From positions 14,287-78,286 of the forward strand of contig CAURGZ010000002.1 of NCBI GenBank assembly GCA_963524285.1: a stretch of 64,000 bases of DNA. Direction: 5' to 3'. Below the pieces are notes generated by a model. That model made no database searches and had not been told where the DNA came from. It was given only the letters and a program-made list of their open reading frames with translations. Shown here piece after piece: positions 1 to 64,000 of this stretch. A program made the translations under genes and the position numbers. The DNA is from an uncultured Atopobium sp. (GTDB taxonomy: Bacteria > Actinomycetota > Coriobacteriia > Coriobacteriales > Atopobiaceae). Numbering within the stretch: position 1 is the stretch's first letter; the number at the start of each line of letters is the position of its first letter.

Positions 1-1
1 C

Positions 2-502
2 CATAAGTTTTACCAGCTCAGTGGCAAATCTTTCTCCCGAGACAGCAATCTCTAAGTGAAAATCTTTTAAAGGATCGGCCAAAAATCCGCCCGCCATAAA
101 TGCTCCGCGCAAAAAAGCTCGCTGCGCCTGCTTGGTGTGGATAACACTCTTTGGAATGCCACTTACCAGGCCTTCTCCCGGTATATAAATGCCAAGAGCG
201 GAAAGTGCTTCTGCAAGCGAATCCTGGTTAGAAATCTCAAGCAAATAATTGCGTTTTTTATGCATGATAGAGCGGCGGTACTCAACGGAAGTACCCAGAT
301 CAAACAGACGGCGAGAAGAACTAATAACTGTTCGGGCAACCGTGCCAGTCTCAGTAACAATGCGAACGGCAAATTTGCCAGGACCGTGCATCGATAACGT
401 TCCGGAAACACGAATAAGCGCAGAAAGCTGGGCTAATTCACAGTCCGTCTGAATTTCTGGTACGCTGACCAGCTCATTTTGGACCAAGGCAGTAGAGGAC
501 AT
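2..502 (-). CDS. whiA: DNA-binding protein WhiA (5' part; runs off window start)
   Basis: Own translation from ATG at 502: MSSTALVQNEL...ELAQLSALIRVSGTL...RAFLRGAFMAGGFLADP..FHLEI, the WhiA LAGLIDADG-like signature. Directly downstream of rapZ. Confidence 0.9.
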   Translation of the reverse strand, partial: MSSTALVQNELVSVPEIQTDCELAQLSALIRVSGTLSMHGPGKFAVRIVTETGTVARTVISSSRRLFDLGTSVEYRRSIMHKKRNYLLEISNQDSLAEALSALGIYIPGEGLVSGIPKSVIHTKQAQRAFLRGAFMAGGFLADPLKDFHLEIAVSGERFATELVKLM

Positions 503-515
503 GACAGATTAACTT

Positions 516-1433
516 CTACTCAGCCTGCTGAGACTTCTTCTGAGCCGCATCAAGATCGCGATGGAACAGCGTTACGCGATAACCCTGGCTGGTAAGATGC
601 TCTGCGGTAGCACGTGCGATTGCAACGCTTCTATGCTGGCCACCCGTGCAACCTACCGCAATAGAAAGCAAACTCTTGCCCTCCTGCACATAGCCAGGCA
701 TTACTACATCAAGCAGCTCAAACCAAGACTTAAGGAATTTCTTAGTAGTGCCATGCTGAAGTACAAACTGAGCTACTGGCTCATCAAGACCAGTAAGTGG
801 TCTGAGCTCTGGATCATAGTAAGGATTAGGCAGGAATCGCACGTCAATCATAAGGTCAGCCTCAACGGGCAAACCATTTTTGAAACCAAAGGAAAACACG
901 CTAACATCCATAAGCTGCTGTTCAGCAAGCTCTGAAAATGCACGACGAAGGCGGCTCTTGAGCGTATTAGTACGCATAGACGAGGTATCTAGGACCACAT
1001 CTGCCAGCGCTTTTATGTCTTGAAGCTGTGCGCGCTCCTTAGAAATTGCAGATGAGAGATTTTCTCCCTCCTGCGCTAAAGGATGACGACGGCGATTCTC
1101 GCTATAGCGACGCATAAGTACTTCGTCTGAGGAGTCCAGATAAACAATCTTGTAGGTGAGCTCGTGATCTGCAAGAGACTTCAGAGCTTCAGAGATGTCA
1201 TCAAAAAGACCTTGCGAGCGCAAATCGCAGGTAACGGCCAAGTGGCGGCCAACACCTGTGTTAATGCCCACAAGGTTAGAAAGCTGCAAAATAAGAGCTG
1301 GTGGCAGGTTATCAATACAGAAATAACCCATGTCCTCAAACACATGAAGCGCCTGCGTGCGACCCGATCCAGACATACCCGTAATAATGACAATGTCGGG
1401 AATAACTGAAGGTGTGGGATCGTTTTTCTTCAC
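516..1433 (-). CDS. rapZ: RNase adapter RapZ/YvcJ family P-loop protein
   Basis: IITGMSGSG, CIDNLPP, SFGFKNG, DVRFLPNP, GCTGGQHRSV motifs. Confidence 0.95.
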   Translation of the reverse strand: MKKNDPTPSVIPDIVIITGMSGSGRTQALHVFEDMGYFCIDNLPPALILQLSNLVGINTGVGRHLAVTCDLRSQGLFDDISEALKSLADHELTYKIVYLDSSDEVLMRRYSENRRRHPLAQEGENLSSAISKERAQLQDIKALADVVLDTSSMRTNTLKSRLRRAFSELAEQQLMDVSVFSFGFKNGLPVEADLMIDVRFLPNPYYDPELRPLTGLDEPVAQFVLQHGTTKKFLKSWFELLDVVMPGYVQEGKSLLSIAVGCTGGQHRSVAIARATAEHLTSQGYRVTLFHRDLDAAQKKSQQAE

Positions 1434-1479
1434 AGGCGCTCCTTAAATACGTGACGAGAAAACCTTACCGCTCCAAGCG

Positions 1480-2169
1480 TTAATCCTCAAGTGCTGCAGC
1501 AAACCAAGAAGTAATTGAAGTTGGATGTGTAATGGCTGTACCTGAAACAACTGCCCAAGCGCCTGCATCCAGAGCATCTTTTGCGTCTTGTGGTGTGTGA
1601 ACGTGGCCCTCGCAAATAATGGCAATACCTGGGAATTCAGTAGTTGCCTGCTGGAGAAGGGCAATGTCAGGACCATCGTCAAGCGTTGTATCAATAGCGG
1701 CCTTGTTGTGAGAAAGTGTAGTTGAAACGAGGTCACAACCAGCGGCAACAGCGCGACGGATATCATCCATAGTCATGCAGTCAGCCATGATTAGCACGTC
1801 AGACTCTGCACGCAGAGTTGCAACAGTCTCTTCAAAGGTTCTACCATCAGGCCTTGGGCGGTCTGTTGCATCCAGGGCAACAACATCTGCGCCAGCGTGA
1901 ATACAAGCACGCGCATGACGAAGCGTAGGAGTAATGTAGACACCCTCATGACCCTCTTTCCAGAGGCCAATAACAGGAATTTCAACCCTACCCTTAATGG
2001 CAGAAATATCAGACAAACCCTGGCACCTAATAGCTGCAGCGCCGCCAAGCTCACAGGCGCGAGCAATCTGAGCCATGGTCTCTGGATGCCTCATAGGCTC
2101 ACCAGGATACGCCTGGACGCTAACAATGAGTTTTCCTTTAAGTGACTCAACAAGCTCTGAATATGCCAC
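1480..2169 (-). CDS. nanE: N-acetylmannosamine-6-phosphate 2-epimerase
   Basis: LIVSVQA..GEP, GAAAIR, PVIGLWK, VYITPT, GTAITHP motifs; nan cluster context. Confidence 0.95.
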   Translation of the reverse strand: MAYSELVESLKGKLIVSVQAYPGEPMRHPETMAQIARACELGGAAAIRCQGLSDISAIKGRVEIPVIGLWKEGHEGVYITPTLRHARACIHAGADVVALDATDRPRPDGRTFEETVATLRAESDVLIMADCMTMDDIRRAVAAGCDLVSTTLSHNKAAIDTTLDDGPDIALLQQATTEFPGIAIICEGHVHTPQDAKDALDAGAWAVVSGTAITHPTSITSWFAAALED

Positions 2170-2263
2170 GATATTCTCCTCACAAGAATGTACGTATGTT
2201 AAAGGTGCGTGTCTTTGCGGCGTGTCTGATCAGCAAATAATTTACCTGCTGACATGCTTCTGC

Positions 2264-3253
2264 CTAAAGACGTGTCTCTAAATAGCCAGGTAGAACAAGG
2301 TTTTCTGCAGCTCCAATAAGAGGAGCTTCTCCACCAAGCGTGCCCTTCACAATGGGCGTTGCCTGAACGGGAGGCATTGCCTGCAGCTTAAATGCGGCAG
2401 CTAGCGCCTCGTGCCAGTACTTGCCACACTCTGCAACGGAGCCAGACAGAATGATGACAGAAGGGTCAAGCATGTTGCACATGCTGCCCAAGACCTCACC
2501 AAGTGCGCGGCCCGAGCGCTCCTCTGCAGCCTGAGCGATCTTCTCGCCAGCAAGAGCTCTGCGGTCAATCTCTGCGCCATCAAGAGCAGAACCGTCTTCA
2601 AGCGTGTCGGAGCCACCAAGGCGGACGTACTCGCGAATAATGCCAGGACCTGCAGAAACAGGCTCAAGGTGAGAAGTTCCACCACAAGGACAATCAACGC
2701 CTGCAGCCGCTGGGGTTGCAACGTGACCGATGTGACCAGCCTCGTCGTGAGCACCCAGCATCAAGATACCGTGGTTCACAAAAGCGCCACCAATGCCCGT
2801 GCCAACAGCTACGGTTAAAACGCTGTCTTTGCCGTGGCCAGCACCGTGACGAGCCTCACCCAGAGCGTGAGCATGAACGTCATTAAGGACGCTGCACGGA
2901 AGGCCAAACTCACTGGTAACTGCAGAACCAAGAGCGGTTCCGCCCCAGCCGGGCATAAGCTCATTTGCGTAGGTGATGTCGCCCGTACGAGGGTCAACAA
3001 CACCAGCAGAAGAAATACCTACGCCAGAGATAGTAAGGTCCAGCTCTTCTGCGCGAGCAAGCGCCTCTTTAATTGCCTGGAGAACGGTGGCAAGAACCTG
3101 CTTGCCACCCTCTTTTGCGTTAGTTGGGACCTTCTTTACGGACTGGACGTTTGGAGCGTCAGTGCCGTTAAGGGTGACTATGCCGCAGGCAATTTTTGTG
3201 CCGCCAATATCAACAGCACAAACATGTGTTGGAGAAACAAACTTAGAGTCCAT
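2264..3253 (-). CDS. nanK: ROK family sugar kinase (N-acetylmannosamine kinase)
   Basis: DIGGTK, NDV.A.ALGE, GTGIGG, GHIGH...CPCG..HLE zinc motif; lies between nanA and nanE. Confidence 0.85.
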   Translation of the reverse strand: MDSKFVSPTHVCAVDIGGTKIACGIVTLNGTDAPNVQSVKKVPTNAKEGGKQVLATVLQAIKEALARAEELDLTISGVGISSAGVVDPRTGDITYANELMPGWGGTALGSAVTSEFGLPCSVLNDVHAHALGEARHGAGHGKDSVLTVAVGTGIGGAFVNHGILMLGAHDEAGHIGHVATPAAAGVDCPCGGTSHLEPVSAGPGIIREYVRLGGSDTLEDGSALDGAEIDRRALAGEKIAQAAEERSGRALGEVLGSMCNMLDPSVIILSGSVAECGKYWHEALAAAFKLQAMPPVQATPIVKGTLGGEAPLIGAAENLVLPGYLETRL

Positions 3254-3268
3254 GGTGTCCCCTCTTGT

Positions 3269-4192
3269 TTAGAGAAGGCCGTTTGCAATAAGAACCTGCT
3301 TGATTGCCTCACGGTTCTGTCCATCAAGTGGCTTAACAGGACGAGGCATCTGGTCAGAATCAAAAATGCCCATGAGGTTAAGTGCGCACTTGAATGCGCC
3401 AACGCCAGCACCATAGCCCTGAACGCCTGTAGTGACATCAAAGATGTGGGAAATCTCGTTGAGACGATCCTGCTCACGCTTGACCTCTGCCCAGTTACCT
3501 TCCTGAGCTGCCTTCCACATGCGGACGTAGCCCTCTGGCTCAACATTAGCAAGACCAGGTACAGAACCATCTGCGCCAGAGAGAAGAGCACCGTCAACAA
3601 CAATCTCATGGCCGGTCAAAAGGGTCAGAGGATGACCGTTCTTCTCGTTCTCCTGAACAAGATACCTGAAGGAGACGTCATCGCCAGAAGAGTCCTTAAC
3701 GCCTGCAAGAACACCCTCTGCGCCTAGACGAGCAAGCATCTTCCAAGGAAGTTTAGTGTGAACGCAGACGGGAATGTCATACGCAAACAGAGGTGCGTCC
3801 AGCTCCTGGTGAAGAATGCGGAAGTGCTCCTCAACATCAGCTGGGCCACCAAGTGCGTAGAAAGGAGCAGTTGCTACAAGAGCATCTGCACCCAGTGCGA
3901 GGGCACGACGACCGTGCTCCAAAACACGCTCGGTCTCGGTATCGATGATGCCCACAAGGACTGGAACGCGGTGGTCAACAATGCGGACAGCCTCGCGCAC
4001 AATCTGATCACGACGCTCATCAGTTGCAAAAACAACCTCACCGGAAGAGCCAAGGAAGAACAGGCCATCTACGCCAGCCTCAATGAGACGATTAATGGAG
4101 CGCTCAAACGACACAACATCAAGCTGATGGTCTGGGGTATCTGGGGTTACAACTGGTGGAATAACACCGCTAAATGGTACGTTACTGGACAT
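3269..4192 (-). CDS. nanA: N-acetylneuraminate lyase (DHDPS/NAL family)
   Basis: GSSGE, YDIP, GVKDSSGD Schiff-base lysine; cluster context. Confidence 0.85.
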   Translation of the reverse strand: MSSNVPFSGVIPPVVTPDTPDHQLDVVSFERSINRLIEAGVDGLFFLGSSGEVVFATDERRDQIVREAVRIVDHRVPVLVGIIDTETERVLEHGRRALALGADALVATAPFYALGGPADVEEHFRILHQELDAPLFAYDIPVCVHTKLPWKMLARLGAEGVLAGVKDSSGDDVSFRYLVQENEKNGHPLTLLTGHEIVVDGALLSGADGSVPGLANVEPEGYVRMWKAAQEGNWAEVKREQDRLNEISHIFDVTTGVQGYGAGVGAFKCALNLMGIFDSDQMPRPVKPLDGQNREAIKQVLIANGLL

Positions 4193-4309
4193 GCTTTATC
4201 CTTTCACACGTTGGAAAATCCAACTAGTTTCATACAACAATGTACTGAAGTAGCCGACCAAAGCATTGATCAAAAGCAACTTCAAAGAACCTACGTAATT
4301 ATAGTCCGC

Positions 4310-5296
4310 TTAGTTATGACAAAGCCCTGATATAACCTCGCAGAGATAGTTGATTTGATCGTTCTCAAACTGATTGATACGCTCGTGCCCATGCTTGGGG
4401 TACACGCGCATTTCCTTCTGTCCTGGCAAGCGATTGTACAGCGCAAACGTTCCTTCAGTTGGAGCGCTCTGGTCCAGCAGGGCCGTACCGATAAGCGCAG
4501 GTACACGCACCAGCTCTGCCGCGCACGCGCTGTCGAGAAGACCGACCGCGTCAATAGCTGCATCCGACTGCGGGGTGTCTCCGCACCCGACATGCGCTCG
4601 CAGGGTTGTTGCGTTGTCAGCAAAGAGCGGGTTCAGCGCCATAGTAGCGATCACTGCCTTGGGCAGAAGCGCCGCCGTAAACAATGCTTGCGAGCCACCT
4701 AGACCTTCTCCCCAGGTAACGGTTGTGCGCCCGAGGAAGCGCGATGCAACCGCGGTAGTTACCAGTGCGTCATCGATGGGCTGCTTGAGCGTGGAGGATG
4801 CGGCGTCATCCGGGTTGATGAGCGCGAGGGCAAGCTCCTCTGCGGCGAGCGCTCCCCTCCAGGCGTCTTTGAGTGACGCTTCGCATGGCCGAGCCTCTAG
4901 GGCTACAACGGGCATGCCAAGTGCCGAGAAGCGCAAAAGGTGCAGCCAGCTACGCACTCCCCGACCAAGATCGGAGAAGAGCACTACCGCGGGCAGCTTT
5001 GCCGAGGTGGATAGCTCTGCCGAAGCGGACAGCTCTGCTGGAGCTAGCGGTTCTGCCACCGACACACCTGCTGGAAGAATGACGCGAGCACGCAGCTGCG
5101 TCTGGTCAGTTGAGGTGAATGTGATGTGCTTAAACGTTGCCGCCTGGGTAGCAGACGGAAGCTCAACCACACTCTCTACGTGCGTATTTTGTGCAAACGA
5201 TACAGACGTCTCCCAAAATGATTCAAAGTTTGATGGTCTAAGCCACGCACCGCGATAAGAACGGGCATCTTCAAGCCTTTGTGTTAAACCCCTCAT
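4310..5296 (-). CDS. Acetyl esterase CE7/AXE1-like protein lacking the catalytic Ser
   Basis: RPSNFESFW N-terminus, LLDQSAP, KHGHE; nucleophile elbow reads WGEGLGG. Confidence 0.7.
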   Translation of the reverse strand: MRGLTQRLEDARSYRGAWLRPSNFESFWETSVSFAQNTHVESVVELPSATQAATFKHITFTSTDQTQLRARVILPAGVSVAEPLAPAELSASAELSTSAKLPAVVLFSDLGRGVRSWLHLLRFSALGMPVVALEARPCEASLKDAWRGALAAEELALALINPDDAASSTLKQPIDDALVTTAVASRFLGRTTVTWGEGLGGSQALFTAALLPKAVIATMALNPLFADNATTLRAHVGCGDTPQSDAAIDAVGLLDSACAAELVRVPALIGTALLDQSAPTEGTFALYNRLPGQKEMRVYPKHGHERINQFENDQINYLCEVISGLCHN

Positions 5297-6333
5297 GCTT
5301 TCACCTCGCCTTCTGCTTGAGCGGGAAATGACGAGTTCAACTCTTCAAGAGCTTGCTCTCCCTTGTCTGAGCAGAAGAAGTCAATGATTTTATCGTCAAA
5401 ATCGCCAATCTCTTCATGCGCATATCCGGGATACAACAAGTGTCTCTTTGGGCAGGTCAAGGCATTGTAAGCTGCAAACTGAGCCTCTGGAGGAACTACC
5501 GGATCATCAAGTCCGGTGCCAAAAAGCACAGGACAGGTAACCAGGCGTGCAAAATTAGCTGAATCAATATAGGCAAGCTTTGCAAAGACCTCATCAACGC
5601 GAGAACCATCTGCGTCAAACCAGCGGGAATAATAACGGATGCCCTCGTAGGCAACCTCATCAGCATTAAGCTCCCATACGCACCTAAAATCGGTAAGGAA
5701 GGGATAAAGGATTGCAGCTCTATTGATAAGGTCCGGGTTAAGTGCGCAGGTAGCAAGGCCAATACCACCACCCTGTGAGGCACCGTTTACAAAAATGCGA
5801 TCTGTATCAATGCCTTCAAGCTGTCGAACAATTCTGCAGAGCAAGCGAATGTTCTGATACAGGTGCACAAAGTAAAGATCCTCTACTGGTCCGTCCAGTC
5901 CAAGCACCAAATGACCAGAAACGGTAGTGCTCTTATATGAGCTTCCGTCCAAACTGCGGCCACCCTGCCCAGGATTATCAAGCGCAATCAGTGAGCAACC
6001 CAAGCCTAGAAATGAGCTCTGCTCAAACCAACTGCGAGAAGCCCCTGGATAACCGTGGAACTGTAGAACAAGCGGACTTTGTACGCCCGAGGCAGTCTGT
6101 GGGCGCAGATACTTTGCGTAAACTTCCGCGCCATCAATTCCCACAAACGTCAAATCAAAAAAATGAGCTGAAGCAGATGACGTGACTTCTGTTGAAGGTA
6201 CAATCTGCCAGCTGAGAGGAGCGTTATCCGCTTCCTCCATACGTGCCTTCCAAAACGCCTCAAAATCTGAAGGATAAGGCGTCAGAGCATGAGCTGCCTT
6301 CAATTCTGCAAGCTCAAGCGTTTCTTGGTGCAT
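5293..6333 (-). CDS. Acetyl esterase CE7/AXE1 family (cephalosporin-C deacetylase-like), candidate sialate O-acetylesterase
   Basis: PSDFEAFW, FHGY, PGQGG, GASQGG, DPVVPP, AHE triad. Start moved to ATG 6333 (SD AGGTGG). Confidence 0.85.
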   Translation of the reverse strand: MHQETLELAELKAAHALTPYPSDFEAFWKARMEEADNAPLSWQIVPSTEVTSSASAHFFDLTFVGIDGAEVYAKYLRPQTASGVQSPLVLQFHGYPGASRSWFEQSSFLGLGCSLIALDNPGQGGRSLDGSSYKSTTVSGHLVLGLDGPVEDLYFVHLYQNIRLLCRIVRQLEGIDTDRIFVNGASQGGGIGLATCALNPDLINRAAILYPFLTDFRCVWELNADEVAYEGIRYYSRWFDADGSRVDEVFAKLAYIDSANFARLVTCPVLFGTGLDDPVVPPEAQFAAYNALTCPKRHLLYPGYAHEEIGDFDDKIIDFFCSDKGEQALEELNSSFPAQAEGEVKA

Positions 6334-6399
6334 TGATCCACCTAACAAGCTAAAAGAGCGCAGCCTAAGCTGCGCTCTGGTCAAACAAAAACGTAAGCG

Positions 6400-7221
6400 C
6401 TACTCACCCAGTTTTGGATGAAGCAAAGATGGCGCAGCACCCAAAAGCGTCTTAGTGTAAGGATCTGTTGGATGCTCAAAGACCTGCTTAGCAGGACCAT
6501 CTTCCATAATCTGGCCGTGATTCATAACAATGATGCGGTCAGAAACATAGCGAACGGTCTGGATATCGTGCGAAATAAAGATCATCGAGAGACCCAGCTC
6601 AGACTTAAGGTCTGTAAGCAGGTTCAAGATCTGTGCACGAACAGAAACGTCCAGTGCGGAAGTAGGCTCGTCAGCAATGATTGCCGATGGATTCAGAGAA
6701 AGCGCACGTGCAATAGCAACACGCTGACGCTGACCACCAGAAAGCTGACCAGGAAGGGCGCGAAGTGCCGAATGTGGCAGTCCAACCAGGCTGACCAGCT
6801 CATTAATACGGGCTTCTCGCTCCTGCTCTGTTCCTACCTTATGTACCAGCAGTGGATCCATAAGCTGATCTTTAACAATCATGCGAGGGTTAAGAGCAGT
6901 TGCTGGGTCCTGGAAAACAACGGAGACAACGCGGCCAATCTGCTTCCTGAGCTCTGGAGTACGCTTGGTAACATCCATTCCCTTGAAGTACACATGACCG
7001 GACGTTGGTGACTGAAGACCACACATGACATTTGCGGTAGTAGACTTTCCGCAGCCAGACTCACCAACAATACCAATGGTCTCGCCAGGCATAAGCTTGA
7101 GAGAAACATTCTGTACTGCGTGGACCTTATTAGGCTTAAAGATTGAGCCTGTACGCGTCTTAAACGTAACCGAAATATCATCGAGGAAGATAATTGGCTG
7201 CTCTTCAGTAGTTGTAGCCAT
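6400..7221 (-). CDS. ABC transporter ATP-binding protein (peptide/nickel family, sialic-acid uptake)
   Basis: [25 protein letters not shown]. Confidence 0.9.
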   Translation of the reverse strand: MATTTEEQPIIFLDDISVTFKTRTGSIFKPNKVHAVQNVSLKLMPGETIGIVGESGCGKSTTANVMCGLQSPTSGHVYFKGMDVTKRTPELRKQIGRVVSVVFQDPATALNPRMIVKDQLMDPLLVHKVGTEQEREARINELVSLVGLPHSALRALPGQLSGGQRQRVAIARALSLNPSAIIADEPTSALDVSVRAQILNLLTDLKSELGLSMIFISHDIQTVRYVSDRIIVMNHGQIMEDGPAKQVFEHPTDPYTKTLLGAAPSLLHPKLGE

Positions 7222-9261
7222 TTACCTCACCTCCTTTTGAGAACGCTCAAGGTAAGGCACAAGACCATGCTCCTTCAGATACTCATCAGGCAGCTCGGAG
7301 AAACGATGGTGCTTACCAGGAATCTCCTTGATAACAGGATGTACCTCAAGACCCAAGTCTGGGTGGCTTGAACGAGGAGCAAACCTATCGCCTGTTGGGA
7401 AGTCCTCCGGAGAAGGGACAGAACCTGGTACCTGGTGAAGCCTGGTACCGTCCTGTGCGCCTTCCTCAATGGAAAGAACAGAGCCGAGAAGACCGCGGGT
7501 GTACTCGTGAACAGGATTGGTCAGAAGCTCAGTAGTAGCTGCCTGCTCAATAACCTGACCTGCGTACATAACGGTAATCTCAGAAGCAACCTCTGCAACA
7601 AGTGCAAGGTCGTGACTTACAAAGATCATTGCGAAGCCAAGACGACGCTGGAGGTCATTTAAGAGCTTGATAACCTGCTTCTGAACAGTAACGTCCAGAG
7701 CGGTTGTTGGCTCGTCGCAGATAACCAGAGAAGGATCGCGGGTAAGTGCCATAGCAATCAGAACACGCTGACGCTGGCCACCAGAAAGCTCGTGTGGATA
7801 AGACTCAAGCGTACGCTTTGGATCCAGGCCTACAAGCTCCAGAAGCTCCTCTGCAGAACGGGTGCCTCCCCTGCTGGTGAGCTGCTTCATCTGAGAAGAG
7901 ATAAGCATAGAAGGGTTCAAGGAAGACAAAGCGTCCTGATAGACCATTGCAAGCTCGTGTCCAAGCAGTTTGCGATGCTCTTCTTTGGAAAGCTTCAAGA
8001 GGTCTTGGTCTTTGTAGAGGACCTCACCAGTAATAGTCTCTTTTGGATCAGTCAGACCCATGATGACCTTAGTGGTAATAGACTTACCGCAGCCAGACTC
8101 GCCAACCAGTGCCATGCACTGACCAGGACGAACATCAAAGCTTACGTGGTCAACAACCTTAACGTCTCCGTGAGACTCAAAGCTGATGCAAAGATCCTTA
8201 ACGCTGAGCAGTGGCTTTACATCAAAGTCTGGCTTACGCCTATCAGTTCTGGAAAGCTCAACTTCTTTAAGTGCGTTGAGCCTGCGCTCAAGAGACTCTG
8301 CCTGCTCTGCATAGGCGCGAACTGGATCAGATGCAAGGATGTCATCTGCACGCCTAGAGTCAGAGTTCTCTGTATCAACAGGAGCGCCAGGTGCTGCTGC
8401 CATAGCGTCAGTAAGACCCTCGGAGAGGATATTCAGTGCCAGGCAGGTCATCATAATAGCCAGGCCTGGGAAGAATGCCTGCCACCAACGGCCAGCAAGA
8501 ACGCCAGCACGAGCATCAGCCAAGATGTTACCCCATGTTGGAGTTGGCTCTGCAATACCTGCACCAATGAAGGTCAGAGATGCCTCAAAGATGATTGCGT
8601 CTGCAACAAGCGTAACGGTAAAGACCATGATTGGAGCAATGCAGTTACGAAGAACATGCTTCCACAGAATCCATGGTGCACGAGCACCAGAAACAATGGT
8701 TGCCCTTACGTAATCTTCGCCGTACTCGCTTACGATGTTTGCGCGAACAATACGAGCAATCTGTGGCGTGTACATAAAGCCAATAGCAAAGATAATTGAA
8801 GGAACGCTGTTACCCAGAATAGAAACAAAGACTGCTGCAAGAGCAATGCCTGGGAACGACATGATGATGTCGAGCACACGCATGATGACCTCAGAGACAG
8901 CCTTTCTAGAAACAGCTGCAATTGCACCAATAATTGAGCCACACAGCAGTGCCATACCCGTAGCACCAAAGCCAATGACCAGTGAATACTGACCACCATA
9001 AAGCATACGAGAAAGAATATCGCGGCCCTTATCGTCAGTACCAAAAATGAATCCATTGCCTGGAGCCTGACGAGCGTTGAAAATCTCAAGTGGGTTATGT
9101 GGAGCAATAAAGTTTGCAAAGACAGAAGCAAGAACAACAAAGACAAGAATGACAAGAGCAATCTTGGAAGCTGTCTTCATCTTCTTGAAGCCACCAAAGG
9201 TTGAACCCTTTGCTGCAGCTTCTTCGAGCTTCTCGACTTGTTTTTTTCTAATTTGTACCAT
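7222..9261 (-). CDS. Fused ABC permease + ATP-binding protein
   Basis: N-terminal DppC-like TM domain (GTDDKGRDIL) fused to ATPase ([20 protein letters not shown]). Confidence 0.9.
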   Translation of the reverse strand: MVQIRKKQVEKLEEAAAKGSTFGGFKKMKTASKIALVILVFVVLASVFANFIAPHNPLEIFNARQAPGNGFIFGTDDKGRDILSRMLYGGQYSLVIGFGATGMALLCGSIIGAIAAVSRKAVSEVIMRVLDIIMSFPGIALAAVFVSILGNSVPSIIFAIGFMYTPQIARIVRANIVSEYGEDYVRATIVSGARAPWILWKHVLRNCIAPIMVFTVTLVADAIIFEASLTFIGAGIAEPTPTWGNILADARAGVLAGRWWQAFFPGLAIMMTCLALNILSEGLTDAMAAAPGAPVDTENSDSRRADDILASDPVRAYAEQAESLERRLNALKEVELSRTDRRKPDFDVKPLLSVKDLCISFESHGDVKVVDHVSFDVRPGQCMALVGESGCGKSITTKVIMGLTDPKETITGEVLYKDQDLLKLSKEEHRKLLGHELAMVYQDALSSLNPSMLISSQMKQLTSRGGTRSAEELLELVGLDPKRTLESYPHELSGGQRQRVLIAMALTRDPSLVICDEPTTALDVTVQKQVIKLLNDLQRRLGFAMIFVSHDLALVAEVASEITVMYAGQVIEQAATTELLTNPVHEYTRGLLGSVLSIEEGAQDGTRLHQVPGSVPSPEDFPTGDRFAPRSSHPDLGLEVHPVIKEIPGKHHRFSELPDEYLKEHGLVPYLERSQKEVR

Positions 9262-9265
9262 CGCA

Positions 9266-10222
9266 CTACACCGTCCTAATGCGTGGGTTAATCAAGATGT
9301 ACAACATATCAACAACAATGTTGATGATGATGAAGGACAGTGCAACGACAACGACAACGCCCTGAACAAGCATTGCCTCGTTACCCTGGATACCCTCAAG
9401 AATAGCGGTACCCATGCCAGGAAGGTTAAAAATAACCTCGATAACAACGGCGCCGCCCATGAGGTAACCAATCTTGAGGCCAAGTGTGGTTACAGGGGTA
9501 ATAAGAGCGTTGCGAAGTACGTTTCTTGCAATGACGATTCTCTCTGGAATACCAGCACCGCGAGCAGTACGGACGTAGTCCTTATCCAGCTCCTCGACCA
9601 TTGCGGTACGAACAATACGAGTCATCTGACCAGACATTGGAACCGCAAGTGCAAATGCCGGCATAATCATACGGGCAAGGTAGCCGCCAAGATTTACCGT
9701 AGGATCTGGTAGTGCTCCAGAGGCAGGCAAAAGCTTGAGCGTAGACGCAAAGACCAGAATCAAAAGAACTGCCAACCAGAATGATGGCGTTGCAAGACCG
9801 GCGATTGAGAATACACGAATGATTTGATCGGGCCATTGGTCTCTATAGAGAGCCGCAATAACGCCCAACGTAAACGAAACTATTGCGCCAATAAAGAGAC
9901 CCATAAAGGTCAACTGCATAGTTACTGGCAGTGCCTTTGAAATTCTTTCAGCAACTGAATAGTGAGAAGTGCCATAGGTACCCAAGTTTCCATGAGCAAC
10001 ATCACCGATATAACGTACATATCTCACAGGCCATGGGTCATCAAGGCCATTCTCAATGTGATACTGCTGGATAGCTTCTGCAGAAGCAGACTCTCCCAAG
10101 GCATTGTATGCAGGATCAACATGCGAGAAAGACATTAGGAAGAATACGAGAAAGGTGACGCCTAAAGCCATAATCGGCAGCGCAATAAGACGGCGTCCGA
10201 TAAGACGTAATAGGTTGTTCAC
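9266..10222 (-). CDS. ABC transporter permease (DppB-like)
   Basis: DYVRTARGAG, RNALITP, NPRIR motifs. Confidence 0.9.
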   Translation of the reverse strand: MNNLLRLIGRRLIALPIMALGVTFLVFFLMSFSHVDPAYNALGESASAEAIQQYHIENGLDDPWPVRYVRYIGDVAHGNLGTYGTSHYSVAERISKALPVTMQLTFMGLFIGAIVSFTLGVIAALYRDQWPDQIIRVFSIAGLATPSFWLAVLLILVFASTLKLLPASGALPDPTVNLGGYLARMIMPAFALAVPMSGQMTRIVRTAMVEELDKDYVRTARGAGIPERIVIARNVLRNALITPVTTLGLKIGYLMGGAVVIEVIFNLPGMGTAILEGIQGNEAMLVQGVVVVVALSFIIINIVVDMLYILINPRIRTV

Positions 10223-10309
10223 TATCTCCCCCTCTCTCTTTAAAACAAACCGTACAAATAAAATTTGATGAGACTTTAATCATCTCAGGACTAAATTTAG
10301 CGCACAAGA

Positions 10310-10339
10310 GCCCGAGCGTTATAGGTAAAACGCTCGGGC
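10310..10339 (-). other. Intercistronic stem-loop after the substrate-binding protein gene
   Basis: GCCCGAGCGTT...AACGCTCGGGC inverted repeat without a clear U-tract; typical of mRNA-stabilising hairpins. Confidence 0.55.
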
Positions 10340-10377
10340 CCCAATGTATGAGATGCTAAGCGCGTGATGGCAACAAA

Positions 10378-11979
10378 TTAGCTAGCAGTAACTGTGTTGA
10401 CATCAATGAAGGACAGACCGGTGGTTCCGATACCCTTGAAGCCCTTGAGAGCAACGCCGTTGCTGTTTGGCTTCTCGCTCCAGGAAGCGGTGAAGGTCTT
10501 AGCAAAGAGAACTGGGTACAGAGGTACGTTCTCAGCGATGATGTCGAAGCACTCGTTCCAAGTGGACTGCTGATCGGCACCAGACTGGCCAAGAGCCTTG
10601 GTCATGAGATCGTGGAGCTTGGTCCACTCAGCGGACTCCTTCCATGGGCAACGCTTGGTCATCCAGACGTTATCGCCATACCACCAGTTGAGCAACAGGT
10701 CGACGTCTGCACCGAAGCAGGAAGGATCGCCAGGGGCAAGCAGGATGTCCCAAGAGCCGTCAACTGCGTCAATTGCAGCATAGGTTGCTGGAGAAGTATC
10801 GGAAACGATGCTTACATTAAAGCCAAGTGCATCAAGGTCGTTCTTGACCTGAGTTGCCATGGACTTAACCTGCTCGTTATCGGTGGTGCGGAGAACAACA
10901 TCACCAGGAGTGATGCCAGACTCAGAAATGAGCTTCTTAGCCTTATCAACATCGTGTGCATAGACAGTGGATGCCTTGTGATAGTTAGCAAAGGAAGAAG
11001 GAAGGTAGCTGGTAGCAACCTCAGCCTGGCCAGAGAATGCGTTTGCAAGCATCTTGTCTGTATCAAGTGCATAGAGGCATGCCTGGCGAACCTTAACGTT
11101 GTCCCAAGGAGCCTTGCCAAGGTTGAACATTGCAAAGCGGACACCAAAGCCCTGAACAGCGTCAACGGTGCAGCCTGCGCCCTTGAGCTGATCTACAGCG
11201 TCTGCAGGAACCATTTCCATAGCAAGGGTGGTTCCGTCCTGCTGAGCGGTCAGACGAGCGGTTGGATCCTTAAGGACGTCATAGTGGAGCTTATCGTCCT
11301 TAGCAGGAGTTGCGCCGTTGTAGTTTTTGTTAGGAACAAGGTCAAGAGTGTTGTCAGAGATGGACTCAAACTGCCATGGACCAGAACCAACTGGCTGCTT
11401 CTTCATCTCATCCTGAGAGCTGCTTGCTGGAACAACGCGAACAATAGACAGGCGCTCCTTGAGGAGGGAGAAGTTAGCAATAGTGGTCTTAACGGTGACG
11501 GTCTTGTCATCCTTCTTCTCTACGGAAGCAATTGGAGCGAGCATTGGGACGTAAACGCTACCCTTAGCAGCGGAACGGTTGAAGGACTCAACAACGTCAT
11601 CAGCCTTTACCTCGTTACCATCAGAGAACTTTGCGCCGTCACGGAGGGTAATCTCAAAGGTGTAATCGTCAACCTTCTTAGGATCAGCAGTAGCCAGCTC
11701 ATTGAATGTTGAGTAGTCGTGGAAGTTAAGACCGTAGAGGCCCTCAACTACCTGCCAGTTAACACCAAGAGCAAGTGCTGATGAAGTAGTAGATGGATCA
11801 TAGTTCTGGGTTGAATAAGCGGTACCAGCAGTAATTGTGCCGCCGCCTTCCTTTCCAGATGGAGCTTCAGCTGCCTTCTGCTGTCCGCCACCACAAGCGG
11901 TGAGACCAAGACCAGCTGCTACAGTTGCTCCGCCAAGGAAGCCGCGACGCGAAAGTGGACGGTTAATAAACTCGCTCAT
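10378..11979 (-). CDS. ABC substrate-binding lipoprotein, family 5 (probable sialic-acid binding)
   Basis: SRRGFLG twin-Arg signal, LTAC lipobox, SBP_bac_5 motifs; first gene of the nan cluster. Confidence 0.85.
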   Translation of the reverse strand: MSEFINRPLSRRGFLGGATVAAGLGLTACGGGQQKAAEAPSGKEGGGTITAGTAYSTQNYDPSTTSSALALGVNWQVVEGLYGLNFHDYSTFNELATADPKKVDDYTFEITLRDGAKFSDGNEVKADDVVESFNRSAAKGSVYVPMLAPIASVEKKDDKTVTVKTTIANFSLLKERLSIVRVVPASSSQDEMKKQPVGSGPWQFESISDNTLDLVPNKNYNGATPAKDDKLHYDVLKDPTARLTAQQDGTTLAMEMVPADAVDQLKGAGCTVDAVQGFGVRFAMFNLGKAPWDNVKVRQACLYALDTDKMLANAFSGQAEVATSYLPSSFANYHKASTVYAHDVDKAKKLISESGITPGDVVLRTTDNEQVKSMATQVKNDLDALGFNVSIVSDTSPATYAAIDAVDGSWDILLAPGDPSCFGADVDLLLNWWYGDNVWMTKRCPWKESAEWTKLHDLMTKALGQSGADQQSTWNECFDIIAENVPLYPVLFAKTFTASWSEKPNSNGVALKGFKGIGTTGLSFIDVNTVTAS

Positions 11980-12340
11980 TTCTGCCTCTTTCTAAAAACT
12001 CTCCTTGCCACAACGTGGCACCAATGCCACTTGTGTGGCTTACATCTATATAACTATATGAAGAAAAGATATTTCCTCTGAACACAGTTCGCCCAACGGT
12101 ATAAAAATATCGCCCATTGGCTGCTCAAAATATGAAAACGTGTTTTGTTGTATTATTTACTACATATAAATCTTAATAGCAGCTAAGAAGGCCCGCAGAT
12201 AGCGGGCTTTACTATTATTTTACCTTGTATAATATATAAATTATTTAACTAACTACACAAGTAGTAAGCAAAGTCAACTACCGTTTACCGATGTTTTACT
12301 ACCGTTTGCCTTTAGAAATTACGGATATGTTGTGAAGATT

Positions 12341-12378
12341 AAACAAGAGTCAGCCCAAATTGAACTGACTCTTGTTTT
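12341..12378 (-). terminator. Intrinsic terminator (possibly bidirectional)
   Basis: AAACAAGAGTCAG...CTGACTCTTGTTT inverted repeat just after the 12402 ORF. Confidence 0.75.
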
Positions 12379-12401
12379 AGAACAGCGAAAACACCGCAAA
12401 A

Positions 12402-13052
12402 TTACTTGGTTAAATCCAGGATTCGTTCAGGATTTGCCATAAAGTCCAAGTGTTCTTCCCCTAATCGGAAGCTAATAATTTCCGATACGTGATATGCATC
12501 TTCTTTTATAACTTCGAAATCTCCGTCAGCTGGACTATAGCGGCCATAATAACCATCTGATCGGTAGCTTGGAGGCCATCCATTTTCTCCTGCAACTGAC
12601 CAAACCAAGCACGGTAATTTTTGCTTATTCATTTCTTGTAACAGCCCAGCATTCCTTGTTTGAATCCACAGTTCTGATGAAGATCCCGTAAATGCGCTTA
12701 TAGCAAAGACTCCCAAATCTTGCTCAACAGTTCCAATAAGAACTCCATGAGAACTTATTGTCCAATAGAGCGTTATGTTCATTACTACTGGGCCATCTTT
12801 GCTAACGCCCAAAAACGGGCCAGCAATCTCTGTATCTTCCAAGTTAATGTTATCAACAGAAGTAAAATCTGACTTTGAACCGTTTTTACAAGCATTATAT
12901 TGTTGCACAACATACTGAGCTGCCTGCTTTTTTAACTCTGGCAGTCTCATAGTATTCAACTTAAAAATCCAGTTATTTATCAGCAAACCACAAATAACAA
13001 GAACTACCAATAATGACAGACCTTTTATAAATCTTTTTCTACGCTGCATCAT
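12402..13052 (-). CDS. Hypothetical membrane-anchored protein, paralog 1
   Basis: Basic N-terminus plus one hydrophobic segment; SD GAGGT; paralog of 13251..13898. Confidence 0.8.
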   Translation of the reverse strand: MMQRRKRFIKGLSLLVVLVICGLLINNWIFKLNTMRLPELKKQAAQYVVQQYNACKNGSKSDFTSVDNINLEDTEIAGPFLGVSKDGPVVMNITLYWTISSHGVLIGTVEQDLGVFAISAFTGSSSELWIQTRNAGLLQEMNKQKLPCLVWSVAGENGWPPSYRSDGYYGRYSPADGDFEVIKEDAYHVSEIISFRLGEEHLDFMANPERILDLTK

Positions 13053-13233
13053 CAGTTACCTCACTTAAGTCTGTAGTTGGCGCTAACACGGGAACAATAT
13101 TTGGATTTAAGACTTTTCTAGCAATGCCTTTTTGATCAAATTCATACACAACACCGTCTATTCTTGCCTTTTGTCCAACTACCATTGAACCCTTAGGTCC
13201 ACCGAAAGGAACATTTTTCTTAGTTCTAAAGAA
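13039..13233 (-). pseudogene. Orphan 3' fragment of a cell-wall-binding-repeat protein
   Basis: Own translation: FFRTKKNVPFGGPKGSMVVGQKARIDGVVYEFDQKGIARK...EVTDDAA*. IDGxxYxFDxxG resembles CW/choline-binding repeats. No good start; stop overlaps the 5' end of the 13052 gene. Confidence 0.55.
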
Positions 13234-13250
13234 GAGAAAACACCTCGAAA

Positions 13251-13898
13251 TTACTTAACTAAATCTACAACACGCTCAGGATTTGCCATAAAGTCCAAGT
13301 GTTCTTCCCCTAATCGGAAGCTAATAATTTCCGATACGTGATAATCTTCTTTTATAATTTCGAAATATCCGTCATCTGGGCTATAACTTCCTAAATAACC
13401 ATCAGCTAGATACGGTGGCGGCCATCCACTTAACCCTAAGCCACAAAAACTTCTAACTAGACATCTATAATTTCTATTATGCATTTCTTGTAACAGCCCA
13501 GCGTTCCTTGTTTGAATCCACATTTTTGGAGTTCCAAAATAAGACCCAATGGCGAATAGCCCCAAATCTTGCTCAACAGTACCAACAACCGTTTCTTGAG
13601 AGCTTATTACCCAATATAAATCTACATTCAACATAAGTAGGTTAGCTTGACTGACTCCTAAAAATGGGCCAGAAATAGTAGCAGTCTCTAAGTCAATATT
13701 TCCTGCGGATCCAAAATCAGACTTAAGACCATTTCTCTTATTCTCATATTGTTGCTCAACATACTGAGCTGCCTGCTTTTTTAACTCTGGCAGTCTCATA
13801 GTATTCAACTTAAAAAACCAGTTATTTATCAGCAAACCACAAATAACAAGAACTATCAATAATGACAAATCTTTTATAAACCTTTTTCTACGCTGCAT
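13251..13898 (-). CDS. Hypothetical membrane-anchored protein, paralog 2
   Basis: Same architecture as 12402..13052; SD GAGGT. Confidence 0.8.
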   Translation of the reverse strand: MQRRKRFIKDLSLLIVLVICGLLINNWFFKLNTMRLPELKKQAAQYVEQQYENKRNGLKSDFGSAGNIDLETATISGPFLGVSQANLLMLNVDLYWVISSQETVVGTVEQDLGLFAIGSYFGTPKMWIQTRNAGLLQEMHNRNYRCLVRSFCGLGLSGWPPPYLADGYLGSYSPDDGYFEIIKEDYHVSEIISFRLGEEHLDFMANPERVVDLVK

Positions 13899-14031
13899 CT
13901 GCTGTCACCTCATTAGAACTGCTTGTCGCAATTGACATAAGAGTAATGACTGGGTAGCTCTAATGATATTCCGTGCGAGTATGCTTTAGCAGTACATCTG
14001 TCGGCCAATGGCTATATTTCAGCGTTGAATG

Positions 14032-14080
14032 AAAAAAAATAAGAATGGCATAACAACACTTCATAGCTGCCATTCTTATT
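14032..14080 (-). terminator. Intrinsic terminator of the uvrA-uvrC operon
   Basis: AATAAGAATGGCA...TGCCATTCTTATT stem with A-run on + (U-tract on -). Confidence 0.7.
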
Positions 14081-14108
14081 ACAAATAACTCTATTGTTTG
14101 ATTTGGTT

Positions 14109-14342
14109 TTAGAGATTGTGCTTCTTCATCCTTTGCTCAAAGAGCTCGTTGATGATCTTTGACATCTCTTCAACTTGTTGAGCACTAGGTTCATCCTCAA
14201 ATGCAGCGTAAAGCTCTGGATACTCCCGAGCAATATACTCACAAGACTTACCTGTTGCGTGTCCACGAACAAAGAACGGAATACGCTTAATGTATTCTGG
14301 ATTCACGAGTGCCAAGATTTTCTCGTCTGCTGTTTTACTCAT
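14109..14342 (-). CDS. Small hypothetical protein (77 aa)
   Basis: Overlaps the uvrC stop; SD GGAGG; contains RIPFFVR. Confidence 0.75.
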   Translation of the reverse strand: MSKTADEKILALVNPEYIKRIPFFVRGHATGKSCEYIAREYPELYAAFEDEPSAQQVEEMSKIINELFEQRMKKHNL

Positions 14343-16392
14343 GAGTTCCTCCCCTTGTATCTAGCTTCTCATGTACAGTCATGGAAGATTCTTCCCAAGC
14401 TTTGAGCTCTTCATAAATAGTTTCTGCCAAGTTCACAGAAACACCTTTTACCTGAGAGATATCCTCAACACTTGCAGCCTTTAAGCGCTTAAAAGAGCCA
14501 AAATGGCGCATGATATCTTTTTTGCGTTTAGGTCCTACACCAGGGATTTCATCCAGAATAGAGACAGTCATTGCCTTATCTCTAAGCTCACGGTGGAACG
14601 TAATTGCAAAACGGTGAGACTCATCACGGACTTGCTTGATGAGATACAGAGAAGCTGACCCTGTAGGCAACACGATTGGCGTGTCGTCCCAAGGTACAAA
14701 GACTTCCTCATCAGACTTAGCAAGGCCGCAGACAGGAATATCCAACCCCAGCTCGTTAAGCTGATTGATTGCGGCGGTCAGCTGAGGTTTACCACCATCA
14801 ACCACCAGCAAATCAGGTCGCGAGCCAAAGCGCTCATCAGCCATACGCTCCGGACTGTACCTTCTGCCCAGGACTTCTGTCATTGAGACAAAGTCGTTAG
14901 CTTCATCAAGCTCAGCACGAATCTTAAAGCGGCGGTACTGGCTTTTATCAGCCTTTCCATTAGTAAAAACCACCATCGATGCAACGGTAAAGTTACCGTG
15001 AAGCGTAGAGATATCAAAGCACTCAATGCGCAGCGGCGGTGCATCAAGCGCAAGTGCACTTTCCAGCTGAAGAAGTGCCTGATTAGTACGGTCATCGGCA
15101 TAGCCCGTGCGAATCATGTGGCGCATCAGCGCATGACGAGCGTTAGCGGAAGCCATCTGGAGAAGACGGAACTTCTCGCCACGTTGTGGGTGGTGAAGCA
15201 CGCAGTTGTGACCTCGTTTTTGCGTCAGCCACTCGGACAAAACCTCTGCGTCGAGAAGATCGATGGGCAGGTTAACCTCTGCGGGAATGTCAGCGGTTTC
15301 GTCGTAGTAGCGCTTTAGAAAGCCCGAAACCAGCTCTTCCTCGGAAACGTCCAAGCCTTTGTCCAGGATAAACTCAACCGAGCGAATGGTGCGACCTTCT
15401 CGCACAACAAACACGCAGGCAGCGGAGATGGTTTCTTCTCGGTAAATGCCAATAAGGTCAATGTTGACTGAGGTAGGAAACGTGACTTGCTGGCGGTCAT
15501 CAAGATCAGAGAGTGAAGTCAGACGGGACTTGAGCCGAGCTGCCTTCTCAAAATCCAGGTCAGCGGCGGCTTCTTGCATCTGGTCTTTGAGCTCAGAGAC
15601 AATCTCGGAGCGATTTCCGCGGAGGAAGTTCTCTACCTGCCTGACATTCTTTGCATAGGAAACGGTGTCAATGGCGCCCACGCACACACCAGGACCCTTG
15701 CCTACGTGGTAGTCGAAACAGGGACGCCCCTTCTTTGCCAGCAGCAGGTTAGCAACGGCCGCTCCGTCAGGGTCTTTTTCTAGCAGACGTTTAGCGCGCT
15801 TCCACTCTACACACGTAGCGGAGCAGATAGGTACTACTTTTCTGAGTGTCTCAATAGTCTGGCGCGCAGCGTAGGAATCAGTGTAGGGACCAAAATAACG
15901 TGTCCCCTTCTTGTGTTTCTCCCGCGTGTATTTAATTGCTGGGAAGGTATCTGACTCTGTAATGGCAATGTAGGGATAGCTCTTATCGTCTTTAAAGTCC
16001 ACGTTGAAGTATGGACGATACTGAGCAATAAGATTGCGCTCCAACACCAATGCCTCGTGCTCGTTTTCTACAACGATGTAATCAAAACTACGTACAACCT
16101 GCATCATCAGAGGAATTTTGGCACGGTCATCTTGAAGCGTAACGTACTGCCTCATGCGAGCACGCAGGTTTTTAGCTTTGCCTACATAGATAACCTTGCC
16201 GGAACCATCTTTCCAGAGGTAACAACCTGGATCAGTGGGAACCTGATCAACCTGCTCTCTAATGGATACCAGGTCATCTGAAGGTTCGGAAGAAAATGAC
16301 GGTGCAAGACCTGGTGCCCCCGAAGGTACGTAGTTGGGATCAAGATTGTTCTGAGAGTTATCTTTGCCGCCTCTGGCACCGCTTTTGGCCAT
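14335..16392 (-). CDS. uvrC: Excinuclease ABC subunit C
   Basis: GIY-YIG (PGCY...IYVGKAKNLR), IECFDIS, DGGKPQ, RDESHRFA, HhH domain. Confidence 0.97.
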   Translation of the reverse strand: MAKSGARGGKDNSQNNLDPNYVPSGAPGLAPSFSSEPSDDLVSIREQVDQVPTDPGCYLWKDGSGKVIYVGKAKNLRARMRQYVTLQDDRAKIPLMMQVVRSFDYIVVENEHEALVLERNLIAQYRPYFNVDFKDDKSYPYIAITESDTFPAIKYTREKHKKGTRYFGPYTDSYAARQTIETLRKVVPICSATCVEWKRAKRLLEKDPDGAAVANLLLAKKGRPCFDYHVGKGPGVCVGAIDTVSYAKNVRQVENFLRGNRSEIVSELKDQMQEAAADLDFEKAARLKSRLTSLSDLDDRQQVTFPTSVNIDLIGIYREETISAACVFVVREGRTIRSVEFILDKGLDVSEEELVSGFLKRYYDETADIPAEVNLPIDLLDAEVLSEWLTQKRGHNCVLHHPQRGEKFRLLQMASANARHALMRHMIRTGYADDRTNQALLQLESALALDAPPLRIECFDISTLHGNFTVASMVVFTNGKADKSQYRRFKIRAELDEANDFVSMTEVLGRRYSPERMADERFGSRPDLLVVDGGKPQLTAAINQLNELGLDIPVCGLAKSDEEVFVPWDDTPIVLPTGSASLYLIKQVRDESHRFAITFHRELRDKAMTVSILDEIPGVGPKRKKDIMRHFGSFKRLKAASVEDISQVKGVSVNLAETIYEELKAWEESSMTVHEKLDTRGGTHE

Positions 16393-16393
16393 G

Positions 16394-18277
16394 CTATGAC
16401 CTTACGCGAGAAACCAGTGAACGAAGCATGGTGGACTCTGGTGATTTAAAGAGGATTGCCAAGCCATAGGTAACTAAAACAGCTGGAATACCTGCAAAGA
16501 TGCAATACAGCACGCCGTAAAGTGCTCGTCCCTCTGGTGCGCCAATAACAGCGCGCAGACCCACCATGATAAGAAGTGCCGCAGCTGATCCCGTGAGGCC
16601 AAAAAGAATTGAGCGGACAAACGCAAACACCATAGACTTAAGTCCAATCTGACCAAGGTGCTTACGCAAGCTAATCAACATAATGGTGTCAATAACCACG
16701 TAGAAGATGGCCGAGGTAGTTGCTACAAACATCATGCCAAAGTGAGAAGTACCCACCAGCAGCACCAAAACCTGGACGACAGAACCGAGTGTTGCCGATA
16801 CTGCGTAGAGCGTCATGCGACGCATAGCAGAACAGACTTTTTGCAGGTACATACCAATGCCATACAGAGGCAAAGCAAGCGACTGACCAATCAAGAATTG
16901 CTGGGTTAACAGCAGCTGATCTTCAGTGAACTTGCTTGCTCCAATAATAGAGACAAGAGGCATCGAGAAAATCATCAGATACATCATGAACGGCACGGTA
17001 AAGAAAAGAATCTGGTTAATACCGTGTTTAAAGTCCTTCTTGAATTGATCCATATTCTCTTTTGCCCAGCTATCAGACAGCTCGGTAAAGAGAGCTGTGG
17101 TAATAGGTACCGTCAAAATGGAATATGGCAGCGTGTACCAAAGACGAGCGTATGCCGCAATGGAAGCGCCAGATGCGGAAACGCTGAGCTGCGAGCTTGT
17201 CTGCACCGACATAGTTACAAACGTGGCAACCACAACAATCAGAGCAGGCGCGCCAATCTTAAGCGTCTCTTTAAGCGCGGGGTCTTTGAGGTTAATTCTC
17301 CACGAGAGCTTAATCCCCTTGCGTTTAAGTGAGGGAACCTGAATCAGAACCTGAATCAATACGCCCAGCGGATTTCCCAGTGCAAGAATTAGAAGACCCA
17401 GCTCAGGATTAGTATTAACCAAGAAAGCATACGCAAAGAACGATGCCGTGGTCACAAAGTTATTAAAAATAGGTGCTGCGGCTGGCCAGAGGTAGTCTCG
17501 CTCTGCATTCAAAACACCAGAGAAAATGGTGGAGAAACAATACAGCATAACCTCAATAACAAAGAACCTAAAGAAGTACACTGCCAGCGTTGGGTCAAAA
17601 TCAGCACCTGCCGAGAAGGACTGTGTATACACCACTTCTGCAGCAAAGAAGAAACCTAGAACAGCAACAAGTCCAGTTGCGACAACAACAATGGAAAGCA
17701 GGTTGGAGGTGTAAGCATTTGCCTCATCCTGTCCAACTTTTTTCTTAATAGAGAGATATACCGGCAAGAAAGCTGTGGTAAGCATACCTGCGCCAACAAG
17801 CTCATAGAGCTGGTCAGGAAGGGTATTTGCAATGGAATAGCAGCTTGCAAGAACGGTTGCGCCCATAGCAAACGCCTGAGCCCAGGTTCTTAAGAAACCC
17901 GTAATGCGACTAATCAAAACAAGCACGCTCATCATAGAGGTAGAACGGCTCAAATCCTTCTGCTTAGAGGCGTCATCTTCATCGGCAGACACTTCTTCAC
18001 TATAAGAGCTGTCTGAAACGGAGCTGTCCTCTGTAGCAAAAGCATCTTTTACTGCTAAGCCATTCTCCTCAGCAGCAACTTCCTCGAGTTTCTGACTTAC
18101 AATCTGCTCAAAGGCTTCATCCTCAATTGGTTGATGAAACGTCTCTGGAACAACAATGTTGTCCACTACAGGAGGCTCATCAAAGGTCTGATCAAGAGCC
18201 TTGCTCAGAGTTTCTTCAGATAAGGTTCCATCAGAAGACTCTGCTGAAAGTCGCATATGTTTGGGCTGATATGCCAC
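16394..18277 (-). CDS. murJ: Lipid II flippase MurJ/MviN with acidic N-terminal extension
   Basis: ISRITGFLR, ANTLPDQLYEL..G, many TM helices. Confidence 0.88.
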   Translation of the reverse strand: MAYQPKHMRLSAESSDGTLSEETLSKALDQTFDEPPVVDNIVVPETFHQPIEDEAFEQIVSQKLEEVAAEENGLAVKDAFATEDSSVSDSSYSEEVSADEDDASKQKDLSRSTSMMSVLVLISRITGFLRTWAQAFAMGATVLASCYSIANTLPDQLYELVGAGMLTTAFLPVYLSIKKKVGQDEANAYTSNLLSIVVVATGLVAVLGFFFAAEVVYTQSFSAGADFDPTLAVYFFRFFVIEVMLYCFSTIFSGVLNAERDYLWPAAAPIFNNFVTTASFFAYAFLVNTNPELGLLILALGNPLGVLIQVLIQVPSLKRKGIKLSWRINLKDPALKETLKIGAPALIVVVATFVTMSVQTSSQLSVSASGASIAAYARLWYTLPYSILTVPITTALFTELSDSWAKENMDQFKKDFKHGINQILFFTVPFMMYLMIFSMPLVSIIGASKFTEDQLLLTQQFLIGQSLALPLYGIGMYLQKVCSAMRRMTLYAVSATLGSVVQVLVLLVGTSHFGMMFVATTSAIFYVVIDTIMLISLRKHLGQIGLKSMVFAFVRSILFGLTGSAAALLIMVGLRAVIGAPEGRALYGVLYCIFAGIPAVLVTYGLAILFKSPESTMLRSLVSRVRS

Positions 18278-18786
18278 TAGTGCACCTCGCGAACAATATC
18301 TGCAAACGTAGCCGATACAAATGAAGCTAAATCTTCTGGAGAAAGCGTTAAACTGAGTCCACGTTTTCCACCAGAGATATGGATGAGCTCAAAAAGCTGA
18401 GCGGTCTCGTCAATTATAGTGGGAAACTGCTTTTTCATACCAACGGGAGTGCAGCCGCCACGAACATAGCCCGTTAAGCCCTCAAGCTCTTTAACAGGCA
18501 GCATGGAGAGGTTCTTTTGACCGGATGCCGCTGCAGCCTTTTTAAGATCAAGCTCTTGGTCTACAGGAATACAACAGACCACATGCTCTCCGCTTGAAGA
18601 TACACAGACAAGCGTTTTGAATGCAGCGTCTGGATCTTCTCCAAGCATCTCTGCAATATGAGTACCCAACTCTCCAGAAGGAACGTCTTCGTCTACCTCG
18701 TAAGATTGGAACTCGTAAGCAATATTGGCAGCATCAAGCTCCCTCATTGCATTTGTCTTTTGAACCTTTGCTGTTTTTCTCGCCAT
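18277..18786 (-). CDS. ybaK: Cys-tRNA(Pro) deacylase YbaK/EbsC
   Basis: KTNAMR, FKTLV, TGYVRGGCTPVG, SGGKRG. Confidence 0.92.
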   Translation of the reverse strand: MARKTAKVQKTNAMRELDAANIAYEFQSYEVDEDVPSGELGTHIAEMLGEDPDAAFKTLVCVSSSGEHVVCCIPVDQELDLKKAAAASGQKNLSMLPVKELEGLTGYVRGGCTPVGMKKQFPTIIDETAQLFELIHISGGKRGLSLTLSPEDLASFVSATFADIVREVH

Positions 18787-18787
18787 G

Positions 18788-21682
18788 TTATGCGCGCTTC
18801 TTCTGAGCTTTTTTCTCTGCAGCTAGACGTGCGTTATCGCGGTCAAGAATCTCTTTAAGGAACTTGCCTGTGTGGCTTTCTGGCGTTGCTGCAACCTTTT
18901 CTGGCGTACCAGAAACAACTACGGTTCCACCGCCATCGCCACCTTCTGGACCCATGTCAATAATGCGGTCAGCCATCTTGATGACATCCAAGTTGTGCTC
19001 AATGACAAGAACGGTGTTACCCGCATCAACAAGACGCTCAAGCACAACAATAAGCTGTCTGACATCCTCAAAATGAAGGCCAGTTGTTGGCTCGTCCAGA
19101 ATATAAAGAGTTTTACCAGTCTGTTGACGATGAAGCTCTTTTGCAAGTTTGACACGCTGTGCCTCGCCGCCAGAAAGCGTGGTTGCTGGCTGACCAAGGT
19201 GAATGTAACCAAGACCAACATCGTGGAGGGTCTGCAGCTTGTTCTTAATGCGAGGAATGTTTGCAAAGAACGCAAGCGCCTCATGAACCGTCATGTCAAG
19301 CACGTCAGAGACGGACTTGCCGTGGTAGAGAATCTCGAGCGTCTCGCGGTTATAACGCTTACCGTGGCAGACCTCGCAAGGGACATAGACGTCAGGCAAG
19401 AAGTTCATCTCAATCTTGATCTGGCCGTCGCCCTTACAAGCCTCGCAGCGGCCACCTTGGACGTTAAACGAGAAACGCCCAGCTGAGTAGCCACGTGCGC
19501 GAGACTCTGGAACGGAGGCATACAGTGCACGCAGGTCATCCCAAAGGCCAATATAGGTTGCTGGGTTAGAACGAGGTGTTCTACCAATAGGGCTTTGGTC
19601 AATATCAATGACCTTATCGATAAGATCAACGCCCTCAAGCTTTTTATACTCTCCTACCACACGTTTTGAGTGCTGAACTGCATTGGTAAGCGCGGGTGCA
19701 AGGGTATCGGTAACCAGAGAAGACTTACCAGAACCAGAAACGCCTGTGACTACCGTCAACGTGCCCAGCTCAATTGAAGCGGAAACATTTTTAAGGTTGT
19801 TAGCGCTAGCTCCCGTAATCTTGATCTTTCCACGACCGGGCTTACGGCGAGTCTCTGGAAGTCTAATCTGCTTCTTTCCTGTAAGGTAAGCACCCGTGAT
19901 GGAATCAGGGTTCTTGACAATCTCTTCTGGAGTTCCAGCAGCAACAACGTGACCACCAAGCTCACCGGCGCCGGGGCCCATGTCAATAACGTAGTCAGCT
20001 GCACGAATGGTATCTTCATCGTGCTCAACAACAAGTACGGTATTACCGCGGTCTCTGAGCTGCTTAAGCGTCTCAATAAGACGGTTGTTGTCTCTTTGGT
20101 GAAGGCCAATGGAAGGCTCGTCCAGAATGTAAAGGACGCCCATAAGGCCAGCACCAATCTGAGTTGCCAAGCGAATACGCTGGGCCTCTCCACCAGAAAG
20201 CGATGCTGCTGCACGAGAAAGCGTGAGATAGTCCAAGCCAACGTTTACCAAGAATTGCAGCCTTGCCACAATCTCTTTGACAATAGGACCTGCAATAACC
20301 TTCTGACGATCAGTAATAGTCAGCTGCTTGAAGAACTCCAGTGACTCCTTACAAGAGAGTTCACAAACCTCCCAGATGTTCTTCTCGCCAACGGTGACAG
20401 AAAGGATTTCTGGCTTTAAGCGAGCTCCGTGGCAGGTTGTACAAGGCATCTCGCGAATATACTTCTCAAGATGCGTCTTCATATTCTCTGACGTGGTCTC
20501 TTGATACTTGTCAAAAAGAATCTTTCTGACACCAGAGAACGTAGTAAACCAATGCGTATTGCGGCCGTCTCGCGTTTTGTAGTCAACGCGAATCTTAGTA
20601 GAACCAAGACCGCCGAGAAGGGCGTCTTGCACCTTCTTAGGTAGCTTGTTCCAAGGTGTTGTATCAGATACGTCAAAATGCTTGCAGACTGCAGACAAAA
20701 TCTGAGGATAGTAATTGGAGTGGCCAAAGAGGCTTCCAAAAACGCCCTCTGATACGGACAGTTTTGGATCAGCAATCAGTGCCGCAGCATCAATAATTTT
20801 ACGAGTTCCTAGGCCGTCGCAGTCGGGACAGGCGCCGTAAGGAGCGTTGAAGGAAAAATCGCGAGGCTGCAGGTCATCCATAGAGTGACCGTGAATAGGA
20901 CAAGCAAGCGCCAGCGAATACTGCAAGAGCTCTTCTGGCATAGTCTCTGGATTGGATTTATCGGCCAGGAGCAATATGCCTACCTTGCCCTGGGCAAGCT
21001 TAGTTGCCTGCTCAACGCCTTCAACAATACGACCTAAAGAATCAGGACGGATGACAATACGGTCAACAACCACCTCAATATCGTGCTTGAGGGTTTTACC
21101 CAGCGTGATTTCTTCATCAAGCTCACGCACAACGCCGTCAACACGAACGCGAGAAAATCCTTCTTTGCGCAAGTCTTCAAAGAGCTTGACGTACTCGCCC
21201 TTGCGGCCCAAAACAACAGGAGCCAGGACATAGGCCCTGCGTCCCTGACCAGCCTCGAGGATTTTATCGGCAACCTGATCTGTTGTCTGGCGCTCAATAA
21301 CGCGCCCACACTCAGGGCAGTGAGGAGTACCCATACGAGCGTACAAAAGGCGCAGATAATCATAGATTTCTGTAACGGTACCAACGGTAGAGCGAGGATT
21401 TCTAGAAGTTGTCTTCTGGTCAATAGATACCGCAGGAGAAAGACCATCAATAGAGTCAAGGTCTGGCTTATCCATCTGTCCCAAGAACTGACGGGCATAG
21501 CTGGACAAGGACTCAACGTAGCGGCGCTGTCCCTCTGCGTAAATGGTGTCGAAGGCAAGGCTTGACTTGCCCGAACCAGAAAGTCCCGTAATAACTACCA
21601 GCTGATCACGAGGGATATCAATGTCAATATCTTGCAGGTTGTGCTCTCGTGCGCCACGGATAGCAATTTTGCTTGAAGCCAT
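18788..21682 (-). CDS. uvrA: Excinuclease ABC subunit A
   Basis: GAREHNL, GLSGSGKSSLAFDT, two ABC domains, zinc fingers. Confidence 0.98.
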   Translation of the reverse strand: MASSKIAIRGAREHNLQDIDIDIPRDQLVVITGLSGSGKSSLAFDTIYAEGQRRYVESLSSYARQFLGQMDKPDLDSIDGLSPAVSIDQKTTSRNPRSTVGTVTEIYDYLRLLYARMGTPHCPECGRVIERQTTDQVADKILEAGQGRRAYVLAPVVLGRKGEYVKLFEDLRKEGFSRVRVDGVVRELDEEITLGKTLKHDIEVVVDRIVIRPDSLGRIVEGVEQATKLAQGKVGILLLADKSNPETMPEELLQYSLALACPIHGHSMDDLQPRDFSFNAPYGACPDCDGLGTRKIIDAAALIADPKLSVSEGVFGSLFGHSNYYPQILSAVCKHFDVSDTTPWNKLPKKVQDALLGGLGSTKIRVDYKTRDGRNTHWFTTFSGVRKILFDKYQETTSENMKTHLEKYIREMPCTTCHGARLKPEILSVTVGEKNIWEVCELSCKESLEFFKQLTITDRQKVIAGPIVKEIVARLQFLVNVGLDYLTLSRAAASLSGGEAQRIRLATQIGAGLMGVLYILDEPSIGLHQRDNNRLIETLKQLRDRGNTVLVVEHDEDTIRAADYVIDMGPGAGELGGHVVAAGTPEEIVKNPDSITGAYLTGKKQIRLPETRRKPGRGKIKITGASANNLKNVSASIELGTLTVVTGVSGSGKSSLVTDTLAPALTNAVQHSKRVVGEYKKLEGVDLIDKVIDIDQSPIGRTPRSNPATYIGLWDDLRALYASVPESRARGYSAGRFSFNVQGGRCEACKGDGQIKIEMNFLPDVYVPCEVCHGKRYNRETLEILYHGKSVSDVLDMTVHEALAFFANIPRIKNKLQTLHDVGLGYIHLGQPATTLSGGEAQRVKLAKELHRQQTGKTLYILDEPTTGLHFEDVRQLIVVLERLVDAGNTVLVIEHNLDVIKMADRIIDMGPEGGDGGGTVVVSGTPEKVAATPESHTGKFLKEILDRDNARLAAEKKAQKKRA

Positions 21683-21778
21683 AGTTCCTCACATAACCAG
21701 TTTGACGTGCGCATCTCTTTTGACGCGCCTACTGCCAAACAATAGAAAACAACATCAGTACACAGATGCAATTTGTGC

Positions 21779-21797
21779 GTACTGATGTTCTAGTATA
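21779..21797 (-). promoter_or_regulatory. Putative LexA (SOS) box next to the uvrA -10
   Basis: GTAC-TGAT-GTTC (21779-21790), one mismatch to GAAC-N4-GTTC, just downstream of TATACT (21792-21797, - strand). Confidence 0.55.
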
Positions 21798-21836
21798 CCC
21801 AAGTTAGTGCTGCCAAAACATGGCAAGCGCGCTTCC

Positions 21837-22298
21837 CTATTTCACGCGAACCTTCATCACGGCTTTTTTGAGCTTTGAGCCAGATTTCTCCAGCGTACAG
21901 CCTGGTTTGTGAGCATCAGATGGAGGTGTCACTAGAAAATCACCAGCGTGCAAGGTAACCCATGTCTCTTCCCCAGGATTGGTATAAGCACCAAAATCAG
22001 CATCAAAATTAAAGTCACCCTTAAGAACACACTGCTCAAGAGGGGCAACAGCGATGCTTTCGGTGCCAGAAATAACCACATGAATATCTGCGTAAATCTT
22101 ATGAGCCTCATAGTCCTTCTCGCCAGGCAGTGCTGGCTCAAACTCCATGACGTTCACAAAAACGTTATCTCTATCAATTTCTGTCTTGCCCAAAGGCAGC
22201 TCATCAAGATTGTGGGTTGTCAAAAACTCCGCAGCACAAGCCATATATTTCTGACCAAAGTCATTCTCAGATAAGTTTTTAATTGACGAGAAAATCAT
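21837..22298 (-). CDS. YhcH/YjgK/YiaL family protein (NanQ-like)
   Basis: YEAHKIYADIH, GDF...P.DAHKP motifs. Confidence 0.85.
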   Translation of the reverse strand: MIFSSIKNLSENDFGQKYMACAAEFLTTHNLDELPLGKTEIDRDNVFVNVMEFEPALPGEKDYEAHKIYADIHVVISGTESIAVAPLEQCVLKGDFNFDADFGAYTNPGEETWVTLHAGDFLVTPPSDAHKPGCTLEKSGSKLKKAVMKVRVK

Positions 22299-22416
22299 GT
22301 GAACCTCCTACGTTCAGCTAAAGTACGCCGAAAAGATTATAGCTATCTCGTTTGCCATAAAGTTCTATGGGTAGAATTAAATAGTTACTGCATACAACTG
22401 CTACATAAGGAGAGAC

Positions 22417-23265
22417 ATGGCAGACGTAGATATTGATCGTGAGGCGCTTCGTAAAGAGATTGACGCTGCCCTTCACGGCAAAAAGAAAGAGCCACAGCCA
22501 CCAGCGGGTTTTGAACTTAATCAGCACTCAAGCGTGAAGCACGTTATTGGCGTTGTTTCTGGTAAGGGTGGCGTTGGCAAGTCTTTTGTCACCGGCATTC
22601 TTGCAACTAACCTTGCTCGCGCAGGTAAGCGCGTTGGTATTCTTGACGGTGATATTACCGGTCCTTCAATTCCTCGTATGTTTGGCATCTCTGACGAGCG
22701 CTCTTACGGCGTTGAAGAGCAGCTTATTCCAATTGAGGATGCAAACGGCATCAAGATTATGAGTGCCAACCTGGTGCTTCAGAACGAGACCGACCCTGTT
22801 CTCTGGAGAGGCCCCGTTGTTGCTGGTGCTATCCAGCAGTTCTACAGCCAGTGCAACTGGGGTGACTTGGATTATCTTCTGATTGATATGCCTCCAGGAA
22901 CAGGCGATGTTGCGCTAACGGTATTCCAGTCCCTTCCTGTTGAAGGTGTTGTGATTGTTTCTTCTCCACAAGATCTTGTTCAGATGGTTGTGGGCAAGGC
23001 AGTACGCATGGCAGAAATGATGCATGTACCTGTACTTGGTTTGATTGAGAACATGGCATATATCACCTGCCCTCACTGCGATGAGCGCATTGAGCCTTAC
23101 GGTCCATCAAAGCTTGCTGAGACCGCAGCGGCATTTAACCTCAAGCCTTTAGGACAGCTTCCTATGGATGCAATCTTTGCGCAGATTGCCGATAAGGGAA
23201 CCTTTAGCACCGAGCTTCCAGAAGGCCTTGTTCCTGACGCAACACAAAGCGTTCTTGACCTGTAA
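22417..23265 (+). CDS. mrp: Mrp/NBP35/ApbC Fe-S cluster carrier ATPase
   Basis: SGKGGVGKS, WRGP, DMPPGTGD, ENM..CPHC. Confidence 0.92.
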   Translation: MADVDIDREALRKEIDAALHGKKKEPQPPAGFELNQHSSVKHVIGVVSGKGGVGKSFVTGILATNLARAGKRVGILDGDITGPSIPRMFGISDERSYGVEEQLIPIEDANGIKIMSANLVLQNETDPVLWRGPVVAGAIQQFYSQCNWGDLDYLLIDMPPGTGDVALTVFQSLPVEGVVIVSSPQDLVQMVVGKAVRMAEMMHVPVLGLIENMAYITCPHCDERIEPYGPSKLAETAAAFNLKPLGQLPMDAIFAQIADKGTFSTELPEGLVPDATQSVLDL

Positions 23266-23310
23266 GTTCTAGCTTCTAGAAGTTACAAAACACAAAAGGT
23301 AATTCTTACT

Positions 23311-24564
23311 ATGGCTCAATCAACGCGCGTTAAAGAACGACAAGCAGCACAAGCTCAGCGCATCAAGCAGGCTCAGGCATTTCTGGTGCCTGACCACATT
23401 GATGTTGCAATTGTTGGTGGTGGCGCAGCAGGTCTCTGCGCTGCCACCACTGCTGCCGAAGCTCTTGGCGAAGGTAAACGCGTTGTCGTCTTTGAAAAAG
23501 CACTGGAAAGCGGCAGAACCATCCTGGCAACAGGCGGAGGACGCTGCAACTTTACCAATACTGATTTGAGCTTTGAGAATTTTTCTCATCCAGAGTTTGT
23601 CCAGGCTGTTTGCAAAGATAAGGACACCTTCCTTGCAGACATTCTCTCTTTCTTTAGGTCCAGCGGTCTTGCTTGGGCTACAGAAGACGAAGGCAGAATG
23701 TACCCGCTTACCAGGCAAGCAAGCTCCATCCAATCACTGCTGCTCAAGCGAGCTCAAAAAGCTGGCGTGCAATTTGCCCTAGGACGAGAAGTCACTTCGG
23801 TAAAACCCCAGCACAATGGCTTCACCGTTACCTTTCAAGAATGCTTTGCTGGCGAGAAAACCTACAAGGTCCACGCATCAACAGTAATCCTAGCTACTGG
23901 CGGGCTCACAACCACAAATCTTGCAGAGAGCCTTGACTTGCAGACCACCTCACTGCGACCGGGACTTTGTGCACTCACCTGCAAGCCCGAGCCCCCAACA
24001 AGCCTTGATGGAAAGCGCGTTCGAGCACACGCAGCTCTTTTAAGAGACGGAGCTGTGCTCAAACAGGAATCTGGTGAGCTTCTTTTTAGGTCATTTGGAC
24101 TCTCGGGCATCATGATTTTCAACTTGTCTCGCACAGCCTTGCCTGGCGACGTATTTGAGATTGATCTTCTCCCTCAGCTTACGGAAGAGGAAGTTGCAGC
24201 AGCTGTAGAAGCTCACACCACCGACGGTCTTCTCGACCCACAGATTGTTGCCTACCTGGGCGCCAATGACTCAGTTGAAGTCACTGTTGCCAAGGCTCAC
24301 AAAATGGCCTTTACCGTTACGGGTACGTCTTCCAAAGTTGTCCCTCAGGTCTGTATTGGTGGAATTTCCATCAATCAAGTAGACTCAATCACTCTTGAAG
24401 CGCATGACATTCCTGGTCTGTTTATTGCAGGAGAAGCCCTTGATATTGATGCTCAATGTGGAGGATTTAACCTCTCGTGGGCGTGGAAGAGCGGTATGGT
24501 TGCCGGTCTGGCTGCCGCTAAAAGCGCTGGTCAGAAAAATGCACCTTTGAAAAAGGACAACTAA
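23311..24564 (+). CDS. HI0933/YhiN/BaiN-like flavoprotein
   Basis: GGGAAGL, TGGGRCNFTN, GRMYP, GEALDIDAQCGGFNL..AW.SG. Confidence 0.88.
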   Translation: MAQSTRVKERQAAQAQRIKQAQAFLVPDHIDVAIVGGGAAGLCAATTAAEALGEGKRVVVFEKALESGRTILATGGGRCNFTNTDLSFENFSHPEFVQAVCKDKDTFLADILSFFRSSGLAWATEDEGRMYPLTRQASSIQSLLLKRAQKAGVQFALGREVTSVKPQHNGFTVTFQECFAGEKTYKVHASTVILATGGLTTTNLAESLDLQTTSLRPGLCALTCKPEPPTSLDGKRVRAHAALLRDGAVLKQESGELLFRSFGLSGIMIFNLSRTALPGDVFEIDLLPQLTEEEVAAAVEAHTTDGLLDPQIVAYLGANDSVEVTVAKAHKMAFTVTGTSSKVVPQVCIGGISINQVDSITLEAHDIPGLFIAGEALDIDAQCGGFNLSWAWKSGMVAGLAAAKSAGQKNAPLKKDN

Positions 24565-24565
24565 C

Positions 24566-26236
24566 ATGCTAGAAGTATCAAACATTAAAGTTCATGTTGC
24601 TCCTCTTCGTAAGCATCCTGCTAAAGAATCAAAGGTGGGGTTTGACGCGCTGCTTCGCGCTCTCCGAGTCTCTGCGGATGAGGTTACCTCATATGAGCTG
24701 CATAAACGCTCAATTGATGCACGTAAAAGAAACGATATTGTTCTTATCCTCACCTACCACGTAAACCTTAAAGGTGGGTCTGCAGCGGAACAAAAACTCC
24801 TTAACAAAATTCAAGGCAAACCTGCGGCAAAGCACATTAAGCTTGCTGAGCCAAATACTTTTACGCTTCCCAAAGCAACGCAACCTGCTCCTTCAGAGAA
24901 TCGTCCCGTTGTTGTAGGAGCGGGATGTGCGGGCTTGTTCTGTGCGCTTACGCTTGCCAAAGCTGGCCTCAATCCCCTGCTTATTGAGCGCGGAGATGAT
25001 GCAGCACGAAGAACTGCAGCTGTAGAGCATCATAACCAAACGGGTCAGCTCGATATTGAGAGCAACATCCAATTTGGTCTTGGTGGTGCTGGTACATTCT
25101 CTGACGGCAAGCTCAACACGGGTACCAAAAGTGCTTCTCACCGCTTTATTCTTGAGACTTTTGTTAAAGCAGGCGCACAGAAAAATATTTTGTGGGACGC
25201 AAAACCCCACGTAGGAAGCGATGTTCTTCCCACCGTTGTGACCAACATTGTCACAATGATTGAAGAGGCGGGTGGAACCGTTGCATTTAGGACAAAACTC
25301 GCCTCCCTAGAGCGAGCCTCAGATGGCTCTCTTTCTGCAATTCAGGTTGAGAAGACCAATCCAGACGGCTCAACTCAAACTAAAACCATACAGACTCGCA
25401 CAATGATTCTTGCGACTGGTCACTCAAGTAGAGACACGTATGTCATGCTCAAAGACAAAGGTATTTCTATGGAGAGAAAAACCTTTGCTATGGGTGTGCG
25501 AATTGAGCACCTTCAGTCTCAAATCAATAAATCACTCTATGGCCCTGAAGCAACCAATCCTGTACTAGGAGCGGCACCCTACAAGCTTTCTGTTCACCTT
25601 CCCTCTGGTAGAAGCGCCTTCTCGTTCTGTATGTGTCCTGGTGGCTATGTTGTTTCTGCAGCTAGCGAGAAGGGCGGCGTAGTCACAAACGGCATGAGCC
25701 TGTCTGACCGTGCGGGCAAAAATGCCAACTCCGGCCTGTTAGCTAACGTCTATCCAGAAGATCTACCAGGAGACGACGTGCTTGCTGGCATTGAGCTGCA
25801 ACGCTCTTGTGAGCAGGCGGCCTTTAAAGCAGGTGGAGGTGCCTATGTTGCTCCTGCTCAGCTAGTTGGTGACTTCCTACACAAGAAAGCTTCTACTGGA
25901 CCTCGTTCGGTAAAACCAACGTATCCGCGTGGTGTTACCTGGACCTCGCTTGAAGACTGTCTTCCACCCTACGTCTTACAAACCTTGCGAGAAGCCCTTC
26001 CGGTCATGGATAAAAAGCTTCATGGCTTTGCGCATCCCGATGCTGTGCTTACGGGCGTTGAAACACGGTCAAGCTCTCCTGTAAGAATTACCCGCGATGA
26101 AACAGGACAAAGCATTAACACACCAGGAATATGGCCTGTAGGTGAAGGTGCTGGCTATGCGGGCGGCATTATGAGTGCTGCTGCAGATGGCATTAGAATG
26201 GCTGAGCTTGTAGTGGAGCACTACAACAACGCTTAG
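24566..26236 (+). CDS. NAD(P)/FAD-dependent oxidoreductase, uncharacterised family
   Basis: [40 protein letters not shown]. Confidence 0.88.
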
Positions 26237-28473
26237 TGCTTGCCTCTATAACATCTGCGAGTTGCGTGAGTACTGCCCTTTCTAGCTCCTGTTTTAAGCC
26301 TCTTGATAACATCATCTGAGGTAGTGCCTTCAAGCTGGCTTCTAATGGCTACAATCTGATCTCTGAGTTCTGCTGCATGTTCATAATCCATTGACGCAGA
26401 AGCCTCTGCCATCTCTGCTTCCATACCAGAAAGCATTGCTTCAACCTCTGAGCGCGGAAGATTTTGAAGCTCTTCAGCAAGCAATTCTGCAGGCATTTCA
26501 AGAATTGATTCTTGCTGTTCTTCAAGCGAATCTTCGTCATCAGAGGCGGTATAGAACTCTCCGTTTTTGCGCTTGCGTTTATCAACGTTCTCTGAAGCTT
26601 CAGCAATAAAACCTGCAATATCCGTAATGGATTTCTTAACGGTCTTAGGTACAATACCGTGCTCTTTATTAAACGCTTCCTGAAGCTCTCGACGCCTTTT
26701 TGTTTCATCAATGGCAATGCGCATGGAATCAGTGATTTTATCGGCGTACATAATGACCTGGCCAGAAGCGTTTCTTGCCGCTCTACCCATAGTCTGAATA
26801 AGAGACCTTCTGTTTCTTAAGAAGCCCTCTTTATCTGCATCAAGAATTGCCACGAGAGAAACCTCTGGAATATCAAGTCCTTCTCGCAAAAGGTTAATTC
26901 CAACCAGTACGTCAATCTTTCCCTGACGCAAATCTCTAATGATTTCTACACGGTCAAGCGTGGCAGTATCCGAATGCATGTAGTTGACTTTAATACCCTC
27001 GTCTAACAGGTGATCTGTAAGATCTTCTGCCATTCTTTTAGTGAGCGTAGTAACAAGAACGCGCTCTTTTTTTGCCACTCTCTCTTTGACCTCTGAGATA
27101 AGGTCATCAATTTGACCTCTTACTGGTCTGACATCAATCTTTGGATCGAGGAGGCCAGTTGGACGAATAATCTGCTCAACCTGTTGCTGAGCGACCGTCT
27201 CTTCATAGTCTCCAGGAGTTGCAGAGACGTAAATAAACTGTGGAATACGTCCCTCAAATTCGTCAAATCTGAGCGGCCTGTTATCAAGTGCAGAAGGAAG
27301 TCTAAATCCGTGATCTACCAGCGTAACTTTACGAGACCTATCGCCCTCATACATACCTCTTATTTGAGGAACGGTAACGTGTGACTCATCAATGATGCAA
27401 ATCATGTCTTTAGGGAAATAATCAATGAGCGTATAGGGAGGCTCACCTGGAGCTCGACCATCTAAATGGCGCGAGTAGTTCTCAATACCATTGCAATAAC
27501 CCATAGTCTCAAGCATCTCTAGATCATAATTTGTCCTCTGAGCAAGACGCTGAGCTTCTAGCAATTTATCGTTTTCTTTAAGCTCTTTAACACGAGCTTC
27601 CATCTCTTCCGAGATGGTTGTAAGAGCGTGGGTAATCTTTGGACGCTCAGTAACGTAGTGAGATGCTGGCCAAATTGGAATAGCATCAAACTCTCTAAGC
27701 ACTTCTCCCGTTACATTGCTAACCTCTGAAATGCTTTCTACTTCATCACCAAAGAACTCAATACGCAGCGGATTTTCTGCATACGGCGGGAACACATCAA
27801 CAACGTCTCCACGAACCCTAAACATACCGCGCTGTAGATCGTAATCATTTCTATCGTACTGGACATCAATAAGATCTTTAATAAAGTCATCGCGCTCAAG
27901 AGGAACGGATTTATCTACATTAGGCGCAAGACCTGCATAATCTTGAGGGCTACCAATACCGTAAATACACGATACAGATGCAACTACAATGACATCTCGT
28001 CTAGATAGAAGCGATGAAGTTGCCTGGTGACGGAGCTTCTCTACCTCTTCATTGATGGAAGCATCTTTTTCTATGTACGTATCAGACTGCGGAACATATG
28101 CCTCTGGCTGGTAGTAATCATAGTACGAGACAAAGTACACAACAGCGTTGTTAGGAAAGAGCTCCTTCATCTCTGAAGCAACCTGTGCAGCTAGTGTTTT
28201 ATTGGGCTCCATAATAAGCGTGGGGCGGTTGAGCTTCTCGATAGTTTTAGCCATAGAGAAGGTCTTACCCGAGCCCGTAACACCTAAGAGCGTCTGGTAC
28301 CTGAGCCCGTCTTCAATTCCTTGGGCAAGCTTTTCTATTGCCTGTGGCTGATCACCTGCGGGTTCAAAAGGAGATACTACCTGAAGCTTCTCTTCTCCTA
28401 CTTCACGACCAAATCGGCGCAGTTCAGCGCCCATATATTCTTTATGTTGATCTTCAGCATGAGATGCATCCAT
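26233..28473 (-). CDS. uvrB: Excinuclease ABC subunit B
   Basis: [29 protein letters not shown]-terminal UVR domain. Confidence 0.98.
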
Positions 28474-28522
28474 GAGGTTCTCCTTTTCTTGTGAAAGTAG
28501 TATACCCCACTTCTCAAAACTG

Positions 28523-28534
28523 AAACACTTGTTC
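28523..28534. promoter_or_regulatory. Putative LexA (SOS) box upstream of uvrB
   Basis: AAAC-ACTT-GTTC, one mismatch to GAAC-N4-GTTC, between divergent TATACT hexamers. Confidence 0.6.
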
Positions 28535-28649
28535 TATACTATTTATAAATTGCAGTATAGTTTCAAAGTGTGACGGGTAATAAATACATTACCTATATGC
28601 GCTAAACTAGCACCTAAATAAACAAGTTACATCAGATAAAGGAGATACC

Positions 28650-30734
28650 TTGGGCGTCTCAGATCTTTTCTCGCTAAATAAAGCTTCAAAGCAACCTCAG
28701 GGTTCTACCCTAGAGAAGATTTTACTGCGCTCAAATAATGTCATTGCCGCTCTTAAAGACCTTGTTGCAAACAATCAGATTGCAGAGGCTGGCCTTCAAG
28801 AGATGCTGATGCGCTCTAAAAATCTCGAGAATACCAATCTGCCCAAGGGCGATGTTCATAAGCTGGACAGAACGGGGCGCTGGTGGTTCAACGCTAACAC
28901 ACTGGAGTGCGCACCAGAAGAGTACGATGCTTTTATTGCAACAGAGGCAATCCTCAACATTTCACAAGATGTTGAAGCCCTAAAGAATACACATGCTTCT
29001 GAGACAGATCTTCAGCTTGTTCGTACTACCCTCTCGCAGGTAGCAAGTCTCATGCCCAAGTCAGCTTCTCTTTCTGAGCAGGTTGCTCCTTTTAGCGGTA
29101 ACGCTGATGGCAGCTCAGACTGGATGAAGCGTCTCTGGTTTGCCAACTATGTTGAGAACACGCCATTCCCTTTTAGGATGGTGTACAACTTCTCTTACAA
29201 TCCACAGCTTGATATTTTGGTATTTGAGTTCTTTGTAGCTCGTCCTCGCTGCTTTAGTTTCTTATCCGCAGAAAAGGCAGAGCAAATTGCAGCGGCGCGC
29301 GCTTACGCGCTGCGTACGTCTCTTTGCGTGGCTCGTATGGCACTTCAAAGCTGCAAAATCTCTCGCGTCTGCATCAACGGCAGCTTGCGCGGAGAAGAAC
29401 GCATTGTCCTATCCATGGACTTAAACGAGGCTGCTCTTGCTCGCCTGCTGCCTACTGCAGCAAACACTCAAATTGACGGCAACAGTTTCCCACAAGATCC
29501 AGCGCTTAGAGTTTCTTTTGACGCTGAAGGTTGGTTTAGCGAGGTTGAGCCTTTTATGAAGCCAACAGACGAGTGGGTGTCTCCTCGTAGTTTCTTTGAA
29601 ATGCCAGACCTTTCTGATCGCCCCTGCTCGCCAGCAGTTACTGCTGTTTGTGGAGCCCAAAAGGTAAGTGACCTTGGCTACTCTGAGGCGTCTCATCGCA
29701 TTAGACTTTGGAACACCACTCTCAACAACATTCCAAAAGATGCCTCTACTGCAGATGCAGTTGGAAAATTTGAGGAAGCAAAAGCTTCAACTTCTGATAT
29801 TTATGCCATTGAAGGCTTTGATAGAGTCATCCATGGCCTGGTTGAAGGCACTATTGATTTCTCGGACAGAAGGTCTATGGCCGAGAAATTCCTCTTTGGT
29901 TCGCCTTTGCAGAAAACGCTTCAATCCATAAATAACATCATGGACGGAGAGCCAGACCCAGACGCTCTAGAAAAGGTGCTTACAGAGCTTGAGTCTCAGG
30001 TTTCACCAACCCTTGATATGGGTCTGTATCTGGATGACTCTGATTCTATCTACAGATATTTTGATTCCCTCTCAGAGCGCGTTGCTTATAACCTTGCATT
30101 CCCAGATGAGCCAAGAAAACTGGTGCTTATTCCAGACACCTATTTTATGTCTTTAGCAAGAATGGCTCGTGCCTACAACCTGCTTGAACAGCCAGAAAAA
30201 GCAGAACGCTATGCACAAGAAGCCCATAGAATTTCTCCTTTGGGAATTGATGCAACGCTGCTATTGGTAAGAACATTAGAAGATCAGTCAAAAGTTTTTG
30301 AGGCTGCAAAGCTGCTCAAAGACCTTATCGCACACATTTTCTCTAGCTCAGATGTTGCTCTGGTGTACTATCGCCTGGCCTATATGGAGTGGAAGCTAGG
30401 ACGCTCTGATCTTTGTGCAGCTTGCTATCAAATGGCAATAATTATCGGCGGCAGTGTTGCCCAGCCTGCAAAAGAAGAGCTTGAAGACCTTCTTAAAGCA
30501 GATACTTCTGTTAAGAAACTAGATACCCCTCAAGAAGTCTTCTCGTTCCTTAAGCAAAATGGTGTTCCTGTCTTTGACCAGAAAGCTGTGTTTAACAAGG
30601 CAGTTGCTATTGGCAGCGCATGTGTTAACGATGGCATTTATTGTGTTGGCCAAAACATGCTCAAGAACTGCCTTGAAATTACCTTTGATGATGCAGCTGC
30701 CAAGGTAGAGAGTTCACTGAGGACGCCCTTCTAG
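28650..30734 (+). CDS. Hypothetical protein with C-terminal TPR-like repeats
   Basis: 694-aa ORF with SD AAGGAG; helical repeats such as AERYAQEAHRISP and YYRLAYMEWKLG. Confidence 0.75.
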   Translation: MGVSDLFSLNKASKQPQGSTLEKILLRSNNVIAALKDLVANNQIAEAGLQEMLMRSKNLENTNLPKGDVHKLDRTGRWWFNANTLECAPEEYDAFIATEAILNISQDVEALKNTHASETDLQLVRTTLSQVASLMPKSASLSEQVAPFSGNADGSSDWMKRLWFANYVENTPFPFRMVYNFSYNPQLDILVFEFFVARPRCFSFLSAEKAEQIAAARAYALRTSLCVARMALQSCKISRVCINGSLRGEERIVLSMDLNEAALARLLPTAANTQIDGNSFPQDPALRVSFDAEGWFSEVEPFMKPTDEWVSPRSFFEMPDLSDRPCSPAVTAVCGAQKVSDLGYSEASHRIRLWNTTLNNIPKDASTADAVGKFEEAKASTSDIYAIEGFDRVIHGLVEGTIDFSDRRSMAEKFLFGSPLQKTLQSINNIMDGEPDPDALEKVLTELESQVSPTLDMGLYLDDSDSIYRYFDSLSERVAYNLAFPDEPRKLVLIPDTYFMSLARMARAYNLLEQPEKAERYAQEAHRISPLGIDATLLLVRTLEDQSKVFEAAKLLKDLIAHIFSSSDVALVYYRLAYMEWKLGRSDLCAACYQMAIIIGGSVAQPAKEELEDLLKADTSVKKLDTPQEVFSFLKQNGVPVFDQKAVFNKAVAIGSACVNDGIYCVGQNMLKNCLEITFDDAAAKVESSLRTPF

Positions 30735-30757
30735 AGGCCGCGCACGTAAGCTATAAC

Positions 30758-31372
30758 TTATTGCTCTGAATGCTGGTTAAACCGAGCGTTTAACCAAAGC
30801 TCTACCTGTGCTTTAAGATCATCAAGGCCTTCAGAGTTTACAAACACTGTATCCGCCTGATTACGCAAATACGTATCGGAAGGCTGATGCGCTATACGCT
30901 GCTCAAACTCTTGGCGAGAAGATCCTCGCTGTTCAGCACGTTCTGCTCTCAGTTCCAAAGGCGCTACAACAACGACAACTTCATCAACCAGCTCAAGCAA
31001 GTCTTCAACGCGGTCAAGCAGCGGAACCTCTACAAAGCAGAACTGAGCATCTGCAGCAAGAGCCTCTTTTGTAAGGAATTGACGCATATATTCCCTGATA
31101 AAAGGCATCTCAAGCTCTTCTAAGAGCTCAGCAGATTCTCTAGTGGCAAAAGCCCTGCGACCAAGCTCTCGCCTATTAATCTCATGAGTAACGGGGTCTA
31201 ACAAATCGTTACCAAAAGCCTCTGCCACACGATACGTACACTCGCATCCAGGTCTCAGAAGTCTACGAGAAACCTCATCAAGATCAAAGCGCAGACCACC
31301 TGCTGCTTCAAACATTTTAGAAACAGTTGATTTACCAGACGCCATTCCGCCGGCGAGAATTACCTTGTACAT
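30758..31372 (-). CDS. coaE: Dephospho-CoA kinase
   Basis: LAGGMASGKSTV, INRRELG, EVPLL. ATG 31372 fits SD AGGAG; GTG 31381 is an alternative start. Confidence 0.92.
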   Translation of the reverse strand: MYKVILAGGMASGKSTVSKMFEAAGGLRFDLDEVSRRLLRPGCECTYRVAEAFGNDLLDPVTHEINRRELGRRAFATRESAELLEELEMPFIREYMRQFLTKEALAADAQFCFVEVPLLDRVEDLLELVDEVVVVVAPLELRAERAEQRGSSRQEFEQRIAHQPSDTYLRNQADTVFVNSEGLDDLKAQVELWLNARFNQHSEQ

Positions 31373-31383
31373 GTAGTTCACTC

Positions 31384-32013
31384 CTATAACTGCAGTGCTG
31401 TATAAGAGCCTAGCAGTTTTACTTCTTCAGGAGTATGAGTTACCCAAATTACAACTTTTGATTCAATGAACGGTTTGACAGAGGCAATAACCTGCTGCTT
31501 AAGCGCTTCGTCTAATCCCTTGAGCGGCTCATCAAAGAGCAAGATGTCTGCATCGGCAAAGAGTGTACGTAAAAGAGCAACGCGTCTCTTTTGACCACCG
31601 GAAAGCTCAGAAACAGGCTTGTTTTCTGTTCCTTCAAGTCCCACCCCACAAAGCACCTCTTTAATACGCTCTCGAGCGCTTTGTTTTTGCTCCTTTGAGT
31701 GCAACTGTATAGCAAGCATGATATTTGCCATAACGCTCAAGTTTTCTAGCAGTCTATCTTCCTGAAACATCATGACCGTTTTAGCGTCAGGCGATTTAAG
31801 TACTGCGCCTGAATCAGCCACTTCAAGACCGCAAAGAATACGAAGAAGTGTTGTTTTACCTGCTCCAGAGGGCTCAGAGAGTACGTACACTCCCCTCTCA
31901 AACTTGTAGGAAAAATCATCAAGCACAACCGTATTGCCAAACGATTTAGTGATGTTTTTTACCTCAAGCAACTGCTCGGTTGCATAGGCACAATTAGTTG
32001 TATTCATACTCAT
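31384..32013 (-). CDS. ABC transporter ATP-binding protein (NitT/TauT type)
   Basis: PSGAGKTT, FQEDRLL, LSGGQKRR, DEP. Start set at ATG 32013, an ATGA overlap with the permease stop. Confidence 0.88.
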   Translation of the reverse strand: MSMNTTNCAYATEQLLEVKNITKSFGNTVVLDDFSYKFERGVYVLSEPSGAGKTTLLRILCGLEVADSGAVLKSPDAKTVMMFQEDRLLENLSVMANIMLAIQLHSKEQKQSARERIKEVLCGVGLEGTENKPVSELSGGQKRRVALLRTLFADADILLFDEPLKGLDEALKQQVIASVKPFIESKVVIWVTHTPEEVKLLGSYTALQL

Positions 32014-32927
32014 GAGCAGCTCTTTTCTAACCTTGCAGCAGCCCATGAAACTAACCGCATCACGATCTTCTCGCCAAGCGCGCTCATCACAATAACCACA
32101 AGCGTCCACGCAAAAAGGGCTGGCGTATCCAAATACACTTTAGCGTTATAGAGGTGCTCGCCAATGGAGAATGCGGGAAGGCCAATGACCTCGGCAGCAA
32201 TTCCCGACTTCCAGCAAAATCCCATGGCAAGTGAGGTGGCTGTCTTAAGCGAAGGCATAAGCTGCGACAAATAAATTGCTTTAATGCGTTGCCAACCGTG
32301 AATTTGGTATACATCAGCCATCTCAATAAGCTGCTGGTCAGTGCTGAGGAGCCCCTCAAGTACCGCAATGTAGATGATGGGAAGTGCCATCAAAAATGAA
32401 ATTGAAATTGAGAGGTAGGGCGTGCGAACCCAGATAAGTAGCAAGATGACAAAAGATGCCACGGGAATTGATTTGATTGTAGAAATAAGCGGCTCAAAAA
32501 GAATCTTAATCAGCTTGTACTTAAAACTCAAAAACGCCAGCAAGGAGCCAACGGTAAAAGCAAGTGCTCCACCAGCAAAAATACGCAAAAGAGAAAGACC
32601 AATAGAAACCCAAAACTCGCGTAGTTGAGCTAGCGAGAAAAGCGTCTGAATGGTCTGAATAGGTGAAGTTAAAACAATATCCTGATTGATGACAACCGCA
32701 GCTATCTGCCACATGACAAGCCAAAATACCAGTGCGCCTAAACGTGCTCCCCAGCTAGAAGCAACTTTGCGCACAGTCGGTTTGCCTTGCACGCGGCCCG
32801 CACCTTGGGTCTGACCTGCGCTTTGGGCCTGATCGTTTTTCTCGACAGAAAAATCTGCCGAGGCAGCGCCTTTCTCGGCGCCACCTCGGGCAGAAATACT
32901 ATCTTTTATGTGCGGGTTATGCGCCAA
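32010..32927 (-). CDS. ABC transporter permease (NitT/TauT/SsuC type)
   Basis: TM helices, LIEMA.VY, WKSGIAAEVI. Confidence 0.88.
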   Translation of the reverse strand: MAHNPHIKDSISARGGAEKGAASADFSVEKNDQAQSAGQTQGAGRVQGKPTVRKVASSWGARLGALVFWLVMWQIAAVVINQDIVLTSPIQTIQTLFSLAQLREFWVSIGLSLLRIFAGGALAFTVGSLLAFLSFKYKLIKILFEPLISTIKSIPVASFVILLLIWVRTPYLSISISFLMALPIIYIAVLEGLLSTDQQLIEMADVYQIHGWQRIKAIYLSQLMPSLKTATSLAMGFCWKSGIAAEVIGLPAFSIGEHLYNAKVYLDTPALFAWTLVVIVMSALGEKIVMRLVSWAAARLEKSCS

Positions 32928-33933
32928 AGTAGAAATCGTCTCCAGGAACCTGTCCGCCTACTGCCTGAGAATTAGCCTCAGCCAGAATGCCTAAGTAACT
33001 TGAAAGTGCGCTCTTCATATCTGCGCCATCAATATACGTAATATTACACTTAGGCAACGCAACCTTGGCAATAGGCTCTGGAACAATACCGTATTTACCT
33101 ACAAGCGTAGCAGCCTCATCTGGATGATCAACCGCAAATGCAACAGAGTCTTTGTAGTGAGAAAGCAGCGCCGTTACCGCATCTGGAGAATCTGAGATGA
33201 GCTTTGAAGAAATAATAGTTACGCCGGCAATCAGCTTGCTCTGAGGATTGACAGCCTCCCACTCAGCGCCAAGGTCGATTGCAATACGAATCTGGCTGTT
33301 CTTGCTTTGTGCTACCGTAACAAAAGGCTGTGGGAGCAGCGCAATTCCCTCTGGATCTTGAGCTAGAGCAGCAACACACTCGGTATGTTCGCTCTTCCAC
33401 TCTACCTGGACGTCCTCACCAAGTGTCATACCATTTTTGCTCAACAGGTAGGACAATGTGTACTCTGGGACAGCACCCTTACCAGAAGCGTAGAGCGTCT
33501 TTCCCTTGAGGTCAGTAAGCTTAGAGATAGCGCTACCCGTCTCAACAATGTAAAGGACGTTCAATACGTTAAGACAAGCTACCTTATAGGCGCCTTTGGT
33601 CTTGTTAAAGAGCGTAGCTGCAAGGTTTGCAGGAATAGAGGCAACGTCAACGTCACCCTGAGCAACCTTAGCAACTACCTGATCAGGAGCATCCAAAATC
33701 TCAAACGAGTAGTTGTTATCGGTAATGTTTTGCGCCTCAACCTCGCTCATGAACTTAACTAAGCCCATGGCAGTAGGTCCTTTGAGCGTTGCAACTTTTA
33801 CCGCAACGGGATCAGATTTCTTAGCCTCATCTTTTGCAGCATCTTGAGACTTCTCTTGGTCTGTTCCCTTGCAGCCAAACAATGCAGTAGCTGGAATAAG
33901 ACCTGCAAGTTTAAGGAACGAACGTCTATCCAT
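32917..33933 (-). CDS. ABC substrate-binding lipoprotein (NMT1/SsuA-like)
   Basis: DRRSFLK signal, FGC lipobox, LKGPTAMG, LPQPF. Confidence 0.85.
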   Translation of the reverse strand: MDRRSFLKLAGLIPATALFGCKGTDQEKSQDAAKDEAKKSDPVAVKVATLKGPTAMGLVKFMSEVEAQNITDNNYSFEILDAPDQVVAKVAQGDVDVASIPANLAATLFNKTKGAYKVACLNVLNVLYIVETGSAISKLTDLKGKTLYASGKGAVPEYTLSYLLSKNGMTLGEDVQVEWKSEHTECVAALAQDPEGIALLPQPFVTVAQSKNSQIRIAIDLGAEWEAVNPQSKLIAGVTIISSKLISDSPDAVTALLSHYKDSVAFAVDHPDEAATLVGKYGIVPEPIAKVALPKCNITYIDGADMKSALSSYLGILAEANSQAVGGQVPGDDFYFGA

Positions 33934-34065
33934 GAATCACTCCTGACTCGAAAAGTTAACTACGGCTACCTTATCACGTCTACAGCAAAATTCATACGAT
34001 ATACAGCATATCTTGCAAACTCTTTGATACATCCAAAAGGCAAGACGTGCCAATGGCGAGAAAAA

Positions 34066-35127
34066 CTAGTTCTTCTCGCCATATCCAAGGACGTACGCAC
34101 GACACAGGTTCTCAGTGCCGATAATTGCATCGATGTGGCAGCGCTCGCGACCGTGAGTGTTGAGACATGCTGGACCAAATGCGCCGCTCTTAAGATCGTT
34201 GCCAGAGAAATACGCAGCGTTAGCATCAGTTGAGAAGTGGAAGGCAACCTGCTGGTTCCACTTTTCTGGCTCAACAACCTCCTGCGCACACACAATAAGT
34301 TTGTTGGAAACTTCCCAATCGTAAGGCGAGCGAATATCAGAAACAATGATACCTACGTGGTGCTCGTTTGAATTGTAGTCAGGGCCAATAAGGGTAATGT
34401 CCAGCGATACGTACTCATCCACCTCAACAGGCAAGAATGCGCCGCCGTGACCAATCTCCTCGTACATTGGGAATGCGAACAAGGTGTTATAGAGGGGTTT
34501 CTCGCCAGATTGCGCCAGCCAACGGAGTGTATGAAGCTGTGCGGCAACACAAGCCTTATCGTCGATAAAGCGAGAAACCATATAGCCGTTGTCATACATC
34601 TCAAAGTGAGGATCAATGGCAACAACTGCACCCTCAGAGACGCCCAGCGCACGAGCTTCCTCAGGGGAAGAAACGTCAGCGATAAGCGAGATGGACATGT
34701 TGTCCTCGTTGCGCTCCATGGTTCGAGCGTCTTCAAAGACGTGAACGGAGTGGTGATTGCAGATTACCTGACCATCAACAACGGAGCCATCTCTGCAGAC
34801 AACATGGCAGGTCTCGCCCTCAATGCTGTGGTAGTTGATGCCGCCCAGCTGGCGAACGCGCAGTGTGCCGTCTGAATTGAAGCCGCGAACAATCAGGCCA
34901 ATGGTGTCAAGGTGAGCATTAACGCCCACAGTCTTGCTGGTATCTTTACCCTCTACCAGGACATACGCCGTAGCTTTGTTATCAATCTGAAGCTCATAGC
35001 CCGCCTCGGCAACAAGCTCTCGAAGCAGCTCATGGATGCGCTCGTAGTAGCCAACAGGGCTATCGCACTCAACAAGCTTCTTTGTAGTATCAATCAAATA
35101 CTGTGTATCAGTTTCAAAATGAGTCAT
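34066..35127 (-). CDS. M42 family metallopeptidase
   Basis: AHLDTIG, DDKA, YEEIGHG, THGRER. Confidence 0.88.
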   Translation of the reverse strand: MTHFETDTQYLIDTTKKLVECDSPVGYYERIHELLRELVAEAGYELQIDNKATAYVLVEGKDTSKTVGVNAHLDTIGLIVRGFNSDGTLRVRQLGGINYHSIEGETCHVVCRDGSVVDGQVICNHHSVHVFEDARTMERNEDNMSISLIADVSSPEEARALGVSEGAVVAIDPHFEMYDNGYMVSRFIDDKACVAAQLHTLRWLAQSGEKPLYNTLFAFPMYEEIGHGGAFLPVEVDEYVSLDITLIGPDYNSNEHHVGIIVSDIRSPYDWEVSNKLIVCAQEVVEPEKWNQQVAFHFSTDANAAYFSGNDLKSGAFGPACLNTHGRERCHIDAIIGTENLCRAYVLGYGEKN

Positions 35128-35136
35128 GACTATCTC

Positions 35137-36387
35137 CTAGTTTTGTGGATGGGTGTAGAGCTCTACCAGGTGCTCAAGCATGTCAACCATGCCCTCAAGC
35201 TCTGGGACAGGAACAAACTCTCTGACGCCGTGAGCATTGTAGTAGCAGGCAGAAAGATTAGCGCAAGGGAATCCTCTAAAGGAAAGCTGGGATCCATCGG
35301 TGCCGCCGCGCATTGGAATGCAGGTCATCTCTACGCCGACCTTCTCGTATGCAGTGCGAGCATTCTCGATTAAGTGCGCATACTCAGGCTTTAATACGAT
35401 GTCAGCCAAGTTGTGATACTGGTCGTAAATCTCAACGGAAAGTACCTCAGAGCCAATCTGCTTGTTTACATACGCTGCAGCATCAACCATCAACTGCTTA
35501 CGGCGCTCAACCTTTGCCTGGTCATGGTCTCGAATAATGTAATCAGCGCGAGCAGACTCGCAATCACCGTTGACGCGCTCCAGATAGAAGAAGCCATCAT
35601 AGCCCTCAGTGAACTCAGGACGCTCCGCAGGTGGAAGCAGCTCGTGGAAGCGCATGATTGCCTCAGATGCATTGATCATCTGGCCTTTTGCGGTACCCGT
35701 GTGAACCGAAAGTCCGTGAGCACGCACAAACACCTCAGCAGCATTGAAGGTCTCGTAGCAGAACTCACCAAACGGACCCCCATCAATGGTGTAACCATAC
35801 GCAGCACCAAAAGCGTCAAGATCCAGAAGAGCTGCGCCGTGGCCAATCTCCTCATCAGGAACAAACGCAAGTGCAATACGTGGGTGCTTAAGTTCTGGAT
35901 GCTCTTTGTAGCGAGCAAGCAAACTGACCAGCATGGCAATGCCAGCCTTGTCATCGCCGCCAAGCAGCGACGTGCCATCAGTGGTAACAAGCTGCCAACC
36001 AATCATGTGCTCAAGCTGAGGATTTGTCTCAGGGCTGATATAGACCTCTCTGCCCTCACGATCAGAACCAACCACCAACTTGCCACCCTCATACGTAACT
36101 ACCTGAGGATGAACGGGGTTACCCCAAGACTGCCAAGCCGTATCAATGTGGCAGCAGAAACCAAGAGTTGGAAGGTCCTCCAAACCCTTGCTTGCCGGCC
36201 AGTGAGCAACCACATAGGCGTGCTCATCAACAACCACATTCTCTGCGCCAAGCTCGCGAAGGTCAGCCGCAACAACCTCAGCCATCTGGTGCTGAGACTC
36301 AGTTGAAGGAACGGTATCTGCCGTCAGAGGATTAGACTGAGAAGAAACCTTGCAATACTCAATAAATCTATCTAGAACGTCACTCAT
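35137..36387 (-). CDS. pepT: Peptidase T (tripeptide aminopeptidase)
   Basis: HIDT, GTSLLGGDDKAG, DEEIGHG, RGGTDGSQLS. Confidence 0.94.
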   Translation of the reverse strand: MSDVLDRFIEYCKVSSQSNPLTADTVPSTESQHQMAEVVAADLRELGAENVVVDEHAYVVAHWPASKGLEDLPTLGFCCHIDTAWQSWGNPVHPQVVTYEGGKLVVGSDREGREVYISPETNPQLEHMIGWQLVTTDGTSLLGGDDKAGIAMLVSLLARYKEHPELKHPRIALAFVPDEEIGHGAALLDLDAFGAAYGYTIDGGPFGEFCYETFNAAEVFVRAHGLSVHTGTAKGQMINASEAIMRFHELLPPAERPEFTEGYDGFFYLERVNGDCESARADYIIRDHDQAKVERRKQLMVDAAAYVNKQIGSEVLSVEIYDQYHNLADIVLKPEYAHLIENARTAYEKVGVEMTCIPMRGGTDGSQLSFRGFPCANLSACYYNAHGVREFVPVPELEGMVDMLEHLVELYTHPQN

Positions 36388-36400
36388 AAAACTCCCTTAC

Positions 36401-36435
36401 AAAAAACTGCGCTAACCAAATAGTTAACGCAGTTT
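36401..36435 (-). terminator. Stem-loop between the C26 peptidase gene and pepT
   Basis: AAACTGCG.TAAC...GTTA.CGCAGTTT with A-run. Confidence 0.5.
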
Positions 36436-36449
36436 AGAGTATCAATGTA

Positions 36450-37244
36450 TTAACGAGAAGACCGTGAGGCTCGTGAAGCTGTAACAAAGGATTTCCAAAG
36501 TTCACAGTCAGCTTTGCTGTATTGCCAACCATACTCTGGATGCCATTGCACACCTAGAGCAAACGTCTTGCCCTTGACCTCGGCTCCTTCAATAATGCCG
36601 TCTGAAGCATACGCAACTACATTAAGCTCAGCGGAAACCTTTTTCAGGGCCTCATCGTGATACGAGTTTGCTTGAATGTCTTCAACCTTACCCAGAGCGT
36701 TGTACAGCAAAGAATCTTTTTGAACATGAACAGCATGAGCTGGATGGTACAAATTTGCCGAATGAGTCCAGAATGCATGATTTTCTGTTGGTTCAAGGGT
36801 GTGCAAATCTTGTACAAGCGTACCGCCCAGCACAACGTTTAAAAGCTGTAGGCCACGGCAAATGGCAAGTAAAGGTTTATCTGCAGCAAGTACCTGCTTT
36901 ACCAGCTCAAACTCAAGCGCATCTCGGATAGGACACAAACGATTAAGGTCGCGTGGCTCTTCTCCCCAATTGCGAGGGTCAACATCATGACCACCAGTGA
37001 GGCAGAAGCCGTCACACATCTCAACAAACTGACCAATAACTTCTGGATCTTCTGTTAAAGGCATCATGATTGGGATGCCACCAGCTGCAAGAATGGCATC
37101 AAACTGAATTTGTGATACAGAAGCAGAATCAGAAAAATTTTCTTCAGGCATCCAGCGAGGAGTTACACAGATAAGAGGGCGCTTAGAAGCAGGAAGCTTG
37201 GGAACATCACTAAATGCATCTTTAACAATATCTGGAATAACCAC
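36450..37244 (-). CDS. Peptidase C26 / gamma-glutamyl hydrolase (PuuD-like)
   Basis: LTGGHDVDP, AICRGLQ, NSYH, VQWHPE. Confidence 0.9.
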   Translation of the reverse strand: MVIPDIVKDAFSDVPKLPASKRPLICVTPRWMPEENFSDSASVSQIQFDAILAAGGIPIMMPLTEDPEVIGQFVEMCDGFCLTGGHDVDPRNWGEEPRDLNRLCPIRDALEFELVKQVLAADKPLLAICRGLQLLNVVLGGTLVQDLHTLEPTENHAFWTHSANLYHPAHAVHVQKDSLLYNALGKVEDIQANSYHDEALKKVSAELNVVAYASDGIIEGAEVKGKTFALGVQWHPEYGWQYSKADCELWKSFVTASRASRSSR

Positions 37245-37479
37245 AAAATCCTCTTATCAGTCAGTACTTCTATCTAAATTCACGTTAAAGGTATACCCTT
37301 AATGAGTCTATGACTTTATCGCTTTTGCGTTTTTCATGCCACCCTGACAACTCTTCCTTCACAATGTTTTTTCACTCATGAAACATTTTTTCTGTATTGC
37401 ATACAATTAATTTGGGTATTAAGAAGCCAGTTCCTACATTTAAACTTCATGTTGTGAAGATACAAACGGAAGGCGCCCT

Positions 37480-39084
37480 ATGAAAGAGCACGTTTTTACT
37501 AATCTTTCCCGTAAAACATTCTTACGTGGATCTTTGGCGGCTGCCGTTGCCGCCGGTTCTGCTTCACTACTTTCTGCTTGTGGCGGTTCAGCTGGCGAAG
37601 ACAACCAGAAAAAAGTATTGCGCTTTGGCGTAAATAACCCAAAGGTAACCTTTGATACTCAGAAGACCTCTGGCTCTGTTGGCGTATCTGAGGCAGTTGC
37701 AGAATCTTTGCTGGTGCTTAACCCAGACACAAAAGAAATTGAGCCAAACCTGGTAACAGGTCTCCCTACCGTCTCTGAAGATGGCCTTACCTACTCATAT
37801 GAGCTTAAGGATGGCATTAAATTCCACAATGGAGAGACCCTTAAGTCCTCTGACGTTAAATACACCTTGACGCGTATGTTCTTGCCAGCTACTAAGGCAA
37901 CCTCAATTGACTCGTATGCATACATTGAGGGCGCTAAAGATATTATTGCTGGCACAACAGAAGAGCTTTCTGGTGTTGTTATTAAGGATGACCGTCACTT
38001 TGACATCAAACTGACTCAGCCTTATTCAACCTTTAATGCAATCATGGCTCAGTTCTACGCTGTTATCTACCCAGAGAAGGCTTGCAAAGAAGCTGGTGAA
38101 GCATGGGGTACTGAGACCAACTTCATTGGTACTGGCGCTTATAAGCTTGTCTCTAATGACAGCACCACAGAAGTTGTTCTTGAGGGATTTGCTGATTACC
38201 ATGAGGGTAAGCCTGGTCTGGATGAGCTTAGATTTGTCTACATTGACGACGCTAACACCCGTGTTCTTAACTACAAGAACAACGATGTTGACCTGGTCTT
38301 TATTTCTCAGTCTCTTATTCAGCAGTATCAAAATGATGAGTCTATTTCCAAAGAGATTGTCAACTACACCCCTGCATCTACGCAGTTTGTAAACTTGAAC
38401 CTTAAGAGCGAGAACCTCAAAGATGTTCGCGTTCGCCAGGCACTCTCTATGGCAATTGATAGAGACACCATTTGTAGCACCATTCTTTCTGGTGTTGCAA
38501 AGCCTGCTAAGTCGTTTATCCCATCTTCTGAGACCGGCTACAATGAGTCCGCTCCAGAGTTTGAGTACAACGTAGACAAAGCAAAGCAACTTCTTGCACA
38601 GGCAGGTGTTTCTAACCTCACTCTTAACGCTCAGGTCAGAAGCCAGGATCAGAACCTCATGGTTGCTCTTCAGGATGCTTGGTCAAAGATTGGCGTTACC
38701 TGTAACGTAAGCGTTATTGACTCTGGTGTTTGGAGCGACGCACGTACTAACGGTGACCTTGAAGTCACTCTTGTTACCTGGTCTACCCTCTCCTTCCAGG
38801 GTGTTGAGCACATGGGCTCCTACTTCCGCTCTGACCGCGCCGCTAAGAAGTCTTCCTTCTACAACAGCACCGAGTTTGACAACCTGGTTGACCAGGCTCG
38901 CCTTACCGTTAACAACAACGACAAGGTACTTGAGCTTACCCGCCAGGCAGATAGCCTTATGACTCACACAGACTACGCTTGCCTGCCTATCGACTGGCCA
39001 CAGATGCCTTACGTCTTGAAGCCAGAGTTTACCGGCCTCAGCGTTCTGGTTAACCCTCACTTCGATAAGGTTAAGAAGAAGTAA
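37480..39084 (+). CDS. oppA: Oligopeptide ABC substrate-binding lipoprotein (second OppA)
   Basis: SRKTFL signal, LSAC lipobox, family-5 SBP motifs; paralog of 43412..45058. Confidence 0.85.
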   Translation: MKEHVFTNLSRKTFLRGSLAAAVAAGSASLLSACGGSAGEDNQKKVLRFGVNNPKVTFDTQKTSGSVGVSEAVAESLLVLNPDTKEIEPNLVTGLPTVSEDGLTYSYELKDGIKFHNGETLKSSDVKYTLTRMFLPATKATSIDSYAYIEGAKDIIAGTTEELSGVVIKDDRHFDIKLTQPYSTFNAIMAQFYAVIYPEKACKEAGEAWGTETNFIGTGAYKLVSNDSTTEVVLEGFADYHEGKPGLDELRFVYIDDANTRVLNYKNNDVDLVFISQSLIQQYQNDESISKEIVNYTPASTQFVNLNLKSENLKDVRVRQALSMAIDRDTICSTILSGVAKPAKSFIPSSETGYNESAPEFEYNVDKAKQLLAQAGVSNLTLNAQVRSQDQNLMVALQDAWSKIGVTCNVSVIDSGVWSDARTNGDLEVTLVTWSTLSFQGVEHMGSYFRSDRAAKKSSFYNSTEFDNLVDQARLTVNNNDKVLELTRQADSLMTHTDYACLPIDWPQMPYVLKPEFTGLSVLVNPHFDKVKKK

Positions 39085-39103
39085 GGCTTCCTCCATACAA
39101 AAC

Positions 39104-39140
39104 AAAGGCGAGAAGATCAATTGGTCTTCTCGCCATTTTT
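39104..39140. terminator. Bidirectional terminator between convergent oppA and oppF
   Basis: GGCGAGAAGATC...GGTCTTCTCGCC flanked by A- and T-runs. Confidence 0.75.
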
Positions 39141-39179
39141 GTGTTTGTATGCCGTTTTAAGACACGACAATAAGATGCG

Positions 39180-40292
39180 CTACTCGGAAATCTTCTCCTC
39201 AAGGCGCGCTTCTTCTACGGCCTTCTGAGCCGCCTCAATAGCATGCGCAACCTGAGGTGTGCGGTCGGCATCAGAGAGCGACGCGTCGTACAGGTGGCAA
39301 GCGCAGAAGTGACCTGGCTCAGCCTCGATACGCTCAGGAATGCGCTCGGAGCAAACCTTCATTGCCTTAGGGCAGCGCGTGTGGAATACGCAGCCTGAAG
39401 GTGGGTTAGCAGGACTTGGAACATCACCTTGAAGAATGCGCTTTTCCTGGATACGCTCGTGGCGAATACGAGGAATAACATTCAGAAGTGCCTGAGTGTA
39501 TGGGTGCAGAGGACGCTCAAAGAGGGCGTCTTTGGTGGCAAACTCCATCTGGTGACCCAGATACATGACCATAACAGTATCTGCAATGTGGCGAACAACG
39601 GAAAGGTCATGGCTAATAAAGATGTATGCCAGACCGTGGTCCTTCTGAAGCTCTTCAAGCAAGTTGATTACTTTTGCCTGAACAGAAACGTCCAGCGCAG
39701 AAACAGGCTCGTCGCAGACAACAATTTCTGGCTCAAGCACAATAGCGCGAGCAATACCAATACGCTGACGCTGGCCACCCGAGAACTCGTGAGGGTAGCG
39801 GTACTTGAACTCAAGGTTAAGGCCAACTTCCTCCATAACCTCTTCAATGCGAGCATCACGCTCTGCCTTTGTCTTATAGGTGCCTGCAATATCAATAGGC
39901 TCGCCAATGATATCCATGACCGTCATACGAGGGTTCAGTGAGCTGTAAGGATCCTGGAAGATCAGCTTCATCTTCTGACGAGCACGCTTAAGATCTTCTC
40001 CCTTAAGCGAGGTAAAGTCCTCCCCATCAAGCTCAACCGTACCAGAGGTTGGCTCGGTGAGGCGCAGAACACACTTGCCTGTTGTGGACTTTCCGCAGCC
40101 AGACTCACCAACGATGGCCAAGGTCTCTTTGCGCCTGAGCTCAAACGAAACGTCCTCAACAGCATGAATGGAAGCGTTAGAACGACCAAATACACCGTTT
40201 TTGATGGGGAATCGCTTAACCAAGTTCTTTACGGACAAGATGGTTTTCTCGCCAGAAAGGTCCTTGACGTCTGTGTTCTTCTCTTCTGCCAT
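39180..40292 (-). CDS. oppF: Oligopeptide ABC ATP-binding protein
   Basis: [23 protein letters not shown]-terminal domain. Confidence 0.9.
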
Positions 40293-40294
40293 GA

Positions 40295-41419
40295 CTACTC
40301 ACCCCACTCATCAGTGTATTTCCAACAGCTGACAGTATGGCAATTGTCTTCACCAACAGCAGTCAAGCCAGGACGACGCTTCTTACAAATGTCCTTAGCA
40401 AACGGACAACGTGGATGGAACGGGCAACCAGAAGGCATGTGAGAAAGCATAGGAACGCTACCAGGAATTGCATAGAGTTCCTTGGTGCGCTCGTCAAACG
40501 ATGGAATGGACGCAATCAAGCCCTGAGCATAAGGGTGCAGAGGGTTAGTAAAGAGCTCTGCAGACTGCGCATACTCAACACGATGACCAGCGTACATGAC
40601 AAGAACCCAGTCAGCCATCTCGGAAACAACACCCATGTCATGCGTAATCAACATGACAGCGGTGCCCAAATCTTGCTTCATGCGATCGATAATCTGCAGA
40701 ATCTGTGCCTGAACCGTTACGTCAAGAGCGGTTGTTGGCTCGTCGCAGATAAGCAGTGATGGCTGGCAGGCAAGAGCCATAGCAATCATGACACGCTGTC
40801 GCATGCCACCAGAAAGCTCATGTGGATATGACGAGAAGACCTTCTCTGGTGCAGGAATACCCACCAGCTTGATCATATCAAGAGCCTTCTGATCTGCCTC
40901 CTGTTTGCTCATGTTGGGATTATGAACAAGGATGCCCTCACGAATCTGAAGACCAGATTTCATAACAGGATTCAAGGAGGTCATAGGCTCCTGGAAAATC
41001 ATTCCGATGCGATTACCGCGAAAGTCACGCATGCCACCACGAGGAAGCTGCGTTAAATCAGTTCCCTCAAAAATAATTTCTCCGCCGGTAATTTGCGCAG
41101 GAGGTGTAGGAAGCAATCCCATAACAGATAAAGCTGTCATGGACTTACCGCAGCCAGACTCTCCTACTACTGCAAGAGTCTCGCCTTTACGCATAATAAA
41201 CGAGAGGCCACTTACTGCAGGAAGTGCGCCATCTTCGGTGAAAAGCGTAACATCAAGATGATTAACGTCGAGAAGGACGTTCTTCTTGCACTGCTCTTCT
41301 CGCTCCTTTTGAGCGGTTTCTTGTGCAAGTTTGCGCTCCTCAAGGCTGCAAAATTGCACAGACTGTCCATTTGGACCCTCGATAACGTGCTCAAATGTTG
41401 CATCTGTTTTTTCTGCCAT
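40295..41419 (-). CDS. oppD: Oligopeptide ABC ATP-binding protein
   Basis: [28 protein letters not shown]. Start moved to ATG 41419 (SD AGGAGG). Confidence 0.9.
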   Translation of the reverse strand: MAEKTDATFEHVIEGPNGQSVQFCSLEERKLAQETAQKEREEQCKKNVLLDVNHLDVTLFTEDGALPAVSGLSFIMRKGETLAVVGESGCGKSMTALSVMGLLPTPPAQITGGEIIFEGTDLTQLPRGGMRDFRGNRIGMIFQEPMTSLNPVMKSGLQIREGILVHNPNMSKQEADQKALDMIKLVGIPAPEKVFSSYPHELSGGMRQRVMIAMALACQPSLLICDEPTTALDVTVQAQILQIIDRMKQDLGTAVMLITHDMGVVSEMADWVLVMYAGHRVEYAQSAELFTNPLHPYAQGLIASIPSFDERTKELYAIPGSVPMLSHMPSGCPFHPRCPFAKDICKKRRPGLTAVGEDNCHTVSCWKYTDEWGE

Positions 41420-41435
41420 AAACGTAACCTCCTTT

Positions 41436-42392
41436 CTAAGAACGCATCTTTGGATCAAGGGCGTCGCGAAGTGCATCGCCAAGCAAGTTGAAAGACATAA
41501 CTGTAATGATGATGACAATACCTGGGGCAATACTGTAGAGAGGCTGTGATGCAAGGTATGGCTGAGATGCTGCAATCATTTGGCCCCAACTTGCCTCAGG
41601 TGGCTGAACACCCAATCCCAAGAACGAGAGTGTTGCCTCAGAAAGAATTGCGCTTGGAATGCCCAAGGTAGAAACAACAATCAGCGTTGACATACAGTTA
41701 GGAAGCAAATGCTTCATGATGATGCGGAAGCTGTTACCACCAGACAAAATACAAGACTGAATGTATTCAGAATTCTTCAGACGCATGACGTCGCCTCGAA
41801 TCAGCCTTGCTGTGGTTGTCCACATCAAAAGACCCAGTGCAATATAGAGGTTAATAAGACCTGGACCCATAACAAACATAATCAAAATTGCAAAAAGCAA
41901 GAATGGGAAGCTGGAGAAAACCTGAATGATAAAGGACACAACTGCATCAACCCAGCGACCGTAATATCCTGCTGCAACTCCTGCTACAAAGCCGATAAAC
42001 AGGGCAATTGCCTGCGAAATAATACCAACAGACAGAGAAATCTGGCAGCCGTAAATAATACGAGAAAGAATATCTCGGCCGTACTCATCAGTACCAAGTA
42101 AGTGCGCAAATGTTGGATTCTGATTCTGAATTGAAAGGTTTTGATTTTTGTAGCCATATGGAGCAAGAACAGGAGCAAGAATTGCAATAATCACCAAAGC
42201 CAAAACAATGCCCAAGCAAATCATGCCCAGTTTATTTTTCTTAAAGATGTTCCAGCTAACCTGCCAATAGCTCTGCGCACGAACTTTTCCCGTGGCAGCC
42301 TGTTCCTCTTCTTGAGCCTTGGTGGCATCTTCAAGTACAGCTTCGGTCTTTTGGACCTTCTCGCTATTTTTATCACTTGTAAACAAAGCCAT
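41436..42392 (-). CDS. oppC: Oligopeptide ABC permease
   Basis: LGTDEYGRDIL, GDALRDALDP. Confidence 0.9.
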   Translation of the reverse strand: MALFTSDKNSEKVQKTEAVLEDATKAQEEEQAATGKVRAQSYWQVSWNIFKKNKLGMICLGIVLALVIIAILAPVLAPYGYKNQNLSIQNQNPTFAHLLGTDEYGRDILSRIIYGCQISLSVGIISQAIALFIGFVAGVAAGYYGRWVDAVVSFIIQVFSSFPFLLFAILIMFVMGPGLINLYIALGLLMWTTTARLIRGDVMRLKNSEYIQSCILSGGNSFRIIMKHLLPNCMSTLIVVSTLGIPSAILSEATLSFLGLGVQPPEASWGQMIAASQPYLASQPLYSIAPGIVIIITVMSFNLLGDALRDALDPKMRS

Positions 42393-43327
42393 TACTCTGA
42401 TGCCTCCTCTCCAAGACGAATTCGTGGATCAACTACCGCGTACAAGATATCAACAAGCAGATAAATAACAACGCAGATAATTGCCACGTACATGACACTA
42501 CCCTGAATCAGCGGTAGGTCACGAGCATTAATTGCATCAATAAGCAACTTACCCATACCGTTCATATTAAAAATCTGCTCAATGATGATGGAACCAGTAA
42601 GAATGTCTCCCAGCTGAGATCCAGCAATGGTAATAATTGGGATAAGAGCATTTCTGAGCGCATGTTTCAAAACAATAGCGGAGCGCTTAAGGCCCTTAGC
42701 TTCAGCAGTTCTAATGTAGTCCTGATTTAATACGTCCAGCATGCTGGTCCTGGTAACGCGGGCAATACTTGCTGCGTAACGAGAGCCCAGCGCAATAACA
42801 GGAAGAACGTACGCGGATGGCGTTTTAACACCAGACAACGGGAACCACTTAAGCGTCAAAGCAAAAATAATCTGCAGTACAAGTGCTACCCAAAACGATG
42901 GAGCAGAAATACCAAAGATTGCAGCTGACATAAGCGATCTATCAAGCCATTTTCCATGGTTTACTGCGGCGAGAATACCCATCAAAAGACCAAGTACTAT
43001 GGCAAAAAGATACGCAAACACTGCTAAGCGTAGCGTAACTCCCAAAGCCTTAGTCAGAAGTGCAATGACAGGTCGCTTCTGAGTGTAAGAAGTTCCAAAA
43101 TCTCCACCAAGCATTTTTACAAACCAGTTTGCATACTGCTCTGGAATTGGCTTATCAAGACCCATGGTGTGACGGACCTGTTGAACAGTAGCCTCATCAG
43201 CCATATCGCCCATCATGACTCGTACTGGGTCACCTGGGACGATGTTCAAGACAAAAAACGTTAAAGCAGAAATGCAAACTACAACGCTCACTGCTTGAAG
43301 GATTCGTTTGATTAGAAACGATCTCAC
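42392..43327 (-). CDS. oppB: Oligopeptide ABC permease
   Basis: PGDP, DYIRTAEAKG, DPRIR. Confidence 0.9.
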   Translation of the reverse strand: MRSFLIKRILQAVSVVVCISALTFFVLNIVPGDPVRVMMGDMADEATVQQVRHTMGLDKPIPEQYANWFVKMLGGDFGTSYTQKRPVIALLTKALGVTLRLAVFAYLFAIVLGLLMGILAAVNHGKWLDRSLMSAAIFGISAPSFWVALVLQIIFALTLKWFPLSGVKTPSAYVLPVIALGSRYAASIARVTRTSMLDVLNQDYIRTAEAKGLKRSAIVLKHALRNALIPIITIAGSQLGDILTGSIIIEQIFNMNGMGKLLIDAINARDLPLIQGSVMYVAIICVVIYLLVDILYAVVDPRIRLGEEASE

Positions 43328-43356
43328 TCCTGAGCTCCTCTCCCCTCAAGAAAATG

Positions 43357-43387
43357 AAGCGGCATCCAAGAATCTTAGATGCCGCTT
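43357..43387 (-). other. Intercistronic stem-loop after oppA
   Basis: AAGCGGCATC...GATGCCGCTT. Confidence 0.55.
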
Positions 43388-43411
43388 TAAAGTTTATAGC
43401 AAGTTTGCTAC

Positions 43412-45058
43412 TTAGTCCTCTGGAACGGTGTAATCGGAATTAGATGTATCAATATCGACATCAAAGAAGTGATAAATCAAGTTTCCAACCTTAGCGTTCT
43501 TGACGTACTTCTTAGCGACAAAGGAGTTCTTTGGCCAATACAGAGGAAGTGTAGCAAAGTCTGTACGAGTCAGCAGGTTATCTGCGTCCTTGTAATCCTC
43601 TGTTCTCTTATCCTTGTTGGACTCAGAGCGACCCTCAACAAGAAGCTTGTCAAACTCTGGGTTGTTGTAGAAGGAAGACTTCTTTGCAGCGTTAGTGCTG
43701 TAGAAGTAGGTGTACAGGTGCTGGTCACCATCGGCAAACAGTGGATACCAAGCAAGGGTAGTAATCTGGAGGTTACCAGCAGCCCAGTCAGTATTCCAGA
43801 CTGCGTTGTCCTCTACCTGAACATCAAGGGTAACGCCAACCTTGCTCCAGTACTCCTGAACAGCAACAAGGAGTTTTTCGTAAGACTTTCTAACCTTTGC
43901 AGAAAGCTTAAGGTCAGATGCACCAGCCTCAGCAAGCAGAGACTTAGCTTTCTCTGGATCGTATTCAAATGCAGGTGCACTCTTGTCGTAACCAGGTGTT
44001 GCAGGAGCAAGCCAACCACTTGCAACGGTACCGTTACCAGAAGCAATGTTATCAACAAGCTCCTGACGGTTGATTGCCAGAGAAAGTGCCTGTCGAACCT
44101 TAGGGTCAGTCAGACCTAGACCCTCTTTGAGGTTAAGGTTGATGAAGTTAACACCAAGAGTCTGATATGCAGTGATAAGGTCCTTGACGTCAGCATCGCT
44201 TGAATACTGCTGATACAGAGAAGATGGAAGATCGCAGAAATCGATGTCGTTGTTCTTGAATGCAAGCAGCTGAGTGTTGGTGTCATCGTAGTAGTGAATA
44301 CGAATCTCATCCAGTGCAGGCTTGCCGTCATGGTAGTCATCAAAGCGCTCGAGAACTACCTCAGTGGTGTCATCGTTGCTCTTAATCTTGTACTTACCAG
44401 TACCAATGAGGTTAGTACCAGTGCCCCAATTAGCGCCAGCAGCCTCACAAGCCTTCTCTGGGAAAATGCAAGCATAGGAGATACCAAGAACGCTTACAAA
44501 GACAATGTAAGGCTCAGAAAGCGTAAAGGTGAAGTGAGTATCATCCTGAACAGTCAGGCCCTCAAGCTCAGTTGCCTTACCGGCAAGCATCTCTGGAGCA
44601 CCCTTAATCTTGTCAAAGAAGCTGGTGGAGAGAGCCTTAGTTTCTGGCTTAAACATACGCTCAAAGGTGTACTTAACATCCTTTGCGGTCAAAGTAGTAC
44701 CGTCGTGGAACTTAATGCCCTCTTTGAGCTCGCACTTAAGAGTAAGACCGTCAGACTCAAAGGTTGGAATCTCTTTAAGCAGACATGTGACAAGCTCATT
44801 ATCCTCAGTCCAACGAAGCAAAGACTCGCAAACAGAGTCTGCAACACATGCGGACTGTGAGTTGTTTGCACGCTGCATATCAAGGCCCTGCTTAGAATTT
44901 GCGGAGCCGTAGCGAAGAATCTTCTTCTTATCAGAAGCCACAGGAGTATCAGTGGAGGAAGGATTGCAGCCAGCCAGCATCATAGATGCGCCACCACCAG
45001 CCGCTACCATACCTGATGCCTTCAAAAAATTACGACGGCTTAGTGAGTTCTCCAGCAT
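43412..45058 (-). CDS. oppA: Oligopeptide ABC substrate-binding lipoprotein
   Basis: SRRNFLK twin-Arg signal, LAGC lipobox, family-5 SBP motifs. Confidence 0.88.
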   Translation of the reverse strand: MLENSLSRRNFLKASGMVAAGGGASMMLAGCNPSSTDTPVASDKKKILRYGSANSKQGLDMQRANNSQSACVADSVCESLLRWTEDNELVTCLLKEIPTFESDGLTLKCELKEGIKFHDGTTLTAKDVKYTFERMFKPETKALSTSFFDKIKGAPEMLAGKATELEGLTVQDDTHFTFTLSEPYIVFVSVLGISYACIFPEKACEAAGANWGTGTNLIGTGKYKIKSNDDTTEVVLERFDDYHDGKPALDEIRIHYYDDTNTQLLAFKNNDIDFCDLPSSLYQQYSSDADVKDLITAYQTLGVNFINLNLKEGLGLTDPKVRQALSLAINRQELVDNIASGNGTVASGWLAPATPGYDKSAPAFEYDPEKAKSLLAEAGASDLKLSAKVRKSYEKLLVAVQEYWSKVGVTLDVQVEDNAVWNTDWAAGNLQITTLAWYPLFADGDQHLYTYFYSTNAAKKSSFYNNPEFDKLLVEGRSESNKDKRTEDYKDADNLLTRTDFATLPLYWPKNSFVAKKYVKNAKVGNLIYHFFDVDIDTSNSDYTVPED

Positions 45059-45300
45059 GTTAACCCTTCTTTCTTATTAAAACGATTTATAAGACAACCC
45101 TGCTGGGGTCAGATAACTATACAAAACAATTACCAGCATTTACCTATATATACCTAGGATGAAATAGACATGAAACATTAAATTGCGACGATAACAGCAA
45201 AATCTATTTACCTGCGCTTTTTGTCAAATCATATAGGATTTACCTATATTGAAACATAAAAATTGACTAAGCATTTTTGGACAGTTGTCCATTTTTCCAT

Positions 45301-45338
45301 AAAAATATTGGCAGGTACTAAAGAGATACCTGCCAATA
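45301..45338 (-). terminator. Intrinsic terminator of the LPXTG protein gene
   Basis: TATTGGCAGGTA...TACCTGCCAATA with A-run. Confidence 0.7.
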
Positions 45339-45369
45339 CAAATGCATGTAACGAGAAGAACTCTCTGTC

Positions 45370-47091
45370 TTAGTGCTTACGCTTCATAAGACCTACGGCT
45401 GTTAAAGCAGCTCCACCCATAACCATAAGAGGCATTACCAGAAGCTCTTCTCCCGTATTAGGAAGCTGTGCTTTCTTCTTCTTTGTCTTCTTCTCTTTTA
45501 CAGGAGAAGCAGGATTGGAAGGCTCTTCTGGAGCTGGAGTTGGTGTTGGAGTTGGAGTATCAGACTCAACGGTTAGGGTAACCGTCTTTGCTGCCTCGTA
45601 GTCATTGCCTGCAGCTGCAGCATTACCATTGAAGTAATAGTAATAGGTGACGGAGTATGCACCTGGAGTCTTAGAAATCTCTTCTGCCTTCTGAGCAACA
45701 GTTGCTGCATCCATTGTTGCTGTATCAAGTACAACTGTACCGCTCTGATCAACAACCTTAACGCGAGCGTCAGCAGAACCAGCAGCAGGGGTAACCTGAC
45801 CAGCGCTGTGATCAACCATAGCATCAAGGTTATCAAGAATAGTCCAGGAATCCTGGTTAGCGGTAATAGTGCTGTCGTGTGCAGTAACTACCTGCCTGAG
45901 CTCTGTATAAAGAGGAGAGATAACGCCATTGTTAAGATCAAGCTCATCAGTTGAGTTCTCAGAAGCATTGATGACAAGGTTGCCGCTAGAAAGAGAAGTG
46001 TACGAATACTCCTGATACACATCATCAGCAAGATCATTATCAACAGCAAGCTGCCAGCCAGGAAGATTAAGGTACAGTCCCCTATTGGAATTTCCAGTGT
46101 GAACTGAATAGCCATAATCCCTCATGGCATTCTTAATGTTGGTCAAATCAATGTAGTACGCACCGCCGGTATACAGAGCATCGTTCTCCGTTGCGCTGTG
46201 GCGATCTTCATACAGGATATTATCAACGTGAATATCACTTGCAGAAATAGTTGGCATGTAATTCCACTCGTCCTGTGGGATAGCGTAATAGCTACCGTCA
46301 GGCCTAATAATTACGCCAAGATATTTCTTATTGCTGCTAAGAATGGAATTGTTTGTTCCCTCTTCCAAGACCTGCCTTGCAAACCTAACTGAAACACGAG
46401 GGTTTCCGTAAGAGGTTCTGTGATCAAGCAGATACTGGGTAAGACCCACATAGTTGGTACCGTACAGATTAAGAGTAGAGCCATTGGTAAGTGTCAGAGG
46501 AACAGTAAGCGTAATGGTCTCACCAGCGGCCAGAGTGCCCGAGACAGAAACGGAACGCATCTCAGCATTGTCCTGACCAGCTGCCTGGTATGCAGCATAA
46601 GCAGTAGCTGCAGGCTGAGAGCCAGAACCACCGTTCAGTCCACTAATGTTCAGATTAATTGCAGTTGCTGTATTAGTTGATGAGAAGGTAAATCCAGTTG
46701 CACGCAAATCAGGATTAGGGCTTGAGCTGACATAGTAAGTAAGTGGCAGCTGCATAACCTCGTTTACAGAAACTGGAGATGAAGAGATGTTGGTAATCTT
46801 TACCACTGCCTGCAGATTCTGATACTTATCAATATCTACAATGGAGCGGTTCATCTGAGTGGTGTCATTATCCTTATAAGCGTAGTTAGATGTCTGGCCA
46901 GAAGCATCTGTAAAGTAAACAGAACGCTCGATAAGACCATCCGCACTCACAGAAGGAGACACGTTAGTAGTAGTGCCGTTATAAAACGAATTATTACTTG
47001 CAGCGTATGCAATATTTGGCATAAAGATTAAAGCTGCCAAAAATGCAAACATAACAGCAAGAAAACTGCGGCCCTGCATCTTTGATGTCAT
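45370..47091 (-). CDS. Sortase-anchored (LPXTG) surface protein
   Basis: Sec signal (AYA), Pro/Thr linker, LPNTG followed by a hydrophobic segment and KRKH tail. Confidence 0.85.
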   Translation of the reverse strand: MTSKMQGRSFLAVMFAFLAALIFMPNIAYAASNNSFYNGTTTNVSPSVSADGLIERSVYFTDASGQTSNYAYKDNDTTQMNRSIVDIDKYQNLQAVVKITNISSSPVSVNEVMQLPLTYYVSSSPNPDLRATGFTFSSTNTATAINLNISGLNGGSGSQPAATAYAAYQAAGQDNAEMRSVSVSGTLAAGETITLTVPLTLTNGSTLNLYGTNYVGLTQYLLDHRTSYGNPRVSVRFARQVLEEGTNNSILSSNKKYLGVIIRPDGSYYAIPQDEWNYMPTISASDIHVDNILYEDRHSATENDALYTGGAYYIDLTNIKNAMRDYGYSVHTGNSNRGLYLNLPGWQLAVDNDLADDVYQEYSYTSLSSGNLVINASENSTDELDLNNGVISPLYTELRQVVTAHDSTITANQDSWTILDNLDAMVDHSAGQVTPAAGSADARVKVVDQSGTVVLDTATMDAATVAQKAEEISKTPGAYSVTYYYYFNGNAAAAGNDYEAAKTVTLTVESDTPTPTPTPAPEEPSNPASPVKEKKTKKKKAQLPNTGEELLVMPLMVMGGAALTAVGLMKRKH

Positions 47092-47179
47092 AGGCGTATT
47101 CCTCCTCAGAATAAAAACTTAGCGTTATATTTTCGCATTAACACCCTGTTGAAGGAATGGAGATATTTGTTACTTACAT

Positions 47180-47212
47180 AAAAAGAGACGTCATCTTTCG
47201 ATGACGTCTCTT
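47180..47212 (-). terminator. rpsA terminator
   Basis: AAGAGACGTCATC...GATGACGTCTCTT with A-run. Confidence 0.85.
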
Positions 47213-47239
47213 GACAAATCTCTAGATGCGCAAAGTGCT

Positions 47240-48484
47240 CTACTCTGCAGCCTCTTCAGTTGCCTGTGCGTTAGCCTCAGACTCAACAAGGTGAGCCTCA
47301 AGATCAGCCTCAGCCTCAGCTGCTGCTGCCTCTGCTGCTGCACGCTCCTCCTCTGGAAGTGGAGTGACCTCAATGTCAATGCCAAGGGTCTCTGCAGCTG
47401 CCTTCATAGACAGGGAGATGCGACGACGGTCAAGATCAATCTCCATGACCTTTACCTGTACAACGTCGCCAACCTTGCAGACCTGAGATGGAGCGGTGAC
47501 GTGCTGCTTAGCCATCTCGGAGATGTGGACGAGGCCCTCAACGCCGTTGCCAAGGTCAACAAATGCACCGAAGGTAACAAGCTTGGTGACAGTGCCCTCG
47601 ATGATAGCGTCAACTGGGTACTTGGAAACAAGTACACGCCATGGATCCTCGGAAGTCTGCTTAAGACCAAGGGAGATACGCTCACGGTTAAGGTCAACGT
47701 CGAGAACCTGAACCTCAACCTCCTGGCCAACCTTAACAACCTCAGATGGGTGGTTAACGTGGTTCCAAGAAAGCTCGGAAATGTGAACCAGGCCGTCAAT
47801 GCCGCCAAGGTCAACAAATGCACCAAACTCAACGATGGAGGAAACAGTACCCTTGAGCTTCATGCCAACCTGGAGCTTGCCCAGGATGTCCTGACGCTCT
47901 GCCTTACGAGCCTCCTCAAGAACAATACGGCGAGAAAGAACAACGTTGTTGCGGTTGCGATCCATCTCGATAACACGAGCCTCAATACGAGTGCCCATGA
48001 ATGCACCAAGATCCTTGACACGACGGAGATCAACAAGAGATGCAGGCAGGAAGCCACGGAGGCCAATGTCAAGAATCAGGCCACCCTTAACAACCTCGAT
48101 AACCTCGCCCTCAACGGTCTCACCAGCGTTGAACTTATCCTCAACTGCCTTCCAAGCACGCTCGTACTCAGCACGCTTCTTGGAGAGAACCAGACGACCC
48201 TCTTTGTCCTCTTTCTGGAGAACAAGGGCCTCGACGTCCTCACCCAGGGAGATGACCTCTGCAGGGTTAACGTCTTTACGAATAGAAAGCTCACGAGCAG
48301 GAATAACGCCCTCAGACTTGTAGCCAATGTCTACGAGGACCTCATCGCGCTCAATCTTGACGACGGTGCCGTTGACAAGATCACCCTCATCAAAGTCGGT
48401 GACAGTGCCGTCGATCAGGCTGTTCATTTCCTCATCGGAAATTTCATCCAAAGAGAAGATGGACGAGTTCTGAATCTCACTCAA
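47240..48484 (-). CDS. rpsA: 30S ribosomal protein S1
   Basis: Four S1 repeats (DIGYKSEG, FGAFVDLGG, GLVHISE); TTG start. Confidence 0.97.
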   Translation of the reverse strand: MSEIQNSSIFSLDEISDEEMNSLIDGTVTDFDEGDLVNGTVVKIERDEVLVDIGYKSEGVIPARELSIRKDVNPAEVISLGEDVEALVLQKEDKEGRLVLSKKRAEYERAWKAVEDKFNAGETVEGEVIEVVKGGLILDIGLRGFLPASLVDLRRVKDLGAFMGTRIEARVIEMDRNRNNVVLSRRIVLEEARKAERQDILGKLQVGMKLKGTVSSIVEFGAFVDLGGIDGLVHISELSWNHVNHPSEVVKVGQEVEVQVLDVDLNRERISLGLKQTSEDPWRVLVSKYPVDAIIEGTVTKLVTFGAFVDLGNGVEGLVHISEMAKQHVTAPSQVCKVGDVVQVKVMEIDLDRRRISLSMKAAAETLGIDIEVTPLPEEERAAAEAAAAEAEADLEAHLVESEANAQATEEAAE

Positions 48485-48627
48485 AGGTGGACCCCTTCCA
48501 AAACGGGGCCCCGGTCAACATGGTTGCTGCCAGAGTGCCAATACGTGGGCTTCTCTACTCGGAAACTTACATGCTCTCGGGGGCCAACAGATACAGTGCA
48601 TAGCTTGACGCCATACGGGCAATAGGA

Positions 48628-48666
48628 TAGCGCTCTTCGGCTGATTAAACAAGCCAAAGAGCGCTA
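48628..48666. terminator. Stem-loop downstream of the HMA gene
   Basis: TAGCGCTCTT.GGCT...AGCC.AAGAGCGCTA. Confidence 0.5.
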
Positions 48667-48739
48667 CTTTGCACAGCTATTACGCAAGTTTTACAAAATT
48701 TCTTCAAAGTTTGTTTCTTGCGAGAAGATCTTGTTGTGC

Positions 48740-49132
48740 TTACGCACGAAGACGGTAGCCTTCTTTCTCTACGGCAGCTCGGTACGCATCGACATCAATC
48801 GGATTTTTGCTGAGGATACGTGCCTGACCACCAGCTAGAGTAACCTGCGCCCATGTTCCCTCAATACTATCGAGAGCTCGAGTCACATGATTGACGCAGT
48901 TCTGGCAAGTCATACCACCAATCTCAAATGTTTGAACATAAGGGTAATGAGATTCATCTTTGTCTTCTGGACCATCTGCAGCAGAAACCTGCTCTGTGTT
49001 ACAGGTAGTAACGCCTGTTCCCTCATCAGAGCAGCAGCCTTTTTTACCTGCAGCAATTCCGTAAACACGATAAACCGCAAAACCGCAAAGCGCTACAACA
49101 GCAAGAATAACAATAATATTGATTGGTGACAT
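48740..49132 (-). CDS. Membrane-anchored heavy-metal-associated (HMA) domain protein
   Basis: N-terminal TM helix, KKGCC, C-terminal GMTCQNC HMA motif. Confidence 0.85.
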   Translation of the reverse strand: MSPINIIVILAVVALCGFAVYRVYGIAAGKKGCCSDEGTGVTTCNTEQVSAADGPEDKDESHYPYVQTFEIGGMTCQNCVNHVTRALDSIEGTWAQVTLAGGQARILSKNPIDVDAYRAAVEKEGYRLRA

Positions 49133-49241
49133 ACAAACTTCCTTTCTGTTGCTGTTTTACTACCCACCATTTTCTAGATTATTCAAAAAATGATGTTTTT
49201 CTCGCAAAATTTAACAGCAACAGCAAAAATCGTAATGCAGT

Positions 49242-49646
49242 TTAAGCAGAAAGCTTTGCACCAAGGCCGCGAAGAGCCTCAAGAGCATCGTCATCTGGCT
49301 CAAGGTTGCAGATAAAAGTCTCAACAACGTTGACACCCTCTGCTTCAGCATTCTGCTTCCAAGTCTCCATCCAGTCGCCGGTTCCCCAGTCGTAAGAACC
49401 AAAGAGAGCGGTTGGCTTCTGACCAAGCTTGCCAGCGCAATCGTTGAAGAGCTCCTCAAAATCAGGATCAAGCTCCTCGTCACCCATAGCAGGGCAACCA
49501 AAAGCAAATGCATCGTACTGATCGCACATATCTGCAGAAAACTCAGAAGACTCAATAGCCTCGGTATCTGCTGCGCTTGCAAGCTCTTTTGCCATTGCCT
49601 CAGTATTGCCCGTCATGGACCAATACACAACTGCTACTTTACTCAT
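49242..49646 (-). CDS. Short-chain flavodoxin
   Basis: YWSMTGNTE, GCPAMG.E, FGSYDWG. Confidence 0.93.
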   Translation of the reverse strand: MSKVAVVYWSMTGNTEAMAKELASAADTEAIESSEFSADMCDQYDAFAFGCPAMGDEELDPDFEELFNDCAGKLGQKPTALFGSYDWGTGDWMETWKQNAEAEGVNVVETFICNLEPDDDALEALRGLGAKLSA

Positions 49647-49730
49647 ACATTTCCTCCTTCTGTGTCCAGGTTCCCCCTGGAAAACTACACATTACTTTCA
49701 ATACCTCAACAAGAAATCCAAGCACACCCC

Positions 49731-50477
49731 TTATGCAACCTGACATTTCTTGGTATTGCCATACGATGAGAGAATCTGCGCTAAAGATTCCCCTTGATAA
49801 AAACGATGCTTGCACTGGTCTTCTGCATCTTTAAGTCTCTCGAGACGAAGGCGAGTTTCTTCCGTGTTGTCATAGACTTTCCAAGCACCAGTAAAAAGCT
49901 CAGACTGTCCATTCATAAAGCCTTGAACATCAGCAAGTGGATAGCCCAGTACCAGTCCAATCTCGTGCGGAAACGCGGCTTTTCTTGCGTGAAAAGCAAA
50001 AATTCTTGAACGCATGCTCTTCATCAACGCCTGCACTGACTCAGTGGAATGGCCAAAGGCAGCCAGAAATTCACAGTGCTCTGATTTGGCGAGAATATCC
50101 TCAACAAGCTCAGGTCTATAGGCAACAAACGTCACCTTTCCGCCAGAAATAGCAGAGGTAGCAAGGAGCGTTACCCCAAACAGTGAGAGCTCGTGAGTAG
50201 CGTTGCAGAGAAATGACCTCAACGTTGGATCAGTGCAGACGAGGCTTGCGCAAGAGCTACAAGACTTATGAGAAGCAAATGAAAAGAGCGCAGCCGGCTT
50301 AACGTGAGCAATAACACCAGCAGCACAGCGAACAAATGTTGTTGCAAAATCGTGACAGAGCTCGGGAGTATACGCTCTCCCGCCCTCATTAAAAACAGGC
50401 TTTTTATCAGCGGAATAGGTATAGGGAGAAGGAACGTCTAGGAGCGATGAATTCTCAAAAGAAGTAAGACAATCCAT
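49731..50477 (-). CDS. DUF3793 family protein
   Basis: CA.VIA.VKPAALF, FPHEIGLVLGYPLADV.GF, WKVY; adjacent to flavodoxin. Confidence 0.85.
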   Translation of the reverse strand: MDCLTSFENSSLLDVPSPYTYSADKKPVFNEGGRAYTPELCHDFATTFVRCAAGVIAHVKPAALFSFASHKSCSSCASLVCTDPTLRSFLCNATHELSLFGVTLLATSAISGGKVTFVAYRPELVEDILAKSEHCEFLAAFGHSTESVQALMKSMRSRIFAFHARKAAFPHEIGLVLGYPLADVQGFMNGQSELFTGAWKVYDNTEETRLRLERLKDAEDQCKHRFYQGESLAQILSSYGNTKKCQVA

Positions 50478-50497
50478 ACCGTACTTGCTCCCTTCTT

Positions 50498-50642
50498 AAA
50501 AATGCGCCGTCGACTAAAAGGGAGCCGACGGCGCCTGGATTCCGGACCCTTGGAGAGGGGAAAGGTTCCGGGCTGATAAAGCAATTTTGTTAGAACTAGC
50601 TCCTGTTATATAAAAACCTTAACAAGTTAACCTCTTCTAACT
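50498..50642 (-). ncRNA. Candidate iron-regulated sRNA / leader RNA 1 (CCCUCUCC loop)
   Basis: Promoter TTGCAT-16-TACACT; hairpin CCGGAACC-[UUUCCCCUCUCCAA]-GGGUCCGG; terminal hairpin GCGCCGUCGGCU/AGUCGACGGCGC plus U-tract; no ORF. Ends are approximate. Confidence 0.55.
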
Positions 50643-50676
50643 ATTTAAAGTGTAAGCCATAGCTAACTAAATGCAA
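50626..50676 (-). promoter_or_regulatory. Promoter with two DtxR-like boxes
   Basis: GTAAG-CCATAG-CTAAC (50652-50667) overlapping the spacer and GTTAA-CCTCTT-CTAAC (50626-50641) at the predicted start site. Confidence 0.65.
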
Positions 50677-50708
50677 GAGAAAACTCAAAATATTTTTACT
50701 TTTTGACA

Positions 50709-50749
50709 GAAAAAAGCTCCCGCCTCTTACAAATAAGAAACGGGAGCTC
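50709..50749 (-). terminator. Terminator of the P1B-ATPase operon
   Basis: AGCTCCCG..TCTTA...TAAGA..CGGGAGCT with A-run. Confidence 0.7.
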
Positions 50750-50792
50750 TAACGCGATCTAAAGAAGCGCTTTGTTGACGCACAAGTGCGCT

Positions 50793-52961
50793 CTAGGCAG
50801 CTTGTCCTTCAGTTAAAAGCATCTTTACCTCAGAAGGAACATTAGGGTTATGAGCTGCAGTGGTAAGCAGTGACCTTGTGTTTGCAAGCGTTACCATAAG
50901 TGTCAGAAGATTGTGCATATATGCAGCAGCACTTACGGTAATAAGACCTGCAACGCCTGCAGCAATGAAAGAGCTGTTCAGCGCAACAATCGTACGATAG
51001 TCGGCGTGAATCCTCTTCATTACCTGCTGGCCTAAAAGACGCATGATTACCAGCGATTCAAGCGAATCATTCTTAATCGAAATATCCGCAACTGCGCGAG
51101 CAATATCAGTTGCATCAGACAGAGCCAGTGAAACATCAGAAACAGCTAGTGCAGGTGAATCGTTAATACCATCGCCTACCATTGCAACGGTGTAGCCCTC
51201 CTGCTGGAACTTCTTAACATACTCACACTTATCCTCTGGGAGAATCTGTGCCACATAGTCATCAAGACCCAGCTTCTTAGCAACACTTGCTGCAACGTTT
51301 TCTGAGTCGCCAGTCAACATAACCATACGCTTAACACCAAGAGCACGGAGCTGCGTAATAGTTGCTGCTGCATCTTCCCTTACAGGATCGGTAATACAAA
51401 TTGCTGCAATAAGTTTTGAATCCTCGGACATAAAGATAATGGACGAGGTTGGAGCAATCTGTGCAAGGTCGTCTTGAATTCCCTCGGGCATTGGGGTCTT
51501 CTCGTCATCAAAAATGAAGTGAGCTGAGCCAATGCAGACCTCTTTGTCGTTAACCTTGGTACGAATACCGTGAGCAACAACATACTTAACCTCTGCGTGG
51601 AACTCGTCATTGTGCTTGAGGCCACGTACCTTTGCCTCGTTCACAATTGCTCGAGCCATGCTGTGTGGGAAGTGCTCCTCAATACATGCAGCAAGACGCA
51701 GAAGCTGGTCCTCGGTGCGACCACAGAAGCTGACAATGCACTCAACATGTGGAACTGCCTTTGTCAGCGTACCGGTCTTATCAAAGACGATAAGATCAGC
51801 CGCAGCAATCTTCTCGAGGTATTTTCCGCCCTTAACCGTCATGCCAAACTTAGCTGCCTCATCCATTGCGCTACCCACTGCAACAGGAGTGGAAAGCTTA
51901 ATGGCGCAGGAATAGTCAACCATAAGAACGGTCATAGCCTTAGTGATGTTTCGGGTAATGCCCCAAATACCAAAGAAGGCAAGGAAGCTGTAAGGAACCA
52001 ATGCATCAGAAAGGCGCTCTGCCTTAGACTGTGCGCCAGCCTTAAGCTCAGCAGACTGCTCAACCATATCAACAATATTGTCGATACGAGACATTCCTGG
52101 AGGAGCAGTGACGCTTACCATGAGGTCACCGTCTTCAAGGGCGGTGCCTGCGTAAACGGTTGAGCCAGGCTCTTTGGTTACAAGGCGGGACTCACCTGTC
52201 ATGGCAGCCTCGTTCATCTGGCCAATGCCTTCAACAACTTTGCCATCAACAGGAAGAACGCCACCAGCGCGCTGGTGCAAAATCATGCCCTTCTCAACCT
52301 CAGAAAGGGCAATCATAACGTCCTTACCGTCAATACGAGCCCAGACGTTCTCAGAACGGGTAATTAGGCCATCACGAAGTGCAAGACGTGCTCGGCTTGC
52401 CACGTGGTTCTCCATAGCTGCAGACAGCTCAAGCAAGAACATGACCGTAGATGCATCTGCCCACTCATTTCTTAGAATTGAAGTGGTGATAGCAGTTGCG
52501 TCCAAAACCTCAACGGTCAGCTCTTTCTTAAACAGGCGCTTAACGCCTTCCACGACAAATGGAATGGCGCGGAAAATAACGTAAGCGTAGTTAGCAACTG
52601 CAGGCAGTGGCAAAGAACGCATAATCCAGCGGCGTGCGAATGTGGTCACAACCTCCATCTGGAAACGATTGTTCTCAAGAGCCATCTCAATTGAGCTGCA
52701 GAAGTCTTCAAGACCTGCCTCTTCTTCTCGAGGCAAGTTCAAGACATCAAAGGCGCCAACAGCCGCAAGTACCTGATCTCTCTTGAGAGGATCAAATCTT
52801 AGCAAGAGAGAACCGTTTGCCATGTGAACTTCAGCGTGACGAACTCCGTCAACACGCATCAGCTCATAGGAAATACCACGGGCTTCAGCCTCAACAATAT
52901 GACCCAGGTCGCATTTTGCACGAATGCGACCTGAGATTTCATTAGTAATTGTGAAGCGCAT
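50793..52961 (-). CDS. Heavy-metal P1B-type ATPase, SCA-motif (P1B-6-like)
   Basis: TGES, DYSCA, DKTGT, GDGINDSPAL; N-terminal HMA-like domain without CxxC. Confidence 0.9.
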   Translation of the reverse strand: MRFTITNEISGRIRAKCDLGHIVEAEARGISYELMRVDGVRHAEVHMANGSLLLRFDPLKRDQVLAAVGAFDVLNLPREEEAGLEDFCSSIEMALENNRFQMEVVTTFARRWIMRSLPLPAVANYAYVIFRAIPFVVEGVKRLFKKELTVEVLDATAITTSILRNEWADASTVMFLLELSAAMENHVASRARLALRDGLITRSENVWARIDGKDVMIALSEVEKGMILHQRAGGVLPVDGKVVEGIGQMNEAAMTGESRLVTKEPGSTVYAGTALEDGDLMVSVTAPPGMSRIDNIVDMVEQSAELKAGAQSKAERLSDALVPYSFLAFFGIWGITRNITKAMTVLMVDYSCAIKLSTPVAVGSAMDEAAKFGMTVKGGKYLEKIAAADLIVFDKTGTLTKAVPHVECIVSFCGRTEDQLLRLAACIEEHFPHSMARAIVNEAKVRGLKHNDEFHAEVKYVVAHGIRTKVNDKEVCIGSAHFIFDDEKTPMPEGIQDDLAQIAPTSSIIFMSEDSKLIAAICITDPVREDAAATITQLRALGVKRMVMLTGDSENVAASVAKKLGLDDYVAQILPEDKCEYVKKFQQEGYTVAMVGDGINDSPALAVSDVSLALSDATDIARAVADISIKNDSLESLVIMRLLGQQVMKRIHADYRTIVALNSSFIAAGVAGLITVSAAAYMHNLLTLMVTLANTRSLLTTAAHNPNVPSEVKMLLTEGQAA

Positions 52962-52964
52962 GAA

Positions 52965-53267
52965 TTATGCCTGTGCGCCCTCTGCGTCGACCTGCTTGGT
53001 AACCTCAGCGCGGATACCCTCCTCGAGCTCAGCAAGGCGAGCGCGAACTGCAGCGTCGATCTTGGACTCACGGCGAGCCTCAGCGACAACGTCGTTAGCC
53101 TCGTCAACAACGTTCTGAGTCTCTGCGGAAACGCGGTCAGTTACGCGAAGACCATAGGCAGTTGCTTTGACAGCTGCCTTGTGAAGAGTGCCGTTAGAAG
53201 CAAGACCAGCAACAACGCCAGCAAGTGCAGCGCCACCGGCTGCGAGACACCAATTGTTCAGTTTCAT
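52965..53267 (-). CDS. Small P1B-ATPase-associated protein (DUF1490-like)
   Basis: Gly/Ala-rich hydrophobic N-terminus, KAAVKATAYGLR...VVAEAR. Start set at ATG 53267 (SD GGAGG). Confidence 0.75.
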   Translation of the reverse strand: MKLNNWCLAAGGAALAGVVAGLASNGTLHKAAVKATAYGLRVTDRVSAETQNVVDEANDVVAEARRESKIDAAVRARLAELEEGIRAEVTKQVDAEGAQA

Positions 53268-53557
53268 AAAATCCTCCATCTGCTTTTTGCAAATTAATCG
53301 GTTAATGACCTATTGAAGATAAAATTATTATACGAAAAAAACAAGTGAAAATCATTACTAATTAGTTATCCTAATGAAACAATTGTGCACAAGTAATTTC
53401 TTACCTGCGAAAACGTTTCCTATGGTTAGCCATGGTGTACATATAAATTTTGTGAAGATGCCGCTCTGAAGCGTTACTTAAATTATTGATATTTGCTCAT
53501 ATGGGCTATCAATTAAATGAAAAAATAACATTCTTTCTATGTCGTTATTGTGAAATT

Positions 53558-53580
53558 TAAATTGTGTACAATTTATTTGT
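53558..53580 (+). promoter_or_regulatory. Putative OhrR/MarR operator
   Basis: TAAATTGTGTACAATTTA palindrome overlapping TACAATT-T-ATTTGT, close to the OhrR box TACAATT-N-AATTGTA; upstream of gpx-ohrR. Confidence 0.6.
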
Positions 53581-53668
53581 GTTAGGTTACAGCTACTGGG
53601 GTACACTACCCAAAGAAAATAAGTCATCCAATGCTTCGGACAATCCGCGGCTTGTTGAAAGGAACATC

Positions 53669-54223
53669 ATGGCAAACACCAACATCTATGACCTCTCCGT
53701 AGAAGAGCGTGACGGCTCCGTAACTTCCCTCTCCTCTTTTGATGGAAAGGTTCTTCTGATTGTCAACACTGCAACCGGTTGCGGCTTTACCCCACAGTAT
53801 GAGGATCTTGAGCGCATTTATGCTGCTTATAAAGATCAAGGCTTTGAGATTTTAGACTTCCCTTGCAATCAGTTTGCAGGCCAAGCCCCAGAGTCCGATG
53901 AAGAGATTCACCAGTTCTGCACTATGAAATTTGGCACCGATTTTCCACAGTTCAAGAAGGGCGACGTCAACGGAGAGACCGCAAATCCTCTCTTTGAGCG
54001 TCTTGCAACAGCTTTCCCCTTCCAAGGCTTTGGTAGGGGCATCAAGGCCCTTGCGCTGGATAAATTTGCGAAGGCAAACAACAAGAAGTTTGGTGACAAG
54101 GCTTATATCATGTGGAACTTCACTAAATTCCTTGTAGACCGCCAGGGAAACGTTGTTGCACGCTTTGAGCCAACCACCGATATGGCAGAAGTTGAGTCTG
54201 CAATTAAAAACCTACTTGCGTAA
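53669..54223 (+). CDS. gpx: Glutathione peroxidase family protein (Cys-type)
   Basis: NTATGCGFTPQY, DFPCNQF, WNFTKFL. Start set at ATG 53669 (SD AAGGA). Confidence 0.93.
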   Translation: MANTNIYDLSVEERDGSVTSLSSFDGKVLLIVNTATGCGFTPQYEDLERIYAAYKDQGFEILDFPCNQFAGQAPESDEEIHQFCTMKFGTDFPQFKKGDVNGETANPLFERLATAFPFQGFGRGIKALALDKFAKANNKKFGDKAYIMWNFTKFLVDRQGNVVARFEPTTDMAEVESAIKNLLA

Positions 54224-54244
54224 GGCGAGAGGACCGATTTACTC

Positions 54245-54760
54245 ATGAGTTCTTCTCAAAAAGAAATACAGTCCGTTGCAGCCGCTAGCACTTTTGCTAG
54301 CGGCTCTTCTACACTCGACAACTCCCCCGATATCCCCGAGCTTCTCCTCAAAAACCAGCTCTGCTTCCCGCTCTACAGTGCCTCAAAAGAAGTGGTGCGA
54401 AGGTATACGCCGCTGCTTAAGCCCTTTAATCTAACGTATACACAATATATTGCCATGATGGCGCTTTGGGAACATGAATCCTTGGATGTCAAAACCTTAG
54501 GTGAGTTTTTATTTCTTGATTCAGGCACCTTAACTCCACTTCTTAAAAAGCTTGAGGAGAAGAGCCTTGTACTGCGTCAAAAAACAAACAAAGACGGACG
54601 TCAGCTAATTGTTTCTCTTACCCAAAAAGGCAAAGACCTTAGGCGAGAAATTCAAGTGGTTCCACATCAGATTGGCTCATGCGTTAATCTCTCGCCCGAA
54701 GAAGGCGCTGAACTTAAACGACTGCTTTTAAAGGTTCTTTCTAACGTTACAGAAAGCTAG
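54245..54760 (+). CDS. MarR family regulator, OhrR-like
   Basis: QLCFPLYS redox Cys motif, LTYTQY, LDSGTLTPLLKKLE. Confidence 0.88.
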   Translation: MSSSQKEIQSVAAASTFASGSSTLDNSPDIPELLLKNQLCFPLYSASKEVVRRYTPLLKPFNLTYTQYIAMMALWEHESLDVKTLGEFLFLDSGTLTPLLKKLEEKSLVLRQKTNKDGRQLIVSLTQKGKDLRREIQVVPHQIGSCVNLSPEEGAELKRLLLKVLSNVTES

Positions 54761-54767
54761 ATTTACT

Positions 54768-55940
54768 ATGACCCAATCACAGGTAACCATTACCTCTTCT
54801 GAACGTGAAACTGCCATTGTACGCACTAGCGCCATTGGCATTGCAGCCAATGTTGCCCTTGCGGCATTCAAAGCAGCTGTGGGCATTTTATCTAACTCAA
54901 TTGCCGTTACTCTTGATGCGGTGAACAATCTCTCCGATGCAATTTCATCAATCATCACCATTGTGGGAACCAAACTCTCTAACAAAAAAGCTGATCGCGA
55001 GCACCCCTTTGGACACGGACGCATCGAATACATCACTACAACAGTAATTGCTGCAATCATTATGTATGCAGGTATTTCTTCACTCATCAAATCTATCCAA
55101 GACATCATAGATCCTGTTACTCCAGACTATAGTCCCCTGTCTTTAGTCATCATTGCAGTAGCTGTGCTCGTAAAGATTATTTTGGGTCACTACGTCCGCT
55201 CTGTAGGTAATCGCGTAAACTCCGACACCCTTATTGCATCTGGTTCAGATGCACTTTTTGACGCTACACTCTCCACTTCTGTTTTATTAGCTGCGCTTAT
55301 CTTTATCTTTACAAAAATCAGTCTTGAAGCATATGTGGGCGTTATTATCTCTGTGTTTATCATTAAAGCTTCAATTGAGCTGTTACAGGGATCTATCAAA
55401 GAAATTATTGGTATGCGTCCTGACGCTGCTCTTTCAACACTTATTTACAACATTGTGAAAGAAGATCCAGACGCAGAAGGCGTCTACGACCTTATTATCC
55501 ACAGCTATGGCCCAGATAAATTTGTTGGCTCATTCCACACTGAGGTTCTTGATACCACTTCAGCTATTGAGATTGATACGATGACTAGGCGTCTGAGTAC
55601 AGAGATTTACAAGCAGACATCAGGCAAAATAATCATTGCTGCTATTGGTATTTATGCGAGAAACACCACCGATAATCGCATTGTAAAGATGCGTACTGAA
55701 GTAACTGAAATGGCTTTAGCTCATGAAGGTGTTCTTCAAGTTCATGGTTTTATTGCTGACATTGAAAATCAATTTATGGCATTTGACACTGTTATCGAGT
55801 TTGGTTATGACGGCAAACAAATTGTTCACGATATTATTCATGAAGTAGAAGCAGCCTACCCTGACATGAACGTCTCGGTTCTTTTGGACCGCGATACAAG
55901 CGATCTTTCTGAACATGAAGAAGACAGAGACTTGCACTAA
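54768..55940 (+). CDS. Cation diffusion facilitator (CDF) transporter
   Basis: DAVNNLSD, ADREHPFGHGRIEY, extended C-terminal domain. Confidence 0.92.
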   Translation: MTQSQVTITSSERETAIVRTSAIGIAANVALAAFKAAVGILSNSIAVTLDAVNNLSDAISSIITIVGTKLSNKKADREHPFGHGRIEYITTTVIAAIIMYAGISSLIKSIQDIIDPVTPDYSPLSLVIIAVAVLVKIILGHYVRSVGNRVNSDTLIASGSDALFDATLSTSVLLAALIFIFTKISLEAYVGVIISVFIIKASIELLQGSIKEIIGMRPDAALSTLIYNIVKEDPDAEGVYDLIIHSYGPDKFVGSFHTEVLDTTSAIEIDTMTRRLSTEIYKQTSGKIIIAAIGIYARNTTDNRIVKMRTEVTEMALAHEGVLQVHGFIADIENQFMAFDTVIEFGYDGKQIVHDIIHEVEAAYPDMNVSVLLDRDTSDLSEHEEDRDLH

Positions 55941-55959
55941 AAGCAAGTAAATACATCCT

Positions 55960-56079
55960 AAAAAGGGGCGAGCCGCTGACACCCAGAGTCAGCGGCTCGT
56001 GTTCTACGCTCGCAAGAAAGGGAGAGGGTCTTTCTCCGAGCTACGGGAACCTAAATAAAGCAAGCAAGTAAATTGCTTA
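55960..56079 (-). ncRNA. Candidate iron-regulated sRNA 2 (CCCUCUCC loop)
   Basis: Promoter TTGTAA-17-TACTAT; hairpins AAGCAA/UUGCUU and GCUCG.AGAAAG-[ACCCUCUCC]-CUUUCU..CGAGC; 12-bp stem CGAGCCGCUGAC/GUCAGCGGCUCG then CCCC and a U-tract; no ORF. Ends are approximate. Confidence 0.6.
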
Positions 56080-56084
56080 AAAAC

Positions 56085-56174
56085 ATAGTAAGTTAACCGA
56101 GGGAAACTTACAAGGATTTTTTTAGTTTTTTTATCTGATTTCGTAAACTCTACAAAAAGTTAGACTAAGTTTAC
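56085..56174 (-). promoter_or_regulatory. Promoter with DtxR-like boxes
   Basis: -35 at 56108-56113 and -10 at 56085-56090; GTTAA-CCGAGG-GAAAC (56092-56107) in the spacer; GTTAG-ACTAAG-TTTAC (56159-56174) upstream. Confidence 0.55.
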
Positions 56175-56292
56175 ATATCTATGGATTTTTATCTTAAATC
56201 AAGAAAGTCCGAGATAAATGTGTATTCTCGCCCTTGTTTTTGAATGACCTTTTCAAACATACCTGCCTCTGGTGCGCTTTTTAAATTGGCAC

Positions 56293-56326
56293 AAAAAATC
56301 CCCCGCGCCGAATTGGCGCGGGGGAT
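56293..56326 (-). terminator. feoB terminator
   Basis: ATCCCCCGCGCC...GGCGCGGGGGAT with A-run. Confidence 0.85.
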
Positions 56327-56354
56327 CAGGTCAGCGTACTAATCTAGTAGTAGC

Positions 56355-59015
56355 TTATGCCTTTGCAACCTCGGTAAGGTTGGTAAGGATCTTATCGTCC
56401 TTCTTATCCCACTTTGGAGCAGGACGGAAGAGCTGGAAGAGAATTGCTGCCAAGAAGGCAAAAGCAATAACAGTCCAGACACCGAAGGAACCAAGAACGA
56501 AGAACTCCCAGAACTGGTTGATGATAAGACCAACAATCCATGCAAATACGCACTGATAGCCAATAGCAAACCAGAACCACTTAGAGTCATTCATCTGACG
56601 ACGGATGGAACCAACTGCAGCAAAGCAAGGTGCGTCAAGCATATTGAATGCAACAAATGCGCACATTGCACCAACGTGAAGAATGCCACCAGCATCGGTG
56701 AACATACCAGCGAAGCCAGACCACATAGTAACGGACTTCTCGCTTGCATCACCAAGACCGTAGAGAACACCAAAGGTAGAGACAAGGTTCTCTTTTGCGA
56801 TCAGAGCGGAGATGGAAGCTGCAGTTGCCTGCCAGTTTGCAAATCCAAGAGGAGCAAAGATAACGCCGATGAAACCACCAACAGCTGCAAGCAGGGAGAA
56901 GTCCATGACATTCTCAGGAGCGCCCTCGATGCCTGGAAGGTAACCAAAGACGCCGTTTGCGCCCTCCCAGGTTGCCCAACCAAAGTTGGAAAGAACCCAG
57001 ATACCAATAGCCGCTGCGAAGATGATGGTACCAGCCTTAAGGATGTATGCAGAGATACGCTCCCAAACGTGCATTGCCCAAGACTTGATAGAAGGCATGT
57101 GGTAATCAGGAAGCTCCATAACAAATGGTGCAGGCTCGCCCTCAAATGCCTTAGTCTTCTTCAGCATGACTGCAGAAATAACAATCATTGCAACGCCAAG
57201 GAAGTAGAAAGCAGGAGCAACCCACCAAGCAGAAGAGCCACCAATAAGAACACCCATAACCAAAGCAATGATTGGCTGCTTTGCGGAGCAAGGAATCATG
57301 GTGGTGAGCATTGCAGTCATACGGCGGTCCTTCTCGTTCTCAATGGTACGAGTAGAAAGAACGCCAGGAACACCACAGCCAGAAGAAATCAAAAGTGGAA
57401 TGAAGGACTTGCCGGACAGGCCAAAGCGACGGAACACGCGGTCCATAACAAAGGCAACACGGCTCATGTAACCGCAGTCCTCAAGGAAGCACAGCATGAC
57501 AAACAGAACAAGCATCTGTGGGATAAAGCCAAGGACAGAGCCAACGCCGCCAATAATACCGTCAACTACAAGGCTAGTGACAACGGGACTTGCGCCAGCA
57601 CCTGCAAGAGCACCGCGAGCTAGATCAGGAATACCTGGGACATACATGCCGTACTCGGAAGCCTCTGGCTCAGTAGCAGCACCTTCAACAGCAGTCTTAA
57701 AGCCAGCGGCAGTTACGCCACCAAGAGTCTGGAGTTCCTGACCCTCAGCAAGAATTGGTTTGCCGTCAGCGTCAAGCTTAAGAGGATTGCCGTCAGTATC
57801 AACGAAGTTGCCATCCTCGTCATGAACTGGTGCGCTCAGAGCAACAACGTTCTTCTTGGCAGTCTCTGCCTCAAAGCTGGTGATAGCGTCAGAATCCCAC
57901 TGTTTAGCTTCGATTGCAGCACGAACCTCAGTGGTATCAATACCAGCCTCGTCAGCTGCGTTGAGATAAGCGTCGATCTGGTCACCATAGTGATGAGAGT
58001 CAAACTCATCTTTTGCCTCATTGTACTCGGCGTCGCCGATACCCATGAAGTGGAAACCCTTGTCAAACAGGTTGTCGTTGACCCAGTCAGTTGCTCCCGT
58101 ACCAACAGTAGAGATGGAAATGAAGTACACAAGAGCCATGATGATAACGAAGATTGGAAGACCGAGGATACGGTTAGTAACAACGCGGTCAATCTTCTCG
58201 GAAGTGGTCAGCTTCTTTGGAGCCTTCTTGACACAAGCTGCCATGACGCCAGCAATCCACTCATAACGGTCAGAAGTGATGATGGACTCAGCGTCGTCGT
58301 CACGAGACTGCTCAACTGCAGCAATGATCTTCTCGAGCTCAGCGGTCTTCTCGGCAGAAAGGTTAAGAGGGGCAATTGCATTTGCATCGCGCTCAAAGAC
58401 CTTAATGGAGTACCAACGAGAAAGAGTTGCAGGAGCAAGGCCCTCGATTGCAGTTGCAATCTTGCCAAGAGCCTCTTCAACCTCTGGGGTAAAGCACTTA
58501 ACACCCTCAGCAGGAGTTCCCTCCTGGCCGGCCTTAATTGCAGTCTTTACCAGAGTGTCAATGTTCTTGTTGCGAAGTGCAGAAACCTCAATAACCTCAA
58601 CACCAAGCTGCTTGGAAAGCTCCTTGGTATCAATGACGTCACCGGACTCCTTGAGCAGGTCAACCATGTTAAGACCAAGGATAACTGGACGGCCAGCCTC
58701 AAGAATCTGAGTAGTCAGATAGAGGTTACGCTCCAGGTTGGTAACATCGAGAAGGTCAATAATGGCGTCTGGGCGCTCATTAATGAGGTAGTCACGAGAT
58801 ACCTGCTCCTCAGGTGAATAAGGAGACAGAGAGTAAATACCAGGAAGGTCGACAAAGGTGACGTCCTTATCGGCACGCCAATTTGCCTGCTTCTTCTCAA
58901 CAGTAACGCCTGGCCAGTTGCCGACGTAGCCGTTTGAGCCCGTAAGCTCATTGAATAGGGTGGTCTTACCGCAGTTTGGATTACCTGCAAGACCAATAAT
59001 AGTCTTTTGTGCCAT
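56355..59015 (-). CDS. feoB: Ferrous iron transporter B
   Basis: GNPNCGKTT, VGNWPGVTVE, DLPGIYSL, LEDCGYM.R, GCGVP, PFVMELP. Confidence 0.97.
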   Translation of the reverse strand: MAQKTIIGLAGNPNCGKTTLFNELTGSNGYVGNWPGVTVEKKQANWRADKDVTFVDLPGIYSLSPYSPEEQVSRDYLINERPDAIIDLLDVTNLERNLYLTTQILEAGRPVILGLNMVDLLKESGDVIDTKELSKQLGVEVIEVSALRNKNIDTLVKTAIKAGQEGTPAEGVKCFTPEVEEALGKIATAIEGLAPATLSRWYSIKVFERDANAIAPLNLSAEKTAELEKIIAAVEQSRDDDAESIITSDRYEWIAGVMAACVKKAPKKLTTSEKIDRVVTNRILGLPIFVIIMALVYFISISTVGTGATDWVNDNLFDKGFHFMGIGDAEYNEAKDEFDSHHYGDQIDAYLNAADEAGIDTTEVRAAIEAKQWDSDAITSFEAETAKKNVVALSAPVHDEDGNFVDTDGNPLKLDADGKPILAEGQELQTLGGVTAAGFKTAVEGAATEPEASEYGMYVPGIPDLARGALAGAGASPVVTSLVVDGIIGGVGSVLGFIPQMLVLFVMLCFLEDCGYMSRVAFVMDRVFRRFGLSGKSFIPLLISSGCGVPGVLSTRTIENEKDRRMTAMLTTMIPCSAKQPIIALVMGVLIGGSSAWWVAPAFYFLGVAMIVISAVMLKKTKAFEGEPAPFVMELPDYHMPSIKSWAMHVWERISAYILKAGTIIFAAAIGIWVLSNFGWATWEGANGVFGYLPGIEGAPENVMDFSLLAAVGGFIGVIFAPLGFANWQATAASISALIAKENLVSTFGVLYGLGDASEKSVTMWSGFAGMFTDAGGILHVGAMCAFVAFNMLDAPCFAAVGSIRRQMNDSKWFWFAIGYQCVFAWIVGLIINQFWEFFVLGSFGVWTVIAFAFLAAILFQLFRPAPKWDKKDDKILTNLTEVAKA

Positions 59016-59260
59016 TAGGCTTCCTCTACCTTGTGAACGTCTACTACTTCAATGCTTGCAGCTTCATCCTTGCGGATAGAAAGCTCGTAGCCACGAACTG
59101 TGAGCTCAATTGGGTCTCCCAGTGGTGCTACTTTCTTGACGTAAACCTCAGTGCCCTTAGTAAGGCCCATGTCCATGATGCGACGTTTCACGGCGCCTAC
59201 ACCCTTTAGCGCAGCAACCGTGCAACTCTCCCCCACCTTAACTTCTTTCAGAGTTGCCAT
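59015..59260 (-). CDS. feoA: Ferrous iron transport protein A
   Basis: RRIMDMGL, APLGDP, RGYELSIRK. Confidence 0.95.
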   Translation of the reverse strand: MATLKEVKVGESCTVAALKGVGAVKRRIMDMGLTKGTEVYVKKVAPLGDPIELTVRGYELSIRKDEAASIEVVDVHKVEEA

Positions 59261-59329
59261 AACCTTCCTTTCATCGAAACACGTATTAAAAGCCGCGGGT
59301 TTTACCAGCAGCGCAATACAACAAAGTGT

Positions 59330-59596
59330 TTAGAGCGGAGAAACCATGATGTGCGACGACATCTGACGGTTCAGTCCAAGTCGTGCGCCCTTAACGCTAA
59401 CAATAACGTCGCCGTTGACTCGTGAAATAACCTTTACCTCGGCGCCCTCAACAAAACCAAGTGTTGAGAGGTGCTGGCGAAGATCAGAAGCACCCTTAAC
59501 CGTTATGATCAGCGCAGTCTCTCCCTCACCAAGCATGGCAAGAGGAAGAACTGGACCAGAATTCGCAGGACCCTGTGAGGTCTTTTCTGTATCCAT
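59330..59596 (-). CDS. feoA: Ferrous iron transport protein A (second copy)
   Basis: HLSTLGFVEG, VKGARLGL. Confidence 0.88.
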   Translation of the reverse strand: MDTEKTSQGPANSGPVLPLAMLGEGETALIITVKGASDLRQHLSTLGFVEGAEVKVISRVNGDVIVSVKGARLGLNRQMSSHIMVSPL

Positions 59597-59626
59597 GCAT
59601 CCCCCAAAATAACGTAGGCAAACTAA

Positions 59627-59684
59627 GTTTGCTCTTTCGAACTTTTACTTCATTAGTATCAACTAAAAGTTAAGGTAATTCAAC
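59627..59684 (-). promoter_or_regulatory. feoAAB promoter region with tandem DtxR-like boxes
   Basis: ATTAG-TATCAA-CTAAA (59652-59667), GTTAA-GGTAAT-TCAAC (59669-59684), and a weaker GTTTG-CTCTTT-CGAAC (59627-59642). Confidence 0.6.
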
Positions 59685-59704
59685 TTTCATTTAATAATTA
59701 AAGT

Positions 59705-59750
59705 AAAAATAAGGCGAGAAACCCTGTCTACCAGTGGTTTCTCGCCTTAT
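59705..59750 (-). terminator. ppc terminator
   Basis: ATAAGGCGAGAAACC...GGTTTCTCGCCTTAT with A-run. Confidence 0.75.
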
Positions 59751-59836
59751 AAATATTGCAACTTTATTTCAGGTAATACTAGTTTTACGTAAACATAAAC
59801 ATTTGTTTGCTCAAACTTATGGCAAGCGGTGTGATA

Positions 59837-62704
59837 TCAGCCCGTATTCTGCAGACCTGCGGCAACACCAGACACGGTGCACAAAATCAAATACGTAATG
59901 TTTGCACGTTCCTCTGGAGTAAGCATGTCATCCCTTATACGAAGCTCAGACAGGGCATGCACCTGCGTAACCGAGAGAATATTAACAAATGGCAGACGCA
60001 GGCGGATAACAGGACCAAGCACACGACGGTTCTCCAACGGCCACTTGTTACCGGTGATAGCAAGGACCCACTTGCGCGTCAACGACATCTCGGAGAGAAC
60101 CATCTCCGAAAGCTCAGGGCGATCACCCAGAGCCAGATAAAGTCTTGCAATACGAGCATCAATTTTAGAAATTGACATCTCAATGTTGTCGATAAACGTA
60201 GTGAACAGCGGCCACTCTCTATATGCCTCACGGAGGCGTTCGATATCCCCTACTGCCTCGCAGGCACTGCCCAGTCCGTACCAAGCAGCCAGGTTGATAC
60301 GAGCCTGTGACCAGGAGAAAATCCATGGAATAGCACGCAAGTCATCAAGAGACTTGGCGCCCAGACCACGTTTTGCAGGTCTTGAACCAATGGGGAGAAG
60401 ACCAATCTCTGTCAGAGGAGTAACAACCGAGAACCACTCAGCAAAGCCATCGGAGTGAATGAGCTCCAAGAAACGCTGCTTGGACGCTTTATCAAGCTCA
60501 GATGCGAGCGAAGCAAACTTCACGTCTGTCTGGGTATTCTTCTGTTCAATAGAAGGTGCCATCTGAAGCAGTGTTGCTCCAGCAACGGACTCTACGTGAC
60601 GGCGAGCAAGCGTTGGGTCACCATAGCGAGCAAAAATAACTTCTCCCTGCTCAGTAAGTTTAAAGCGACCGTTGACTGAGCCTTTGGGCTGAGAAAGAAC
60701 AGCACGGTTTGCAGGACCACCGCCACGACCAACTGCACCGCCACGACCATGCATCAAGATGAGGTCAATGGAGTTCTTCTCTGCCCACTCTGCCAAAGCA
60801 GCCTGAGTCTTATGCAGTACTAACGTTGCCGTAGTTGGTCCCTCGTCCTTTGAGGAATCGGAATAGCCCAGCATGACCTCAAGCTTGCGGCCTGTCTGAG
60901 CAAGACGCGACTGCACCTCAGGAAGCTGAATAACCTGATCAAGTGTAGCAACGGCGTTTTCAAGGTCTTCAATTTGCTCAAAGAGTGGAATAACGTCTAG
61001 TACAGGAACGTCTTCTTCATTTGCAAACGCAAGACGTGCAAGTTTGTAGACATTCTCAACATCCTGAGCAGACTGTGTGAACGAAATAATATAGCGACGA
61101 GCAGCGTTAATGCCGTTCTTCTTTTGAATTGATCCAATGGAGCGGAAGGTGTCTAGCACCTCCTGCGTCATAGCATCAAGTTTGGCGGGTTTCTCGGCAG
61201 TTGAGGGGTGTGTCTCAATATCTGCAAGTGCACGTTTGTGTACCAAAGAGTGCTGACGGAACTCCATCTCTACCAAGTGGAAGCCAAAAGTTTGAGCCTG
61301 CCAGATAAGCTTCTGAACAGGACCGTAGGCAATACGGAAAGCCCCTGCTTGAGCCAGTGAATCCTGAATAACGCGCAGATCAGCAATAAACTCTTCAGCG
61401 TTTTGATACATCAGGTCAGCATTGCGCTCAATGGTGGCGCTGAGTCGGCCAGAAATGACGCGCATTGCCGCACGGTGCAACTCAGACCCAGCCTTATCAA
61501 TAGCCCTAGAGGTCAGGACCTGGCTCATTTCTACCTGCTGTGCCCAAAGATTGACAAGCGCAGGCGAAGCTGGAGTAGAAATACCATCAAGCGTCAGGCC
61601 TCGACTGACTTCCTTGGTAGCCTGAGCCAGTGCCTGCAGTACGTGTACACGGTACTTCTCGGCAACTTGGCGAGAAACCAGAGCGGTAACATTAGGGTTA
61701 CCGTCGCGGTCGGAGCCAATCCAGCTACCTGGACGGAAAAATGGTGGGCAGACAGGCGACACACAACCAGCGTTTTCTCCCAGCACCCAGTTATCAAAGC
61801 GGCGATATACCGAAGGAACCATCTCAAAAAGGGTGGTATCAAAAATGTTGAGGACAGTATCTGCCTCCTCCAAAGGAGTTGGCTTTTTATGACCGATAGG
61901 AGACGTACGGAATAGGCCGTCAATCTCTTGCAGCATGCGACGCTCGTTTTCCACGCGAGCAGGACCACCAAGCCTCTGACGCTCATCAAGAAGCTCTGAG
62001 ATAGTGCGGATTCGGCGCTCAACGTTTTTACGACGAGCCTCAGTTGGATGCGCGGTAAAGACGGGGTGGAACTCAAGACGATTAAGACGTGCTTTTGCCT
62101 CTTCTTCACCGCACTCGTCAATAAGCTGTCTATATGCAACGGTTATCTCATTGATAGGGTCTTCTGCAGAAGATGGATCAACAGAAGCCTCACGAGAGCG
62201 CAGGCTGGTAACGCGATAATTCTCTTCACAAAGATTTGCTAAATGGAAGAAAGTGACAAACGCACGCATAAGAAGTACGGAGTCTTCAATGCTTAGGTTG
62301 TCAATGGTAGAGGCAAAGCGAAGAAATGCGTTAAGCGATTCCTTCTCTGAATCTACCTTGAGCACCGCATTAATTGCCTCAAGCAGCAAAGGTGCGCGAG
62401 TTGTAGACAAGTCATCTGGTCCAGCTTTAATTGCCTCAACCAACAACGTGTCAAAGCTAGTAAGAAGATCTGGATTGTACTCAGCAAGCACCTTTCTTAC
62501 CAAACGCAAAAAGAAGGTAAGGTTATCACGCAGAGGAGCTGGTGCTTTAAGCGCTTGAATAAGGGTACGAGCAGCAGCAATCTCATTCCCGCGTCGTTCA
62601 AGAAGCGACTGAGCTACTTCAGAAGTTGTTGCACCATCGATGGGTTTCTCGTCAAAAGAAGCATTGCTGGACTCTAGATTTGAATCTTGAGGATTGCCTG
62701 CCAT
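59837..62704 (-). CDS. ppc: Phosphoenolpyruvate carboxylase
   Basis: FTAHPTE, DRDGNP, GYSDSSKD, GRGGAVGRGG, LRAIPW, QNTG C-terminus. Start lies between 62704 and 62722. Confidence 0.97.
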   Translation of the reverse strand: MAGNPQDSNLESSNASFDEKPIDGATTSEVAQSLLERRGNEIAAARTLIQALKAPAPLRDNLTFFLRLVRKVLAEYNPDLLTSFDTLLVEAIKAGPDDLSTTRAPLLLEAINAVLKVDSEKESLNAFLRFASTIDNLSIEDSVLLMRAFVTFFHLANLCEENYRVTSLRSREASVDPSSAEDPINEITVAYRQLIDECGEEEAKARLNRLEFHPVFTAHPTEARRKNVERRIRTISELLDERQRLGGPARVENERRMLQEIDGLFRTSPIGHKKPTPLEEADTVLNIFDTTLFEMVPSVYRRFDNWVLGENAGCVSPVCPPFFRPGSWIGSDRDGNPNVTALVSRQVAEKYRVHVLQALAQATKEVSRGLTLDGISTPASPALVNLWAQQVEMSQVLTSRAIDKAGSELHRAAMRVISGRLSATIERNADLMYQNAEEFIADLRVIQDSLAQAGAFRIAYGPVQKLIWQAQTFGFHLVEMEFRQHSLVHKRALADIETHPSTAEKPAKLDAMTQEVLDTFRSIGSIQKKNGINAARRYIISFTQSAQDVENVYKLARLAFANEEDVPVLDVIPLFEQIEDLENAVATLDQVIQLPEVQSRLAQTGRKLEVMLGYSDSSKDEGPTTATLVLHKTQAALAEWAEKNSIDLILMHGRGGAVGRGGGPANRAVLSQPKGSVNGRFKLTEQGEVIFARYGDPTLARRHVESVAGATLLQMAPSIEQKNTQTDVKFASLASELDKASKQRFLELIHSDGFAEWFSVVTPLTEIGLLPIGSRPAKRGLGAKSLDDLRAIPWIFSWSQARINLAAWYGLGSACEAVGDIERLREAYREWPLFTTFIDNIEMSISKIDARIARLYLALGDRPELSEMVLSEMSLTRKWVLAITGNKWPLENRRVLGPVIRLRLPFVNILSVTQVHALSELRIRDDMLTPEERANITYLILCTVSGVAAGLQNTG

Positions 62705-62884
62705 GCTCATCCTTTCCCACATGACTCAGAATACGTACTATCTACCATACCCTTTTGTAACAATCTTCGCACGATTGTTTGTCAATCTGTTACCTAATGT
62801 ACATCGTGGACTACAATCGATATAACAAATAAAAATTGATATATCAAAGTTTCTGGCCACGCTAAAGAAGATTTTAGGTTTTAC

Positions 62885-64000
62885 ATGCTCAATCCATTCA
62901 AGAAAAGTCGTACTGCGTACAACAATTCTTCCGTACATAAGCAGGTAGAGCGTCTTCGCACACCTCGCTATGAGCTTGATGACTCGCGCACAAACGGGGG
63001 TCAACCTGGCATTGTGGTTACATGGTGGACCAGGCTTCTCTCTGCCGTAGTCTCTGGCGATATTGCTAATCAAGACGAGCAATACTTGGCACATCAAACG
63101 TCCCAGGATTATCTCTTCAATGCACTTGGACAAGGTGCCTGGGGTGCACTTTTCCCGCTTTTAACTGTTGTTTGCTCTCAGCTTGTTGGCATTGAACAAG
63201 CAGGACTTTTCTCCATGGCATTTGTTGTGGCAACACTTTTGTTATTTATTGCCCAATACGGTGTTCGCACGTATCAAGTTTCCGACATAGTTGAACAACG
63301 TAGTTTTTCTGATTACCAGATTCAACGCGCAGCTACTGTTGTTGTCATGGTGCTAGCAGGTCTTATTTGGTGCTTCTTTAAAGGGTATACCGAGCCCATG
63401 TTTTCTATCTGCACGGGAGCTTTGCTTTTTAGGGCAGTTGACGGTATGGCTGATGTCTACGAAGGTCGTCTTCAGCAAAAAGACAAGCTCTACCTCGCAG
63501 GACTCAGTCAGGCTCTTAGGTGTAGTGCCAGTTTTATTCTCTTTACTGTTGTGTTGTTTGTTACCAGAAATCTTGTATGGGCAAGCTGGAGCATGGGTAT
63601 TTGTGCCCTTATTACCCTGGTATTTGTTTCTGCTCCCCTGGCCATTCTTGAGACCGATAAAAGCGTGCGCATCAAACTTGCAAACATCAAAGATATCTTT
63701 GTACAGTGCTGGCCTCTCTTTTTAGCACTTTTCCTCTACAACCTTATTGACTCGCTGCCAAAGTTTGCCATGGAAGGCACGCTTTCTTACAGCAATCAGT
63801 TGTACTTCAACGCACTTTATTTCCCAGCTCACACTATTTTGATGATCTCTACACTCATCTACAGGCCACAGCTCTTCAAACTTGCTAGTTTGCTAGAAAC
63901 CTCAATTCATAATCCCGCTAATAAGAAACGCTTTGGCGTAATGGTACTTGCAATGTTTGGAGCCATTGCCGTAGTCACCATTGGTACCGCTGCATTTGTC
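62885..64000 (+). CDS. Polysaccharide/teichoic acid flippase-like membrane protein (partial, runs off window end)
   Basis: Own translation from ATG 62885: ...LFPLLTVVCSQLVG..AGLFSMAF...YGVRTYQVSD..., multiple TM helices. Confidence 0.75.
   Translation, partial: MLNPFKKSRTAYNNSSVHKQVERLRTPRYELDDSRTNGGQPGIVVTWWTRLLSAVVSGDIANQDEQYLAHQTSQDYLFNALGQGAWGALFPLLTVVCSQLVGIEQAGLFSMAFVVATLLLFIAQYGVRTYQVSDIVEQRSFSDYQIQRAATVVVMVLAGLIWCFFKGYTEPMFSICTGALLFRAVDGMADVYEGRLQQKDKLYLAGLSQALRCSASFILFTVVLFVTRNLVWASWSMGICALITLVFVSAPLAILETDKSVRIKLANIKDIFVQCWPLFLALFLYNLIDSLPKFAMEGTLSYSNQLYFNALYFPAHTILMISTLIYRPQLFKLASLLETSIHNPANKKRFGVMVLAMFGAIAVVTIGTAAFV

Follow-up and report, generated by a model that had tools for sequence, protein, structure and literature searches.

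Candidate iron-sparing small RNAs with a C-rich anti-Shine-Dalgarno loop form a family in Atopobiaceae

In IsrR of Staphylococcus and FsrA of Bacillus subtilis, single-stranded C-rich regions target the Shine-Dalgarno (SD) sequences of iron-enzyme mRNAs, and isrR carries one box within its promoter and another just after its start, as set out in sections of PMC9410917. The mycobacterial RNA MrsI (ncRv11846) has a site for the DtxR-family protein IdeR near its start and carries its 6-nt seed in the apical loop of a hairpin that precedes the terminator; according to excerpts of PMC6016810 it targets non-essential iron proteins and is reported from Mycobacteriaceae and Nocardiaceae. Sections of PMC9410917 add that MrsI does not bind the SD via a C-rich motif. 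6C RNA (RF01066) has a pair of hairpins whose C-rich loops bind G-rich ribosome-binding sites in a chaperone-free manner, and the excerpts of PMC6486639 that describe it name no iron link.

Two minus-strand units with features of such RNAs are supported by family model R1 and folding in the window (the whole stretch of DNA analysed here, 64,000 nucleotides from an uncultured Atopobium sp.). RNA A (50498..50642, ~145 nt, with a presumed 5' end) doubles as 5' leader for the DUF3793, flavodoxin and HMA-domain genes located directly downstream (48740..50477, minus strand; Pfam). Upstream of it lie a DUF1490-like gene and a P1B-type ATPase gene (50793..53279, minus strand; domain models) with their own terminator (50750-50713; terminator scan). 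RNA B (55960..56079, ~120 nt) stands alone between the terminator (56327-56297; terminator scan) of feoA-feoA-feoB (56355..59596, minus strand; Pfam) and a convergent CDF transporter gene, which belongs to a group with glutathione peroxidase and MarR-family genes (53564..55940, plus strand; Pfam). The combination of feoAB and flavodoxin is a typical iron-starvation gene set. The two upstream terminators, for which the earlier note held that neither unit looks like a 3' UTR, are in place, but in relatives the RNA often is one. A small ORF can be dismissed, with a stop in every frame of A and no Met in any frame of either unit.

All features that the earlier note had listed for both units were recovered in place. 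The shared loop 8-mer CCCTCTCC lies in a hairpin loop in each: at 50559-50552 in the seed hairpin of A (50542..50571, minus strand, loop CCCCUCUCC; fold and family covariation) and at 56028-56021 in that of B (56001..56050, minus strand, loop ACCCUCUCC; fold). Terminator hairpins are found at 50498..50535 in A (minus strand, C/U-rich loop and T-run; called at 50534-50504 by the terminator scan and seen in the fold) and at 55960..55999 in B (minus strand, T-run included; called at 55999-55969). The earlier note overlooked that A's T-run stops right in front of the DUF3793-flavodoxin ribosome-binding site. Folding z-scores were -4.6 for A and -5.0 for B, and 0/200 shuffles were equally stable in either case. 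The 9-mer was located at 50584-50576 and 56063-56055, and this 9-mer followed by the 8-mer within 60 nt occurs twice in the 1.46 Mb genome, in units A and B; like the z-scores, this exceeds what chance would give. Both the 9-mer and the 5' hairpin are present in the two units, but they vary even within the genus, which rules them out as family features.

Sigma70-like hexamers are present, as proposed, at 50676-50649 for A (50649..50676, minus strand; -35 at 50676-50671, -10 at 50654-50649, kept in genus relatives) and at 56113-56085 for B (56085..56113, minus strand), but both predicted promoters fall under the cut-off of the consensus scan (<9/12 positions matched) and neither is among the 7 sites that it listed. 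An operator-like box matching the pattern of the earlier note covers the spacer and -10 of A (50652..50667). A second pattern match (50626..50641) directly follows A's predicted start, where it forms the left arm of the 5' hairpin noted before; like isrR, A would thus have a promoter box and a box after the start. A spacer box had also been claimed for B; this one is degenerate (56107-56092), and a good box, read from the sequence, lies upstream of the promoter (56159..56174). Palindromic boxes overlap both predicted promoters and recur by eye at the promoters of relatives, including the enolase promoter in 6/7 loci where the RNA follows enolase. We take the box of A and B to be unlike Fur sites, judged against the Fur consensus, in contrast to IsrR and FsrA, which are both Fur-repressed. 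Because the genome encodes one Fur-family protein beside one DtxR-family protein, the DtxR repression proposed in the earlier note stays presumptive. This DtxR-family protein is short (142 aa), has no third domain and scores best with MntR models, every one under its cut-off. Aligned to solved relatives, its ligands are of mixed Fe- and Mn-type, with Asp replacing Met and Cys kept at the second Fe-type position; the ligands of iron-sensing DtxR/IdeR proteins are Met10 and Cys102 (PMC11672702).

Model R1 was trained on 26 copies, all from other genera. At E<=1 it returned two matches in this genome, exactly A (50495-50586, E 2e-9) and B (55961-56058, E 5e-6). By this model A and B belong to the same RNA family as two of its copies, in agreement with the shared design suggested earlier. 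The conserved core consists of a variable stem presenting CCUCUCC and the terminator hairpin; the invariance of the loop is partly built in because training copies were chosen by the 7-mer. The family stems covary, with two-sided changes at 19/22 base pairs overall and 8/10 in the seed hairpin (plain MAFFT alignment of kin genomes). The family is widespread in Atopobiaceae, adjoining iron-uptake and flavodoxin genes, and its copies can stand alone or form part of a 5' leader or a 3' UTR. Because the copy number ranges from 1 to at least 3 per genome, the notion of a fixed two-member system had to be abandoned. Outside Atopobiaceae, model matches at E<=0.01 were obtained in 17/41 in family f3 (best 5e-8), and a class-wide sample gave weak matches in 5/136 genomes with just 25 candidates scored per genome. 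Near feoB or flavodoxin in model-negative genomes, a hairpin scan gave 5 matches in 410 kb compared to 1 in control loci totalling 401 kb, and the core 6-mer lies within 300 nt after 4/20 genes versus a background of 7%; these counts are suggestive of divergent C-rich elements in some of these genomes.

The complement of the loop CCUCUCC is GGAGAGG (7-mer), with the core GAGAGG (6-mer), a variant of the Shine-Dalgarno sequence. The 7-mer is present in the ribosome-binding site of 17/1154 genes, eight of which encode iron proteins by Pfam (P ~6e-7 assuming 60 iron genes in the genome, 6e-4 assuming 150). Pfam was applied to the 17 in place of a cysteine-motif classifier for iron proteins, which proved insensitive (2/17, p=0.058). 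Across related genera, whose genomes are kin and not independent, the 7-mer is kept at the pyruvate:ferredoxin oxidoreductase (PFOR) gene in 29/30, and the 6-mer at ferredoxin in 18/18, at an NfnA-like Fe-S subunit in 27/29 and at rubrerythrin in just 18/30; beside these 6-mer counts stands a background of 53/1154 genes. A hydrogenase-like Fe_hyd_lg_C protein, picked beforehand as a test, has the 6-mer in 21/26 orthologs, its own site being without it. As for the controls, the 6-mer was found at flavodoxin in 0/40, and NusA carries it at its own site, yet it is kept in only 1/29. Counting against an iron-protein target set, none of the 13 genes with a radical-SAM motif carries the 7-mer, and a pattern-led check of two other genomes gave a weak result, with iron-enzyme Pfam matches at 2/10 and 0/15 candidate starts (first 30 of 165 and first 30 of 98 matches). 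An altered anti-SD is an unlikely source of the target motif, since the commonest upstream 6-mers of the genome are ordinary; the assembly yielded no 16S tail. Predicted complementarity of the seed to translation-start regions of iron-protein mRNAs, as seen here, is a mark of the iron-sparing sRNA class (RyhB, FsrA, IsrR, MrsI). The earlier proposal of an anti-SD iron-sparing pair gains comparative support from the single family, the stem covariation and the target sites at iron proteins.

We consider it likely that A and B belong to an Atopobiaceae family of metal-repressed, iron-sparing, trans-acting sRNAs that block translation. Since their exposed loop mirrors a ribosome-binding-site signature of iron-using enzymes, they probably switch these enzymes off at iron shortage. 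At low iron, the boxed promoters would be left by a metal-dependent repressor (most likely the genome's one DtxR-family protein), and the two paralogous RNAs would be made at the same time as the Feo and flavodoxin genes. Their loop would then pair with the GGAGAGG/GAGAGG variant of dispensable iron proteins and block their translation, the proposed targets being PFOR, ferredoxin, the NfnA-like Fe-S subunit, the hydrogenase-like protein, rubrerythrin and Fe-alcohol dehydrogenases. Flavodoxin would escape because its site is without the variant.

The same RNA and targets could answer to another signal: manganese sensed by the MntR-like protein, or oxidative stress sensed by the Fur-family protein, so that iron enzymes sensitive to oxygen are switched off. 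The closeness of the DtxR-family protein to MntR models, its Asp where iron-sensing members have Met (compare PMC11672702), the Fur-family gene, and the peroxidase and CDF pump among the neighbours all fit such a signal. We regard it as unlikely, given the co-location of feoAB with flavodoxin, the retained Cys at the second Fe-type position and the fact that oxidative-defence iron proteins are themselves predicted targets (rubrerythrin, and desulfoferrodoxin by the 6-mer).

A purely cis-acting element has a slimmer chance. It might tune read-through into DUF3793-flavodoxin as a terminator or attenuator, or protect mRNA 3' ends, with the SD variant kept, for example, for an RNA-binding protein or for translation strength. 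The terminator loop of A can indeed pair alternatively with the DUF3793 ribosome-binding site in a fold of near-equal energy (-26.0 vs -25.9 kcal/mol), and a position within a 5' or 3' UTR is common among family copies. In 9/10 genomes without a strong model match the PFOR site persists as well; therefore, site and RNA do not come and go together there, but the possible divergent elements near feoB or flavodoxin in some such genomes weaken this point. B and several relatives, moreover, stand alone with their own predicted promoter and no same-strand gene downstream, and a cis role leaves unexplained why an exposed loop is exactly complementary to a motif that is overrepresented at iron genes elsewhere in the genome. 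Very improbable is a general anti-SD RNA, similar to 6C or cuckoo RNAs, that broadly damps translation under stress and has no iron-specific targets. Sub-threshold Rfam resemblance to 6C, ar14, CcsR1 and sX13 points this way, as do the 9/17 genes with the 7-mer that do not encode iron proteins and whole-molecule hybridisation energies, by which 10 predicted targets could not be told apart from 3 controls. However, iron genes show conservation of the site, NusA and the other controls do not, and the loop is unmatched to the commonest upstream 6-mers.

An Rfam search of the 64-kb window gave nothing at the gathering score; with the loci of relatives included, matches were sub-threshold only, in line with the novelty suggested before. 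For 6C RNA the best score was 34.9 bits (gathering 47) in 1/20 relative loci, with none listed for the window region, and its C run differs from CCUCUCC. The Cuckoo RNAs (ar14, RF02344; CcsR1, RF02791) and sX13 (RF02232) share C/U-rich anti-SD hairpin loops, but they are proteobacterial, use the loop word CCUCCUCCC and reached 21-31 bits against thresholds of 50-65 (RF02344 58.8, RF02791 65.3). No Rfam match to IsrR or FsrA was among those listed, and the architecture differs from that described in the relevant sections of PMC9410917: the 174-nt IsrR contains three stem-loops and as many C-rich regions, A and B one seed loop plus a terminator. The predicted targets of A and B also differ from those of FsrA and IsrR in being fermentative electron-transfer enzymes. 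The closest functional analogue is MrsI, likewise actinobacterial with a loop seed before the terminator, and itself marked by a conserved 30-nt stretch; compared by description, it is set apart by the C-rich anti-SD seed, multiple copies and mobile gene position of A and B. The proposed mode of action would hence resemble FsrA, IsrR and MrsI by analogy, with no homology to them detected.

The RNA family is apparently undescribed. A search of freely accessible literature, covering listings and the opening parts of abstracts, returned no description of this type of RNA, and neither the main text of PMC11109978 nor one supplement of PMC8632094 contains any of the taxon or gene terms. A and B would provide an iron-sparing riboregulator for Coriobacteriia, for which these searches found none. 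Their DtxR-type control would recall MrsI and their C-rich anti-SD seed FsrA and IsrR, and this combination points to one more independent origin of the iron-sparing strategy. The target set is unusually legible from comparative genomics, and the switch from ferredoxin to flavodoxin appears to be encoded in the ribosome-binding sites of both genes.

A wider reading, which we offer tentatively and hold to be rather doubtful as a whole, is that ribosome-binding sites of Coriobacteriia come in two dialects, with dispensable iron enzymes marked by GAGAGG and the iron-free proteins that replace them by the ordinary SD. A single sRNA family of ancient origin would read this mark class-wide, moving freely among stand-alone, 5'-leader and 3'-UTR positions under the same repressor, with a seed that changes with its targets. 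If so, the iron-sparing regulon could be readable from the SD sequence alone. In a single case, the only genome of 30 with a longer AG repeat at the PFOR site has a matching longer CU repeat after feoB, a hint that the seed may change together with its target sites.

The two candidate sRNA units, A (50498-50642, minus strand) and B (55960-56079, minus strand), lie in an iron cluster that reads, in order, feoA-feoA-feoB, RNA B, peroxidase-MarR-CDF (convergent), a DUF1490-like gene with a P1B ATPase, RNA A and DUF3793-flavodoxin-HMA. Among named records, the DUF3793 gene is closest to those of Lancefieldella parvula and Atopobium sp., which places the genome in that genus within the Atopobiaceae. 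All features that the earlier note had listed for A and B were found in the sequence. Both units are far more stable in folding than shuffled sequences (z of -4.6 and -5.0), and the combination of the 9-mer with the loop sequence occurs twice genome-wide, namely in A and B. Their predicted promoters fall under the cut-off of a consensus scan, yet are kept in relatives. Unit A was matched in 22/24 sampled genus genomes and the region of unit B in 62/67, but these genomes are too close for inferring selection.

Unit B is bracketed by a direct repeat of 12 nt (56073-56062 and 55952-55941, minus strand), with no further occurrence in the genome; genus members at a greater distance do not retain it. 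A segment of about 76 nt (56219-56294), situated between promoter B and the terminator of feoB, is shared by this genome with a minority of those in the genus, and most lack it (split matches). In the same window, 45370-47091 (minus strand) encodes a secreted-looking protein of 573 aa with a sortase-like C-terminal anchor and without a Pfam match.

For comparison, we took the surroundings of the DUF3793 gene or of unit B at 46 loci, 40 of them in other genera and 6 in the genus itself. A filter that asked for a hairpin carrying the loop 7-mer (CCUCUCC), with a terminator after it, flagged 31 of the 46. The filter output was edited: two spurious-looking matches were dropped, one copy was added by eye, and the divergent match L089 was kept out of the alignments. 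The covariation across relatives that the earlier note had suggested looking for was seen in an alignment of 26 copies, all from other genera and aligned without structural guidance: 19/22 pairs showed two-sided changes, with a covariation of 0.37 versus 0.17 in shuffled and at most 0.13 in slid alignments. Eleven of these pairs belong to the terminator, where covariation is expected of any terminator, and eight to the seed hairpin. When a model made from these 26 copies was run on this genome, A (E 2e-9) and B (E 5e-6) were the sole matches at E ≤ 1, placing both units in one family. The 9-mer and the 5' hairpin, taken earlier as part of the shared design, are both unconserved in the family, whose core comprises a U-rich linker, a stem of variable sequence with the loop (A)CCCUCUCC(C), and a GC-rich terminator with a loop that is C-rich in most copies, not in B. 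As the 7-mer was the criterion by which training copies were chosen, some of the loop invariance is a product of that choice; copies that came from the model search alone mostly keep the 7-mer too. A second model gave strong matches (E<1e-9) in 24/30 family genomes, 20 of these 30 having been picked since the RNA was already known there; the remaining 10 family genomes gave four strong matches, and 10 genomes of other families gave none. Weak model scores were obtained for C-rich two-hairpin elements in family f3, genus g54, directly 3' of FAD-dependent oxidoreductase genes (L113, L118) or at an unannotated position (L116), which may represent a separate 3'-UTR family.

The A/B RNA family is real and, apparently, undescribed so far. 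The Rfam search proposed for judging novelty ruled out, by score, membership in 6C (PMC6486639), cuckoo and sX13. A search of literature titles and abstract openings gave no description of the family; the supplement of PMC11109978 might list such a motif. By analogy, the family would work like MrsI (PMC6016810) and like FsrA and IsrR (PMC9410917). We consider it quite probable that the proposed mechanism as a whole applies, with a metal-repressed, iron-sparing sRNA blocking translation via ribosome-binding sites.

Placement varies among the copies: B stands alone with its own promoter, A and many relatives lie in the DUF3793 leader, and others directly follow the stop codon of flavodoxin, feoB or enolase, the enolase at these RNA-bearing loci being named from sequence. 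The GTTAG-N6-CTAAC-type box at the promoters, which we take to resemble half of a DtxR operator, was also seen by eye at the enolase promoter in six of seven enolase-type loci examined, and the RNA therefore seems to stay under one control irrespective of placement. Enolase is an unexpected member of the presumed iron regulon. At L060, L079, L081, L087, L088 and L095, from several genera, it lies inside a boxed DUF3793-flavodoxin operon. Between the terminator of A and the DUF3793 ribosome-binding site there is no room for a promoter, so that, judged from the sequence, DUF3793-flavodoxin-HMA should rely on read-through; the terminator fold of A and a fold sequestering the ribosome-binding site are near-equal in energy. 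At L106 (G090), flavodoxin genes stand in tandem, each followed by its own RNA copy. In genus g46 (L156 and L160, about 1420-1510), the RNA is separated from the boxed promoter by a short hydrophobic ORF (about 28 codons); this ORF is kept in both genomes, with substitutions, and a dual-function transcript is possible.

We looked for candidate targets among 1154 genes that have upstream sequence, using gene calls of our own with approximate starts. GGAGAGG, the complement of the loop, occurs within 22 nt of the start at 17 of them, including eight iron proteins by Pfam: PFOR, ferredoxin, rubrerythrin, two Fe-alcohol dehydrogenases, a DHODB Fe-S subunit (presumably NfnA-like), a 4Fe-4S dicluster protein and a BcrAD/BadFG activase, which is an Fe-S protein. 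The enrichment has a P of 2e-9 to 6e-4 for an assumed 30 to 150 iron genes in the genome. The 6-mer GAGAGG was found at 53 genes, which bring rubredoxin, desulfoferrodoxin and a hemerythrin-domain protein into the iron set. The 7-mer was present at 0/13 radical-SAM-motif genes, and a cysteine-motif test of the 7-mer gene set was not significant. Hybridisation energies failed to separate predicted targets from controls.

Comparative evidence for the predicted iron-protein target set is good. Among related genomes, whose site counts are not independent, the PFOR site carries the 7-mer in 29/30 (30 fetched of 38 genomes with a match), and the 6-mer is found at ferredoxin in 18/18, at the NfnA-like gene in 27/29 (of 31 genomes) and at rubrerythrin in 18/30 (of 36 genomes). 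Two comparisons were set in advance. The orthologs of a hydrogenase-like Fe-S protein have the 6-mer in 21/26 cases, though it is absent from that protein's own site here; NusA, with the 6-mer at its own site here, keeps it in 1/29 (one without a clear start). Control counts were 0/40 for flavodoxin, 0/10 for the P1B ATPase, 1/16 for feoA, 1/10 for feoB, 3/12 for enolase, 0/13, 0/12 and 0/8 for three further genes, and 1/29 for the gene after nusA; in the operon of the NfnA-like gene, the Fe-S gene that follows it gave 0/26. In a pattern-led check, iron-enzyme Pfam matches were obtained for 2/10 candidate starts in G107 and 0/15 in G036, many of the candidates being false starts.

The PFOR site is also kept in 9/10 genomes without a strong model match. 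These may carry divergent RNA homologs, candidates being a copy downstream of feoB in G283 that is promoter-led, one in G122, and C-rich feoB 3' UTRs in G100, G130, G036 and G031. Alternatively, another constraint may act on the site.

As to the presumed repressor, the genome contains one DtxR-family and one Fur-family gene. The DtxR-family protein, 142 aa long, has its best scores, all below cut-off, with MntR models; of the two Fe-type ligand positions (ligand rule of PMC11672702), one holds Cys and the other Asp. Its gene lacks the target 7-mer at its own site. In G036, the DtxR-family gene (L282:1459-1818) has the 7-mer at its own ribosome-binding site, which would imply a feedback loop.
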